From the NCBI GenBank assembly GCA_965153285.1, contig OZ229112.1: a DNA stretch of 64,000 nucleotides; one strand, given 5' to 3'. The position numbers were made by a program, and so were the translations under genes. Below the pieces are notes generated by a model. It was not told the DNA's origin. It worked only from the letters and a program-made list of their open reading frames with translations, and searched no databases. Positions 1 to 64,000 of this stretch are shown piece after piece. The DNA comes from Podarcis tiliguerta. Lineage: Eukaryota. Numbering within the stretch: the stretch's first letter is position 1; the number at the start of each line of letters is the position of its first letter.

Positions 1-299
1 CTACATAAATGGCTTGCTTCTGTTTCAGCAAAATTCCTCTACTGCAGGACTGGGAGCTGAGAGACTGCCTCATTAGGAAGTCAGTGAGAAATGAGAAGTT
101 CCTCCCCCCACCCATGGCAGCATTTGAACTTACCCTGATTAGTGGAATTGCCAAAGTATACATAATCTTTGCTGGGTCACCTCCAGGGTCTAACCTCATG
201 TTTCTTTCCCATCAGCTACTCCCCTCCCTTCCTTTCCTGCCATGTAACTCACTCACTGGGCAGCATTGTTTAACTTAGGAATTTCTACTTATATCCACA

Positions 300-573
300 C
301 CCCTCGCTCCTGCTCCCCTCCCCTTTTTTATATCCCAGCTAAATTCCTCCTGCATGTCCCCTCGGGAACACGTAGGCCTGCTTAGTGCCCACCTCCACTT
401 CTCATCCAGATTATTAAAACGGCTCCAACCGTTGGTGTTTCTTCGCACACACAGACGCCTTTGCAGGAGGACAGAGAGCACTGACCCTGGGACCCTCTCA
501 CCCTTAAGTTGATGGGACCATAGGCAGAAAATTCAGCTGCTTAGGTGCCTAAGCACAAAAACCGGGTGGGGAA
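300..573 (+). promoter_or_regulatory. Likely upstream promoter/5' UTR region of COL9A1 (long form)
   Basis: Directly upstream of the exon 1 ATG; pyrimidine-rich with a TTTATAT element near 327; TSS cannot be determined from sequence. Confidence 0.4.
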
Positions 574-587
574 ATGCAGCACAACCG
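574..587 (+). CDS. COL9A1: COL9A1 exon 1, coding part (MQHNR)
   Basis: ATGCAGCACAACCG|gtaagt; 14 nt, phase 2, joins exon 2 in frame. Confidence 0.8.
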
Positions 588-3500
588 GTAAGTGATGTAC
601 TGCATATCTAACTGAGGGGCGCCACTGATAGAGGAGGAAAGAACAATTAATTGCATTTAAAATAGGCTTTGCTGCCCTCTGTGTCTTCCTTTTTTCTTCT
701 GACAGTTATATATGTAAGAACAGGTATCTGAGACAAATGCTAAGGCAACGTTTTGTTGTACTGTTGGGGGAAAAGACACAAACCTGAAATTTTGGAGCTT
801 TGCTTGCCATCTGTGCTAGCAAAGATTTAAGTCATGCTTTTATGCATTTTATATGCACGACTGTGAGATGAAAGTGGGTGACATTATTAGGCCGTGTGTG
901 TTCATGTTTAAGCTGTCTTTCTTTCCTTACAGGCAATACCAACTTTCCTGTTATTTGTTCTGTTTTCTTGGGTTTCTGGCATCCGCTACTGCTCAACAGC
1001 AGACAAGTAAGGCTCTATTTTATTACATGTAGTAAAGATGTTGGCAGTGAAAACAGTTCTACCGTACTCAGAGCCTTCTCCTGCAATCCTATATCTATTT
1101 ATACAAGAGCAAGTACCACTGAACTCAGTGGGGATTACTTTTGAGTAGACATATATAGGATTGCACTGTAACAAATTGAGCAATGGGATTAGATTCTTAT
1201 GTGTGTGTGATAAATGTGGGTATGTAAATGAGAAAGAAAGGCAGCTTGAATTTTTGGAAAACAGTGCCTTTTGATATCTGGCATTTAAACCTATCTCTTA
1301 CATTTAGCATTTTAAAAAATGCAACGTAAAGGAAACAGAGTAAACGTTATTATATTCTTAAAATTACACGTTTATAAATTAGCATGGTGGTGAATTTTAT
1401 TGGATCCACATTTTCTGAATGTGAATTGGATTGCGTTGTACAGAACAACTTGAGGAAGAGTTCTGTATAGCCCAAAAGCAGGAGCACTCATCCAATGCAG
1501 GCTCAATAAAAAATGCAACCTCAGTAGAACAGGCACACTTAAGCCTGTTAATAATGACAAAGAATCTTGTGACTCCTCAAAGATTAACAAATTTTATTAT
1601 GATGTAAGTGGCTAACAAACATTTTCCTTTGTAAATTTCATTCCTTGGGACCAACATATCTCCAGCTGTCTATTAAGAAGACATGTTGGATATGGACAAT
1701 AAATACTAATTAGCAAAATGAAATCCCTAAAAGAATAGCAAGCTCCGCTCTTGGGGAAGAAGAGGCAACAGATTTTGCATGTTCCATTTTCTAGGCTTGT
1801 AAAATGGAAATCTACATCTAAGTGTCAGTTCTTGAAATAGACCAGACGCTCTCTGTATTCTGGAAAGGTGTCTCTTTTCAAACTGTGTAAGCCTTTCTTC
1901 CAGCCTCCAGTGACATTTTCCATCTTGGCTTGAAATATTGCATAGGTAGAATCCCTAAAGCTACCGTAAACCAATGTTTAAGTTTCCTTTTTGGTTCTTT
2001 AGGGAGGGGTTTAGGGTGTCGCATGAATGGGCTGGGATGTGTGCTCACAGAGAGGGGGTGTTTCAAACAGTGAAATGGCTACTTGGTCATGCAAAGAGGC
2101 TTTTTAAAAAAGGTCTTCTTCAGAACTCCCTCCCAGCTCTTGCTCTCACCTTACAGGGCTTGTTGTGTGATCAAACATGGGAGAGGAAAGAGTGGGAACA
2201 TCTGAAATATCAAAGAGGGAGGGAAGGAAGCCAAGAGCTTGGAGTCCCAACTGCTGGTTTTGCTGGAGCAGAGTTGGCACTGGCTTTCTTTGAATTATAT
2301 ATAGGTGTTGACTTAGCTAACTAGCTAGCTACAACTTTTTCATGGTTGTCCAAACCACAAATAGCTCTGCACTGTAGAACTCTTTATATTGCAAACCCAT
2401 GTCAGAGACGGCAGAGGCTCTTCAGAAATGGCAGGGAAGGGAAGGGGTGTCCTCTACTGCTCTCTGTTTTATACATTTCCCAAGAAATCTAACACAATTA
2501 TCTACCATAATCTGGCCGTTGTGGATGTGATGACAGTCTCAGACAGTCTCACCATTAGCTTTAATTGCTCCAGTTTGGCCCTTTTTTCCTCCTGTGACTT
2601 TTCATTAATTATGTTTCCTCTGGAGCCTTTTGCACCCCAACCCTAAATGAAATAAGTTTGGAAGTAAATACTATTAATTTCTATGAAGTTAAAATCCAAG
2701 GATATGACTCAATGTCCAAGGCTATTCAACAGCCTGAAGGTTGGTTTTGGGTTTTGTAAGCTAATGGGTTTTAATTGTTGTTTTGGAATGTAACCTGCAG
2801 TGGGACCATCACAGGAAGGTTAGGCTGATAAACTGATAAATTAAATAATGGACATAGATGCCTGTGTCTGGTGTTTCTTGCAGGATTTCCACTTACATTC
2901 AATTCCAACACAAAGACTGACCTCTGCCCACCAACTCGGTTTCGCCAAGATGATCTACCAGGCAAGTATACACTAATGATGTCTTCCAAATAAATTGTTT
3001 CAGACCTTCTTTTTGAAAACTGCATCCTTGCAGACGTAGCTATCTGTCTATTATCTTGCTTCCTTGTGTCAATTGGTATGTCCAAGATTTCTCACCACAT
3101 TATTAAAAACAAGCTACATAAAAACCAAACATTTTAATTTAATTTGAAACAGGTTTGTTTTTTTTTAAATGAGTTAAAACAGCAGGGGAGTGCATATCAA
3201 AAGAGAGACCAAAGGGAAAACTCAGGCTAGGTTTTCAAGCTACATGATTGCTCAATGGAAGATTTTTTAAAATGTGCATATTTGTTCCTTTAGGATATGA
3301 CCTGATTTCACAGTTCCAACTTGATAAAGCTGCTTCCAGAGGCATCATCCAGCGTGTGGTGGGCTCCACAGCTTTACAAGTGGCTTACAAGTTAAGCACA
3401 AATGTAGACTTCAGGATCCCAACTAGGTAATCTATACTGTTGCTTTCATTACTTGTTTTTAAATCTATGGTTTAAATGCACAACTCTCCCTTTACTTAGC

Positions 3501-6500
3501 GGGGCAAAGTACCTTGCAAGATATAAATTGTGCCCTCCATCCCACAAATTAATTCCCTCTTTTGCTTCTGGGTGAAGCTACCCAAATTTATTGTGTACAC
3601 CAGCTGTTTGCGTTGTGATGCATGCAAATAGCATCTGAATTCAGAGTGAAGTGCTTGTGCAACTACTCTACATGCTGCGTTCTTTCCCAGTTGAGCCTTT
3701 CTGTTGTTTCCAGAGATTACCGAGAGTTAGTTCATATATGAATATTCATCAACTGAAGCCCACAGTATCAAGTCCCAACTTCCATGTGTGAAATAGCCCT
3801 CGTGGCCAGACAGACAGGGTCATATCGCCCCATGCTGCCTCTAGCACAATAATTCCCAGTCAAGGAGCTTCACACATTCAGCTGCAAGTAACTGAGTGGT
3901 AATTCTCTGAGTGACGAGATGTAGAGTACAGTACCTTACTATTTCATAAGAAAGGTACTAACTTTTATGGGGAATATCTTACACTTTTTTTTGTACAGAC
4001 ATCTGACAGGGTCACCCAAGCAAGCATTGCCCTGCAGCTTCTCCACCGCTATTAAAACAGCAAAAGAAAAGAGACTACTGAATATGCATTTTCACTTACG
4101 CACTTAAACTAAATTCACTCCAGCCCCACCATTGATATTGCACAGATTTGCAACTGCTTCTCAAGTACCCAACACACGTGATTGTGTGAACCGGTCAGTT
4201 GAAATCGGCAATATTCACAAATTAAAAAGAGACCCAACACTGTTTTCACAGACTTCAGTAAGCCTGACGTTGGCAAACTCTCAACCGGCTACATTTGTCC
4301 TTGTTTTTCCAGCATTAAAAAAAATATAAAAAAATTAAAGAGAAATGATATGTTAGCATATAAAACAATTTATTAGGGCAAGATATATTCCCACCTTACA
4401 ATGTGGAACATGTTAGAATCTTAAAACATTTCTGCCACAATTAGAATCTTTTGTGAGCTAGGGGGAAGAATGTGGCATGGTGGCTTACCAAGGTGCAGCA
4501 CAGAAGATTATATTTACAGGCATCAATTCCAGGTTCCCAAATTAATAGTGGGTGTTTAATCTGTGAGCGAATTGCAGAGGCCACCTTAGATGAGGCTGTA
4601 GCATATTTTACGCAACTTGCCTAGCCTGACTGTGAGTAATACAGCCGTTCCAGAATCCTGCTAATAAAGCCGTTACACCTCAACGCCCTACACTATCGTT
4701 TATTCATATATGAAGCATGTAATTATTTTTAATATTAGTCTGGAGCACAACAGCAGCCAGCTATTATGCAGGAAATGGGCTAGCTTTCCTGTAATTTGTC
4801 TGGGTATGGTTGAAAGGACTCACTGTCTTTCCTTAAAGAATGCAGCAGTTTAAAGCAGGGATTGAATCGCGTGCCACCTGGTGGCTTCAAGCAGTTGCAG
4901 CGGTGCTGTTCACCAAAACCGGTGCTGAAAGAGCCACTCAGGGTTATTCTTCTGTTACAGATTTGCGTATAGGATGAAGCACATTGGTTTTGCAGTGCAT
5001 TCCTCTATATATGCTATCCATTCTTAGCTTTGTTGTTATGGGCAGGGGCCACAGTCCTTCAGTGTTGTTAGTCCTACCTACCCACTCCCCCCAAAAAGTT
5101 CAAACTCATTGTTGGTATTACATTGGGAATTGGATATCATGAACTAAAAGTCTAAGCTCAAGGGTGCCACAGAGCAAAGCAGGTGTGACAGCTTTGTCTC
5201 AAACATATCAGATGGAGTACTAGACTATTTACAAGTGTTTTGTCATAAAAGGATCACTTTAAGAAGCTATACCTACCTAAGAAGCTATGACATATTTTGT
5301 TTCTATAAGTACCTTCTATTTTACTGGTTGGCAACCCTGCATTAATACGTTTTGTTTTATATCTGTGATGGGTGTATGGGATTTCCATCCACACCCCACC
5401 CCATTTTTTAGATTTGCCATAGTCTCTCAACAGGTAAAGCAGGATTGGAGGTGATCTGCTGAGTTAAAAGAGGACCGCGGGTGCTGTCAGTGCGGTGAAG
5501 GTCAGAGTGGTTGAACTATGCATCTGTTCAAGCCCAGTGACATCATTTCCCCTATCATCACTTCCTCTTCTTTTGCTAGGAGGAAGACCGAAGTGTGTGT
5601 GTGTGTGTGTGTGTTTAATGAGTTCTGAGAAGCACATGTAGCTCAGCAGTAGCTGGGAGGACACCATGTTGTCAACCCTGGTGTTACTTTTCATTTATTG
5701 CTAAAATCAACACCAAATACTCATAACAAATTTGGATGCTTTTCATCTTTTTTGAGTCAGTGGTGAGATCCTTTCTTTGTAATCATGTTCACAATAAGGA
5801 ACATTGCATTAGATACAAAGATAAAAAGCATTAAGGCTGAAATCCTATGCATACTTAACCTGGTAGTAAAGACTGAAATCACTGGGTGATGATTTGTAGG
5901 ACTGGGCTGTGTAAGCATATAGTAATATATTCCCTGCTGTGCAATGAAGAGGCTGCACCTCTCAAACCCAGAGAGCCATATATAACAATACTATCTTGGT
6001 TTGGGTTTTATGCTATGAGTTTTTAAGTATAAAAGGAAAAGCTAAAGGAGCTCTGCTTATCCTCTGAATGTACAGACAGCAAGAGCAGAGTGATGTTGCT
6101 CAGATTATTTAGTACTTGAGGTCTTGGCTGTCGGTAGATATTTCCTCCCAGGGTGGAAAGGCAGTGCCAGATGTTGAATAGCTGATCATGCAACAGCAAT
6201 AGGGATGCATCCGCTGGTTCCTCTGTCAGCATGTCTTTTTGCTGCCTCATGGCATTATTGCAAGCAATTAACAATTTAAGAACACATAAGTTCAAGAAAC
6301 ACCTGTTTCCAGACTTCGGAAAACTGCTGAGGCATCACTGGGTCTGGATTTTCAAGATGCATATTTAAAACTGTTGAAATGCCACCTCACTTCTCTACCA
6401 CCTCTATAACAGATCCAGCAGCCTCTGCCATATTAGGATTACTGAGCATGTTAGGTTCCCCCACCCCAAGTGTGACTTTAGTGGAGATGGATAAAAAAAC

Positions 6501-8417
6501 AAAAATAGGACAAAAGGATTCAATGTGTCAAAGTGGACCTTATTTTTGGGGGGGGGGGGTGTTGGTCTTTGTGTTGTTCATAAAAGTAGATCATACCCCT
6601 CATGTGCCTCCATGGTTAATGAATTAAATACCCCCTCTTATGTATATCATTTAGATGGAATATTAGAAATATTCTAGCAAATATTTTAAAAATGTGTCTG
6701 CGACTGCAGCACCAGCTAAGCTATTTCCTCCACCCGAAGCATGCAAATTCTATATTGTTTGGCAAGGCTCCTTTAAGGGATGAAGGAAATTTCAGTGGTT
6801 CCTATTTGCATATCTCCAAGGAAACCTTGGAAACTAATGTAAGAATAAAAACGAAAGGATTATCAGTTTTGTTTCAGCAATTTTTCCTCTTCTCAGTGAA
6901 TGGCGCAAAGTGAATTCTTTATCACTGTTTCTCTTTCCCCCCAGCAATTCAATGTTCACTTTGAATTGCAATTATTTACCATCAATATTTTATTATTATT
7001 TATCCTATGTTTATTATTTATTTAACCCTCCCCTCCCCAAGGAGCGTAAGCTGATTGTCCTGTTTCATTGTTGGATTGCTTCCTTTTGGGCACTGTGTTA
7101 TAATAGCTACTGCTCAAGAGACCTCAGTTCATATCCTTACTCTGTTGTTATGTTCCCTACGTAGGTTTAGGCCAGACACTAAGCTACCTATATCACAGGA
7201 TAATTGTGAGGAATAGAGTAGTGGGATAATGTGCACTACTCTTGCAAGGAAGATGGGTTGTAAATGTAACAGTGTTTTACCAGAGTTTATCAGCTCATAT
7301 TTGCCACACTACCACAATGCTAATTAAAGTGATCTGAGAGCCAGCATTGTACAGGTAGATTGAGGATTCAAATTTTTTGAGGCTTTAAAGCCATTGATAA
7401 TGGTTCTGGAGACTTTATAGGCAGCAAATGTATACAATTTATGACAAGTCAGTCACATGATCCTTTCAGCATTGATGGCACTTGACCCAAGCTCACTCAG
7501 ATAGCATTTCCACCATGTAATAAACTGGCCTTAATTGTTGCTTTGAAACTGGGGAATATTTATGGTGGATTTAATAGGTCTATCATCATGGTTGTAAATA
7601 AAAATAATTGCTGTTGTTTAGCATCACCATCATTTAGCTTATGTCAGTCCTTTGAGTAATAGCATAAACACGTAATTAAATTAAATTAAATTAATTAAAA
7701 CAGGTAAGAAGGGAACAGGAAGTGGAAATGAACAGAAAAGGAACCAAAGCTGTAAAAGCATCTGGAGGTTTTTTTTACTATAAATACTACTACTACTACT
7801 AATAATAATAATAATAATAATAATTGGCTTCAATCAGTTTTTAAAGGTGAGGAAGGAAGAACAATATGAGAAAACAGTCAGTTCTTCACTTGACAGCTCT
7901 GCCATAGGCTATGTATTGTTAAAGCACATTCAGAATACACACACACCCCAAGAATCCTGGCAACTGTAATTTATCTCTCACAGCCCCACAGTTCCCAGCA
8001 CCCTTAACAACATGCAATTCCCAGGATAGTTTGAGGTGGGGAAAACAACGCTTTAAATATATGCTGTTTATGCAACTATAGTATGCACCATTTGTTGCCT
8101 GCTAACGTAACACATTATGGTCAAATATTCAAACAGCAAGTGGAGCCTGAGTGCAGATCCACCCAGCAAAGCTAAGACTGCAGGAGCAGGTCTCAAATAT
8201 AGTCAGGCAGGAACACTTCTCGGTAGTGGCACCTGCCCTGTGGAATGCCCTCCCACCAGATGTCAAAGAGAAAAATAACTACCAAACTTTTAGAAGACAC
8301 CTGAAGGCAGCCCTGTTTAGGGAAGCTTTTAATGTTTAATAGGTTATTGTATTTTAGTGTTTTGTTGGAAGCCGCCCAGAGTGGCTGGGGAAACCCAGCC
8401 AGATGGGTGGGGTATAA

Positions 8418-8463
<46 letters not shown>

Positions 8464-11400
8464 GATTTAATCATGTGTCCATGAATTCAGTAACGTAACT
8501 TTACTGGCAGCAAATGCATAGAAAGTTTTAAATGTGGTCACCGTTGCCTAAATAGGCTTGCTGTTGATCTGGATTGATTTGGTTTAGGTCACCTCACTGT
8601 TACTGGCTAAAAGGTCGTAAGCATGATGCCTTGTCTTGAGTTGTTTGTGACATAGGAAGAGCTAATATTTTTGAGTCACAATTCCTTTTACCAGCAGTAA
8701 AGAGCTGATGACTCAGACTGAGACAAAACTACTAGTGGGAGGATGCTGCCCTGAGGTGGTCAACTCTTATAAAATCATAGAATTGTAGAGTTGGAAGGTA
8801 CCATGAGGGTCATCTCATCCAACCCTTTGCAATGCAGGAATTTGTTGTCCAATGTGGGGCTCGAACCCTGAGATTACGGGTCTCATGCTCTACTGAATGA
8901 GTCATCTTTCCATTTTGACAGTTCATCCCAAGTGCTAAATCAGATAAGCAAATAAACAACAACATGCCTGCTTTACTTTGATCCTATACAGGTCTTTGTA
9001 TCCTAATGGATTACCTAATGAATATTCCATTCTAACGACTTTTCGAATGGCTGGAACTACTCTTCAGAAGTATTGGAGCGTTTGGCAGGTTCTAGACTCT
9101 TCTGGAAGAGAGCAAGTTGGATTGAAGTTTAATGGGCAAGCCAAGTCTCTTGAGTACTCATATAAAGGGATTGATGGAAGTCTCCAAACAGCAACGTTTC
9201 TGGATTTGCCGTATCTCTTTGATTCCCAGTGGCATAAGGTTATGGTTGGCATAGAAAGGAGTGCTGTCACTCTTTATGTTGACTGTACTCAGATCCAGAC
9301 TTTAGCCATAAAACCAAGAGGGAAGATCAACGTTGATGGCTTTACCACACTGGGAAAACTGAAAGATAATCCTCAAATTTCAGTTCCGGTAAGTTTTAAA
9401 CATTTACATTTACAAAGAAAGTACTTCCTTTAGCTTTCCTTTGACTTTTTCATGTGGCAGGGTGGGGGGATAGATGTAGGTTGGCATCACAATGTATATT
9501 TTTCAAATGGAGCAGGAAGATATGGCTCTGTGATTTTGATGATATAGGGAAGCATTATCTTTTAACAAGCTTTAAATTAGAAAACCTTATATATCTGGAA
9601 AGTTGCTTGTACTGATCCTTTAAGAACCCTGTAGATACTGGGGAAGGAGGGGGGGCAATTCTGAAAACAATAGATAATTTAATAAACCAGATTATAATGG
9701 ATTGTGGATTTAATGTTCTGCCAAAGAATTAAGTACAAGACTTACCTCAACTCATTACAAAACATAATTAAAAGCTACCAAACCTTTACACATTTGCAGT
9801 GAACGTGACCATCTTTAAACTTTATTATGATTAAGCAGCTTAAAAGAATTAATTGTGTTCTCGGTGACATTAAAAGTTCAATTGATTTATGTGGGGGTAT
9901 CCATTGAAAGTAATATTTATTATATTTGAGCTATAGTCCTGTTAATTTCAAAACCTCAGGATAGAAATGACATTATCTTGGCCTTCTTTCTGCAATGGTC
10001 ACCACAGAACATGACCACACATACAATCTCACAAGATAACATTTCATGGAATAAAATCACTACTTGGTTTTGAAATCCTGTAACTGCAGTAGGGCCAGAG
10101 GTTCGGAATCTTCAGATGTAATCAGACCTCCTTGCTTGTGACATCACAATGCAGAAACAATAATTGCTTTGCATGAGAAAACTGTTACTAAATTATTCTG
10201 ATCGTAGTAATTTTTGAAGTCCTTTCTTCTCTGTTCCTCTGCCAAGAAAGTTGGTATTCAGGAACCTCAGCTGTGACACTGTTTAATGAGCATATTTATT
10301 TTCAGAGAGGAATTGCGATTGGTGTGAAGTATGTAAGTAAGTGTGAAGTACCTACCGTCTATGACAGATAGAAAATAATTTGTACCATGAGGATGTGGAA
10401 ATACTTCTTTTGGATAATGAATCATGCTGCACTTTTATTTTAAAAAATAAGGTGTTTTGTTCCATAGAAAGCAAATAGAGGCATTAAAAGAATGCACACA
10501 TGTAAGGCCTTTTTATTTACTAATTCACCCCTATTTTACTAAATTTGAATTAATGATATTTTCTATCTTGTTTCTAGTACAGTGGTACCTCAGGTTACAT
10601 ACACTTCAGGTTACAGACTCCGCTAACGCAGAAATAGTACCTTGGGTTAAGAACTTTGCTTCAGGTTGAGAACAGAAATCGTGCTCCGGCAGCGTGGCAG
10701 CAGCAGGAGGCCCCATTAGCTAAAGTGGTGCTTCAGGTTAAGAACAGTTTCAGGTTAAGAACGGACCTCCGGAACGAATTAAGTACGTAACCAGAGGTAC
10801 CACTGTAATTGCAGTTGGGTCACATCCTATGTACAACAATGCCTTACTAGGAGCTAGGTGGATTCATCAGGGATCAACTGTGCATGAACATGCAATTGTG
10901 CAATTGTTCTTTCCCCTCTATCTCACCATTGTTGCTGTTTTTAATGGGAAGCAAGAAGAGCAAACAGAGGAAAGACTGCTCAACTTCCTACCTTTGGTCT
11001 GATCACTTCCGTAGGTAGTCAACAAATAACTTGCGGTGGCACTACAAGTGGTAGTAATTTTCTGTTCCCTTGAAGGAGTAAAATAAAATCTTAAAATGGT
11101 CCACTGTGTTCATGTCTGAAAGGAAGTGGAAGTTGGCCCACATTTGAATAAATTGTTTAAGAACAAACAAATATCAATATCAAGTTTAATGTAGATGACT
11201 GTGGTTATGTTGATCAATGAATAGGCAAAGCAATGGTCCTTTATTTCACTAACGTCACGTTAATGAAACAACAGCCAAGCATTTTACTTCACTGGTCTCA
11301 ATTGAATTCCACTTTAGATGCAACAGGGCTAATCGCTGTTTGATACTGTAGCTGAGTCAGAGCTGTTCACCAAGCAGAAGCAATCCGGTAATTTTTAGCT

Positions 11401-14400
11401 ATCCAGTGGTACCTCTGGTTACGAACTTAATTAGTTCCGGGGGTCCGTTCTTAACCTTAAACTGTTCTTAACCTGAGGTACCACTTTAGCTAATGGGGCC
11501 TCCTGCTGCTGTTGTGCCGCTGTCACACGATTTCTGTTCTCATCCTGAGGTAAAGTTCTTAACCCGAGGTACTACTTCCGGGTTAGTGGAGTCTGTAACC
11601 CGAGGTGTTTGTAACCCAAGGTACCACTGTATGTGTTGAACTGCCTGTTTTGTGCGGTTTGCCCATGACTCAGCTAAACTGTGCAGAGAGGTGAGATTGG
11701 GGGCGGGAGCACAAAGGGATCCAAAGAGCTTTCAGAGTGTCATGTCAGAATGCTGAGGAGTACAGTATCTGCTGCTGAAGGCCTCTTTTAGCTGTTGAAA
11801 AATTACAAGGCAAAACAGAGCCACATGGTTCTGTCTCAATTGAATTCCATTTTAGATGTACTAGGGCACAGTTCTGCTGCTGTAGCTTACAGCACCCACT
11901 TAGAATTGGGCTGCCTATCCTGTCTAAACTTATTTGCTCCATTAATATTCTTATTACCTGTCTGCAGATGAAGGAAATTGCTCTTGTGTTATTGCATTTT
12001 GATTAGACTCCTCCATGAATTGACCATAATGGGCCTAAACTGGCACGTAGCCGAGGACTTTGGCTTAAATGATTTGTTGGCTGCAGCAATTATTCTTCCC
12101 ACATGCTTCCAAAGGCTTTGCTCACTGCTGGCTGACAGCCTTTTGTTATATCCCCTCTGCCTTTTTGGAAGCATTAGTCTCTGTAGAGCTGTCCTTATTC
12201 ATTCTTTGAGGTTTGTAACAAGGGGATATTCACTCCAGGATAAATAGGTTGAGAGCTGCAGACATCACATCCTGGTTCATGAAATGCACCGACTACTCCA
12301 CTTGAAAACACTGACCTCCATTACACTGACCACAAGTCTTATTTACATAAAGGAAACTATCAGGTGGCTACATCTTTTGCTTATTGACAGTAGCATAAGA
12401 ACTGTGGACACCCTTGGATTCAGCCGAATCACCCACTAGATGGCAATATAACCAGTGATGCCTACAAGTTGATTACCTGCATAGGGAATTCAAATGATGG
12501 TTGAAAAAGTTTAATTTTCAGGTTCTAAGCATTAGGGATGGGGCGGGGGGGGGGAAGGTGCAAATCAGTATTTCTGTACATTGTGGTCTTTTCTGTAATG
12601 CATTACAGTAATATATCTGCATTTATATACACACATTACCATAGCATGTGCATTTTAAAAATACACGTTACTTAGCTGATGAACTGCATATATCCTTCAC
12701 CCAGTACCTGGGCTTCCTGGCATTAATTCCCACATTTCTATTAACTTCTGTTAAGATTTACATTGACACTTAGCTACAATTAATGCTAATCAGGACTTGC
12801 TGTTTCTAACTAGGTTAGAAACGTTTTGAAGTTGGTTTGCAGACTTTGGTTAAGGGTGTAAACCCTGGTTAGTGTTGTTGACATTGCTGAAGCAAACAGA
12901 AGATTCATGCCTGAGAGGAGAGGGGCCGGGGAGAAGGAGCACACGGTTTCGCACCCTGTACTTGAACCTTCCACCATAGTTAAGAGATGGGTTGTATTAT
13001 TTATACACTGGCCCACCAAATTATGCAAACCAGCTCATCAAAAGCATAGGTGTCAAGAGTAATTAAAAATAATAGTTAAAGGTAGCTTGGTTTGCAGATG
13101 ATTATAAAAATAATGGAATTAAGCAGATCCTAGGGATCATTAATAAATCCATGCTAAATTGCTTGTATCACATATTTATAATCTTATAATACCAGCATGA
13201 AAAGTCAGGGCACACATTCCCTTGGTTGTTTGCCTGTCTGGTGATTTCTGAGAACAAAGAGAGTTTCTTGGTAGATTTAATGATATAAAACTAACAGCTA
13301 GATGTAAACTAAAACCCTGATCTGAAACACACTTGGAAGTTTCTGTTCACTTCAATGGCAGGTCCAAGTAATTTGCAATCAGTTATGCATTTGAAATGTG
13401 CAGTAAGGATGTAAGAGAGATGATAACACTAGGAAAGCAAATGTACTCTAAATGCTGGAAACCTAGAAACTCCAGAATAGGCAGAGAAAATGAAACCATA
13501 ATCACTTATAAAGATTATAAGAGGCAGGAGATAATTTGTGAAATGCCCCAGAGAAATGCAAAAGCATATTTGGGAATAAAGGTGATTTTGCATATTATCT
13601 TAGAGGAGTTCAGACTTAAAAGTCTCATTGATTGTATGAATAATGTAGAAATAAGTTTGTACTAGTTAGAGAATATGGCAAAATACTATGGTTCTTAGAC
13701 TCAAATGGGTAAGGGCATTAGCTCAGCAACAGGCAGGTTTGAATATAGGAAATGAGATGACATGATGTATAGAAGAGGAAGTCAAGAAGTTATGGAAGGT
13801 TGTGCACAGAAAGATTTTAGGAACATAGATAATATCAACAAAATGATCCGTATTGGAAAAACACGGGTCAAAACAAGGAAATCATGGGTGCTGCAGGCTT
13901 ATACTTTGTCCCCAAAGCATTCAAGAAAAATAGATCTGTGATTCTCAGCTTTTCCTAGTGTTGTGACCTGATCTAATACAATATTTTCAAAAGAACTTGT
14001 AGAATCAGAAAAAGGGTGATTTAGCAACAGAAATGGCCCTTTCCTTGAAAAGGAATACTATGAGTTTGCATTGGAATATTCTTCTGAGTAGGTAGCACCA
14101 TACAACTGATGTACCATGCAGAAAATTACATTAATAGGTGAACCTGTTAATAGGTGAAAATGATCCCTCTGTGCTTTGGTTCAGCAGTTGACTCTGGTTT
14201 TCAGTCTGTAAATATTTCCCCCCACTAATATGCAAACTTTCAAATGTACCATTTGTAAAGGAACATTGCAAAAAAAACGTTTTAAGAGCATTGTAGTGTA
14301 CACAGGAGTCAAGTCTACATGATTCTGTATTCCTTTACAGTCTGTTCTTTTACCTCACTAGGACCACCCCCCTTAAATTCCAACTTTTGGAAGAAAAAGA

Positions 14401-17400
14401 ACCAGCAAATGTTAATTTAAAAGCAAAACCAAATATTACCCTTTTCTTAATCTGAGCAGCAGAACTGGAATTTGACTGAGAACCAGTGAGGATCTCCTTA
14501 TAAAGATCTGAGTTCAAATCCCTTCTGTCCAAGAAAAGTAATGTAAAACATTTTGGAGGGGTCTATTCAGAAATAGACATGTTGTTCCAGCACAGCTGAC
14601 ACACACAAAAGCCTTTCACCTCTTGAACAGATGTAGAATGGTAAAGTTACAAATTTCCTTTCATAAAGGACTATACATTTCTGTTTTATCCCTTCATTAA
14701 ACATACTAACGGACACAGATTAGTTAAATGATGCATTCCTTATAGAAAAGACGATATCTGTAATTTGTCCCTCCATTAAACATACTAAGAAACACAGGTA
14801 TGAGAAAGCAATTTAAGGATTTAATTCATCAGAATTTGTTATATGAATGCAGTTCACACACAGCAGGGTTCTCTTGGGATGTCTTAACAGGATATAAATA
14901 TACTTTGCTAGTACCCCTTTGCTCATCTGTTTATTCATATGCTAATACATCCAGGAAGAGTAACTTCTATATGCAGTACTTTTTTGTTTGGCCATTTTAA
15001 TCAGGTCCCTAAAGACAACTGTATAAATAAATCCTTGGTTTAATGCATTCTAGGGGCCATTCAGAAGTTTTGCACATTCCTGTGGCCATTTGGAAGGAAT
15101 GCATTCTGGTCACATTTTGGCGTCATTCTTTTTTTAGCATGGTAATCCACGGCTCTAAACTGGTGTGATGCAGAGACTTTTTGCCTTCAAATATCTGGGG
15201 ACAGTTTGCTTATCCATCAAGCAGTCTTTGAGTAATCGCTCTGCCAGCCTCCATTTCCACCCACAGAATGGAGGCAATTACTACCTACCTCACAAGTTTG
15301 TGAGGATCAAAGGGATGAGGCAATGCTGCTATCTGTATCCAGCCTTCAGGAAAGGGAAGGCTTGGAAATCAATGAAATAATCATCCAACACTTAAAAGGA
15401 TGTTAAAGGTTAGTGAGTTAGAATGGTGCTGTTGCTAAACCACTATGAAAAGGTAAACCACCTTCCCTGTTTCTGTCCTAGTTTGAGATCCAGTGGATGA
15501 TGATTCATTGTGACCCTCAACGACCCCAGAGAGAAACTTGCGGTGAACTTACAGCTCGGAGTTCGGTAAGATTGTAGTGTAAGGTCTGTGCTTGGGCTGT
15601 GTACACACCAGCATCTTAAAATGCAGCTAGGTCATTCTTTTTCTCAATTTGGATCAGAGCTGGTTTGGGGGGAAATGCATAAGAACACAGTGTTTCACAA
15701 AAAAACGACAGGCTAGATTATAGACTGTGTATTTCACGTGTACACTGCTTCCCAAACAAGTGGGTGTGCACTGATTGCAGAGTAAATGGGAGTTTGTACA
15801 CAGCCTTAGTTTTAGAAGATTGGGGGATTCAAAGTGCCTTCATACATTTCCTTTCTAGCGATATATTATAACAGGCTGGGGGAAATAATGGCAATAATCT
15901 TTGCCTGATCATTCTGCTCAAAGCATAGATCAAGCCAAAAGTTGCTGGAAGAAGCAAGCTGCTGGCAGCAGGGCAAAGGGTTAAAAAGCCAGTGTCATTC
16001 AATCCCTCCTTTCTAGCCATCAGGTTTCCTCCAATCTCTGTTACCCTCCTCCACAGCCATTCATTAGCAGAATAACTGTGCCTATTGCAGACTGTGCTTT
16101 CCTAGGTGTTCTGGAGGGGTCCTTCTGGGGGTGATTTTTTAACATCCTAAAATCCATCTGAGGCAATCAGATACAAGTCCATGGCTCTCAGTGTTCCAGG
16201 CAAGAGGTTTTCCTGCCTCCTTGGGGTTTTCCTGCAAGTCATTTGCCTTTGCCTTTCTCAAGTAAGTTTTGCCTGACTTTTTCTTGTTCTTTTCAGATAA
16301 GCCAGACAGTCGTCAAGGTAAGTTTTAAAGGCAGGATGCTTGCCCAGTGCAGAGGATAAAGTGCTTCTATATGCTCCCTGTTCTGATCTATCAGCACTCT
16401 GCTTCCCCCCCCCCTTCCCTCTTTGTTTGGCAATCAAATGAACTGCTAATATTCATTTCTGTAATTATGCTATTATGTTGGAAAATATGCAGAAATTGTT
16501 GTGACCTGCTGGTGAACTTCCCTGCATCATTTATTTGGCTGGCCGCTTTTAAGAAACATGATGCTTGAATAGATGAAGGTTTGGTTCTACAAGGCAGTAC
16601 TTATTTCCTTTACCCTAGATCAGACTGCTTTGCAGAGGTACCATTTAAGCAGAACACAATTTCTGGCTTCAGTAGTGCCTCTTCCTTTGGCCTATGCAGT
16701 GATTGAACAGTCCACCCCTCATCCCATGTTGAAATCTGGCACCCCTGCCTCTTGAATATAATTTTTAGCTCAGTCGAATACTTTTTATTCAGTTTAGTGC
16801 AATGGGTCAGGTCAGGACTAAGGTATGTGAAAGGAGGTTCCATGGAAGTCAGTGGAACAAGTTAGTCACCATTTAATCCCATAAATTTCATTGTGACCTA
16901 AGTTCATCAAACTTGGTCTGGCTCCAACTCAATAGGTGGTTATGGATGCCCATGAGGAATTAATAAGGATACATTGCCCCTTCTTTAAGCAATCTTTTCA
17001 AAAACAAGAATCGGCATCATTAAAAGAGTGGCAAATGTAGGATCTTTTATCTGTGTTATATATATGAAGTAGGGATTCCAATCTGTGTCAGCCATTATGA
17101 GTATGGAACCAAGCAGAGGTGGTAGTTATTTTGGATGATTCAACATAAAGTGGTACAACATTTTAATGATTATTGTTTTACAGATCTTAGCCATGTTTTA
17201 TCTATTATTTATGAACACCTTTACAGAGAAAATGAAAAGGGTCATTGGTGCCCAAGAAACTCACTGGTTTAGCATAGCAAGGATAAGCTACTTTTCGGCA
17301 GTCTTTCTGAGGAAAAGTAGCCTTTTTTTAAAATGCCGTCTGAGAAGGCAGGAAACACAAGAATTATGTCTAGAACTGGCATTCTCACAGCCTGAAACTG

Positions 17401-20400
17401 CCTGGCAAATTGGTGCCCCTGCTTTTAGTGTCAGTAGTTCACCTTCTCTGCAAGAGGTGTGAGGGGAGCGAAAGGGGCCTGCTTAAAGGTTTGCTTCACA
17501 AAGCACCTATTGTGAAGTTAACGTTGCCTGGCAGTTGGAATTTAGTCATAAAAAGGAAACCGTGGAGTATGTTGTAGAATCTGAGGGCCCTCCCCAAAAC
17601 TATTTTGGGGGAATATGAGGCGCACTCTGAAGTTTCACATAGAAAGCAGCATATCTGAAAGGGATTTAGGAAGGTTTTTTGTGTTGGTTTTTTTTTAAGT
17701 GGGGGAGGTAGGTTCTATTTTTAGAAGAAAACTCTTACAGAAGAAAACATGTTATACACAGGACCATGATGGGAGGTTTTTGAAACCTTCATCATACATG
17801 CCTTTTAGAATATGAATATGGATCTTTAGGAATAATGGTGATCTCTCTTGGTAAGGTAAAGCATAGGGTATCCGGGGGGTTACTTTCAGAGATCAGTTTA
17901 TTTCCTCTCAATTTTTTTTAATATTATTATTATTTACAAAGGAAGGAAATTGTTGGACATCTGATCCAAAGAGCACAGTTTTATTACATTTTATCACTGG
18001 TGTAGTCATGGTTGGGAAGTCAACTTTTCTCTTCAGAATGTATGGGGGGAAGAAAAGCAAAGTATGCTATTTGCACACATACCCCCTAGGGATCTCTGGA
18101 AAAAAACCCACGCAAAACCACTAAACACAGTGATGGGCAGAATGATACATTTTAATCTCTAAGTCCCAGATTTACAGCATGTGACTGCATCCGTCTTGAA
18201 TTGTAGATTAACATAGGAGAGTGTGGTCAAAGTGTTGGGATTTAAAGAGTCCTAATGAAAAACGGAACACAATTCAATGGCACAGTTAAAGTTATCTGGG
18301 CACCGGGACAGGGAAGCTGAACTCTGGTCACGGATCCTGAGACTCCTGCATTGCAGGGGGTTGGACTAGATGACCCTCGGGGTCCCTTCCAACTCTATGA
18401 TTCTATGAATCTGTGGTGGCCCTTAACTGCTGGCTCTCAACTTCTACTCCTTCCCCCTATTTCTGGTATGATTTCTATGCCTTCCTGCTCCACTGTCTTA
18501 AGTGCTCTTTTATTTCTTGCCAGAGAGGCCCCCCAGGTCCACAAGGCCCCCCTGGCCCGCCAGGCCCCCCAGGAGTTCCTGGCATCGACGGCATCGACGT
18601 AAGTTTATTTTGTGCATAAAGCTGGACTGTCATCCTTGCTCGAGGAATTCCTCCCTGTAGCTGTCCCTCTGAGTATACAGTATTGAGCATGTGACACTTG
18701 AGTACGTCAACTCTCTGTAACCCACTGCTAGCCGGCGGAAGGAATTAGTTCCTGGGATTTTGTGCCAAGAATCTAAATGTGCATTCCAAGACTCATTTCA
18801 CGAGGGGCGTGCTAGTGGCTTGAAGTAAATTGGCATATATAATGTGTTTCTTTTAAATTGCATTAGGGGCTGTGTTAGTATTTATAACAGCGATTCTGCA
18901 GTCCTAGCAATCAGGGATTTCTTCTAAGAATATCTGAATAAAGCTTTTGCATATGGAAATGTGACAGGTTTAAAAAGTATCCTTACTTTGCCGTTTTCCT
19001 CTTCTATTCCTCTAGGGGGACAGAGGTCCTAATGGGCCCGTGGGCCCTGCGGTAAGTGGCTGATAGCTCTTGCCATGCTTTTATCAAAGGATTCATAGGT
19101 ATCTCCTCTCTTCTAATGCCTTAATTTTCCTCCATCTCCAATGCATTCCTGCAGGGCGCAGATGGTGAACCAGGTAGACCAGGTGTCCCTGGATTGCCAG
19201 GAATACCTGGGGCTGATGTGAGTAGATTTTCTTCTTCTTTGGGGCTAGGCAGAACCTCTCTCTGTGAGATGTTGCTACCAACCTGAAAGGCCTCTGGTTG
19301 TAATAGCAAGCCAGGGCATTTAGCCTGAGCGGGATATTTCCACGTGGAGAGACGGTCCCTTCTGGAGCAGAGGCAGACAGGGGCTGGGCGTTTCTAGGGG
19401 AGTGGCGGGGGAATGAGCAAAGCAGCTGATGCACTAAGCTTCTGGGAGAGGATTCATTCCTCCCAGAATTCCTTTGAATTCAAACAGGAAAAGTACTGCG
19501 TGCTGCAGCGGCCCTCCTTGCTTAGGGCAGGGCATAGCAGTAGGAAAAGGAATGCAAGGCAGGGATCCAGAGGTTGCTTGGGTTGAATCAGCACCTGGCT
19601 CTGATCCATCTTTCCCCTGCCCAATGACAGTTTTGCAACTTGTTAGGACAGATTTCTGAGAGGTGCTGGGACTGGGGATAAATTAGGAGATGTATTGCAC
19701 CTAACAAGGCCCCAAAGCCAGGTTTTGTATGTTCCTATACCTCATAATATTTTGTCTGAGAAAGCAAGATAATATTCCTGAGGTTTGTTCCCCACTTTAC
19801 ATTCCCACATTTCAAATGGGGTTTCTGATTTTTTTGGAAGGAACATTAGCAGATGACTAATTTCTTCCAAAACAATGGCAGAGATACAGGTCTGATTAAT
19901 TAATTGTAATTAATTGGTTATTGTGAGCTCATGAGAGTGAGCTTTGAGCTTGTCATATGTGGTGCCCTCCCTCCCTCTACTGTGTAGAAACCTATGTGGC
20001 ACAGGTCATATTCTACACATGATTTTTTTCTTTTAATGGCAATTTGTAGGACATGCTTGTGAACTATGCAGGGTCGTCTTTAGCAGATACGGCACCAGGG
20101 TGCAAATATCTGCCCAGCACCCCCCAAATTACCACAGATAGTGTTGGGGTGGCCGTAGCTGCGCACTGCCAGCCATTGGGGGGCGCAACTCTCCTCCATG
20201 TCGCTGCGGGAGAGTGATCCCCGCAGAGGCTTGGGAGGGAAGCTGCACGCCTGCCAGCCTTATGGTTGGCGGGGCGCAGCTGGCGGGCGTGCAGGGAAAG
20301 GGGAGGCCACCGGCAAAGCTGCGCAGCTCCCCCACTTTCTGGGGTGCCCTTGAGAAGCCGGCGCCCTGGCGTGACGCACCACTAAACCCTATGGGAAAGA

Positions 20401-23400
20401 CGGCTCTGGAACTATGCCCATATAAAGACTCCAAGTTACATGGGAGGATAGCTGAGTCGGAAGAGCATGAATGAGACTCTCTCAGGGTTGTGGTCTTGAG
20501 CCCCACTTTGGACAAAAGATCCTGCATTTCCAGGAGTTTGGACTAGATGACTCTTGTGGTCCCTTCCAACTCTGCATTTCTCTGATGTTCTGCATACAGC
20601 GCTTTGTAAGCGTGCAGAAATGCCCTCAAGTGCATGCAAGGTTGTTCAGCAGAGGTTATTTCTTTTGGGCCACCATCTTCAAACCTCTTTCTCCAGAGTA
20701 ATCAAAATGAAATATATAGGACTGCTGTAGTATAGGTGTTTGGCAAGATACCCAGAACCTTTTAAAGCCTTTTCATTAATGGTTGTTAATTCTAAATAAT
20801 GACTGAGGAGGCTGCAGTACAACACAAGTTGGGTGTGCTTAAGTCCATTTTTTTCAGTGGGTTTCAGCATATTTTAGTTGTTGGGTTGTAGCCTAGTCTG
20901 TGGTGAAAAGACGCAAACTGTATTTGGGCAGTTTGCCCAAATACAGACCTTGGGCAAACTGCCAAGTTCCCCGCAAGCACAATCCTGTGTCTATTTACTA
21001 AGGAGTAAGTCCCACCATCTTCAATGGGGCTTCCTTCCTAGGTCAGTGTGTTTACAATTGCAGCCTCAGGCTCAGGCCAGTTTGAATCTGGATAGCATCA
21101 TATTTTGGAACTTTTTCTGGGACTGTTTTCACACTGCTTTCTCTTGGGGTTGTTTCCAAAAAGCTTCCTTCCTCTGATGGGAAATGAATCCTACCACTAC
21201 TAGAGGAAGGCAACTTTTGGATCCAGCTGCAACACTCACGTGCAGACACATGAATACATGCACACACATACATGTTATACTGAGCTGATTATCTTGTTTG
21301 GAACTTGGCACATTTTATAAACAGTTCCTTCTTGTGAACTGAAAGGTAATTGTTACTGTAATAAAAGTATATGCTTTGTTCCACAAGGGACTGACAGGCC
21401 CTGATGGATCCCCAGGCCGTGCTGGTCCAAAAGGACAAAAGGTAAGTTTAAAATCCATTATTAAGTTTTCTTTCAGTTTTTTGGCCTCAGGACTTTTTAA
21501 CAGGACTTTTGTATTTTGATTTTGTTCTGTGAACTGCCCTGAGACCTCCTGGTATAGGGTGGTATATAAACAACAACAACTCAACAACACAGTCGCAAAT
21601 ATCTAAAGATACTTACTAGCTGTTGATTAGTGATTTTAATGTTATGGAATATTATGGAAAGTTCCCCACTATGTCCCCCTACCTCCAACATGAAAATTTA
21701 TTATTCTGCTCACTATATAACTGGTTTTAGACCCTCCCAGATAATATACATTTTATTTTTTGCAGGGTGAACCCGGGTTGCCTGGAGGCCGTGGACTGCC
21801 TGTACGTAATAGATTTTTATATAGTATCTATTTTAAAAAATCAATACTATGAATTTCTTTTCAGCTTTAGAAAAGTAAAACAAAGGCAAGAGGAAAGCAG
21901 AGTGGGGGAGGGGAGAACCAACCCTCTCATAATCCCTGAGGGAGTTTCCAGTCAGACTAAAATAACACAAGAGCATAGAAAGTAGAACTTCTATCTTGAA
22001 ATCAGTAGAGAGCAGATTTAATTTCTTCGCCTCCTTAGCCTTTATATGCCAGCCTTCAGAAACTGGCCTTTAAAAACAACCTCTGTAGTATTTCATGGTC
22101 GAAATTGCTTGTGCTGACAAGATCAGGGGATTTTCTGATGAAGATCCGAAGGACCTTGTCCAGAGTTCTGGGATGGGGCTTTTTAAAAGCCCCTTCCTAC
22201 TTCTGCCCCTCAGACTATTAAAAAAGACCCTGATCATTGGAAGTTGGTATGGACTCCCCCAGAAAAGAAGTATTATTAGCATGAAAAGCTGTGCTTGGAA
22301 AGGAAAACTGGCATCCATTCTGCTCATAGAAACAGGAGCTATTAAGCTATTGTCAGGGCCTATTTACAGATTGGCCTTATCATGATGATGTTTTTTATTT
22401 TTATTATTTTATTTATACCATGCCCATCTGATAGGGTTGCCCCAGCCACTCTGGGCAGGATGTTATACTTCTGTCATAGTCTTCACCAAGGAGCTCAGTG
22501 TTAAACTCCTTCCTTCAATTCTGTATTCACCACAACCCTGTGAGGTAGGCAAGTCTGAGAGAATGTGGCAAGCCAAATATCACCCAGTGAACTAATGGCT
22601 GAGTGAGGAGTTGAACTAGGGCCTTCCATCTCCTAATCCAACTCCTTAACTGCGCCACATGGGTGTTCGTGTGGGCTTTACCTTGCCTTTATATTTGAAC
22701 TGTACACACACATATTAGAGAGACAGGAATCCAAACAGTTCTTTGTGAGAGTGGAAAGTGTTTCTGTGCACAAGGAGAAAGGAGCTGAACAAAAATGGCC
22801 TTGGTGCAGAGTTAAAAAACAACTCACCCTTTATATTCCCCTGCCCCACCCATTTTCAAGTCATAGACCAGCATATTCAGGAGGGCTGGGAACGGGTAAC
22901 AAAATATACAGAAACAAATTAAGTGTACATCAAGCACTAGTTTACAATATATGAAAACTAATAAAAGATCAATCAAAATATTTATAGGATGTGAATTCCT
23001 GTGTAAACAACACTTCTTAAACTGCAGAACTGAAGAGCCACCAATAAAAAGGCCTTCCTATATTGTGCAAACCAATGGCAGTGTTCCTCCCATTTCAAAT
23101 ATGTTCGTCTTTCTTTGGAATTGCGGCAAAGGAAAGGTTAAAGTCAACTTCCCTACGTGCCACAGTACTGATCCTGCTTGGGGTCCCATGCAGCAACTAT
23201 TTGCATAACAATAGGTGCAGACACTGCATTAACAATAACACACTGAAACATCATGTTTATTTTGGCCTTCAGAAACTGCAAAAATTGAATCCAGAACCCT
23301 GTAACTTCTTATGACTTCTGTTTCTTTCCAGGGGTGGAGGAAGGGGGGTGTGGTGGCTGTAAGCCACCCCCGGTGTCACCTCTGGGGTGTGTGTGACAAA

Positions 23401-26400
23401 ATGCCAGGTGGCACTCACTGCGGGGCCTGTAGCGTGCCCAAGCCACTGTGTCTCTCCAAGGAGAGACATGGTGGTTTGGGCACGTGCAGGCTCCGCTCTG
23501 CCCACATGGTCCACCCACTGCCTCCCCCCCCCCCAGCTGTAGGGTGACTACAGTGGGAGGAGACAGGCAGACTCTGGAGTGCGCCCCGCCCCTTCCTCCA
23601 CCACTTCCCCCCCTGTTCTATTTAATACCATTTACATAACAGATTACTCCCTAATTAAAATATATATGCCTAAAAAATCACTATGGCTTCCAACAAATAT
23701 TAAAACAATAGAATGAAACAAGGGGATTGTATGTATTTAAAGAAGGTAAAGGGACCGAAATAACCTTAGTGAGTGTTAGGAGAACATTCACTAAGAACAC
23801 TTGCTCAAAAGTGTTCAGGGTGGCGTTGCTGCCTTTCTTACAAGCCTTTGTTTGTTTGTTTTAAACAAAATAAATGATACATGGAGCTGTGGATAAATAG
23901 GAAAGCATGCTACTGCTGTGAGAGAAATGTTACCGACAGCAGTAACATGAGTGCAGTACTGTTTGTTCATAATGAAAGCAAATTACTGTTGTTTGATAGA
24001 AGGCAAAATTAAAGGTGGCTGATGAGAAGGTTCCTACAGATGCCGGTTTCCTAGTGGAACGATTTAGCAGAGCATGTGGCGAATGATTGCACGGAATAGC
24101 TTGTGATAGCTGCTAATTTAAGCAGACTGAATAGAAGAAAGTCACCCTGCATTTCATTACTTGGGGAATCAGAATAACAAAAAGAGAAACCAGTGGAAAT
24201 GCAATATAACATTGAGACATTTTAGGAAAGATCCAAGCCTAGGGATCTTTGGGGGTGATGTTAGCATATCCTGCACTGCCACCAGGTAGGCCTCACCGTC
24301 AGTCACCCAAAGGAGAGATTTCTCATTTAAAATGTTCTGATGTACACTGGCACTCAGTTAGGGCCTGATGACTTCCACGGACACCAACTTAATTATCTCC
24401 AGTGCCTATGCAACCCAACACTATGTATCCTCCCCAGCATCAGGACAGGGTCCCGAGTCCCCAGAAGATAATGAAGGCAGGGACAATTGCAGCTGCCTTA
24501 CCTAGTGCTTCTCTTCCTAGCGCCAGGCTGAATGAGTACTGGGTGACTGGAGCTGTGTTGTTTCCAGCACTGCCACCTCCCTACCATTGCCTGTCATGGC
24601 TGTTGCCCCACTACCACCCATCTTTGTGCTTTGAGGCGGGGCCAACCACAGGGCTCCTTTCCCAGGGCCACCTCCCTGCTGCTGGCAGAAAGGTGCTATA
24701 GGTTCCCTCACCCAGCTTCTGGAAACCATGCATCTCCGCAAACTTGAAAAGAACATGTGCACTTCTGTTTTCTAGCATCGTTATGGCAACGGCATTGAGC
24801 TTTAGAAATGTTAAGTTGTACCTTTAAGCCTAGATTAATCTATAAAGAAAATGGCTTGAATTGTTCTTTTAATAAAAAAAGGTTCTCTAAATAATGATTG
24901 ATCTATTACAGGGAGCACCTACCACGAAAGTAGTAAGCTTTAAACTTCATGAAATTGCTATCCATCCCAAATACCCAGAGAGCTAAAAATAATGCTTTCA
25001 TTATTCAACAGTTTTTTGGGGGGGGGGGGAATCCATCTTGTTATTTGTTCTCTCATTTTATTGTTGGAGTGCCATGAAGTCTGAATATACTAAAAAACTA
25101 AAATGTGCTAATTTTTTTCCCTTTCAGGGTAAAGGTATTCCTGGATCTCTAGTAAGTAGATATTCACCAACTATCAGTAGCATAATAAAATAATACATTT
25201 TATCTTCAGTGCAATAGGTCTATTGGTAATATTTTTAAAAAATAACCTCTTAAGGTTGAGTTGGTACTTCTGTTTAGAAAGCCATTTATCCCTTAGATAA
25301 GGGTGGCTGTTTATAAAGAGTTTAATCAAATCAATGTTTTTTTCAAATGTAGGGTCCTGCCGGTATTGCAGGACTTCCTGGTGAAGTGGGCAGAGTTGGG
25401 CCACCTGTGAGTATATATCACTGCATATATTTTTTTAATCACTGGTCTAAATTTTCATGTTAACTAATTAAATTCCCCATACTAATTATGCATGTTTAGG
25501 AACGATGTTTCCCAACAATGTCTGGCACATGAAGGCTAACCACGTTTACCTTGAAATAAGGGCTGGATAGCATGGTGAAAAACGTCCCAAATGATGTATG
25601 CGACTGGGCACGCAAATGGATTTCCATGCAGAGGTTTAACTGCATGGTGGTTACTTTTCAAGATTCTGAGTGGTTTTGTATGTAATAGGGGCTTTAGTGA
25701 TGGTGAATCGAGCATGAGGCATCTTTAGTTATTTAATAGCTGCTATCATCTCTGAGCACTTCAGTAATAGAAATCACCATCCCATATCTTTGCGATGTAT
25801 TTCTTTTATGGACGAAACAAGGGATATAGATTGCTGTAGCCTCTGTTCCTCCTGTCATGTAAAACTACTTTTATATTCTGTGAACCTACGAGTGTTCCAG
25901 AACTCTGAACTTAACATCAGTGTAAATGGTCTCCTCTGCGATTCTACAGCCTTATTTACAATAAGGCCAGAACAGATATCAGTTATGCAGGTCACTGATA
26001 TACACTTGTGCCACCTTCAAACTATTTAGGGTGATCCTGGAAAGAGAGGCCCTCCTGGAGTGCCAGGCCCCCCCGGCCCCATGGTAAGTTCGAGATACTC
26101 ATTTTATTATAGATTTATTAAAATGTCTGTTTCCCCAACTCTTTCGAAGTGTAGGGGGATGTTTCTGTGGGTTAGAAGTAGCATTACTTTGTTGTGACAT
26201 TCCCTCCAGTGGCCACAGTTGACCTGGTACGGTACTGAATTTCAAAGCCTTCTCAGTAAAGGAGTACTTCTTTTCGTATGTGTTTCCATTTATGCTGGTG
26301 GAAGCAGGTGGCAAGGTCTGGGATCATGCACTGTTTCTGGTACAGAAGATGCCCTGCTTCACCAGAGAATACACCCTTAGAGTTTGATGAGCCATTTCAC

Positions 26401-29400
26401 AAGATTTTAGGGAGGTCTCAACATCCACCCGGCCCCCTTCTAAGTTGTGACTTGTTCTCTAGCAGTGTTGGAGGATATACAGATAACGGCCTATTTGTGC
26501 GGGGGTTATGTTCCTGATCTCCCCACCCCCACCCCGCACATCAGCGGAGCATGCATAAGCTCGTTCCGTCCCACTCTGTCCCTTTTCCAGCCAATTCCAG
26601 GTCACTGTGATACATGGTTGCACATCAGTTGAACGTGTGTAAATCTGACGTTGCCTGTACTATGCTCTTTGTATAGGTAACAGGGTAGATTGACAGGTCT
26701 GCTTGCAATCTCAGTCAGGTAACAGTCCATATGAAATCCATTCCTTTTAATCAGTTCACCTTTATGTTTGGTTACCCATCTACACGGCAAGGCAAAGTAA
26801 ATAGCTAAATAGATAGGTTGAGCTCTTTTACAAGGTTGCATTCCAAGTGCATATTCTCCTTTGAGAAAGAGGTTGCAGAATGTCCCTTAACAAATGAATG
26901 AATTAAACACCCAGTGAGGACCCACCTTGCTGAAATGTGGTGCATTTTGGCATACAACCCATAGCTTTTAAAAAGAGAGATTGTGTATGAATGTGTACAA
27001 ATGTCTGTCTACCTAGCCACCCACCTACCCACCCATTTATTACTCTTCTTCACATCTTTAGCAGAAAATACAGATGGCTTTGGGGGGCAGGGGAACAATG
27101 TGGATTGCTGAAATCAGAAAGTTGGGGACTGTGTTGAATCTGCCTTTTGTTCATTTTCCTGTTATGCTATGCCTTTAAAAACAAAAACTGTTCTATTAAA
27201 TCTCCAGGGAACAGTTGGACTTCGTGATGGAGATCCACTGGTAAGATATTTATTTTACCTTTTTGGATGAAAAAAATGCTTTTCTATAATAGTTTCTCAT
27301 CCTTAACTCAGCTTTTGGGTTTTCTCTCCCCCACTCCCAGTGTCCCAATTCTTGTCCACCTGGCCGGTCAGGATATGCTGGGCTAATGGGCATGAAGGTA
27401 AGAGAATATGTTGTAATTGTGGATGCATATTGAATACATTGAGTTGCAGAAATGGAAGGCAGCACACAGAAGCCATCTTTCTTTCCCCCTCCTCTCATTC
27501 TGAAGCCCCCCATGTACCCCCTGAAAAGACCTTCAGAAGATTGGGGGGGACCTGCTAACCACCTTAGGCTTTGCTATACATGGGAGAAGGGATCTTGTGG
27601 GAGCCTGGTACATATCAAAATTTTAAAAGATAGTGCTTGTTTAAACCTACTAATTAAACAGGGCTTTGCTGTTATGCTTTAGGGTCACAAAGGAGTAAAA
27701 GGAGAGGCTGGTGAACCAGGAAAACAAGGCCATAAGGTAAATGAAATAGAATACTAGGTTAAAATGATTTGGAAAGCCAATGGTTGAAAGAGGAATCATG
27801 TTTAATTTTGTTATGCTTTTAACAAACGAAAAGAACAGTAGCTTTCCTCTTAGATTTATTTACCCACTATTGCCACAGCACTTTTTTATGTTTTAATCCC
27901 TAACAGCTTTGATGTCTTCTCCAATAAGGCAGTTTCTGCATGGACTTCCCTTCTGCGTAAAATATGTTTTGTGTACTGCACGTAGGCCATATGAGTTGCA
28001 AGAACACACTGATCAATAACGTTAATAAATAGTGCACACCCTCTCTTACAGGCTGAGGCCACAATCCTGACCTCATTTACATGGGAGTAAGCCCAATTGA
28101 TTTCAGTTCGACTTACATCTGAGTACATGATTAGGTGTTAGAATGTTCTATAAACTAATTTGTTATTATTTGTACTTATTTAGGGCGAGGAAGGTGAACA
28201 AGGAGGAGTAGGTGATGTTGGCACTCAAGGCCCACCAGTAAAGTATTTCCTTTTAATTAGCTTTTTATTCGCATTCTGTTATCTCTAATGGCTATGTACA
28301 GGTGTGAGAAATTGTACTATTTATTCCTTTAATCCACCTGCAAAAGATTCATTTCCAGCTGTTCAAACCAGGTGTGAACTGACACATTGAGATGACGCAA
28401 ATCACAGCTATGTTGTCCTTTTTTTAAAATTATCATATGTTTAGATCTTTCCCATCTGTTTTTGTTACGTAATGTTCAGTAGCTAGAGCTTTTTAATTCT
28501 TGATTTTATTAAAAGTAAACTATCTTTAAAATCTACGTGCCTAAAATGAGATGCGCTTCTTATAATCAAGATCTGAAAAGGTCTTTTAAAAAAAGAAAAA
28601 GTATATTATCCAAGGAAATATGGTATGAAAATTTGCATATACAGGATAATTCAGCTGCGCAAAACTGCATACTTACAATAAATTTTGCATTTCAGGGACC
28701 TCAAGGGTTAAGAGGTATAACTGGCATAATGGGACCCAAAGGTGACAAGGTAAGTAATAGCAACGATACCTTTATCATTTTAAATGATAACTTTATCATT
28801 TTAAAGCACAGGGGTGCTACCCCACAACACTGTCTGCTACTGCCTGGTACTGTGGGAGAAGACTCCTGTCAACCCCCAGTAAACTAGGTGGACCAAGAAT
28901 CTATCTTTAGAAATGGAAAGCAGAATAGCTTATTGTCCATATGTGGTGCTCCTCTTTAGGCTGTCAACTCTCTGGCACACGTGGATCTCATTTTCAGAAA
29001 ACCAAATTTACCTTTCTGATTTTCAGAGGTGTTCATCAAGGCTCACCTTGAATACTTTGAATCTTTTATTGACCAAGAATGAAACACTATTATTATAGCC
29101 AGCGTACTTATTTTATTGACTCACCAGAATTGCTATTTACTATTACCCTTCCCATTTACTCATGTTGCTACATCAGATTAAATGTGTATATAAAGGCTTT
29201 TTCCGAGGTACCGCTTCTTGATTACATTACATATTCTCTTCTACTATTGCTGTTTCTTTTTGCTTGCAATTGTCTCATCTGTAAAGCATTCTTGCAGCAG
29301 TTCCATAAAGGACAACCTATTTTGGTTCAATTCACTATAATTCTGTAGAATAGCACACTCATATGTTACGTGCAGGGCATTGAGAAATAGTTGAAGAGCG

Positions 29401-32400
29401 AAATGACCTGCAGTGGAATATATTCAGAGGAACGGATCAATTGCTGCCCAGCATGATCCAACAGAGGCACAAAGGTTCAGTGTGATTTTGATGCCGACTT
29501 TATTTTGCAGCATGATTACCACTTTTCCGTGGTTAACTCCCAGGTTGCATTGGTAATCTCTGAATTTTGAAATCACATATGTTGCTAGATCTGATGGAGG
29601 TAGATCGCTGGCATCATGACAAGCTTTCATGCGATGGATCACAGCATGAAGGAAGACCCATATGTTGTGGAACCTCTTTATAAAGGCCAGTGGAGTATAG
29701 TTCCACAGTAACAACTGCATAACAAATCCTTGGTGGTCATTCCAGCTCTTGACCTCAGGTGTAAAGAATTGAGGGTTGCAACGAAATAATGGCAAGTGTG
29801 AAGCTGCTGTCTGCCCCCTTAGCCTCAATAGAAAATACATGTGTGTGCAGAATATTTTAAAAGCTTTTATATCTTAATAATCCTTTGTTTGTTTGTTTTT
29901 ACTGTAGGGTGCTCGTGGTCTTGATGGTGATCCTGGTCCCCGGGGTCTTCCTGGGCCCCCGGTAAGTTTCTTTGTCTTATCAGCAAGACCTCAAAGGAGG
30001 ATTCACAATTAAGCACATTAGGGCGGCTACTCTGGCATTCACATTTCAGGAGTGCCTATCTCAGTTTTCATTCTTTTAAAAAAACCTACATACAGTAAAT
30101 CTCAATCTCTTGTTCTCAGGCACATGAGTTTGGCGTGTGTGGTGGAATTGGCTGGCCTGTAATAATAAATATATTAAATAATGTAAAGATTGTCAGGATA
30201 CCAAAGTATTACTCGCCCACAGAGGTGGCTGCATACTCTGTCGCTGCACGATTCATTGCTTTTTTCTTTTCCTCTTTGCTACCAGCCTCTGCTGGGAATG
30301 AGCTGTTGTTGTGCTGACTGTTCAGTATAGCTAATTGGATCATTCAGTTATTCCTGATGGGAGGGATTGTGGCACATTGGTAGATCACATGCTTTGTATG
30401 CAGGGAGTTCCAGGTTCAAACCCTGGCATTTCCAGGTAGGGCTTGGGTCGACTCACTGCCTGAGTGATGAGGAGAGTTGCTCCTCATCACTGTCGCAGTG
30501 GTGAGCTGGATGGACCAATTGTCCGACTCAGTACAGTGGTACCTCATTTCCGAACGTCTCCTTTGACAGACATTTCGGTTTTCAAACACTGTAAACCCAG
30601 AAGTAAATGCTTCGGTTTTTGAATGCGCCTCAGAAGTTGAAAATGCCTCACGGCTTCCGCTTAGTGCAAGATCCTGAGGCCTAGCTGTCGGCTTTTGGGT
30701 TTTTGGTTTTTGAACGTTCCAGAACTCAAAATGGTTTTCCGGAACGGATTGCATTCGAAAACAGAGGTACCACTGTATAAGGAAGCTGCCTACATTCCTG
30801 GGTTGATGCAGAGATAAAACAGAATTTCCCACTCCCAGAGGAGGATTGCCTGCTGTACCTCTGCATGTCATTATACTTGTCTCACCTCCTTCCAGTCCAG
30901 AGGTACTCTCAGAATAGTGTCTCACACAGAAACAGAGTGGGAGAAGTGAGGTCAGCCAGAGCCCCTCGTGATCTTAAATTGGGGCCATCTTTTATAAAGT
31001 TAGTTATTCCCACATGGGATTTTCATACAGTCCATGTGGAAACATCAAATTCAATTTTCTCTGTTCTTCAAGAAGATAGCAGGAATGAGTTTTCAGTAGT
31101 ATGAGACATTGGGAGTACCTTAAATGAGGTGTTTATGTTTGTGATGCATAAGTATAAAATGATGATGGATATTTTGTATAAAATAAGATACCATTGTCTT
31201 TTATGTCTTCACATGTAAACGTAACCATTTCATGACCGGCTTATTGTTTCAGTTGTGTTTTAAATTATGAGCCCTATTTCACCTAGGAAATCCTTACTGA
31301 GGGTGCAGTAAAACTCCTGAAGCAATTGACACATAGCTAAAGAAGACCAGAATTTCAAAGCCCTACTTTCTGTCTGTCTGAATGATTTCTAGGCTGTCTT
31401 TCAATGTAAAACTCCCACGGCGGTATGCAATCTATAATTTAAAAAGTAACAGTAAAATAGTATACAAAACAAATATATAAGCACAGAAACTACAGCCATA
31501 AAAACTAATAAAATCTAGTAGAGTGCCATAAAACCAGAAACAGTTATCAAACATGCTGAAATAGCTACTCAAATAAAAAGGCTCCCAAAGAACAAAAGGT
31601 TTAGTGGCTGGCAAGTTTCCCTGAGGAAGTCTTTTATATATATAGATGTGCTTCCCCCGAATGCATTTATAAGCTTTTGGGATTTACAGTAAGCTAAAGA
31701 TTGGCTTGGCTTTGATATTTCCCCGTCGTCCAAGAATGAGGGACAATGACACACAATCAATTCACCCTTGTCTAAGAAATGGCCCTTCTTGACCTGTTAT
31801 CTTGAGGCTTACATCATAATATGCAGTTACAGTAACTCTTTAGAAACATGGGAATTTACCTTGCCTTTAGCCATCATCGTTCACATAACTTTTATTTAAT
31901 TATGACAAGGAATTGCCAGTTAATGTGCTTAACATTTCTTTGCAGGGCGATCAAGGACAAAGAGGTTCATTGGGAGAGGCAGGCCCCAAAGGCGAAAGAG
32001 TGAGTTCTTATTGAGTTCCAGTGGATGACTAACTAAAAATGTACCATTGATACCACAAAACTACCAGGCCCTCTGCCTGGTTCCCTGTAACCTCACTTCT
32101 CGCAGTGAGGGAACTGCTAGAAGGCCATCAGAGCTGGACCTCAGTGTCCAGGCTGAAGGATGGGGGTGGAGATGCTCCTTCAGATATAGTGGGCTGAGGC
32201 TTTTTAGGGATGTAAAGGTCAGCACCAACACTTTGAATTGTGCTCGGAAACATACTGTGAGATAATGTAGATTTTTCAGGACCTGTGTTATATGGTCTTG
32301 GCAGCCACTCCCAGTCACCAGTCTTAGCTGCCGCATTCTGGATTAATTGCAGTTTCCGGGTCACCTTCAAAGGTAGCCCACCATAGAGTGCATTGCAGTA

Positions 32401-35400
32401 GTCCAAGCAGGTGATGACTAGATAACTAAGGGCCTTGTTTCCATACAATGCGAGCCTGACCTTGGGCCTTTGGCTCGAACACTTCCCATTCTCCCCTCCT
32501 CCCATGCCACTGGAAAGAGGTGTAAACTGCGATTCAGTTTCACTTTCTATGATTTCTGGCTTGTTAGATGTGAAGCAGAAATTGTGGTGTAAAATGAACT
32601 CGGTTGCAAAACAACTCAGCTTCAAGCCATGGGTTAGGAAATGAGTTTGTTTTAATAAAGTAGAATTTATTTTCAACCACAGTTTCTGGAATCATGGAAA
32701 GGGAACAATAAAATTGTAGAGTTGGAAGGGACCAGAAGGATCATCTGTTCCAATTGCCTGCAATGCTGGAATCATTTACCCAATGTTGGGCTTGAACCCA
32801 TGACTCTGGGATAAAGACTCTTGTGCTCTACTGACTGAGCTATCCCCAAGCACAAATGAATTCCTCTTCCAAGTGGAGAGAGGAAGGGGTGCCCTTGACC
32901 ACGTAGCATTACATGTGAATTGCCCCATTGTGTGCACGAACATTAAAATAAAATGGGAATAAGGTAGTTTAATACTAATACACTTGACTTAAGTTATTCA
33001 AGAGGAGGCATTCACCTTGCTTCATTCAAGTGTGTGTCCCTTAATATGACTATAATGTTCAATATGCTTTAATTTTCTTCCTTTTTCTTAGGGTCCTGAA
33101 GGTGTTAGAGGAATTAGTGGTCTTCCTGGGCCTAAAGGAGAAAGTGTACGTATAGTGTGATTATTATTAATCGTAGCGTTTGTAATTTACATTGCTATCA
33201 TGTATTATGAAACAAGTGTGATTTACATAACGGCAACGTGTTACACAAGATTTTACTTCTTTCTCAAGGGCTTACCGGGAGTTGATGGCCGTGAAGGGAT
33301 CCCTGCCATGCCAGGAGCAAAGGTACTTAATTCATCGTGCTGTTTAATTTATATTTTTGAAACGAACTGCTCACTTCCATATTGTGTGGATTAGGAGCGA
33401 AAATCACAGAGAATCAGTGCAGATTAGCTGAACTGATAGAAAACAGAATTATTAGTTATGATTAGCGATATTATCTCTATGGATCCTGCATATTCAGATA
33501 ACGGTGACTGGTGTCTCCAAAGAATAAGAGTCTGCCCCATCAAGTTGCTCCTAATACGGTGTCTCTTGATCCCGCCCACAACTCCTCCCACCTTCCCTAT
33601 ACCAGCTCTGCCAATGGAAGCCCCTCCTCCCATGCCAGTGGGCGCCATGATGATAGCTAAGTGGAACTTCTGTGAGAGGTGTGGCGAACCTTTGGCCCTA
33701 CCATTGTTGGTGAACTGCTAACTCCCATCAGACCTAGCAGACATGGCCATTGGCCAGGGAAGCTGAGAGCTGTACTGCAGACTGTGCTCAGCTAGGACCA
33801 CCAAGTTTAAGGGAGTGTCCTTTGTTCTGGCACTTTGGTCTAACCAGCAGCTACCTCCTTATGTTCTAATGGAGCAGTCAAATGCCAAATTACCACTTGT
33901 GTCACACATTCATGAAAGGAATCCTTCACATATATGCCTCCACCAATTAAACCCCCCCCCCATTTATTTCCCATTTAATTAAGGTAATTCATTGCTAACA
34001 TTCATTTCCCTTCATATTGAAATGCCCAATTTTCTCCCCTTGATTGGACATGGTAGCTCTCCAGTCTTTGGGGTTTGCACGCAGGGCTGCCTCACGGGGA
34101 GCCATGTCCTTAGTGAGCCCCAGATGTTGATGCTGTTCAAGATGCCAAACCAGTCAGATCTCCACTTAAAGAGGTGGGACATGCAGAAAGCAGAAGTGTA
34201 CTAGTTAAATGATATGAATGAGCCACTTTTGTCAATGGTGAGCCAGTCTCCTTCTGCTCCTACTGCATCTTCATGAAGAACACGACATTCACTCAAGTTG
34301 CACCTAGCATTATCTGTGGGTGTAAGCAGAGAGCAAACCTTATTTGCCTCTTTTGTGCACCCATACTGGCCGGCTGAGTCTTTGGGTTAACTCCCAAGTA
34401 CTATCAAGTTGTGAACAACAGTGATATTACATTCCCATAAGTTAGCAGTTTGGAAAAGGATGCCACAGTATTTTTTTTTTTAAAAAGATACTAACTTGTT
34501 CATTTGGGCTTTTTTCTGAATAGCAAACAAGCAGACAGTTTGTACTACAACGGTTTTCATTTGATTGATGCAAACATTTCCTTCCAGGGCGAACCAGGAA
34601 AACCAGGCCCTCCAGGTGATATAGGAGTTCAGGGACTGCCAGTAAGTATTCTGTGCACTTTAAATGTAAAACATAGTTAAATTTCCAATCCAGACTGAAG
34701 CTTATTAAGCCTTCATTTTCTGTAATGACAGGAATAGTGAGAGGCTGGGGGAAACCATGAGGAGTGGAGCCTTTAAAAATTAGGGTGTTGGTAGCATGAT
34801 TCAGTTTTACTGGGATGATCCTGTTTGTGTTACTTGCATACGGAAAGGGTAGGTTCCAGGATTGTCATAGAAGCTTTAGAGGGCACCCAAGCTAGGAAGC
34901 TAGATAAAAATGTTGATGTCTCTCTTTAAGAGAATAGAACACGCCCACTTCCTCACCATTTCACCAAGGTGCAGCCCCGCCATGCTGTCCCCCACTGCTC
35001 CACCCAGAGACAACTAATTCTAGTGCATCTATGCAACATGATGACATCATTCCTGTAAGCATATTATGGCTGTGCTGAAGTGCATGTCAAAGACTGTTTG
35101 GCTCCTGAAGTTTTCCTACATCTTTTGTAATGTATAGCATAGATTAGTTGCATGTACTACTATCAAAATTTATTATTTTCTTTATTCAGAAGACCACTTA
35201 ACCACAATCTCTTGCTCTCATTCCAATTCCTTGTGCCTCACTATATTCCTAAGGTGGGATGAAACCATAAGAAAACCAATAGATCAATCAAATCAGATAG
35301 TCGCTGTTGCTGAAAACTGGCCTCTGGTATGAAAATCAATGTGTTTTCATAGCATGCTTTTAGGAACCAACTTAAGCATGTGCTTAAAGAGTATTCCATG

Positions 35401-38400
35401 TCCTTTGGAGGGAGAAGGTTAATTATGTTGGCACTAGTTTGGGGTGGTTTTTTTAATGGATTTTGGCTCCGTTGAGACATGCTTGTAAAAAGTCCAATAT
35501 AATTCACTTGGTGACATAGCTTGGCAAAAAGAAACAGTTCCCAACACTACGGGAGACACTCCTCCAATACAGACCATAATTGCCCGAGGGAGCAAGGAAT
35601 ATTTGCACCTTTTAAGTACATAGAACATTACAAACATTTTAAGGCAATGTGTTTTCTTTGTTTTGTTTTAGGGTTTACCAGGGTCTCCCGGAGCAAAAGG
35701 TGTTGCTGGACCACAGGTAAAGTACGGTATTCTAGACAATCTGGGAAAGACTCCAGGTGTATTTTTTAATTATTATTCCACTCTTTCTCCAAGATAGTGG
35801 CACCTATTGTGACGTGGCTAATTCTCTTTGTCTCCCAACAGGGAAATGCAGGTCCTCCCGGGATACCTGGCTTGATGGGGAATTCGGGTAAACCTGTAAG
35901 CTCCTTTCTTTCTCCAGTTTCATTTTATTTTTTACTAACACTTGCGCATTTTGTGCAGAATCAGTTTTAAAGCACGTTCTATTCTTGTGTTCATGTTAAA
36001 CAGGGAGAACAGGGGCCACAGGGAGAAAAAGGGCCCATCGGACCCAGAGGCCCATCGGTAAGTACTTGTTCTGCTCTATCTTCAGGTTCTGAGATTTCAG
36101 TTATAGGCCAATGATGCAGGAGACAAGGTCTGCACAAAAGCTGCTTGTGTTATTTGCCTGTGACGTAAACTCTTTTAGCTTTCACATCAATTTCTTCCAG
36201 TCCCAAATTAGCTGTGCACATTTGCCGAGTCATAATGCAAATAAACTCAGCTCGATATTCCTTAGTGAGTTAAACACTCCAGCCAAAACCATGAAACATG
36301 TAAGTAGAATTATATATGATAAGCTGAACACTAGTCTACAGATCCACGTCATGCAGAGCTTTCATGGTCCCTAGAGGGACTGAAGACCCTTGCACACTAT
36401 GCCACAAGTTGTGGGATTCTTTTTGGTTCTTCTGTTGTGAACTGAGGATGAATTTCAGCTGCACTGCATGAGGTCTTAGCCATTGTTTATGACATAATTG
36501 GAACCCTCTCAAGAACCAGTCCCTAGGTCAACCTAAGGGTCAACTAAGAGTCAACCTCTCAGCTACACCACTGTGTCCAGACTTCATTCAAAATGTTTGG
36601 TGCTGCCACCTACTGTGTTAGACAGAGAAGTAGGGTGCCCCTTTTATATTTTATTACCCCATGGAATAATAATATAGACATTATCCTATATATTGGACAT
36701 AATACATATATGTTTAATTATACATTAATCATTTACCCCATGAATATCTTTGAATATACTAGTACCTATAATTTTACATAATACATAACTGTTTATTGTA
36801 CATAATATTATATACCATACGACTTTTAAATATGCATTATTAGCTCATTTATCTAATTTAAGAATGTTATGTCTATCTCATGCATTATTGTAAACACTCA
36901 TGAATATCCATTAATCAATACCATCCATAATCTTACATTCAGACATTACCTGAAATATCTCTCATCAACGTGGAAGTGCATTTTACACCTGGTTATATAT
37001 CAATCTAGCATATCACATGAGAATCATCAGCCCCTATATATAAGGCCCTCCCCCTCTAGTATCACGTCCATACTTGTGGGCCATGGCTTGATCCAAGGTA
37101 GGTCAAAACAGGAGCACCTCTACCATGCAAATGTATGGTACAAGATTAAGAAATGGGTCCTCAAATGCATGTTTGGGTTAAAAGTGGGTTCTGGGCCTGA
37201 AAAGGTTGAAGATACTTGATCTACACTAAACACAAAGGGTGAGATACATTTCTTTGGAAACCACATAGACCAATACACAGGCACAATTTCAAACCTAGTA
37301 TGCAAGTGTTCTAATGAAACCCACTTTCTGGAATATGTGCTAGTAACATCACAGGTTCACTAAATGGTGTTATATAATCCTCCCTGCCGGGACTGTTAAT
37401 ACAGGCTTGCAGCAGGGATTCTTCTTACCCAAATGAAGAAAGGCAATGGGGGATCAAAAGTGAAGTATACTTAAGGAGACAGTGCACTATTCCTGAACAC
37501 AGAACACTGAAAATGTGGCAGTGGATTTGGGGAATACTGCTTGCCATCTTTCTGAAAACCGTTGTGCTCCATGCAAAACTGAGTTGCATAGAGTAATAAC
37601 TACCAAAGTCAAGGGATTATTCCTTTGCTTTATCTTTCAGCTCTGGCTAGTGACACAATAATTTCATATCCCCCCCCCCCCCCCGAAAAACACTTTATTT
37701 GCAAAAATTGCAAACTCTTGGTGACTTTGAGCAGAACTTGTTTGGCTATTTCCCAAATTCCTTTCTCTAAACTGATGCCGTGCTGAATGTTTTTGGACAG
37801 CTCTTGGTTAATAAAGAACAGGGTAGTTCCTTAACCGGATAATGCAAGATAATCTTCTAAACTATGTTTTTAATCCTGTAAAATGCAACTAAGGGTTTAT
37901 AAAATCAGCAGTGCATAGAAACCGGAGCTACCATACTGTGTTAATTATTAACCATCCCCACTGCAATCTCTGGAAGCAGTTCAGATTAGACTCTGAAAGT
38001 TCTAGTTCTAGTGACCAGCATGACATCTGCTAGATTTCTGTAAACTAATAATGGTTTGCATAAGCTGATAGATGTGCAAAACATTCTATAAATCATGCTT
38101 TCAATGAGAAACGTGGGGGAAACACTGCTTTACACATTAGTTTACACCGATTGTTTCGTTATATCTATAAATTTACAAATCGTTCTTAACCATACAGTGC
38201 TACCTCAGGTTACAGATGCTTCAGGTTACAGACTCCGCTAACCCAGAAATAGTACCTCGGGTTAAGGACTTTGCTTCAGGATGAGAACAGAAATCGCGCT
38301 TCGGTGGCACAGCGGCAGTGGGAGGCCCCATTAGCTAAAGTGGTACCTCAGGTTAAGAACAGTTTCAGGTTAAGAACGGACCTCCAGAACGAATTAAGTT

Positions 38401-41400
38401 CTTAACCCAAGGTACCACTGCACTTACTTGGAAGCTAGACTTCATTTCAATGGGGCCCACTCACAAGTAACTAAACTACTATAAGTTTACAGCCATTCAG
38501 CCCAGTATGGTTAACTTAGAAGCAAGTCCCATTATGGTCAATGGAGCTTCTTACTCCCAGAGAAGAGCGCCTAGGATTGTAGCCTTAGGGTCAAACTGCA
38601 CATCATGCTTAATGCATGATAGGCTGCTATTTCTCTTGCTTTTCTTAAATTAAGTAGTTCTCAAGAGTGTAGCATGCAGGGAGGGTAAGTGTTTCTTTTC
38701 CCAGCATCCCCAAACTCAGTGTACTTACAAAGTTTAGTAAAAAGTTCACATTCTATATTAAAAAGTCGTCATTCTTGATTTCTTATTCTTCCAGTAAGTT
38801 TCACCATTTCTGCGTTTTTCATTAATTTTAGTTGCCAATCTTCTTTAGTTGGAACTGCTGCTTCTTTCCATCCCATCCCTGGGCATATACAGTGGTACCT
38901 CTGGTTACGAACTTAATTCGTTCCGGAGGTCCGTTCTTAACCTGAAATCGCTCTTAACCTGAGGCGCCACTTTAGCTAATGGGGCCTCCTGCTGCCGCTG
39001 CACCGCCGCCGTGCGATTTCTGTTCTCATCCTGAGGTAAAGTTCTTAACCCGAGGTACTACTTCCGGGTTAGCGGAGTCTGTAACCCGAAGTGTTTGTAA
39101 CCCGAGGTGTTTGTAGCCCAAGGTACCACTGTATCATTCTAGCTGCTGTGGTATCTTACAAAAATAATTTCCTTTGTTCTCTTGGTACCTCTGAACCCAA
39201 AATTCCTATAAAAAGTGCAGTTTGACTCCTAGTCTGCGTGCATCTCCTCAACAACCTGATCAACAGAACTATCAACTTTCACCAAGTACTTGATCGGTAC
39301 CTGGTTCATGGTAACATGATTGGCCAACCGCTTGAACCGCTATACTTTCACTTAATTTGATCTAGCTTCCTTCGGAGCAATAGAACTATCTTCCCAATTG
39401 TTATGATCTGCTGTACAAGGGGAAAAGAACACGGATAAGATCAAGCCTTTGAATCACTGTAATGGCACAAGTCAGGGTACTGCAATCTTACAGCCAAACT
39501 TCCTATATCTTAATGTTATAGATCAAAACGTATTAATAAAACATGTATTTCATTGTTCTTTTTACCAGTTGACTTGAAGCTTTGCTTCGCACACACATTA
39601 TGGAAATTGGTCTATATGATTATCACACTTCATTTCTGGTTAAAATCTTTGAAAGCTTTCCTTTTATGCTAAATTGCTCCAGAGTCTCAATTTTTAAACT
39701 TCAAAGTGTCAGACATAATCAGTGATAATGCTTTTTTTTTAAAAAAAAAGAATCAGCAGCAGTAGTGGTATAAGCAGATTATTTGTGCTCAGTTGGGCAC
39801 AATGGCCCATTCTTGGCCTCACTCTGCTAGTCTTTGCCAGTCCTTTTCCTCCATTGTTTCCACTCTGTTATTTAGCAGAGATGTTATATATGGATCAGAT
39901 GTGCACCTTCCCCCAAAAGCAAGATGGCTATGCTGTTAAAATGGAGATATTTTGCAGTTCTTATGGACAATGATGTTGTTGTTTAGTCGTCTTAGTCGTG
40001 TTCAACTCTCCTTGACCCCATGAAACAGAGCATGAAAAAGCTTCTCCTTTTTTATGTCCATGGAGTTTTCTTGGCAAAATACTGGAGTTGCTTGCCAGTT
40101 CCTTCTCCAGGTGGATCACATTTAGTCTAAACTCTCGGTTATGACCTGTCCATCTTAGGTGGCCCTGCACGGCATAGCTCATAGCTTCTTGGAGTTATTC
40201 AAGCCCCTTCACCACGACAAGGCGATGAAGGGGCTTTTGGACAATACAGTACTTCAGTTTGGACTTTGATGAGGCTTCACAGGAACGGGGCATCACCATA
40301 GTGGGACAGCTACCAAGAGCACCTCTCTGAGTACCCTCTCACAGTTGGAAGGTACCACACTGATGGACTGAGTGCTCTTGCTTCAATTTTAAAAGTGTAT
40401 TTAAAAAACAAAAGGCACCTCAAATTGTGCCCAGAAACTGGGGGCTGAGGAGAGGGAGATAAACATATATAGCCCACTATATGCCAGGGACAAATGTGGC
40501 AAGAAGCTGCTACTTTGCAGTCAAGAGTCCAGTGGCCTAAAAGTTATGCTCAGTATTCCTTTCCCACCTGTAAACAATAACTGGAAAGCCTACATGCATG
40601 CTTGCTATCCTGCATGTTCATCCTTCCTGGGATGTTCTCAGAGCACCTTCCCTCTAAACTGAAAAGCTCCAAATGTTGTAACCATTCCTGAAGTGAGGTG
40701 ACCAGAATTAGGGTTGCACCATAGATGTGTACAATGCCGTTACGAAAACGGCAGTTTTGTTTTCAAACCTTTCCCTAAAGATCCCAAGACAAGCATTGTG
40801 ATGCAGATGCATATCTAGATGTGCATTACCTCCTTATTGGCTGTGCAAGAAAAAGACCCTGGCCCTCTTCAGTAGGGCAGCTAGGTGTAGACTTTTGACA
40901 CCTGAAGAACAGATGTTCAGATTTGATGCCACAACAATGGTTTGGTGCTATGCGAATGAACATGGAACACACTCATATGATCTCTCCTCATCTTGAGCAC
41001 GGTGATCTCTCTGGTTTGTATTAAATTGAAGGAGAGAGCATAGAAGCCCAAGGCTTCTAGTAGCCAACTGTACTTAGACCCTCATACCATGGGTTCACAT
41101 TCATGTGAATTGTCAACCTGAAACAAGTTCACACAATGTGCAGCATTACAAAATGAGATTTTCCTAACTGAAACACGAAAAGATGTGAGCATATAATAGA
41201 TTTTTTTAAAAAGCACATTAAACTGTAACTGCTAGCCTGAGCACCCTAATTTTCCCTACCAAAAATATTAGTTTTTGCAATTGCATATCTTATGGTGATA
41301 AACATAAGAAGTGGTTTTCAATTTGTTCTAATTTTAATTATGTTCACGTGAATCTGCATCTAGAGGCATGTTCAATAATCATGTTACAAAAGTAACTAAA

Positions 41401-44184
41401 TGGAGCTAAATTTGTGGAGAAGATTAATTAATTTTCTGGGTCACCTGAAGGTTTTTTTCCAAGCCTTTCTAAAAGCTTCTCATGTTAATGCCATAAGAAT
41501 TTTATAGAAGCAGTGACTGGAAACTTACCCAGTTCTGAGTTCTTTTGATCCCTCCAGGATACTCAATTATTTTCCAGTAAGTTTCCCTGCTTTGCTTTGC
41601 TTGAAAAGCCATTTCATGCAATTTTGAGATGTGGCATAACATGTGTTTCATATGTAGCTTCATCTTTTAATTGCTCCGCAACCTGTTGTGTTACAGTTTC
41701 CTTACCAGAATATTAACATGAAAGCTAGAATTACACCTACCCACAGTGTTTCATGTTAAGTCAGTTCCGATGATGTATCACTGTTGTCAGATTATGCACA
41801 CACTCATCTAACTGGTTGATAAACTTACCTTTAAAAGTGATACAGTAAGAAAGTAATAAGAGCCTGCTGGATCAAGTCAGTGGGCCATCTCATCCAGCAT
41901 CCTGTTCTCACAGTGGCCAAGGCGATTCCTCAAGGAAACTTGCAAGCAGAACATGGGCAGAAAAGCACTCCTACCACCCACAGTTTCCAGCAACTGGTAT
42001 TTAACCATGGGAACCGAGCATCCTCTATGAAGAGATATTAGGCTGCTCATACCTGAAGACTCACACATGAGCATATGAGTGTGTGCTTGTCCTTCCAGAG
42101 GAGATACATGTGTGTTTATGATGCAGAATGAAATGGTAGTATTAGAAGCTACCTTCTTCTAAGTCGGTATTTTGCTTTTTAGCTGACTATAAATATATAT
42201 ATATATTAAGTAAGCATTAATGAAACGATTCTTCATTTTGCTGCCAGAAAATGCTTTAACAATGCCTCCTTGTTTTCTCAAAGGGTAGCAGAGGTGAGCT
42301 GGGTCCTGCTGGCCCTCCAGGTCCGCCAGGTAAAATGGTAAGCAGCCAGTGTCTACTCCCATCAAATTCATTTTTATTTTTCCAAGAGCTTATGGTTTCC
42401 CCTTAGGATCCGTAGCAATCTAGCAGTTTATGCAAGAAGCTGAAGATGAAACATGAATACAATCATTGTTGCTTTCCCTCTTCCCAGCTTGTGACTCTGC
42501 TAAGACCCACATTTTCTTATTTGAATTCTGTAAAATTCTACTGGGAACACATCATTTTTAATGCAGTACTGTGAGTAAGAAAAGTGGATATCTCTCTTTG
42601 TGTATTGCCTTAAGATGGTGAAGTTAGCTGTCGCTTGTGTTATTAATTTAAAAAGGAGCAGGAATAATGAAAGGCTAGTTTTTTCTTTTTCCTTTCCTGC
42701 TAGCAGCTATCTGGCATTAATGACTACTGAGCGTGAATGCCTTCTTTGAAATGACTCAATCTTCATTTGCATGGTTTCTGCTCGAAGGGCAGCCTGGCTA
42801 TTTGGGAACTGAAAGAGCTCCCTGTTAGAGAGGAAGGGTTGAGGAATTACAGCAGCATCCCTCATAAAGGCACAAATATTTTAGCAGATGTATTAAAAGT
42901 CTAGGAACTGCTGTTTTCTGGCTGCAGTAGATTATAGCAAACTGTCAGCAACAATTTAGCAGAGTCTATGGTTCAGAAAGAAAGCACACAGCCGGCTGTT
43001 CTTATTACTCTCCATAGGGAAAGTGTAATGTGCTTCTCAGAGGCTGGGTCTCTTTATCAATGGGTCTTTTGTTTAGTCTAAAAATTAACCTAAGAATCTG
43101 CCATCTTTGTTTCCACAGGGTGGCGAAGGTGACATAGGCCTCCCAGGTTTACCTGGGCCTCCAGGATTGCCTGGTGCTAAAGGTGACAGGGTAAGCATAC
43201 GATTTGCCATAAGGAATTGCTGCAGCTACTCTTGGTCTAATTATTTTCTGAAGCCACTTAAAGAGGGGAGGAGTTAAGAACTACCAATATTGCAGGGGTG
43301 GGGAATCTGGGAGCCTTCTCGACGTTGTTGGACTCTTAACTCAAACCCATCCAACATGGTTCACGGTCAGGGATGACAGGTTGTTGTCCAAAATCTAGAG
43401 GGCCAAAGGTATCCCTGCCCTGAATTGTTATGTATAGGTTTCTGCCCTCAGGTCTGTGAAAACTGTTGTGGTGTGTAGCCAACAAGTTCCTCACCACTAC
43501 CAGCACACACACCTTGGTGTGTTTTTTTTACCCTTCACCCCACCTTTGCTGATGTCCACTAAAAATTCCTCCTGATATTACTGCAACTATCTTAATTGAA
43601 ATCCTTACTTTAATTAAGGCCCCCCACTTCCAGTCACGCTATGACCGACGTAAAATTGAGCCTAAGAAGGGAAACTGTTCACCTTATTAGAACCCCAGTT
43701 CCACCCTATGCTGCTGCTGCTTCATAGGTGCCAATTCTATAGGGCTGAGGTGTCTTCAGCCTGCCCCGTCCCCCAAGTCTGCTGGGACAGGACTGAGCCC
43801 CCTCCCCAACCTTGCAGCACTGGTCCTCGCTTGGGTAGTGGCAGGTCTTGCCGGGCCTTGCTTGGGTGGCAGTGGTCCTCACTAGGCCTCCTCCTGAAGT
43901 GCAGCGCTCGATGCACAAGATGGCCACTGCAATTTTGGGTGGAACTTGGTGCCTCTGTACCCCTTTGATTGTTGCTAAGGGTTTTCCAGATTATTTCTGA
44001 GGTTGTGTTTTTCTTCTGCTCATCAGAGATCTCTCCCCTGCCCTTTCCCACTCAAGCCTCCAGTCTTTTCCTTTTGCACCCCTGGGTAATTTTAGCTTTC
44101 ACATTCAAAGTCGCTGGTTGCTTAGTTAGCAAATTAAGGAAAAATCTTAGCTCTGACTTGATTGTGAAGAAGATCATTCTCTCT

Positions 44185-44215
<31 letters not shown>

Positions 44216-47200
44216 GGAAAAGGCTTCTTAACTTCAGCTGCTGCTTTCTTGAAATTCTTTGCCTTGCCTGTGCTAGGGGATATTTGATGTTCTGTCAATG
44301 AGCATTCATCATTATGGCATTAGCTTAGTTGGCAGAGTGCTATAGAATTCCAGAGCCATCAGTTCCGAGGAATTAACTCGGAAAGGGTTTATTCTCAAGG
44401 GAAGTCTAATTATAGGTAGTCTTTACCAGTTGCTACTGATGCCTAGAGCTCTTCATTGTAGCTGTGCCTTCCCCAGACCTCATGTGATCNNNNNNNNNNN
44501 NNNNNNNNNNNNNNNNNNNNNNNNNNNNNNNNNNNNNNNNNNNNNNNNNNNNNNNNNNNNNNNNNNNNNNNNNNNNNNNNNNNNNNNNNNNNNNNNNNNN
44601 NNNNNNNNNNNNNNNNNNNNNNNNNNNNNNNNNNNNNNNNNNNNNNNNNNAAGTGTCTACTGGTGGATTATTTGGTGGTCCAAAACACTAATAGCTAGAG
44701 GGACGCGGGTGGCGCTGTGGGTTAAAGCCTCAGTGCCTAGGGTTTGCCGATCGAAAGGTCGGCGGTTCGAATCCCCGCGGCGGGGTGCGCTCCCGCTGTT
44801 CGGTCCCAGCGCCTGCCAACCTAGCAGTTCGAAAGCACCCCTGGGTGCAAGTAGATAAATAGGGACCGCTTACTAGCGGGAAGGTAAACGGCGTTTCCGT
44901 GTGCGGCTCTGGCTCGCCAGAGCAGCGATGTCACACTGGCCACGTGACCCGGAAGTGTCTTCGGACAGCGCTGGCCCTTGGCCTCTTTGAGTGAGATGGG
45001 CGCACAACCCTAGAGTCTGTCAAGACTGGCCCGTACGGGCAGGGGTACCTTTACCTTTTTAACAAAAACCATTCCTGCTGCATTCTAGAACTCAACATCA
45101 GCCTTAGAGTTTTTCCGAGTATCCCTTAGCTGCAGTGCTTATTGCACTGAATGAAAATATGTTCCCGGATAAAATGAAGGACACAATCCCTTTCACTCAC
45201 AGAGAGCACCACACCTCAGGCCATTGGAGTAAATACTGTTCCAAGGCCATCATCACCCCATGCACTTCACCTTGGGGAGTCCAATAGCCTGCTCTTTTCT
45301 AAGCCCTCAGGACATTGGTTACTTCCAGTCCTATTAGTAGTGGTAGTCTGTGCACTAGCGGGTGGAAGAAGAATGTCGCCCCTTAGGTCCTCCATACATT
45401 GTGAATGGTTGAGTGTATTTCTGCAGCGTGCCCAAGGTCATTCACCATGGTAGTGGCATGCATGCCCAGAGGTGGCTTAGTGGGGAGGGTGAAGTTCTAA
45501 TAGACACCTTTGGGGCATCCTGCAGGTGTCTGTCTCCATGACAGGTGAATATAGTGTCCTTTCCCCACCAAGGTCTGTTTCAAACATGCCTTCTCAAGCT
45601 TCCAACTTTCCCTCGGTTGTACAGTTGCTGCCCTGTCCATGTGACCCAAGGATCCATGCATGCTGCTGTGGGGATTTCTGAATCTACTTCCCACTTGGAT
45701 CCAAGAGGAATTCCAGAGTGGGTGCTTGTTGTGTGGTCTGCCAGAACCACCTAGGAAGGGGATACAAACACTCATGCATGGATTAGTGACCACAAGGAAG
45801 CAGTGTTTGATGGTACGGTCGGAATCCATCCTTTAAACACACAAGTAGGTACAGGTACTCACGTTCTCACATGAAGATGGCCAAAAATGCAGATGTTTGA
45901 CGTGAGGATTATACCTTGTCATCAACTCAGATGGCTCCATCTGTCATGGCAATATATTCAGTTATTTATGAAAACGGGTCCAAACTATTAGGGCAGACAG
46001 AAGTGAAACTTGACGGAACACAAGAAGCGGTGTTATACTAAGCTAGGGCAACGTTCCATCTAGTTCATTTTTTTTAATTTTTGCTTTTGTTGTAGAATGA
46101 TATTTTCTATGAGGGGGCATGGAGGTGGTAAGTTGGCACAATTCAAACCCAGTAGCAGGAGAGCCAGATTGGCTCTGCCAGTGTATTTGCACTGCACTGA
46201 GCTGGCTGCTGCCACCTCTGTTCTGGTATACAGCAACAATTCGGAGTGAGGGAGGTCAGGTGATTGGCACTGCTGTAAATGTGTGGGGTGGGTGTAACTA
46301 CATGCAACAGGAAACATACTGGATGTAACTGATAGAATATTAGTTACACAGAGGGTAGATGGTAGCAGTGGCATAGCGGGGTGGTGGCACAGGGGAGGTT
46401 TCCTCAGGCGCAGAATTGTTAGGGGTGCAAAATTTCAGTGTCTGGTGCTGCCTCAATACAGTTGCATGCTTCTTTTGCTGGGCTCCATTGAAAATGGCTT
46501 CTCTGTACAAACCAGGAAGTGACCTCTCCAAACAAAGGAATGACTCTTATTTCCGCAATCTCCTGGGTGACTCAGACACTGAATGTGCATGTGTACTCTG
46601 TCTATTTCTCTCTCTCTATGCGGCCCCGGATACTGGCAACTCATGCTACACCACTGAATGGTAGCCATATCTGGGGGGTGTATTTGTGCTGCATCCTGAA
46701 ATGGGCAAAAACAGGCACAACACACTGTTTGCCTCCTAGCACTGCAGGATGTTGTGTGCAGAGCCGGGAACAGTGCCTGGCCAGGTATTCTGACTTGGAA
46801 GTCTCAGGGTAGCCTACTGTTGCAATGGTACTCATGTCCACATTCTTGCCACATACTTATTCTTTTGGTTATGCACAGCGGTGTTGTGTAAAAGCACTGC
46901 CACTATTACTTTATTCTTAAATTGCAATAATACAAATGTACCTTGTATACATTCTGTAGGAGGGAGTGCTGAATATTTGTATCTAGTTTGCTTCTGTTCT
47001 TCTTTTCCTCTCATCTTTGTGCCTTCATGCTGCTCAGCAGGCATGATGCAATGTATGAAAGCCAAGAGAAATAAGAAGTGCAGATGAAAGAGTATTGTGT
47101 GTGTGTTCAATATAAATATCTCCAAAATCTTTGGTGAATTCAAACACACACCCCACATACTCGGCAGCAGTAGTACCAGATTGTGAAGGGGCAAACTCTG

Positions 47201-47591
47201 TCTCATATATTAAGCCTTCCCATAAAGAAACATCTCTATGTTTCAAAGGAGCAAAGGATTTGCAAAACATTTATTCGGAATTAAGTTATGCTGTTTCCAT
47301 CATATTTACAATCTTGGATGAAAGTCTGCTTAGAAGAGCAGTCTCAATTAAAATTCTAATTTAATATTCTATCTATTGTTGGGTTTAATGGAAGTCCCTA
47401 GGTGTTTTTAAAATGAAAGCTGTTTTTCTAAAAAAAATAAGAAATCAAGAACATCCTGATCTGTCTTCCGGAAATAGGTATTGTGCAGGTAGAAAGGCTT
47501 GGCAGAAATTCAACAAGAGAAGCTTGTCCCACAGTAAAGATGGAGCAGTGGAAATCTTCACCAGCTGAATATTATTATTATTATTATTATT

Positions 47592-47646
<55 letters not shown>

Positions 47647-50600
47647 GCCCATATGGCTGGGCTTCCCCAGCCACTCTGGGCAGCTTCCAAAAAATATATT
47701 AAAATACTGTCCACTGTGCAGCTATTTAATGTACTGAGGCCCCTAGAAGAAGAAAGGTGGCAATCAACAATACCAAGTTTCATTAGCGATAGCTGGAGAA
47801 GTGGTTTGTTAAGTAAATAAGTCAATGAACATGTCTCCTGGCAAGGAATTCTGAATATGAGAGGAAGAGGGAGGGAAGGAGAGGCAGCATTGATGTGCAA
47901 ATGAAAAAAGTAAAAGATGGAATTGAGAGTGAGAGTTAAAATTTGCATTGAAAGGGTAGGAAAACTCATCAGTACACAAGATCATATCATTCAGTGTGGA
48001 ATAATTAACTGCCCCGACAGTGATGCAACCTCTCAGTTAGGTTTTTCAAAGGTCTAAATACCCTCAAATGCCTTGGAGTTAGGGGTTTCCAACTTCCTAA
48101 AATTGGGGAAACCACCCCTTGCAGGGGGAAAAGAGAAAATGACTCTTTTTATTATTATTTCAGGTCAAACACGGTTTGGCATTAGCCTTGTTTGGTGCCA
48201 TGTTTTGTAAAGCAATTTCCATCAAGTGCATGAACCACGATATACCAAGTAGATGACCAGCCAAGGGTGTGAACCTGTTGCCCAGACCCCATTTAGCACA
48301 ATTTTCCTGAGCCCTGAATTCCCAGGCGCAAGCCATGTGGTTCACTTGTCAACTACGGGAGAAGAAGGAATGGCCACAAGAGATTTCTGAGAGCATTAAT
48401 CACCCACCTTGGCTGTCCCCATAACGCCACTTAGGCCCACACTTAAATTGAACTCTGTTTGTCATGCTGACAGCAAAGAGGAAGAGTTGAAATTGTCTGG
48501 TTATTAATTAGTGTTCTCAGAAAAAAAGGAAAGCAGGAATAGTGTTATTTAAAGTCTGTCTCACTACCAGCCCTGACTGAAACACTGGATTTCCTCAAGC
48601 CTCAGACATTGCTCCATTGCTGTAATTTTTATTGCTGTTTTGGTTTTCTTTCCTTCATGTTAAAAAAATTGTTTTTTTAGAATATTTTGGAAAATATTCA
48701 TGGAATAAACTGTTATACATATATGGAGTAAACCACTTGCAGTGCAGTCATATCGCAGCTAGCTCAAAGAACACATGAATCAAATAGATTATGATGTTGC
48801 CATTATGTACAGCGGTACTTCAGTTGTCGAACGTAATCCGTCCCAGAAGACTGTTTGACTTCTGAAACGTTTGCCAACCAAGGTGCAATGGGCGGTTGGC
48901 AAATTCCATTGAGAAAATGGAGAAATGTGCCTCAAAAGCTGTTTGAATTTTGAGGCACGTTTGAAAATGGAAGCATTCACTTGCGGGTTTTTGGCATTCG
49001 GGTTCCAAAACATTCGGCTTCCGAGACGCTTGAAAACTGAGCTTCCACTGTACTTAATTTAATAATTTAGATACTATTTAATACTGTAGTTTCTATGTGG
49101 TGTACAATAAGGATATATCGTACATCATAAAGCCAGTTAAAGTTAACCATAAGATCAGAAAAAACAACACACACTTAAAATGGCTGCTGAAAAGTTCCTC
49201 CCCTAAGCTTTGGAAGTTCAGCAAGATGCAGGAGTTCCAAAATGCATCTTACCTTTCTGCCCCTATCATAAAGGCTTCCCATTTCACTTCAGTAGAGAGG
49301 ATAGCTCCAGATACATAAAGAGACCCATATTGCCTCATCCATTTAATCGAATGGGGAATTTCCTTCCAAAGGGAGCTCTTTATGTGCAGCAGAACATAGA
49401 CATATGAATCCCTGGATCCAGGCAAGGGAATTTTAAACTTACTTATTCCCATGAGTACATTTATATATATATATTTTATAAAATAAAATTATCAAATCAT
49501 GGACAGCTTGTTTGTTAAACGCAAATCAATGCCTCACTGTTTAGGGCATTTTTAAACTGTGTCTACAGTAGCTAATTTTAAGTTTGTTTTTTAAAATCAT
49601 GTTATTTTTATTTTGCGTATAGGGTTTGGTTGGTGAGCCAGGACCTAAAGGAGATCAAGTGAGTACACAAATTCACATTGTCTCGTATGCTTCCAGCAAG
49701 GTTGAAATTATGGAAAATGCCTTATCCTTATTTATAAATAATATGCTTCTTGTTATAATATAGGGAGCTGCTGGTGGAGAAGGGGAGCCTGGACAAAGAG
49801 GCGATCTTGTAAGATCTTTTCACCTCATTCATCCCACACACTTAGCTTTAAAACTGGCAGGTGTTGTTTCATATATAACACAGACAAATGGGTCATGCAA
49901 CTTGCTGTTGAAGAAGCTGCACATTCCACATGAACGAAAAAAGATAGCTCTATAGACATTTGGGTAATATTATTGCATTCCTATATACACTCTGTAGGAA
50001 ATTAAGTTCTGCTGAACTCAACAGGGCTTATTCCTGAGTAGAAACTTATAGGATTGCACATTAGAGGAATACAAAATGTGATCTGATTGCTTTGCCTATT
50101 GTTCAACATTGGACATTCACAGAGCAAATGCCGCCACATCTGACTACTTTGGATCAGTCTAGTGAGGCAGATAAGCCTCTGAGAACATTACCCACTTGTG
50201 TTCTCAGCTCTTCCTACCCCCATGCAACTTGACATTGTTGTGCCATATCAGAGGCAGGGCACAGCCATTAGCGATGTAGTTACAGTTCAGAGGCAGTTTT
50301 AGAGTAGCACAACGTGTGGCCCTGCAGATGTTGCTGGACTCCAGCTCCTAGCAGACCCAGCCAGGATGGCCTTTAGTCAGGGATGATGGGAGTTGTGATC
50401 CAACAACATTTGGAGGGTAACAGGTTCGCCATCTCCACGCCAGAACATACTGAATCTTGAATGAGGCATCAAAATGTTCAACTACAGATAGTACCACTTT
50501 CATGAACAAAACCCCTCATTTTTTTAAAGAAGCCTTTTAAAAAAACAACAAAAAACCCTTTTCATCCTTTTACCCTGCTTCTGTAAGTCTACGTTTTAAG

Positions 50601-53600
50601 TACACCATGAGGTTTCCATTCCCTTTTAGAGTGATATCATTTCTTAAAATATTTAGAAAATAGTACCATATTCATTTTATTTAAAACGTCTTGCGCGTAT
50701 GCCATCCTGACACAATTCATCTTGTTTTGTTAGGGCGACATGGGTTTGCCAGGCCCTAAAGGATCTGTAAGTATGATGAACTGCATTGTTACAGAAAATC
50801 AAAACCTTAATAAATCAGCAGAATATTTCAAACAAGGGGGTGGTTATTTAGCTTTGCAAATGGAGCTTCAATATTTAGTTCCCCAAGCAAGGAAGTTAAG
50901 GCAAATGTGATCCATCACTCATCGTTTTTATTCTAATGCTGTGGATTACTAGAGGGTTTCTTAGAGTGACAAATTTCACCTCTCAGTGTGTGGAGATGGA
51001 GGAGTTTGTGTGTTTCTGCGAAGAGGGGCAAATGAATGAGTCAGTGCGGAACTTCCCAGTGGTTGAGTAGAGCAATCCTTGTGAACTTAAATTTTTATAC
51101 AGGTCATAATCCAGAGTTGAATATCTTCTATGCATCTCACACAGAAAAAAGACATTCAGTCTGGATGTAGAATTTGGCTGCTTAGTATCTAAATCCCCCC
51201 TCCTTTTACCAGAAGTAATTCCATAGCTTTCGTCCATGCTGAGACAAAGATTGGCAGAGGCCATGTTCGAACAATCCTATCTTGGTTTCCTAAGCCATGC
51301 CACAAAGGTGAACCCTGTGCACTTAATGCAGCCACTTTGCTTCTACTTCCACATAAGCTGCAAAACAAGGAAGTCTTCAGTTAACCATAGTGTTACATCT
51401 GAACTGAGAAATCCTATTTAATGTCTTCCAGACAATCCAGGGATGTCTTAATGATGTCCCAATAACCTGCCTTGTTTGGAAGCCATTTTCTGGTTCAGAC
51501 TTAAATCGTAAACAGTACTGAACTGGAGACCTCCTGACTTGCTTACCTACCCAAAGGAGGAGTGAAGCACCTGGGTGATGTCAGTTAAGGATGCACCTAT
51601 GGTCACAGGGCAGCTTGCCCAGAATCCCTGTTGCTATCTGAAAAGATGCAGCTTTGGCTATTGGTGGGCTGTGTGGACCTTGGACATGAATCTAAACGTG
51701 CTTACTTTTAAATAGGTTTTATTTCAAAATGTTTATCCCACTGTCTCAGTGATTCCTCAATGAAGTAATACAGAATACTAGAAAAAGGAGTCTGCCAGCC
51801 CACACTATGCTAATGGGGGTCTTAGTAAAGTTTGGAATGCATTGATTGGAGAATATATAGGGTGCACTGAAATCTTGCAAATTAAAGTTCACCCCAACTT
51901 CTTCAGTTTCCATATCCACCCAATAGATCATTGCAAGATCCTTACCACTTTTGTTATCATCCTAGGGATGAAAAGTTCTGCAACTAGTAACATTGGCGCC
52001 ATAGTTTTCTGTTTGCCTGAGAAGAGAAGTAGTTGCGATTAGTTTTCCCCTGCAGTGGTTTAGAGGCAGCCGTTTGCAAACACTTGTGTTACCAATTCTA
52101 GCTTATCTAATATTTATTTGCTCTGCAGTTATATTTATAGAATACAAAAATGGGGGGGGGGGGATCTTAAAAGCACTTGTAGTTTATGGCCTCCTTGGTA
52201 GTTAAGCTGTTTTTTAAATATTTAATATATTCATAGGATTTGTGCAAAGGCAAAAGTTTAGAATTGCTTCAGGGATTCATATTGCTTAAGTAATGTATCA
52301 CAGTGGAGGTGCCTGTGGGGAAAAGAGAAAGCAAATGCCACTTGCTATGCAGCAGACTCTTCCCTATGTGTTTATTTACTGCACTGCATAAAAATGGTCC
52401 TCCTCTAAAAGAGATCAGGCTCCGCCACTAAAAATAAAGGCAAACTCAAAACCACGGTCCCACATAAGGCTTGTTAAGTCTTTCCTCTTCAGTTGAAATT
52501 GCCCAATCTAGCAGGGGACCTTGTTCAGAATGTCAGGGTGCCATGGCAGCCATGTTAAAAAAAAGAAAAGAAAGATATATAACCATCTTCATTTTACTGA
52601 GCAGCCTTCCCAAGCACTGTGCCATCATTCCACAAAGTACAAATCTGCAAACGTCAACTCCTACTTTTCCACTATGAATGTTGTGGGAGCCTGAGGAAGT
52701 ACACGCAGCAGTTTACTGCTGTATTGAGATACCTGGAACAATGTGGAAGAGTGGCTCACTCTGCAAAAAAAGAAAGAAATAAATCTGTTCACTTCCTGCC
52801 ATCTTTAGGTTGGGAATCCTGGTGAACCTGGGTCACGTGGGCCTGAAGGAAGCCGCGGTTTGCCCGGGATTGAAGGATTACGTGGGCCCCCTGGACCTCG
52901 TGGTTTGCAAGGCCAACAAGGTGCAACAGGCCTGCCTGGCAGCCAGGGCCCAGCTGTAAGTAAGATATCCTTTTGCATGGCTATTTCTGTCACTGCAAGA
53001 ATTATGAATGGGCTTGCAATCAAAATTGCAGGTGGCAATCTATTGCAGATCCCTGCAATCTGTTGGGACCATCTAAATTTTTTGCTGGACGCAATTCTGC
53101 CCAATGTTTACAGAATGCTTATTTGTTTCAGGGCAGAGAGCCAACTGATGCACACATTAAGCAGGTTTGCATGAGAGTTCTGCAAGGTAAATAAACCACG
53201 TTTCTGTTTGTGAACTCTGAATATGAGTTTTTTCAACCAAACACTAAACGTCATGGAGGCAGCTTGAGGCCCTCAAGAGCTTGCATTTGCTGTGTGTGTC
53301 GCCTGCTTTTCTCCTAGCAGCACATTCTTTGGTGGCTGGCTGGCTGGAACCGCTGCTGATTTGGGGTGGAAAACAACTGACATTGGAAGTTTTTGGGTGG
53401 CGGGTTGTCTAGTGTGGTGGTGGTGGTGGTTTTTGTTCTTATTGAAGATTCCCATTCATAAAGAACAGTGTTCCAAGTCAATGGATCGGCGCCTACTTTT
53501 TATAGGGAATAAACGTTTAGATCTAGCTGTTGGCATGATTCTGGGCAGCAGGACAGGAAGGCACAGCACCCAGTCAAAAAGAGGGCAAGGGGGGGGGGGG

Positions 53601-56600
53601 AGAAGCTCCTGCATTCTCCACGACAATTTTCTCCTTTAACACGAAGGCTGTTTCGGCCACAAGCAAAGCCATCAAAGGCAGCCTTTGCCAACCCAAAGCC
53701 CTCCAGATGATAACTCCTACCAGCCCCTGCTGCTACAGCTGCCATTTCAGTGCTATTGCTATAATTAACATGGATCATCAGCAGTTTAAGCAAGATCATA
53801 TGGTTGCACTTTGTGGTGCTCAAGAAGTTGCTTTTGTAAAGCCTTAAAATAAGGTTGTAAGTGTCCGAAGTATGATGTGTCAAATAGACTGTGGTAGAAC
53901 TCAGCTCCCGAATTGCAAACTTTGTCGTAGGATAAAACATGCTAAAGTATGGGCAGCTAATGAGAACTGTGTTCTGTCAGTCATCTGTGCATGTAAACAT
54001 TGCAATAGCATTGATTTTATTCTTGTTTTATAATTTGCTATATTTGTAGCTTTGAATTTATTGCGTCTGTGTCGGGGCGGAGGAAATCTGTGCCCTGCCG
54101 ACAGTGGCTGCTGCCGAGGTCCTCTGGGATGTTGCACTGCTGTATTTCAGCAGTTTAAGAGGCATTATTGCACTCTGTGATTTAATTTGAGGCCTTCTCA
54201 GCACAACTGCTATTTTTTAAAACTGCCCAACAGGGTATATTATTAGTTTCCACTTCAGATTTACCTTCGCTATGAAGATAAATGTTCCCATCTCCTTTTA
54301 TCAAGTTTAGAATGTCCCTATAGGGAAGGGCTGCAGCTCAGTGGTAGAACACATGTCTTGCATGAAGAAGATTCAATCCCCGGCATTTCCAGTAGGGCTG
54401 GAAAGATTTGAGCAGCTGTCGGTCAGTGTAGACAATGCTAAGCTAGGCGGAATAATGCTCTGACTTGGTATAGGCAGATTTCCCTGTTCTGTGAACATTA
54501 GGTTATGTGAGGCCAATTGTGGTGGATTTGAATGGCATCTGATGATTCAGCAGTTGAAGTGTTGCATTTGCAGCTGTAGTAACGCTACTATCCACCTGCC
54601 CTCTGCCACTCGGCCACACTGCCCCGTCTCTGCTCTCCGGCAAGACAGGACGCCCTGAGTAGCCCAGGCAAGCGGGGGTTACGTCTTTTTCAAACAGGAC
54701 AAAATATACTGGTAGCTGCCACCACCCCTTTAACCTGGGGAACTCCAAGCCACAGCCTCAAGGGGAAAGGCTGCGCCTCAAATTAGTACCGGTTTCCCCC
54801 AACCCTGCAGTTTGTAACTACAGGCAGAAATACATACGGTAGGCGTCACAGAGCGTAAGGCAAGGATTAGCTAATTCCCAGAAAGGCACACAACTAAACA
54901 GTTTCTTTTCTTAAAAGATTTATTTTAAAAAAGAAGAACATAATAACACTTGCGAACTTGCAGGCACATCACTTGAGGGTTACAGAAGTAAAATAAGAAC
55001 ATTGTAAAATATAACTAACTTTCTACTTACAGCACACACTTGTTGGTTAGGATAGAAAAGTCTTTAAGTCCGTAAATCAAAAGAACAGCAATTCTCCATC
55101 ACAATAGGCGGCTAATTAGATGTAGATTCTAGCCGGGCTCAATGCGGATTGCATAGCGCGCTTGACCATTCATTTCTCAAGTCTCTTATCCCCAATACAC
55201 ACGTGGGAACGGACCCCCAAGACCAATCATAACTTTAGATTATTTTCAAATTCACCAATGACTGACTTGCTGATTAATCAATCTAACATTAGACAGCTGG
55301 AGCAATTAAGAACCCAGAGCCAGATCAAGGGGTATCCTCCCTTCCTGAGTGGTATGCAGATGTAGCCACTTAGGAGATAACATCAGTGAGAAAATGCGAA
55401 TAGCGTAGGACCCAGGTGTTAAATCCTTCAGTAAATCAGATCCTCCCCTACCATAACTGTTCCTTTTGGACGCCTGTTAGTCTAGGGGTAAAACAACAGA
55501 ATTCCTTTCCCAGGGTCCTTGTGGCTTGTTGGTTTCCCACAAGGCTTCACTCCCTTGCTTGACCAAGGAATGATTTCTTAAGAATATACTAACTTTACTA
55601 CACCCTCCCCTCTAAGATGGAATTATAGGGTAAAGTCCCATAATTCCCATCTCTCTCTATATACATTGAGGTAGTGGTCCAGGCTGGGGAGACAGCAGCA
55701 CCAAAAAAAAATCATTAGCAGCATCCCCAGTCTGATATTTACACAGTAGTAGGACAATAAACATCAGTAGTTCTCCCAACTGAGAATTCAACCATATTTT
55801 TTCATTGAACCGATTGGTACATCCTAGACAAGGTGTCAGCAACTACATTGTCTTTTCCAGCAATGTGGGTGACCTTAAACTGAAAATCCTGTAAGGCCAT
55901 ACTCCACCTGAGCAATTTCTGATTGGATGCTTTCACTCTTTCTAGCCAACAAAGTGGGGAGTGATCAGTTTGAACTTCAAATATATTACCCCACAAATAA
56001 GGCCTTAATTTGGTCAAAGCCCAGACCAAAGCGAAACACTCCTTTTCAATGGTTGAATAATTTTGTTCCCGGGTTATCAATTTCTTACTCAGATAAACCA
56101 CGGGTCGCCAATTTCCTTCTGTATCTTCTTGGAGCAACACAGCTCCTAATCCGGTCTGACTGGCATCAGTTTGTACCACAAACGGACGTCTCTGATCTGG
56201 GGCTAACATAACTTGAGAACTCACAAGGGCATATTTCAACAGATCAAAAGCTCTTTGGCATTCCTCAGTCCACTCCACTTTGACAGGCAGTGATTTCTTA
56301 CAGAGATTGGTAAGAGGAGTAGCCAATGTGGCAAAATGATTAACAAACCTCCTATAGTAATTTACCAACCCTATAAAAGACTGCACATCTTTTTTCACCA
56401 CAGGGCGAGGCCACTCTTGGATGCATTGCACTTTGGCCTCCAGAGATTTGATGTTTCCCGACCCCACTCTAAATTTCATTGGAATCTCTTCTCCTTGAGC
56501 AAACTGACATTGATATCCCTTACTGGTCAGGTTTGCATCTTGCAATCGGGCCAAGACAGTCTGCACATGTTTAAGGTGCTCTGGCCACGATTCAGAAAAA

Positions 56601-59600
56601 ATCAACTCAACTTCTTCCAATCCCTCCCACTTTCCTCTGAGCATGAGCAAAGAATCCTCTAGGGGTTTTACAAACCCCAACATAAACTCTGAATTTCTTG
56701 GGTAGATTTCAACTAAAGCTCTCAACAGACTTTGAACACAGGGATTGGGCAGAATGGAATTCCTAGCAAACCTGAAACCATTTTTGTTCATAACCTCACC
56801 ATGCTGTTTCCTAGGACTGAAATTCTGTAAAAGACCCACCAAATTCAATTCCTCCTGAACACAACCATTTGCATTGTAAAACCTCTTTTGAAAAACAATA
56901 GACACATCGTCAGGGTCTTTAAAGTCCTTGAGCTGTGGGCAAAGAAGTTCTTTGTTAGACACAACAGGGAAAAACTCAGTCTTACACGAGGGAGTCTCCA
57001 CAGCTTCTCGGCAACCTAGGAGAGAAAACTCAAAACTTTCTTCAGCAGCGGCTTTACTGGGTTGGATTGACCCCCCTCCTTCTGCTTGACTCTCAGCTCT
57101 TAGCTGACAGGGAACGCTTGCACAGTTCACAGTCTGTACTGCTAGGGGGTTTGCTGCAAGCTGCTGGAATGGAACGGCAGATTTCAAAACATTTCCACCC
57201 AAAATAAAGTTTGCACAAACTCGGGGTTCAAGGACTGAACACAAAGGACCCCCCATAGAATTCTTGGAGGTAGACAAATCAACAGTTGCAGGTTGTGGAA
57301 CTAACTTTCCACCACCAGGACTACTCTTCTGGAAGTCAGGTTGGTTCCATTGAGAGAAAACTGAGTCTTTAAATAGAGTCACAGAGTCTATACTTCGAAA
57401 AGAAGGCACAACAATTCGGTGAACCCTGGGGATGACGTCAGACGCTGAGCAGGACCAATTAACACAAGGAGTGGCAATGCGTATCAAGCCAACCCTCCTC
57501 CCGACCAATTTCTTAGGTGTTGCAGTCTCAACAGTCCCAGTAATTTTGGGAGTTATAGCGTCAGGCGCCAAACTTCCACCTTCCCCGTCCGGGACAAAGT
57601 TCTTCCCAGCCCCCTTTTCTCCTTGAAGGGGAGCGTCAACCACCTCCCGACAACCCTGCAGGGAGGGGTCTGTTCTCTGCTCTGCTGCAAACTCCCCCAG
57701 ATCTCCCAGTTCATCAGGAGCATCAAAGTCTTGCATGGGCTCCAAAGTAACAATGGGTAACTCTCCCTCCCCTCCGGGTTTTCCATCCAGCCCTGGGTTT
57801 GACTCCGCCGATTTTCCTGTCTGGGCTGGAGTGGGGGGGGTCACCATGGCAACGGAATTCTCTTTTGACTGCTGCAACAGGTAAACTTGGAACCCGAGAT
57901 CATTCCCAACCAAAACTGGGCTTTTGCAGACTTCTGGATCATGCACAATTACAAGCTGGTGCCCACTATAGCCTTTATACTTCAGAGGAACTATAGCGGT
58001 TGGCTGAAAGATCTCTTCCACCCCATAAGGACTGATTTTCAAGGGTTTTTCCTGCATTTGGCCAGGCAGAATTAAATCCCTTGACACACTGGTCACATCC
58101 GAGCCTGAATCCCGATAAGATTGCACAACAGTTTTATTGATTTCAATAGGGGCAGAGAACTCCAAATTGGCCCAATTCACATGAGGGAACTTTAATTTAC
58201 GCCCCGTTCTTATAGGCCCCACTGTAAGAGCTGGCTCAGGTGTTATAAGATTTTCAACCTTAGCAACATCAGAATCCACCCCGCCCTTCTCTTCCAGGGT
58301 TTGGCTCTCTCCCAATCCAGGAGTCAGCTGTTCCTCCTCCCAATTTTCCTCCGGCCGATGAATCATTCGCACGGCAGGGGTGGAGGTTAAAACAGGAGGT
58401 TTTCGATTACCCTGCTGAGGGCAAGCGGCTTTCACGTGTCCCGGTTTTTTGCATAAGAAACACAGTCCAGAGCTCGGGGACAACTTAACACGTTCCCCCC
58501 CTGTAGCAACAAAATCCTTTGCAGGGGTAGGGAACCCTTTGCTTTGTTCTTTAATGGGAGGGGCAGATCTTCCCATCGAAACAGCCGGCTTGAAGGCGTT
58601 ACTCTGTCCCTTATTAGCCAGGTGCTCGCGGTTCAGCCGAAATGACTCAGCAAGGGCGGTAGCTTCCGCCAAGGACCGTGGCTTTTGGTCTGCAACCAGG
58701 CTGGCAATTTCCGAGGGCAGGGAACGCATTAGTTGTTCAATTAGGAATAACTGTTTAATTCCTTGAACATCCTCCAACACCCCCTCAGCCGTGAGCCACA
58801 GTTCAAAATTCTGAGCCATCTTAGCTGAATGGACGGCAATACTGTCAGTAAGCCCCACTTTCTCCACCTTCCGAAAAGCTTTTCGATACTTGTCGGGGTG
58901 CAAACCATATCTCTGCATGACAAGCCGTTTGAACCCTTCATAGTCATTACGTTCCTTTGAGGGGAGTTGCCCCATGAGTTCTGCCAAGTCCGCACAAACT
59001 AAGGGACGCAGAACAGCCATGTACAAGTCTGGGGTAACCCCCATGTCCTTACAAGTCTCTTCAAAGAGGTTCAAATAACTGAGAACATCAGTGGGTGGCT
59101 GATACTTTGGGAACACTCTCCAATTTAGTGTATTCAAAGTCACTCCAGGAGGGGACTGCTGGCGTTGTCTCTCCCCCCTGACCGGAACATATTCATACCT
59201 CGGTTCCTGGCGGTCTGGCATTTGTCCGGACGCAGGATGTCGCGATCTCCGCCCCTCTGGACGTAGCGGTTCAGCAGCCGCTGCGTATTCACGCTTGGGT
59301 CTCTGAAAAAACTCCTCCTCCTCTGCCTCTGCAACATACCGTCGCACTGGCACGCGCATCTCTTGCGCCCTGACTGGCGAGTAGACTCTGCCCGGGCTAA
59401 ACTGCTGTCTCACCCTCCGGCGAACATCAGGCGGTGGTACCTCTCGCCGGCAGTCTCCCGCAGTCCTCTCAAACACTTGGTCGTCATACGCCATCCGGCT
59501 GACCTCTTGCAGCTGGGTATCCTCTGCCGTCCGGCAGGCCCTCGGTGCCAACACAATGGACTGGCCGATCTTTGGGTGTTTTTCCCGGCAACGGAATCCA

Positions 59601-62142
59601 CCAGCTTCTGGATCTCTCACCCACTCCAGATCGTAGTCCTCTGGGAACTCCATCCCTCCAGGCTCTGTGTAGACAAAAGGCTTCTCTCTAGGACGTGTGG
59701 CGGCCATCCCGGCTCCCACTTCCTCGTGCTGGGTTCCTAGCGGGCCCCTCGCCCCTTCTGCGATTCCGGACTCTCGCTGACCCTTCCGCACTGTGCTTAA
59801 CTGGCTGGCGTTTTCCCGCTCCCCCTCGGACTCAGGGCCGTCTGAAAACCAGGAAGCGGATCTCTCTGGGGAACGCACAGCTTGGGGTTGGTTTACCGGG
59901 AGAGAGTTATCGTCTCCCACCACTCCCCACTGATCCAATGTTTTCATGGTACTTTCCTGAAACCCTCCGGTTTCCTCCATCCTTCCTGACTATCTCTAAC
60001 CAAAATAACAAACCACCTGTAAACCACAAGCGATACGTGCCAAGTTTGCTTTAAAAAATCAAAGTGCCTTTCTGCGAATGTCCCGATCCCACAACGCTGC
60101 CAACATGTAGTAACGCTACTATCCACCTGCCCTCTGCCACTCGGCCACACTGCCCCGTCTCTGCTCTCCGGCAAGACAGGACGCCCTGAGTAGCCCAGGC
60201 AAGCGGGGGTTACGTCTTTTTCAAACAGGACAAAATATACTGGTAGCTGCCACCACCCCTTTAACCTGGGGAACTCCAAGCCACAGCCTCAAGGGGAAAG
60301 GCTGCGCCTCAAATTAGTACCGGTTTCCCCCAACCCTGCAGTTTGTAACTACAGGCAGAAATACATACGGTAGGCGTCACAGAGCGTAAGGCAAGGATTA
60401 GCTAATTCCCAGAAAGGCACACAACTAAACAGTTTCTTTTCTTAAAAGATTTATTTTAAAAAAGAAGAACATAATAACACTTGCGAACTTGCAGGCACAT
60501 CACTTGAGGGTTACAGAAGTAAAATAAGAACATTGTAAAATATAACTAACTTTCTACTTACAGCACACACTTGTTGGTTAGGATAGAAAAGTCTTTAAGT
60601 CCGTAAATCAAAAGAACAGCAATTCTCCATCACAATAGGCGGCTAATTAGATGTAGATTCTAGCCGGGCTCAATGCGGATTGCATAGCGCGCTTGACCAT
60701 TCATTTCTCAAGTCTCTTATCCCCAATACACACGTGGGAACGGACCCCCAAGACCAATCATAACTTTAGATTATTTTCAAATTCACCAATGACTGACTTG
60801 CTGATTAATCAATCTAACATTAGACAGCTGGAGCAATTAAGAACCCAGAGCCAGATCAAGGGGTATCCTCCCTTCCTGAGTGGTATGCAGATGTAGCCAC
60901 TTAGGAGATAACATCAGTGAGAAAATGCGAATAGCGTAGGACCCAGGTGTTAAATCCTTCAGTAAATCAGATCCTCCCCTACCATAACTGTTCCTTTTGG
61001 ACGCCTGTTAGTCTAGGGGTAAAACAACAGAATTCCTTTCCCAGGGTCCTTGTGGCTTGTTGGTTTCCCACAAGGCTTCACTCCCTTGCTTGACCAAGGA
61101 ATGATTTCTTAAGAATATACTAACTTTACTACAGCAGCAAAAGGGGGGAACTACTGGAAACATCATGCCATATCCCAAGCAAAAAATAAATTAAAAAATT
61201 CATCTTTCACAGTGTCAGTGTGTGGCCGATACGTTATCACAGGACATTTCAGATGGGGAATTAAAACAAATTATCATGCAAGGGATTCAGTTTCCTTTCT
61301 GCTCACCGCTCATAACCTTTCTACCTGCATATTTGTGGCAGATGCATGGTAAATGCCCCCCCTTCCATCTCCTTGTCATGGAAATCTTCTGCTCCCAGTT
61401 TTTAGGAAGTATTTAAACCAAGGAATTGCCACATCTAATATAAAACCTAATACAGTGGTACCTCAGGTTACAGACGCTTCAGGTTACAGACGCTTCAGGT
61501 TACAGACTCCGCTAACCCGGAAGTAGTACCTTGGGTTAAGAACTTTGCTTCAGGATGAGAACAGAAATCGCACGGTGGTGGCAGCGGGAGGCCCATTAAC
61601 TAAAGTGGTACCTCAGGTTAAGAACAGTTTCAGGTTAAGAACGGACCTCCAGAACGAATTAAGTTCTTAACCCGAGGTACTACTGTACCAGAAACTTATC
61701 TGAAGTCTATTGCGTCTCATCAGAATTGTAAGAACCAACTCTTTATTTATTCATAAAAAAGCCAATAGGCATCTAGTCCTCGTGGTTGCATGGGATTGAA
61801 AATGTTGCTTTTTATTAAAAGGGTGATGAGTAAAAAAAAAAAAAAAAAAGCAACCACCAAGAAATCCAGATTAATATCTTTGCAGTTGAATACTACAAAT
61901 GATTAGATTAAACTTAGTTTGTAATTTATCTTCATTTCTCCCCCACTTAACAGAGCAACTGGCTCAACTGGCTGCCAGTCTTCGGAGGCCGGAGTTTGGT
62001 GCTCCAGGCCTCCCAGGCCGCCCTGGGCCACCGGGTTCCCCTGGACCACCTGGAGACAATGGCTTCCCAGGGCAGCTTGGGCTTCGAGGACTGCCTGGCC
62101 TTAAGGGTCCTCCTGGAGACATTGGGCTGAAAGGCCCCAAAG
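574..62142 (+). CDS. COL9A1: Collagen type IX alpha-1 chain, multi-exon gene (exons 1-36 present, 3' end outside window)
   Basis: Spliced exons give signal peptide, NC4/TSPN domain ([16 protein letters not shown]...[20 protein letters not shown]), COL3, NC3 ([13 protein letters not shown]), COL2, NC2 ([31 protein letters not shown]) and the start of COL1. Phases are consistent and the sequence matches vertebrate COL9A1 as recalled. Confidence 0.97.
933..1006 (+). CDS. COL9A1: COL9A1 exon 2 (signal peptide [24 protein letters not shown])
   Basis: ttccttacag| ... ACAA|gtaag; 74 nt; hydrophobic signal peptide. Confidence 0.88.
1081..1167. mobile_element. ~90-bp palindromic MITE (further copies near 5835, 20975, 28052, 38500, 49974, 62150)
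   Basis: gcaatcctata...tataggattgc inverted ends with an internal aagt-cccattga-caatggg-actt hairpin recurring across the window. Confidence 0.7.
2884..2961 (+). CDS. COL9A1: COL9A1 exon 3 ([25 protein letters not shown]), GC donor
   Basis: ttgcag|GATTTCCA ... CTACCAG|gcaagt; 78 nt; homologous to human FPVNSN...LCPKIRIGQDDLP. Confidence 0.9.
3294..3426 (+). CDS. COL9A1: COL9A1 exon 4 (NC4)
   Basis: ctttag|GATATGAC ... ACTAG|gtaat; [44 protein letters not shown]. Confidence 0.96.
5593..5614. repeat. (GT)n microsatellite
   Basis: Direct observation. Confidence 0.9.
7784..7824. repeat. (TAC)n(TAA)n microsatellite
   Basis: Direct observation. Confidence 0.9.
8205..8463 (+). mobile_element. 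L2-clade LINE 3' end with (TAT)n tail
   Basis: [13 protein letters not shown]...[17 protein letters not shown]2 C-terminus, 3' UTR gccgcccagagtggctgggg, (tat)n. Confidence 0.8.
8775..8907 (-). mobile_element. Same tRNA(Lys)/CR1-tail SINE
   Basis: Reverse complement similarity to 20444-20586. Confidence 0.72.
8992..9388 (+). CDS. COL9A1: COL9A1 exon 5 (NC4/TSPN core)
   Basis: atacag|GTCTTTG ... GTTCCG|gtaag; [19 protein letters not shown]...[10 protein letters not shown]...NPQISVP; 397 nt. Confidence 0.97.
10580..10805 (+). mobile_element. Tc1/mariner(pogo)-type MITE, family A
   Basis: TIRs CAGTGGTACCTC...GAGGTACCACTG, flanked by TA; 5 copies in the window. Confidence 0.88.
11404..11629 (-). 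mobile_element. MITE family A (inverted copy)
   Basis: Reverse complement of 10580-10805; same TIRs. Confidence 0.88.
15482..15565 (+). CDS. COL9A1: COL9A1 exon 6
   Basis: cctag|TTTGAG ... AGTTCG|gtaag; [28 protein letters not shown]. Confidence 0.95.
16181..16261 (+). CDS. COL9A1: COL9A1 alternative first exon 1* (short isoform signal peptide [27 protein letters not shown])
   Basis: ccATGG start, 27 codons of signal-like peptide ending CLCLSQ, CAA|gtaagt phase-0 donor in intron 6; resembles human exon 1* (...LCLCAAQ). Confidence 0.88.
16297..16317 (+). CDS. COL9A1: COL9A1 exon 7 (21-nt microexon, ISQTVVK)
   Basis: cttttcag|ATAAGCCAGACAGTCGTCAAG|gtaagt; counterpart of human PSQTTDE. Confidence 0.87.
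18343..18408 (+). mobile_element. 3' fragment of the CR1-tail SINE or CR1
   Basis: cctgcattgcagggggttggactagatgaccctcggggtcccttccaactctatgattctatga. Confidence 0.7.
18524..18598 (+). CDS. COL9A1: COL9A1 exon 8 (start of COL3)
   Basis: [25 protein letters not shown]; ag/gt boundaries; 75 nt. Confidence 0.96.
19016..19051 (+). CDS. COL9A1: COL9A1 exon 9
   Basis: [12 protein letters not shown]; 36 nt; ag/gt. Confidence 0.94.
19155..19217 (+). CDS. COL9A1: COL9A1 exon 10
   Basis: [21 protein letters not shown]; 63 nt. Confidence 0.94.
20069..20408. mobile_element. Non-autonomous hAT-type element
   Basis: TIRs CAGGGTCGTCTTT / AAAGACGGCTCTG and perfect 8-bp TSD GAACTATG (20061-20068, 20409-20416). 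Confidence 0.85.
20444..20586 (+). mobile_element. tRNA(Lys)-headed SINE with CR1-like 3' tail
   Basis: gatagctgagtcggaagagcatga...gactct..ctcagggttgtgg..tgagccccac head plus ggactagatga...gtcccttccaactct tail. Confidence 0.75.
21388..21441 (+). CDS. COL9A1: COL9A1 exon 11
   Basis: [18 protein letters not shown]; 54 nt; AAG acceptor. Confidence 0.94.
21766..21801 (+). CDS. COL9A1: COL9A1 exon 12
   Basis: [12 protein letters not shown]; 36 nt. Confidence 0.93.
22505..22660 (-). mobile_element. Old MIR-like/core SINE
   Basis: cacaaccctgtgaggtagg...tgagaga...tcacccagtga...tgaact...taactgcgccacat. Confidence 0.55.
23329..23606. mobile_element. Probable hAT-type non-autonomous element
   Basis: Imperfect TIRs CAGGGGTGGAGGAAGGGG / CCCCTTCCTCCACCACTT; GC-rich island; TSD not evident. 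Confidence 0.55.
25128..25151 (+). CDS. COL9A1: COL9A1 exon 13 (24 nt, contains the COL3 helix imperfection)
   Basis: GKGIPGSL; counterpart of human GRGIPGPP. Confidence 0.9.
25353..25406 (+). CDS. COL9A1: COL9A1 exon 14
   Basis: [18 protein letters not shown]; 54 nt. Confidence 0.94.
26030..26083 (+). CDS. COL9A1: COL9A1 exon 15
   Basis: [18 protein letters not shown]; 54 nt. Confidence 0.94.
27208..27240 (+). CDS. COL9A1: COL9A1 exon 16 (COL3/NC3)
   Basis: [11 protein letters not shown]; 33 nt. Confidence 0.93.
27341..27397 (+). CDS. COL9A1: COL9A1 exon 17 (NC3/COL2)
   Basis: [19 protein letters not shown]; 57 nt. Confidence 0.95.
27683..27736 (+). CDS. COL9A1: COL9A1 exon 18
   Basis: [18 protein letters not shown]; 54 nt. 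Confidence 0.95.
28184..28237 (+). CDS. COL9A1: COL9A1 exon 19
   Basis: [18 protein letters not shown]; 54 nt. Confidence 0.94.
28696..28749 (+). CDS. COL9A1: COL9A1 exon 20
   Basis: [18 protein letters not shown]; 54 nt. Confidence 0.95.
29908..29961 (+). CDS. COL9A1: COL9A1 exon 21
   Basis: [18 protein letters not shown]; 54 nt. Confidence 0.95.
30358..30800 (+). mobile_element. Squamate tRNA-derived SINE interrupted by a MITE
   Basis: tggtagatcacatg...ggttcaaaccctggcatttcca...gactcagta[MITE]taaggaagctgcctac. Confidence 0.7.
30534..30775. mobile_element. Tc1/mariner-type MITE family B, nested in a tRNA-SINE
   Basis: TA|CAGTGGTACCTC...GAGGTACCACTG|TA; interior differs from family A. Confidence 0.85.
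31946..31999 (+). CDS. COL9A1: COL9A1 exon 22
   Basis: [18 protein letters not shown]; 54 nt. Confidence 0.95.
32060..32425 (-). mobile_element. L2-clade LINE ORF2 fragment (frameshifted)
   Basis: [23 protein letters not shown] and [10 protein letters not shown]...FKVLVLTF...YLKEHL...LRSS. Confidence 0.85.
32710..32846 (-). mobile_element. Same tRNA(Lys)/CR1-tail SINE
   Basis: tgtagagttggaagggacc...tgctctactgactgagctatc. Confidence 0.72.
33092..33145 (+). CDS. COL9A1: COL9A1 exon 23
   Basis: [18 protein letters not shown]; 54 nt. Confidence 0.95.
33269..33322 (+). CDS. COL9A1: COL9A1 exon 24 (contains Gly->Ala)
   Basis: [18 protein letters not shown]; 54 nt. Confidence 0.93.
34588..34641 (+). 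CDS. COL9A1: COL9A1 exon 25
   Basis: [18 protein letters not shown]; 54 nt. Confidence 0.95.
35672..35716 (+). CDS. COL9A1: COL9A1 exon 26
   Basis: [15 protein letters not shown]; 45 nt. Confidence 0.94.
35842..35895 (+). CDS. COL9A1: COL9A1 exon 27
   Basis: [18 protein letters not shown]; 54 nt. Confidence 0.94.
36004..36057 (+). CDS. COL9A1: COL9A1 exon 28
   Basis: [18 protein letters not shown]; 54 nt. Confidence 0.94.
38195..38420 (+). mobile_element. MITE family A
   Basis: Same internal sequence (gactccgctaacccagaaatagtacc) and TIRs. Confidence 0.88.
38890..39131 (-). mobile_element. MITE family A (inverted copy)
   Basis: TA|CAGTGGTACCTC...GGTACCACTG|TA. Confidence 0.9.
39974..40225 (-). 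mobile_element. BovB/RTE-like non-autonomous fragment
   Basis: Minus strand ends gactaaacaacaaca; contains ctggagaaggaactggcaagcaactccagtattttgccaagaaaactccatg typical of BovB-related sequence. Confidence 0.72.
41846..42050 (-). mobile_element. CR1 LINE 3' fragment
   Basis: taagagcctgctggatca...ccatctcatccagcatcctgttctcacagtggcca resembles the squamate CR1 3' end in reverse. Confidence 0.65.
42284..42337 (+). CDS. COL9A1: COL9A1 exon 29
   Basis: [18 protein letters not shown]; 54 nt. Confidence 0.94.
43119..43190 (+). CDS. COL9A1: COL9A1 exon 30
   Basis: [24 protein letters not shown]; 72 nt. Confidence 0.95.
43293..43422. mobile_element. Palindromic hAT-like MITE (related copies near 50305-50440 and 33675-33780)
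   Basis: CAGGGGTGGGGAA...CCCTGCCCTG ends; internal gttgttggact/gtccaa inverted arms. Confidence 0.65.
44179..44215. repeat. (CT)n(GT)n microsatellite
   Basis: Direct observation. Confidence 0.9.
44490..44650. other. Assembly gap (161 N)
   Basis: Run of n in intron 30; exon numbering and phase are continuous across it. Confidence 0.99.
44700..45060 (+). mobile_element. Sauria SINE (full length)
   Basis: GGGACGCGGGTGGCGCTGTGG head, B-box GGTTCGAATCC, body gcaagtagataaataggga, ACCTTT tail; CpG-rich, so probably young. Confidence 0.92.
47569..47700 (-). mobile_element. L2 3' terminus with (ATT)n/(TA)n tail
   Basis: Reverse complement of 8370-8463; a short related copy lies at 22400-22460. Confidence 0.72.
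48810..49050. mobile_element. Tc1/mariner-type MITE related to family B
   Basis: TA|CAGCGGTACTTC...GCTTCCACTG|TA; interior similar to the reverse complement of 30534-30775. Confidence 0.75.
49623..49658 (+). CDS. COL9A1: COL9A1 exon 31
   Basis: [12 protein letters not shown]; 36 nt. Confidence 0.94.
49764..49808 (+). CDS. COL9A1: COL9A1 exon 32
   Basis: [15 protein letters not shown]; 45 nt. Confidence 0.94.
50734..50766 (+). CDS. COL9A1: COL9A1 exon 33
   Basis: [11 protein letters not shown]; 33 nt. Confidence 0.93.
52809..52955 (+). CDS. COL9A1: COL9A1 exon 34
   Basis: [49 protein letters not shown]; 147 nt. Confidence 0.96.
53132..53186 (+). CDS. COL9A1: COL9A1 exon 35 (NC2)
   Basis: [18 protein letters not shown](E); 55 nt, phase 1. 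Confidence 0.95.
54322..54490 (+). mobile_element. Squamate tRNA-derived SINE
   Basis: gctcagtggtagaacac A-box, ttcaatcccc B-box; similar to 30358-30800. Confidence 0.7.
54575..55602 (-). repeat. 3' LTR
   Basis: TG...CA ends; PPT adjacent; minus-strand AATAAA at 54919-54924. Confidence 0.96.
55603..55613 (-). other. Polypurine tract
   Basis: Minus strand AGAGGGGAGGG abutting the 3' LTR. Confidence 0.85.
55802..59980 (-). CDS. Retrotransposon polyprotein, 1392 aa: Gag (SCAN-like CA, CCHC knuckle), aspartic protease, degenerate protease repeat, integrase remnant, truncated RT, RNase H
   Basis: [14 protein letters not shown] knuckle (58421-58462); YRDSGSD protease motif (DSG 58103-58111); RT thumb/connection ([23 protein letters not shown]); RNase H (QTDAS, IEKE, QTDH, VADTLSR); no YxDD and no integrase HHCC/DDE seen. 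Confidence 0.93.
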   Translation of the reverse strand: MEETGGFQESTMKTLDQWGVVGDDNSLPVNQPQAVRSPERSASWFSDGPESEGERENASQLSTVRKGQRESGIAEGARGPLGTQHEEVGAGMAATRPREKPFVYTEPGGMEFPEDYDLEWVRDPEAGGFRCREKHPKIGQSIVLAPRACRTAEDTQLQEVSRMAYDDQVFERTAGDCRREVPPPDVRRRVRQQFSPGRVYSPVRAQEMRVPVRRYVAEAEEEEFFQRPKREYAAAAEPLRPEGRRSRHPASGQMPDRQEPRYEYVPVRGERQRQQSPPGVTLNTLNWRVFPKYQPPTDVLSYLNLFEETCKDMGVTPDLYMAVLRPLVCADLAELMGQLPSKERNDYEGFKRLVMQRYGLHPDKYRKAFRKVEKVGLTDSIAVHSAKMAQNFELWLTAEGVLEDVQGIKQLFLIEQLMRSLPSEIASLVADQKPRSLAEATALAESFRLNREHLANKGQSNAFKPAVSMGRSAPPIKEQSKGFPTPAKDFVATGGERVKLSPSSGLCFLCKKPGHVKAACPQQGNRKPPVLTSTPAVRMIHRPEENWEEEQLTPGLGESQTLEEKGGVDSDVAKVENLITPEPALTVGPIRTGRKLKFPHVNWANLEFSAPIEINKTVVQSYRDSGSDVTSVSRDLILPGQMQEKPLKISPYGVEEIFQPTAIVPLKYKGYSGHQLVIVHDPEVCKSPVLVGNDLGFQVYLLQQSKENSVAMVTPPTPAQTGKSAESNPGLDGKPGGEGELPIVTLEPMQDFDAPDELGDLGEFAAEQRTDPSLQGCREVVDAPLQGEKGAGKNFVPDGEGGSLAPDAITPKITGTVETATPKKLVGRRVGLIRIATPCVNWSCSASDVIPRVHRIVVPSFRSIDSVTLFKDSVFSQWNQPDFQKSSPGGGKLVPQPATVDLSTSKNSMGGPLCSVLEPRVCANFILGGNVLKSAVPFQQLAANPLAVQTVNCASVPCQLRAESQAEGGGSIQPSKAAAEESFEFSLLGCREAVETPSCKTEFFPVVSNKELLCPQLKDFKDPDDVSIVFQKRFYNANGCVQEELNLVGLLQNFSPRKQHGEVMNKNGFRFARNSILPNPCVQSLLRALVEIYPRNSEFMLGFVKPLEDSLLMLRGKWEGLEEVELIFSESWPEHLKHVQTVLARLQDANLTSKGYQCQFAQGEEIPMKFRVGSGNIKSLEAKVQCIQEWPRPVVKKDVQSFIGLVNYYRRFVNHFATLATPLTNLCKKSLPVKVEWTEECQRAFDLLKYALVSSQVMLAPDQRRPFVVQTDASQTGLGAVLLQEDTEGNWRPVVYLSKKLITREQNYSTIEKECFALVWALTKLRPYLWGNIFEVQTDHSPLCWLERVKASNQKLLRWSMALQDFQFKVTHIAGKDNVVADTLSRMYQSVQ
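60086..60105 (-). other. Primer binding site (tRNA-Leu-like, imperfect)
   Basis: Minus strand directly after the 5' LTR reads TGTTGGCAGCGTTGTGGGAT; the complement of a vertebrate tRNA-Leu 3' end is TGGTGGCAGCGGTGGGAT as recalled. Confidence 0.65.
60106..61133 (-). repeat. 5' LTR
   Basis: Direct repeat of 54575-55602 at offset 5531; PBS adjacent on its inner side. Confidence 0.96.
61453..61685 (+). mobile_element. MITE family A
   Basis: TA-flanked; carries an extra copy of the 16-bp subterminal unit caggttacagacgctt. Confidence 0.88.
61954..62142 (+). CDS. COL9A1: COL9A1 exon 36 (NC2/COL1)
   Basis: (E)[26 protein letters not shown]...GLKGPK(G); 189 nt; cag|...AAAG|gtaag. Confidence 0.96.
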
Positions 62143-64000
62143 GTAAGAGACCAATGCATGCTTACCTGGGAGCATCGCTCCTTGAAGTCAACAGGACTCA
62201 GCCACAAGGAAACATGTATAAGAGAGGGCTGCTCCGTGCTAGGATTGCATATAAAACACACCGAAGCTATTTGCTGTGGCGTGATCATTACTGCATGCAG
62301 TTTAATGGAAGTTTGTCTACCATAATGGATCCGTCACATACAACTGATACATATCGATTCAGCTTTGTTCATGTTCTTGGCTTTGATGCCAGAAATTGTT
62401 GTTCCTTTCTCATTTTTGTTCCAGGAAAGAGTACAAGCAAATTTCTTCTTTTTCCCATTATTGACCTAAGTATGTAACACAGCAAGCACCCCTAACACAC
62501 TGTGTTCTTAATTTCTGTGTTTCCCCTGTGACTTTTGTCTGCACACTCACCTTCTTGAGATTTCATTCTCTGCTCTTCTTTTTCTTGGTCAGTCCAATTC
62601 TGCCAGATGCCCTTGTACTACTTACTATCTCTTATGAACCAGTTGAGAGTCCCATGAGTAACTGAAATAGGCAGAAGGTATTACCTCTATCTATGCCAGA
62701 GTCCTGCTGCAGAAGGGTACCTGGGCCTGCTGGAGCATCATGCAAGAGAGGCAAAGTTGGATATTGTATGAGGCAGGTGGAAATTGTGGCAGATTTCTGC
62801 TGGAACCAGATCAGGGCAATCGTTGCCTCAGGTCTTGCGACACACGATGCTCACTTACATCAATTCCCTTTAAAATAAATGGGCCATACAGTTGTGTAAC
62901 TAGCTGCAGCCATGATCATTTTAGCTTCCTGTTTCTGAGATGAATAACCCGACTAGGGAGATATATATTTACTACTTTTTTCCCCACAGTGGCAAAGAAA
63001 GAACTGAGATCACATAGGCTATATGCACCATAATCCTCTGCACGTTCACCTGGAAGAGAGCAATGCTGAGTTCACTGGCATTTATTCCATTAAGTGTGCA
63101 CAGGCTTTGCAGCCCTGGCAATAGAAACAGATCTCCCCCTCACCTTTCATTGTTGCATTCAGAACACTCTCCAGTCCCTTTATGCAGAATTTTATTTCGC
63201 TTCTCTTCCCAGGCCCGGCTGTTTGTGCTCGTTTCCCATTAAAAACAGAGCACATTCATCCTTTGAATGTAAAGTTTCTCATCTGAAACTTCTTGCTAAG
63301 CCTCAACATGACATCAGGCTAGACAGGGTTGGGATTACACCAGTGTGGCATTTTAGCAAGGTTTGCATGCATTCTCTGGCCCACTGCTAACTTGAAACTT
63401 AAGCATATTGTTACCATGGATCTAAGGTGTCTGGGAACATCACCTACTCTAGTGATGCCATTAGCCCTAGGGCTTTTGTCACTAAAGGGCACATTTGCAA
63501 ACCTCTGAATAGAGCAAAAGGTGTTGGGAGAGCTCTTTTAAAAATGTGTTTTGAGAAGCCCTTTGGCTTAGTTCCCTATATTGAACTTTGCTTAGAATCA
63601 CAAATTGCAGAGGGACCACTATGGAAGAAAACCACACTTTTCAATACTGTAGTTAATCTGGAGACCTGCTAATTTAATGTTTCATCTTTGTTCTCCTTTG
63701 ACCGAGCCACAAAGCAAGGAAGGACTTGCACCTGCCTCTCCCCAGCCCTCTGTCAAAAAATGGGTGACAAAATGCCAAAAATGAAAGAAATCACATCACT
63801 GGTCGTAAAGCAGTTTCTGCTTAAGGCCGTATTTTATTTTGGGTTTGTAACAGCAACCTTTAATATTTAACTTATTTTGTAGATGTGAGATGCTTTATTT
63901 CCCCTTGTCTTGAAAGCATCCCCCCCCCACCCTCAACTGCTTTTTGCGTGCTTTTACCCAGTTATAGACAGTAAACTGCTCCATAGGCAAACCTGGCTGC

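Follow-up and report, generated by a model that had tools for sequence, protein, structure and literature searches.

A recently inserted Gmr1-like Ty3/gypsy element of Podarcis tiliguerta with a 1392-codon frame open through two apparently dead enzyme domains

Gmr1-like elements of vertebrates are Ty3/gypsy retrotransposons with a SCAN-like capsid and a single gag-pol frame in which integrase precedes reverse transcriptase (RT), and they are reported to be depleted in reptiles (bioRxiv 10.1101/2025.03.03.638093). Comparable defective retroelements are known from plants and from the mouse. In wheat, the families RLG_Sabrina_SA and RLG_WHAM, with RLG_Wilma as helper, have neither RT nor integrase; their GAG-protease ORF is intact, and they co-evolve with their partner; template switching has been proposed for the exchanges between such semi-autonomous plant families and their partners (PMC9744471). 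BARE2/BARE1 is named alongside RLG_Sabrina_SA and RLG_WHAM as a comparable plant system. In the mouse, the gag-pol fusion protein of IAP IΔ1 is reported to act in cis and IΔ1 to be the most active subtype of its family, according to the part of PMC6466679 that cites Saito et al. 2008. IΔ1 is a betaretrovirus-like ERV in which a single 1.9-kb deletion removes part of gag and pol.

Here we describe an element in a 64,000-nucleotide stretch of the Podarcis tiliguerta genome (contig OZ229112.1; hereafter the window) that shares the SCAN-like capsid, the single gag-pol frame and the position of integrase ahead of RT with the vertebrate Gmr1-like elements. It differs from them in lacking a polymerase active site and a functional integrase and in carrying an extra, dead protease. 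Whereas Gmr1-like elements are reported as depleted in reptiles, this derivative moved very recently. Compared with IAP IΔ1, our element has an intact Gag and protease and has lost RT and integrase; what is left of pol is an old mosaic common to several lineages. The wheat elements are likewise whole families without RT and integrase but with GAG and protease intact; however, the plant ORF ends after the protease, whereas here the frame runs 680 codons further, through dead domains, to an apparently intact RNase H.

The element occupies positions 54575–61133 and is carried by the minus strand. In its own orientation, the 5' LTR lies at 60106–61133 and the 3' LTR at 54575–55602, both on the minus strand. 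Each is 1028 bp long and runs from TG to CA, with an AATAAA at LTR position 679 in the 5' copy, and the two are 100% identical (0 mismatches). The 5-mer GCAGC flanks the element on both sides, at 54570–54574 and 61134–61138, as a target-site duplication. A polypurine tract, AGAGGGGAGGG (55603–55613, minus strand), was read directly from the sequence and adjoins the 3' LTR. An earlier sequence-only reading had described the LTRs, duplication and polypurine tract in the same way; its primer-binding site holds in part. A PBS-like stretch, TGGCAGCGTTGTGGGATCGGGAC (60080–60102, minus strand), is a candidate, its TGG starting 4 nt past the 5' LTR, and a tRNA scan of the 64-kb window found no tRNA. 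The stretch may resemble the complement of a tRNA-Leu 3' end. Self-priming is unsupported, as a search of the LTR for a complement to the PBS region gave none.

The identical 1028-bp LTRs and the intact target-site duplication indicate a recent insertion. Assuming 1e-9 substitutions per site per year, zero differences in 2 × 1028 bp place a 95% upper bound of ~1.5 My on its age. The element was thus mobilized recently despite the defects in RT and integrase described below. Elsewhere in the window, over the other 57 kb, we found no further copies, solo LTRs or helper fragments, and a tandem-repeat scan of the element itself found nothing.

A single gag-pol-derived ORF of 1392 amino acids, without an internal stop, spans 55802–59980 with its stop codon included; it and all of the features within it lie on the minus strand. 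The N-terminal region of Gag (residues 1–290; 59111–59980) evolves fast and is 56% identical to that of a sibling in P. muralis. It is followed by the capsid's SCAN-like C-terminal domain (residues 363–452; 58625–58894), matched by Pfam SCAN above the curated cut-off with an E value of 6e-9, and by a CCHC zinc knuckle (residues 507–520; 58421–58462), whose Pfam match is below the family cut-off. The element therefore encodes its own Gag, with a SCAN-like capsid and a CCHC nucleocapsid. Protease copy 1 (residues 597–712; 57845–58192) shares 84–86% identity with the P. muralis sibling and with P0004, an autonomous-type relative from P. muralis; it has D-S-G at residues 624–626 (58103–58111), keeps the helix motif LVGNDLG and is apparently active. 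A linker and the first integrase residues (EFAAEQ...GEKGA; residues 713–791; 57608–57844) match P0004 residues 163–251. At the other end of the frame, the RT thumb (residues 1127–1236; 56273–56602) is 81% identical to that of P0004, and the RNase H (residues 1237–1366; 55883–56272) is 89–96% identical to its relatives. Both RT_RNaseH_2 and RT_RNaseH of Pfam match residues 1237–1366 (1e-35 to 1e-39; RT_RNaseH, 5e-39). The RNase H motifs TDAS, EKE and TDH are present, and the fourth acidic residue lies in ADTLS at residues 1379–1385 (55826–55846); thumb and RNase H appear intact. The uninterrupted frame, Gag with its zinc knuckle, the protease D-S-G and the RNase H acidic residues had all been recognized before and are borne out here.

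P0004 has the order PR-INT-RT-RH, with Integrase_H2C2 and rve before RVT_1, and P0007, another of the closest full relatives, also has Integrase_H2C2 and rve ahead of RVT_1. In the element the relics are collinear with this order (PR, integrase relic, thumb, RH), in agreement with the Gmr1-like order assigned from the sequence. With its TG..CA LTRs, short target-site duplication, polypurine tract, SCAN-type capsid and PR-INT-RT-RH order, the element is a Gmr1-like Ty3/gypsy retrotransposon. The protease of the lacertid clade had no match among the other Gmr1-like proteins retrieved (BLASTP, E<1e-3).

Homology to P0004 is limited to ORF residues 539–791 and 1127–1366, and P0004 residues 251–874 are replaced. 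The replacement, residues 792–1126, had been taken for anonymous diverged sequence; it is instead a degenerate second protease and integrase, collinear with and matching the PR-INT part of P0004. Three segments align with P0004 at BLASTP E values of 7e-12, 0.1 and 0.034, and at hhalign values of 8e-6, 0.027 and 0.002. The second protease region (pre-PR* and PR*, residues 792–945; 57146–57607), delimited by BLASTP and hhalign, is catalytically dead: the active-site position reads SFRSIDSV and the catalytic Asp is gone. PR* retains a helix motif, ILGGNVL, and matches lacertid proteases at 28–36% identity (BLASTP E 1e-7 to 1e-16; hhalign E 8e-6). The second linker and the integrase relic, INT* (residues 946–1126; 56603–57145), were placed by the three collinear P0004 matches and by alignment. 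In INT* the HHCC finger is deleted and the first Asp of the DDE triad is changed to Asn in a 15-residue stretch that replaces IDLVGPLPKTRSGKQ; the remaining core is deleted, and a C-terminal stretch of 12 residues is kept.

INT* ends at an in-frame deletion junction, WEGLEE/VELI/FSESW (56585–56611), located by homology and alignment with P0004. The deletion corresponds to P0004 residues 528–872; with them, the C-terminal end of integrase is gone and, in RT, the fingers and the palm with its YLDD. Homology picks up again directly past YLDD-LAV of P0004, confirming that RT begins at the position of its catalytic motif. Pfam finds neither RVT_1 nor rve in the ORF (E≤1), and no Integrase_H2C2; no functional RT or integrase was seen elsewhere in the element in six frames. 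The element is thus without RT fingers, palm and YxDD, and without the integrase HHCC finger and DDE core. The reported absence of integrase is correct for the functional enzyme, of which a degenerate remnant is present. Pfam matched nothing in the middle region alone, as was also the case for the genuine protease alone, and an ESM Atlas search with the middle region returned only chance-level bacterial clusters. Homology reveals pol to be a mosaic of protease copy 1, the first integrase residues, a degenerate protease, an integrase relic, a deletion, the thumb and RNase H.

The same architecture is found in P. muralis P0001, with 67% identity over the full length, and in the P. muralis models P0002, P0003 and P0111. 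At least four paralogous P. muralis models are 88–99% identical to one another. In P. lilfordi the layout extends across two gene models, P0123 and P0124, and two Logan ORFs, P0122 and P0108, both short or truncated, share it as well. Across the P. muralis and P. lilfordi proteins and the Logan ORFs, identity to the element is 59–85%. These comparison sequences are gene models and ORF calls, which are biased to open frames and in which predicted introns may skip defects; a 25-residue gap common to all four P. muralis models could reflect a defect skipped in this way. When the middle region was searched against 1.84 billion representative proteins, only six matches were returned, five of them Podarcis proteins or Logan ORFs resembling Podarcis proteins. 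The sixth, P0107, is a yeast cell-wall protein and was rejected as spurious. Since the layout is split in P. lilfordi and short in both Logan ORFs, many copies do decay. Several Podarcis models annotated as "centromere protein U" contain Gag and protease of this element, an annotation problem.

The defective structure therefore recurs, at the protein level, in several copies from other species, and a layout shared with P. muralis and P. lilfordi indicates a semi-autonomous family rather than a one-off deletion. The non-autonomous family proposed by the sequence-only reading is supported to this extent; for its helper we have a candidate only, P. muralis P0004, which shares protease, thumb and RNase H. 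Exchange with such helpers is suggested by the uneven identities along pol. The P. muralis siblings match P0004 at 86–98% identity in protease, thumb and RNase H; in P0001 the protease is 98% identical and the thumb only 86%. In P0123, the protease is 63% identical to that of our element, whereas its capsid and PR* are 79–84% identical. Such sharply differing protease identities between lineages point to recombination with helpers. In one P. muralis subfamily, a segment of the RT palm has been regained and follows the subfamily's own diverged start of the thumb. Homogenization of protease, thumb and RNase H with the helper appears real from these comparisons, and it could keep protease and RNase H conserved even if the parasite's own copies were under no selection. 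The middle region, which the helpers do not have, cannot owe its conservation to such exchange.

We asked whether the middle region would have stayed open by chance. Its other two frames contain 16 and 24 stops, and shuffled versions contain 18.7 on average. When neutral change was simulated down to the observed 70% identity, the middle gained 5 stops on average and stayed free of them with a probability of 0.0075; none is seen. For the whole ORF at 67% identity the simulation gives ~26 stops. The middle is open here, as it is in four P. muralis models that are 67–73% identical. Every large deletion in the relic preserves the frame, and the HHCC region of copy 1 was removed by different in-frame deletions in this lineage and in P. 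muralis. Constraint was measured by amino-acid identity: among three lineages, PR* is 80/84/86% and INT* 70/78/83% identical, and for the same lineages the capsid is 75/79/76%, the nucleocapsid 78/78/69% and RNase H 90–96% identical. By this measure the dead region (70–86%) is conserved as well as Gag (69–79%). The openness of the middle exceeds what neutral drift would allow in the simulation, and selection for translatability of the frame is likely; selection on the protein product had been suggested from the open frame itself.

We consider it probable that a semi-autonomous Gmr1-like Ty3/gypsy element inserted at this locus very recently, and that it has a mosaic pol that depends on a helper and a frame that is selected to remain translatable. 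Because the element is without a polymerase active site, an integrase zinc finger and a DDE triad, it would need a helper Pol, and reverse transcription and integration would be supplied by an autonomous relative of the P0004 type. The mosaic may have arisen by template switching between co-packaged parasite and helper RNAs, as the discordant identities suggest, and parts of it may still be exchanged by the same route. The comparative evidence further suggests that the lineages from which new copies arise are under selection for a frame that can be translated throughout. The likeliest reason, by analogy with IAP IΔ1, is that translating its own Gag-containing polyprotein would aid the packaging and copying of the element's own RNA in cis; the C-terminal RNase H may in addition be put to use. 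Together, translation in cis and use of RNase H would explain why the stretch from Gag to RNase H tolerates neither stops nor frameshifts.

It is conceivable, although we judge it unlikely, that only Gag and protease matter and that the frame downstream is open incidentally, owing to young copies, repeated refreshment of thumb and RNase H from helpers, and a preference for intact ORFs in reading and in gene prediction. The evident homogenization with P0004 would fit such refreshment, the split P. lilfordi copy and the truncated P0108 and P0122 fit copies that decay, and for this copy alone, about half of the simulated path, P(no stop in the middle) is ~0.08. The middle, however, has no helper counterpart from which it could be refreshed and is open nonetheless at the probability given above for the full path; its conservation at the level of capsid and nucleocapsid and its consistently in-frame deletions also argue against an incidental frame.

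A similarly unlikely account is that the frame is kept for the sake of the RNA, by avoiding a long 3' UTR and nonsense-mediated decay or by holding signals for packaging, dimerization or internal priming. Early stops leave retroelement RNAs with long 3' UTRs, and the dead protease and INT* keep their frame and sequence although they have no catalytic motifs, confident fold or family signal. An Rfam scan of the element, however, matched no known RNA family, and RNA function alone fails to explain the very high conservation of RNase H, with intact catalytic residues, at the end of the frame.

The conserved protein might itself act on the helper. We regard it as quite improbable that dead protease, INT* and thumb-RNase H form a selected module that docks onto or complements helper Pol in particles; such a module could contribute the RNase H subunit to an RT dimer or act as a pseudo-protease partner that times processing. 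Also doubtful, at a low probability, is a new activity of the polyprotein toward the helper, as an RNase H-active subunit or scaffold for helper RT, or as a protease-pair regulator or dominant-negative that biases particles to its own RNA. The sequence-only reading had proposed that the RNase H/thumb co-assembles with helper Pol or that the protein is a dominant-negative regulator. RNase H is the best conserved part of the frame and keeps all four acidic residues, and the dead protease keeps ILGGNVL and its conservation between lineages, which would suit such roles. Against this, an AlphaFold2 model of the protease-linker-dead protease segment gave a pLDDT of 25.6 from a 5-row alignment, which was uninformative even for the genuine protease. 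A complex prediction of P0004 residues 690–1115 (RT-RNase H) with the element's thumb-RNase H, run without controls, scored 0.00 and speaks neither for nor against binding.

An assembly artefact, or a deletion private to this copy that befell an autonomous element after insertion, is refuted by the relatives: several proteins from P. muralis and P. lilfordi, as well as Logan ORFs, have the same junctions and dead region. The element also contains no N run; the window has a single gap, at 44490–44650. Domestication as a host gene is scarcely credible: a long ORF and a layout conserved across species would suit it, but the identical LTRs, target-site duplication and polypurine tract mark a recent insertion, and the P. 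muralis paralogs are not a single LTR-less locus.

Non-autonomous LTR elements usually lose all coding capacity or keep Gag and protease; here, 1392 codons are open through two dead enzyme domains. The selected, helper-dependent frame that we favor would make the family a natural system in which to ask why translation of a defective polyprotein is favored, be it for cis-preference, RNA stability or protein function, and in which to study recombination between parasite and helper retrotransposons. If the docking module were real, parasite and helper would form a vertebrate retrotransposon system of two co-evolved components. The recent insertion suggests that the lineage may still be active, and bears on whether Gmr1-like elements, from which the SCAN domain derives and which are reported to be scarce in reptiles, remain mobile in lacertid lizards.

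The LTR retrotransposon at 54575-61133 is bounded by two direct repeats of 1028 bp (54575-55602 and 60106-61133), identical at all positions, with TG at the start and CA at the end, and GCAGC flanks the element on both sides. The element is coded on the minus strand, where TGTTGGCAGCGTTGTGGGATCGGGAC comes after the 5′ LTR and the purine run AGAGGGGAGGG lies directly before the 3′ LTR. The complement of the PBS region, sought in the LTR as a sign of self-priming, is absent there, and no tRNA genes were found in the window. The absence of any difference in 2 × 1028 bp puts the age of the insertion below about 1.5 My (95% bound), given 1e-9 substitutions per site per year, a rate that is assumed and not measured here. 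The minus strand carries a single ORF of 1392 codons, from 59980 to 55802; the longest alternative frame in the internal region has at most 125 codons. The identical repeats and unbroken frame bear out the sequence-only reading of a young element with one open 1392-aa ORF and a GCAGC target site duplication. Siblings, solo LTRs and helper fragments are absent from the rest of the window. Elsewhere, a run of 161 N occupies 44490-44650 (an assembly gap or masked stretch), and an ORF fragment at 8978-9433 (+) carries a Laminin-G/thrombospondin-N-like domain (Pfam Laminin_G_2, E 8e-5). It probably belongs to a collagen-type host gene, as an exon, and lies on the strand opposite the element, about 45 kb away.

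The ORF contains a SCAN-type capsid domain (aa 363-452; Pfam, E 6e-9), a 14-residue CCHC knuckle that scores below its Pfam family's cut-off and was also read directly, a protease D-S-G (aa 624-626, read from the sequence) with the helix motif LVGNDLG, and an RT-connected RNase H (aa 1237-1366; Pfam, E 1e-35 to 1e-39) in which all four acidic positions, by direct reading, are kept (TDAS, EKE, TDH, ADTLS). No Pfam match to RVT_1, rve or the integrase zinc finger was obtained in the ORF at E up to 1. Because Pfam domains and directly read motifs agree with it, the initial observation is confirmed: Gag, zinc knuckle, protease DSG and RNase H acidic residues look intact, and the integrase core and RT active site are missing.

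In a search of 5.8 billion proteins, the ORF is nearest to wall-lizard (Podarcis) proteins; more distant relatives are Gmr1-like elements of turtles, fish and invertebrates, with the domain order SCAN, integrase, RT, RNase H. Gmr1-like elements have been described with integrase ahead of RT and RNase H (bioRxiv 10.1101/2025.03.03.638093). Its type of capsid, its order of domains and its closest relatives place the element in this group. The P. muralis protein P0004, a candidate helper with PR-INT-RT-RH order, carries Integrase_H2C2 (aa 280-336), rve (aa 358-450), RVT_1 (aa 760-919) and RNase H (aa 984-1113). It matches our ORF over aa 539-791 at 72% identity and over aa 1127-1366 at 86%, the latter match starting directly after P0004's YLDD-LAV.

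The two matches are separated by 335 residues (aa 792-1126), which the sequence-only reading had taken as heavily diverged. Alignment shows them to be a second protease and integrase in decayed form, collinear with P0004. BLASTP aligns ORF residues 800-1026 with P0004 26-275 (28% identity, E 7e-12), 1022-1093 with 339-410 (E 0.1) and 1103-1123 with 507-527 (E 0.034), and profile-profile comparison of eight middle regions with protease-integrase returned the same three collinear matches (E 8e-6, 0.027 and 0.002). The second protease active site reads SFRSIDSV in place of SYRDSGSD. From the second integrase the HHCC finger is deleted; a 15-residue stretch occupies the place of the integrase-core IDLVGPLPKTRSGKQ, with the first DDE Asp changed to Asn, and the remainder of the core is missing. 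A 12-residue C-terminal relic of LSMLRKEWEGSEE, which sits downstream of the catalytic core, continues in frame into the sequence that follows YLDD, with the equivalent of P0004 aa 528-872 removed. The dead protease is similar only to lacertid proteases (30-36% identity) and therefore arose within the lacertid clade; BLASTP of the lacertid protease itself against the other Gmr1-like proteins retrieved gave no match (E<1e-3). Among 1.84 billion representative proteins, the middle region found six, five of them Podarcis proteins or Podarcis-like ORFs from Logan. The sixth, a yeast cell-wall protein, is spurious.

The same layout, from first to last domain, is present in P. muralis P0001 (1352 aa, 67% identity), and the dead region also in P0002, P0003 and P0111 of that species. 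In P. lilfordi it is divided between a pair of gene models that lie on a single chromosome, P0123 spanning capsid to dead protease and P0124 spanning integrase relic to RNase H (85% identity with our aa 1034-1392). The Logan ORF P0122 runs from the dead-protease end through the thumb (59% identity) and retains the duplicated linker (VGDLAAFEVKQRF... versus a 13-residue counterpart). Since P. muralis, P. lilfordi and Logan proteins share the layout, the deletion is neither private to our copy nor an assembly artefact, and the defective structure is not unique, as the helper-dependent reading demanded. These comparisons mark the layout as a trait of a family, and an old one. Comparison of window 57608-57694 with the P. 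muralis models shows that the zinc-finger part of the first integrase copy was lost through two different in-frame deletions: our lineage retains P0004 aa 228-251 (EFAAEQ...), P. muralis aa 334-357 (QKVG...VLEN). In Logan, the 111-aa ORF P0108 and ten variants (about 35 contigs, each roughly 1-2.5 kb long) start in the linker typical of a second protease family, enter the dead-protease start and then stop; they are decayed or differently organised relatives.

Is the frame maintained? Shuffled middle regions contain a mean of 18.7 stops, and its other two frames 16 and 24. Simulated neutral drift of the middle, down to the 70% identity seen with its P. muralis siblings, gives a mean of 5 stops, and just 0.75% of runs have none; drift of the whole ORF to 67% identity predicts about 26. 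The large deletions that shaped the relic are all in frame. Segment identities (ours-P0001/ours-P. lilfordi/P0001-P. lilfordi, the last species represented by P0123 and P0124) are 75/79/76% for capsid, 78/78/69% for nucleocapsid, 80/84/86% for dead protease, 70/78/83% for integrase relic, 79/76/77% for thumb and 91/96/90% for RNase H, so the dead region changes no faster than Gag; the Gag N-terminus and linkers are far less alike (36-56%). Recombination with helpers cannot explain this conservation, because helpers have no such region. The comparison draws on gene models and ORF calls and so leans towards open frames, and a gap of 25 residues that the P. muralis models share might reflect an intron introduced by gene prediction. 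Clearly broken relatives also exist: P0108 has 111 aa, and in P. lilfordi the layout is split between two models. On balance, we think it reasonably probable that the whole frame is selected for translatability.

Identities vary discordantly along the ORF. The P. muralis sibling matches P0004 at 98% in protease, 93% in RNase H and 86% in thumb. The P. lilfordi copy matches ours at 79-84% in capsid and dead protease and at just 63% in protease, which is nearest (76%) to the second protease family, represented by P0005 (P. raffonei) and P0006 (P. muralis). In P. muralis, the subfamily P0002, P0003 and P0111 has its own diverged thumb start (LIFSDLWPNRLKHVQSVLAHLQDPNL), followed by a helper-like RT palm with YLDD, and still lacks the RT fingers; we read this sister subfamily as a further helper-parasite recombinant. 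Its palm covers RVT_1 profile positions 59-205, is almost identical to P0004 and is followed by thumb and RNase H. The discordance is most simply explained if parasite and helper RNAs, packaged together, have repeatedly exchanged segments by template switching. One such exchange probably produced the duplicated protease, and would have joined a helper-type Gag-protease-integrase start upstream of an older, decaying protease. Separately, gene models named "centromere protein U" (P0005, P0006 and P. lilfordi P0123) consist largely of Gag, protease and dead-protease start of this element group, and no CENP-U Pfam domain was seen in them at E<=0.01. P0005 and P0006 share 88% identity over about 800 aa and have a non-TE N-terminus of about 120-180 aa; they are chimeras created by annotation, or else a TE-derived exon has stayed open in both species.

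The element encodes Gag, and protease, thumb and RNase H with their motifs, and can neither polymerise DNA nor integrate on its own. It does not qualify as autonomous and belongs with the non-autonomous or semi-autonomous LTR elements already known; its insertion is nevertheless very recent, with a normal target site duplication. A helper of the P0004 type would supply RT and integrase in trans, and the element's own polyprotein would be translated and favour its own RNA. Such behaviour is reported for the gag-pol fusion of mouse IAP IΔ1 (PMC6466679). The proposed mode of action also agrees with that of the wheat GAG-protease families called "semi-autonomous" (PMC9744471). The frame may be open to RNase H because RNase H is used, because the RNA is protected from decay, or because the dead domains have a role. 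An Atlas search with the middle region found nothing, and no RNA family matches the element.

Our literature search found no paper describing this family. New features are the vertebrate Gmr1-like context, the group being described as scarce in reptiles; a long frame that stays open across the dead protease and the integrase relic as far as an intact RNase H; persistence of this frame across diverged lineages; and visible segment traffic with helpers. The case is solid and worth study at the level of individual copies.
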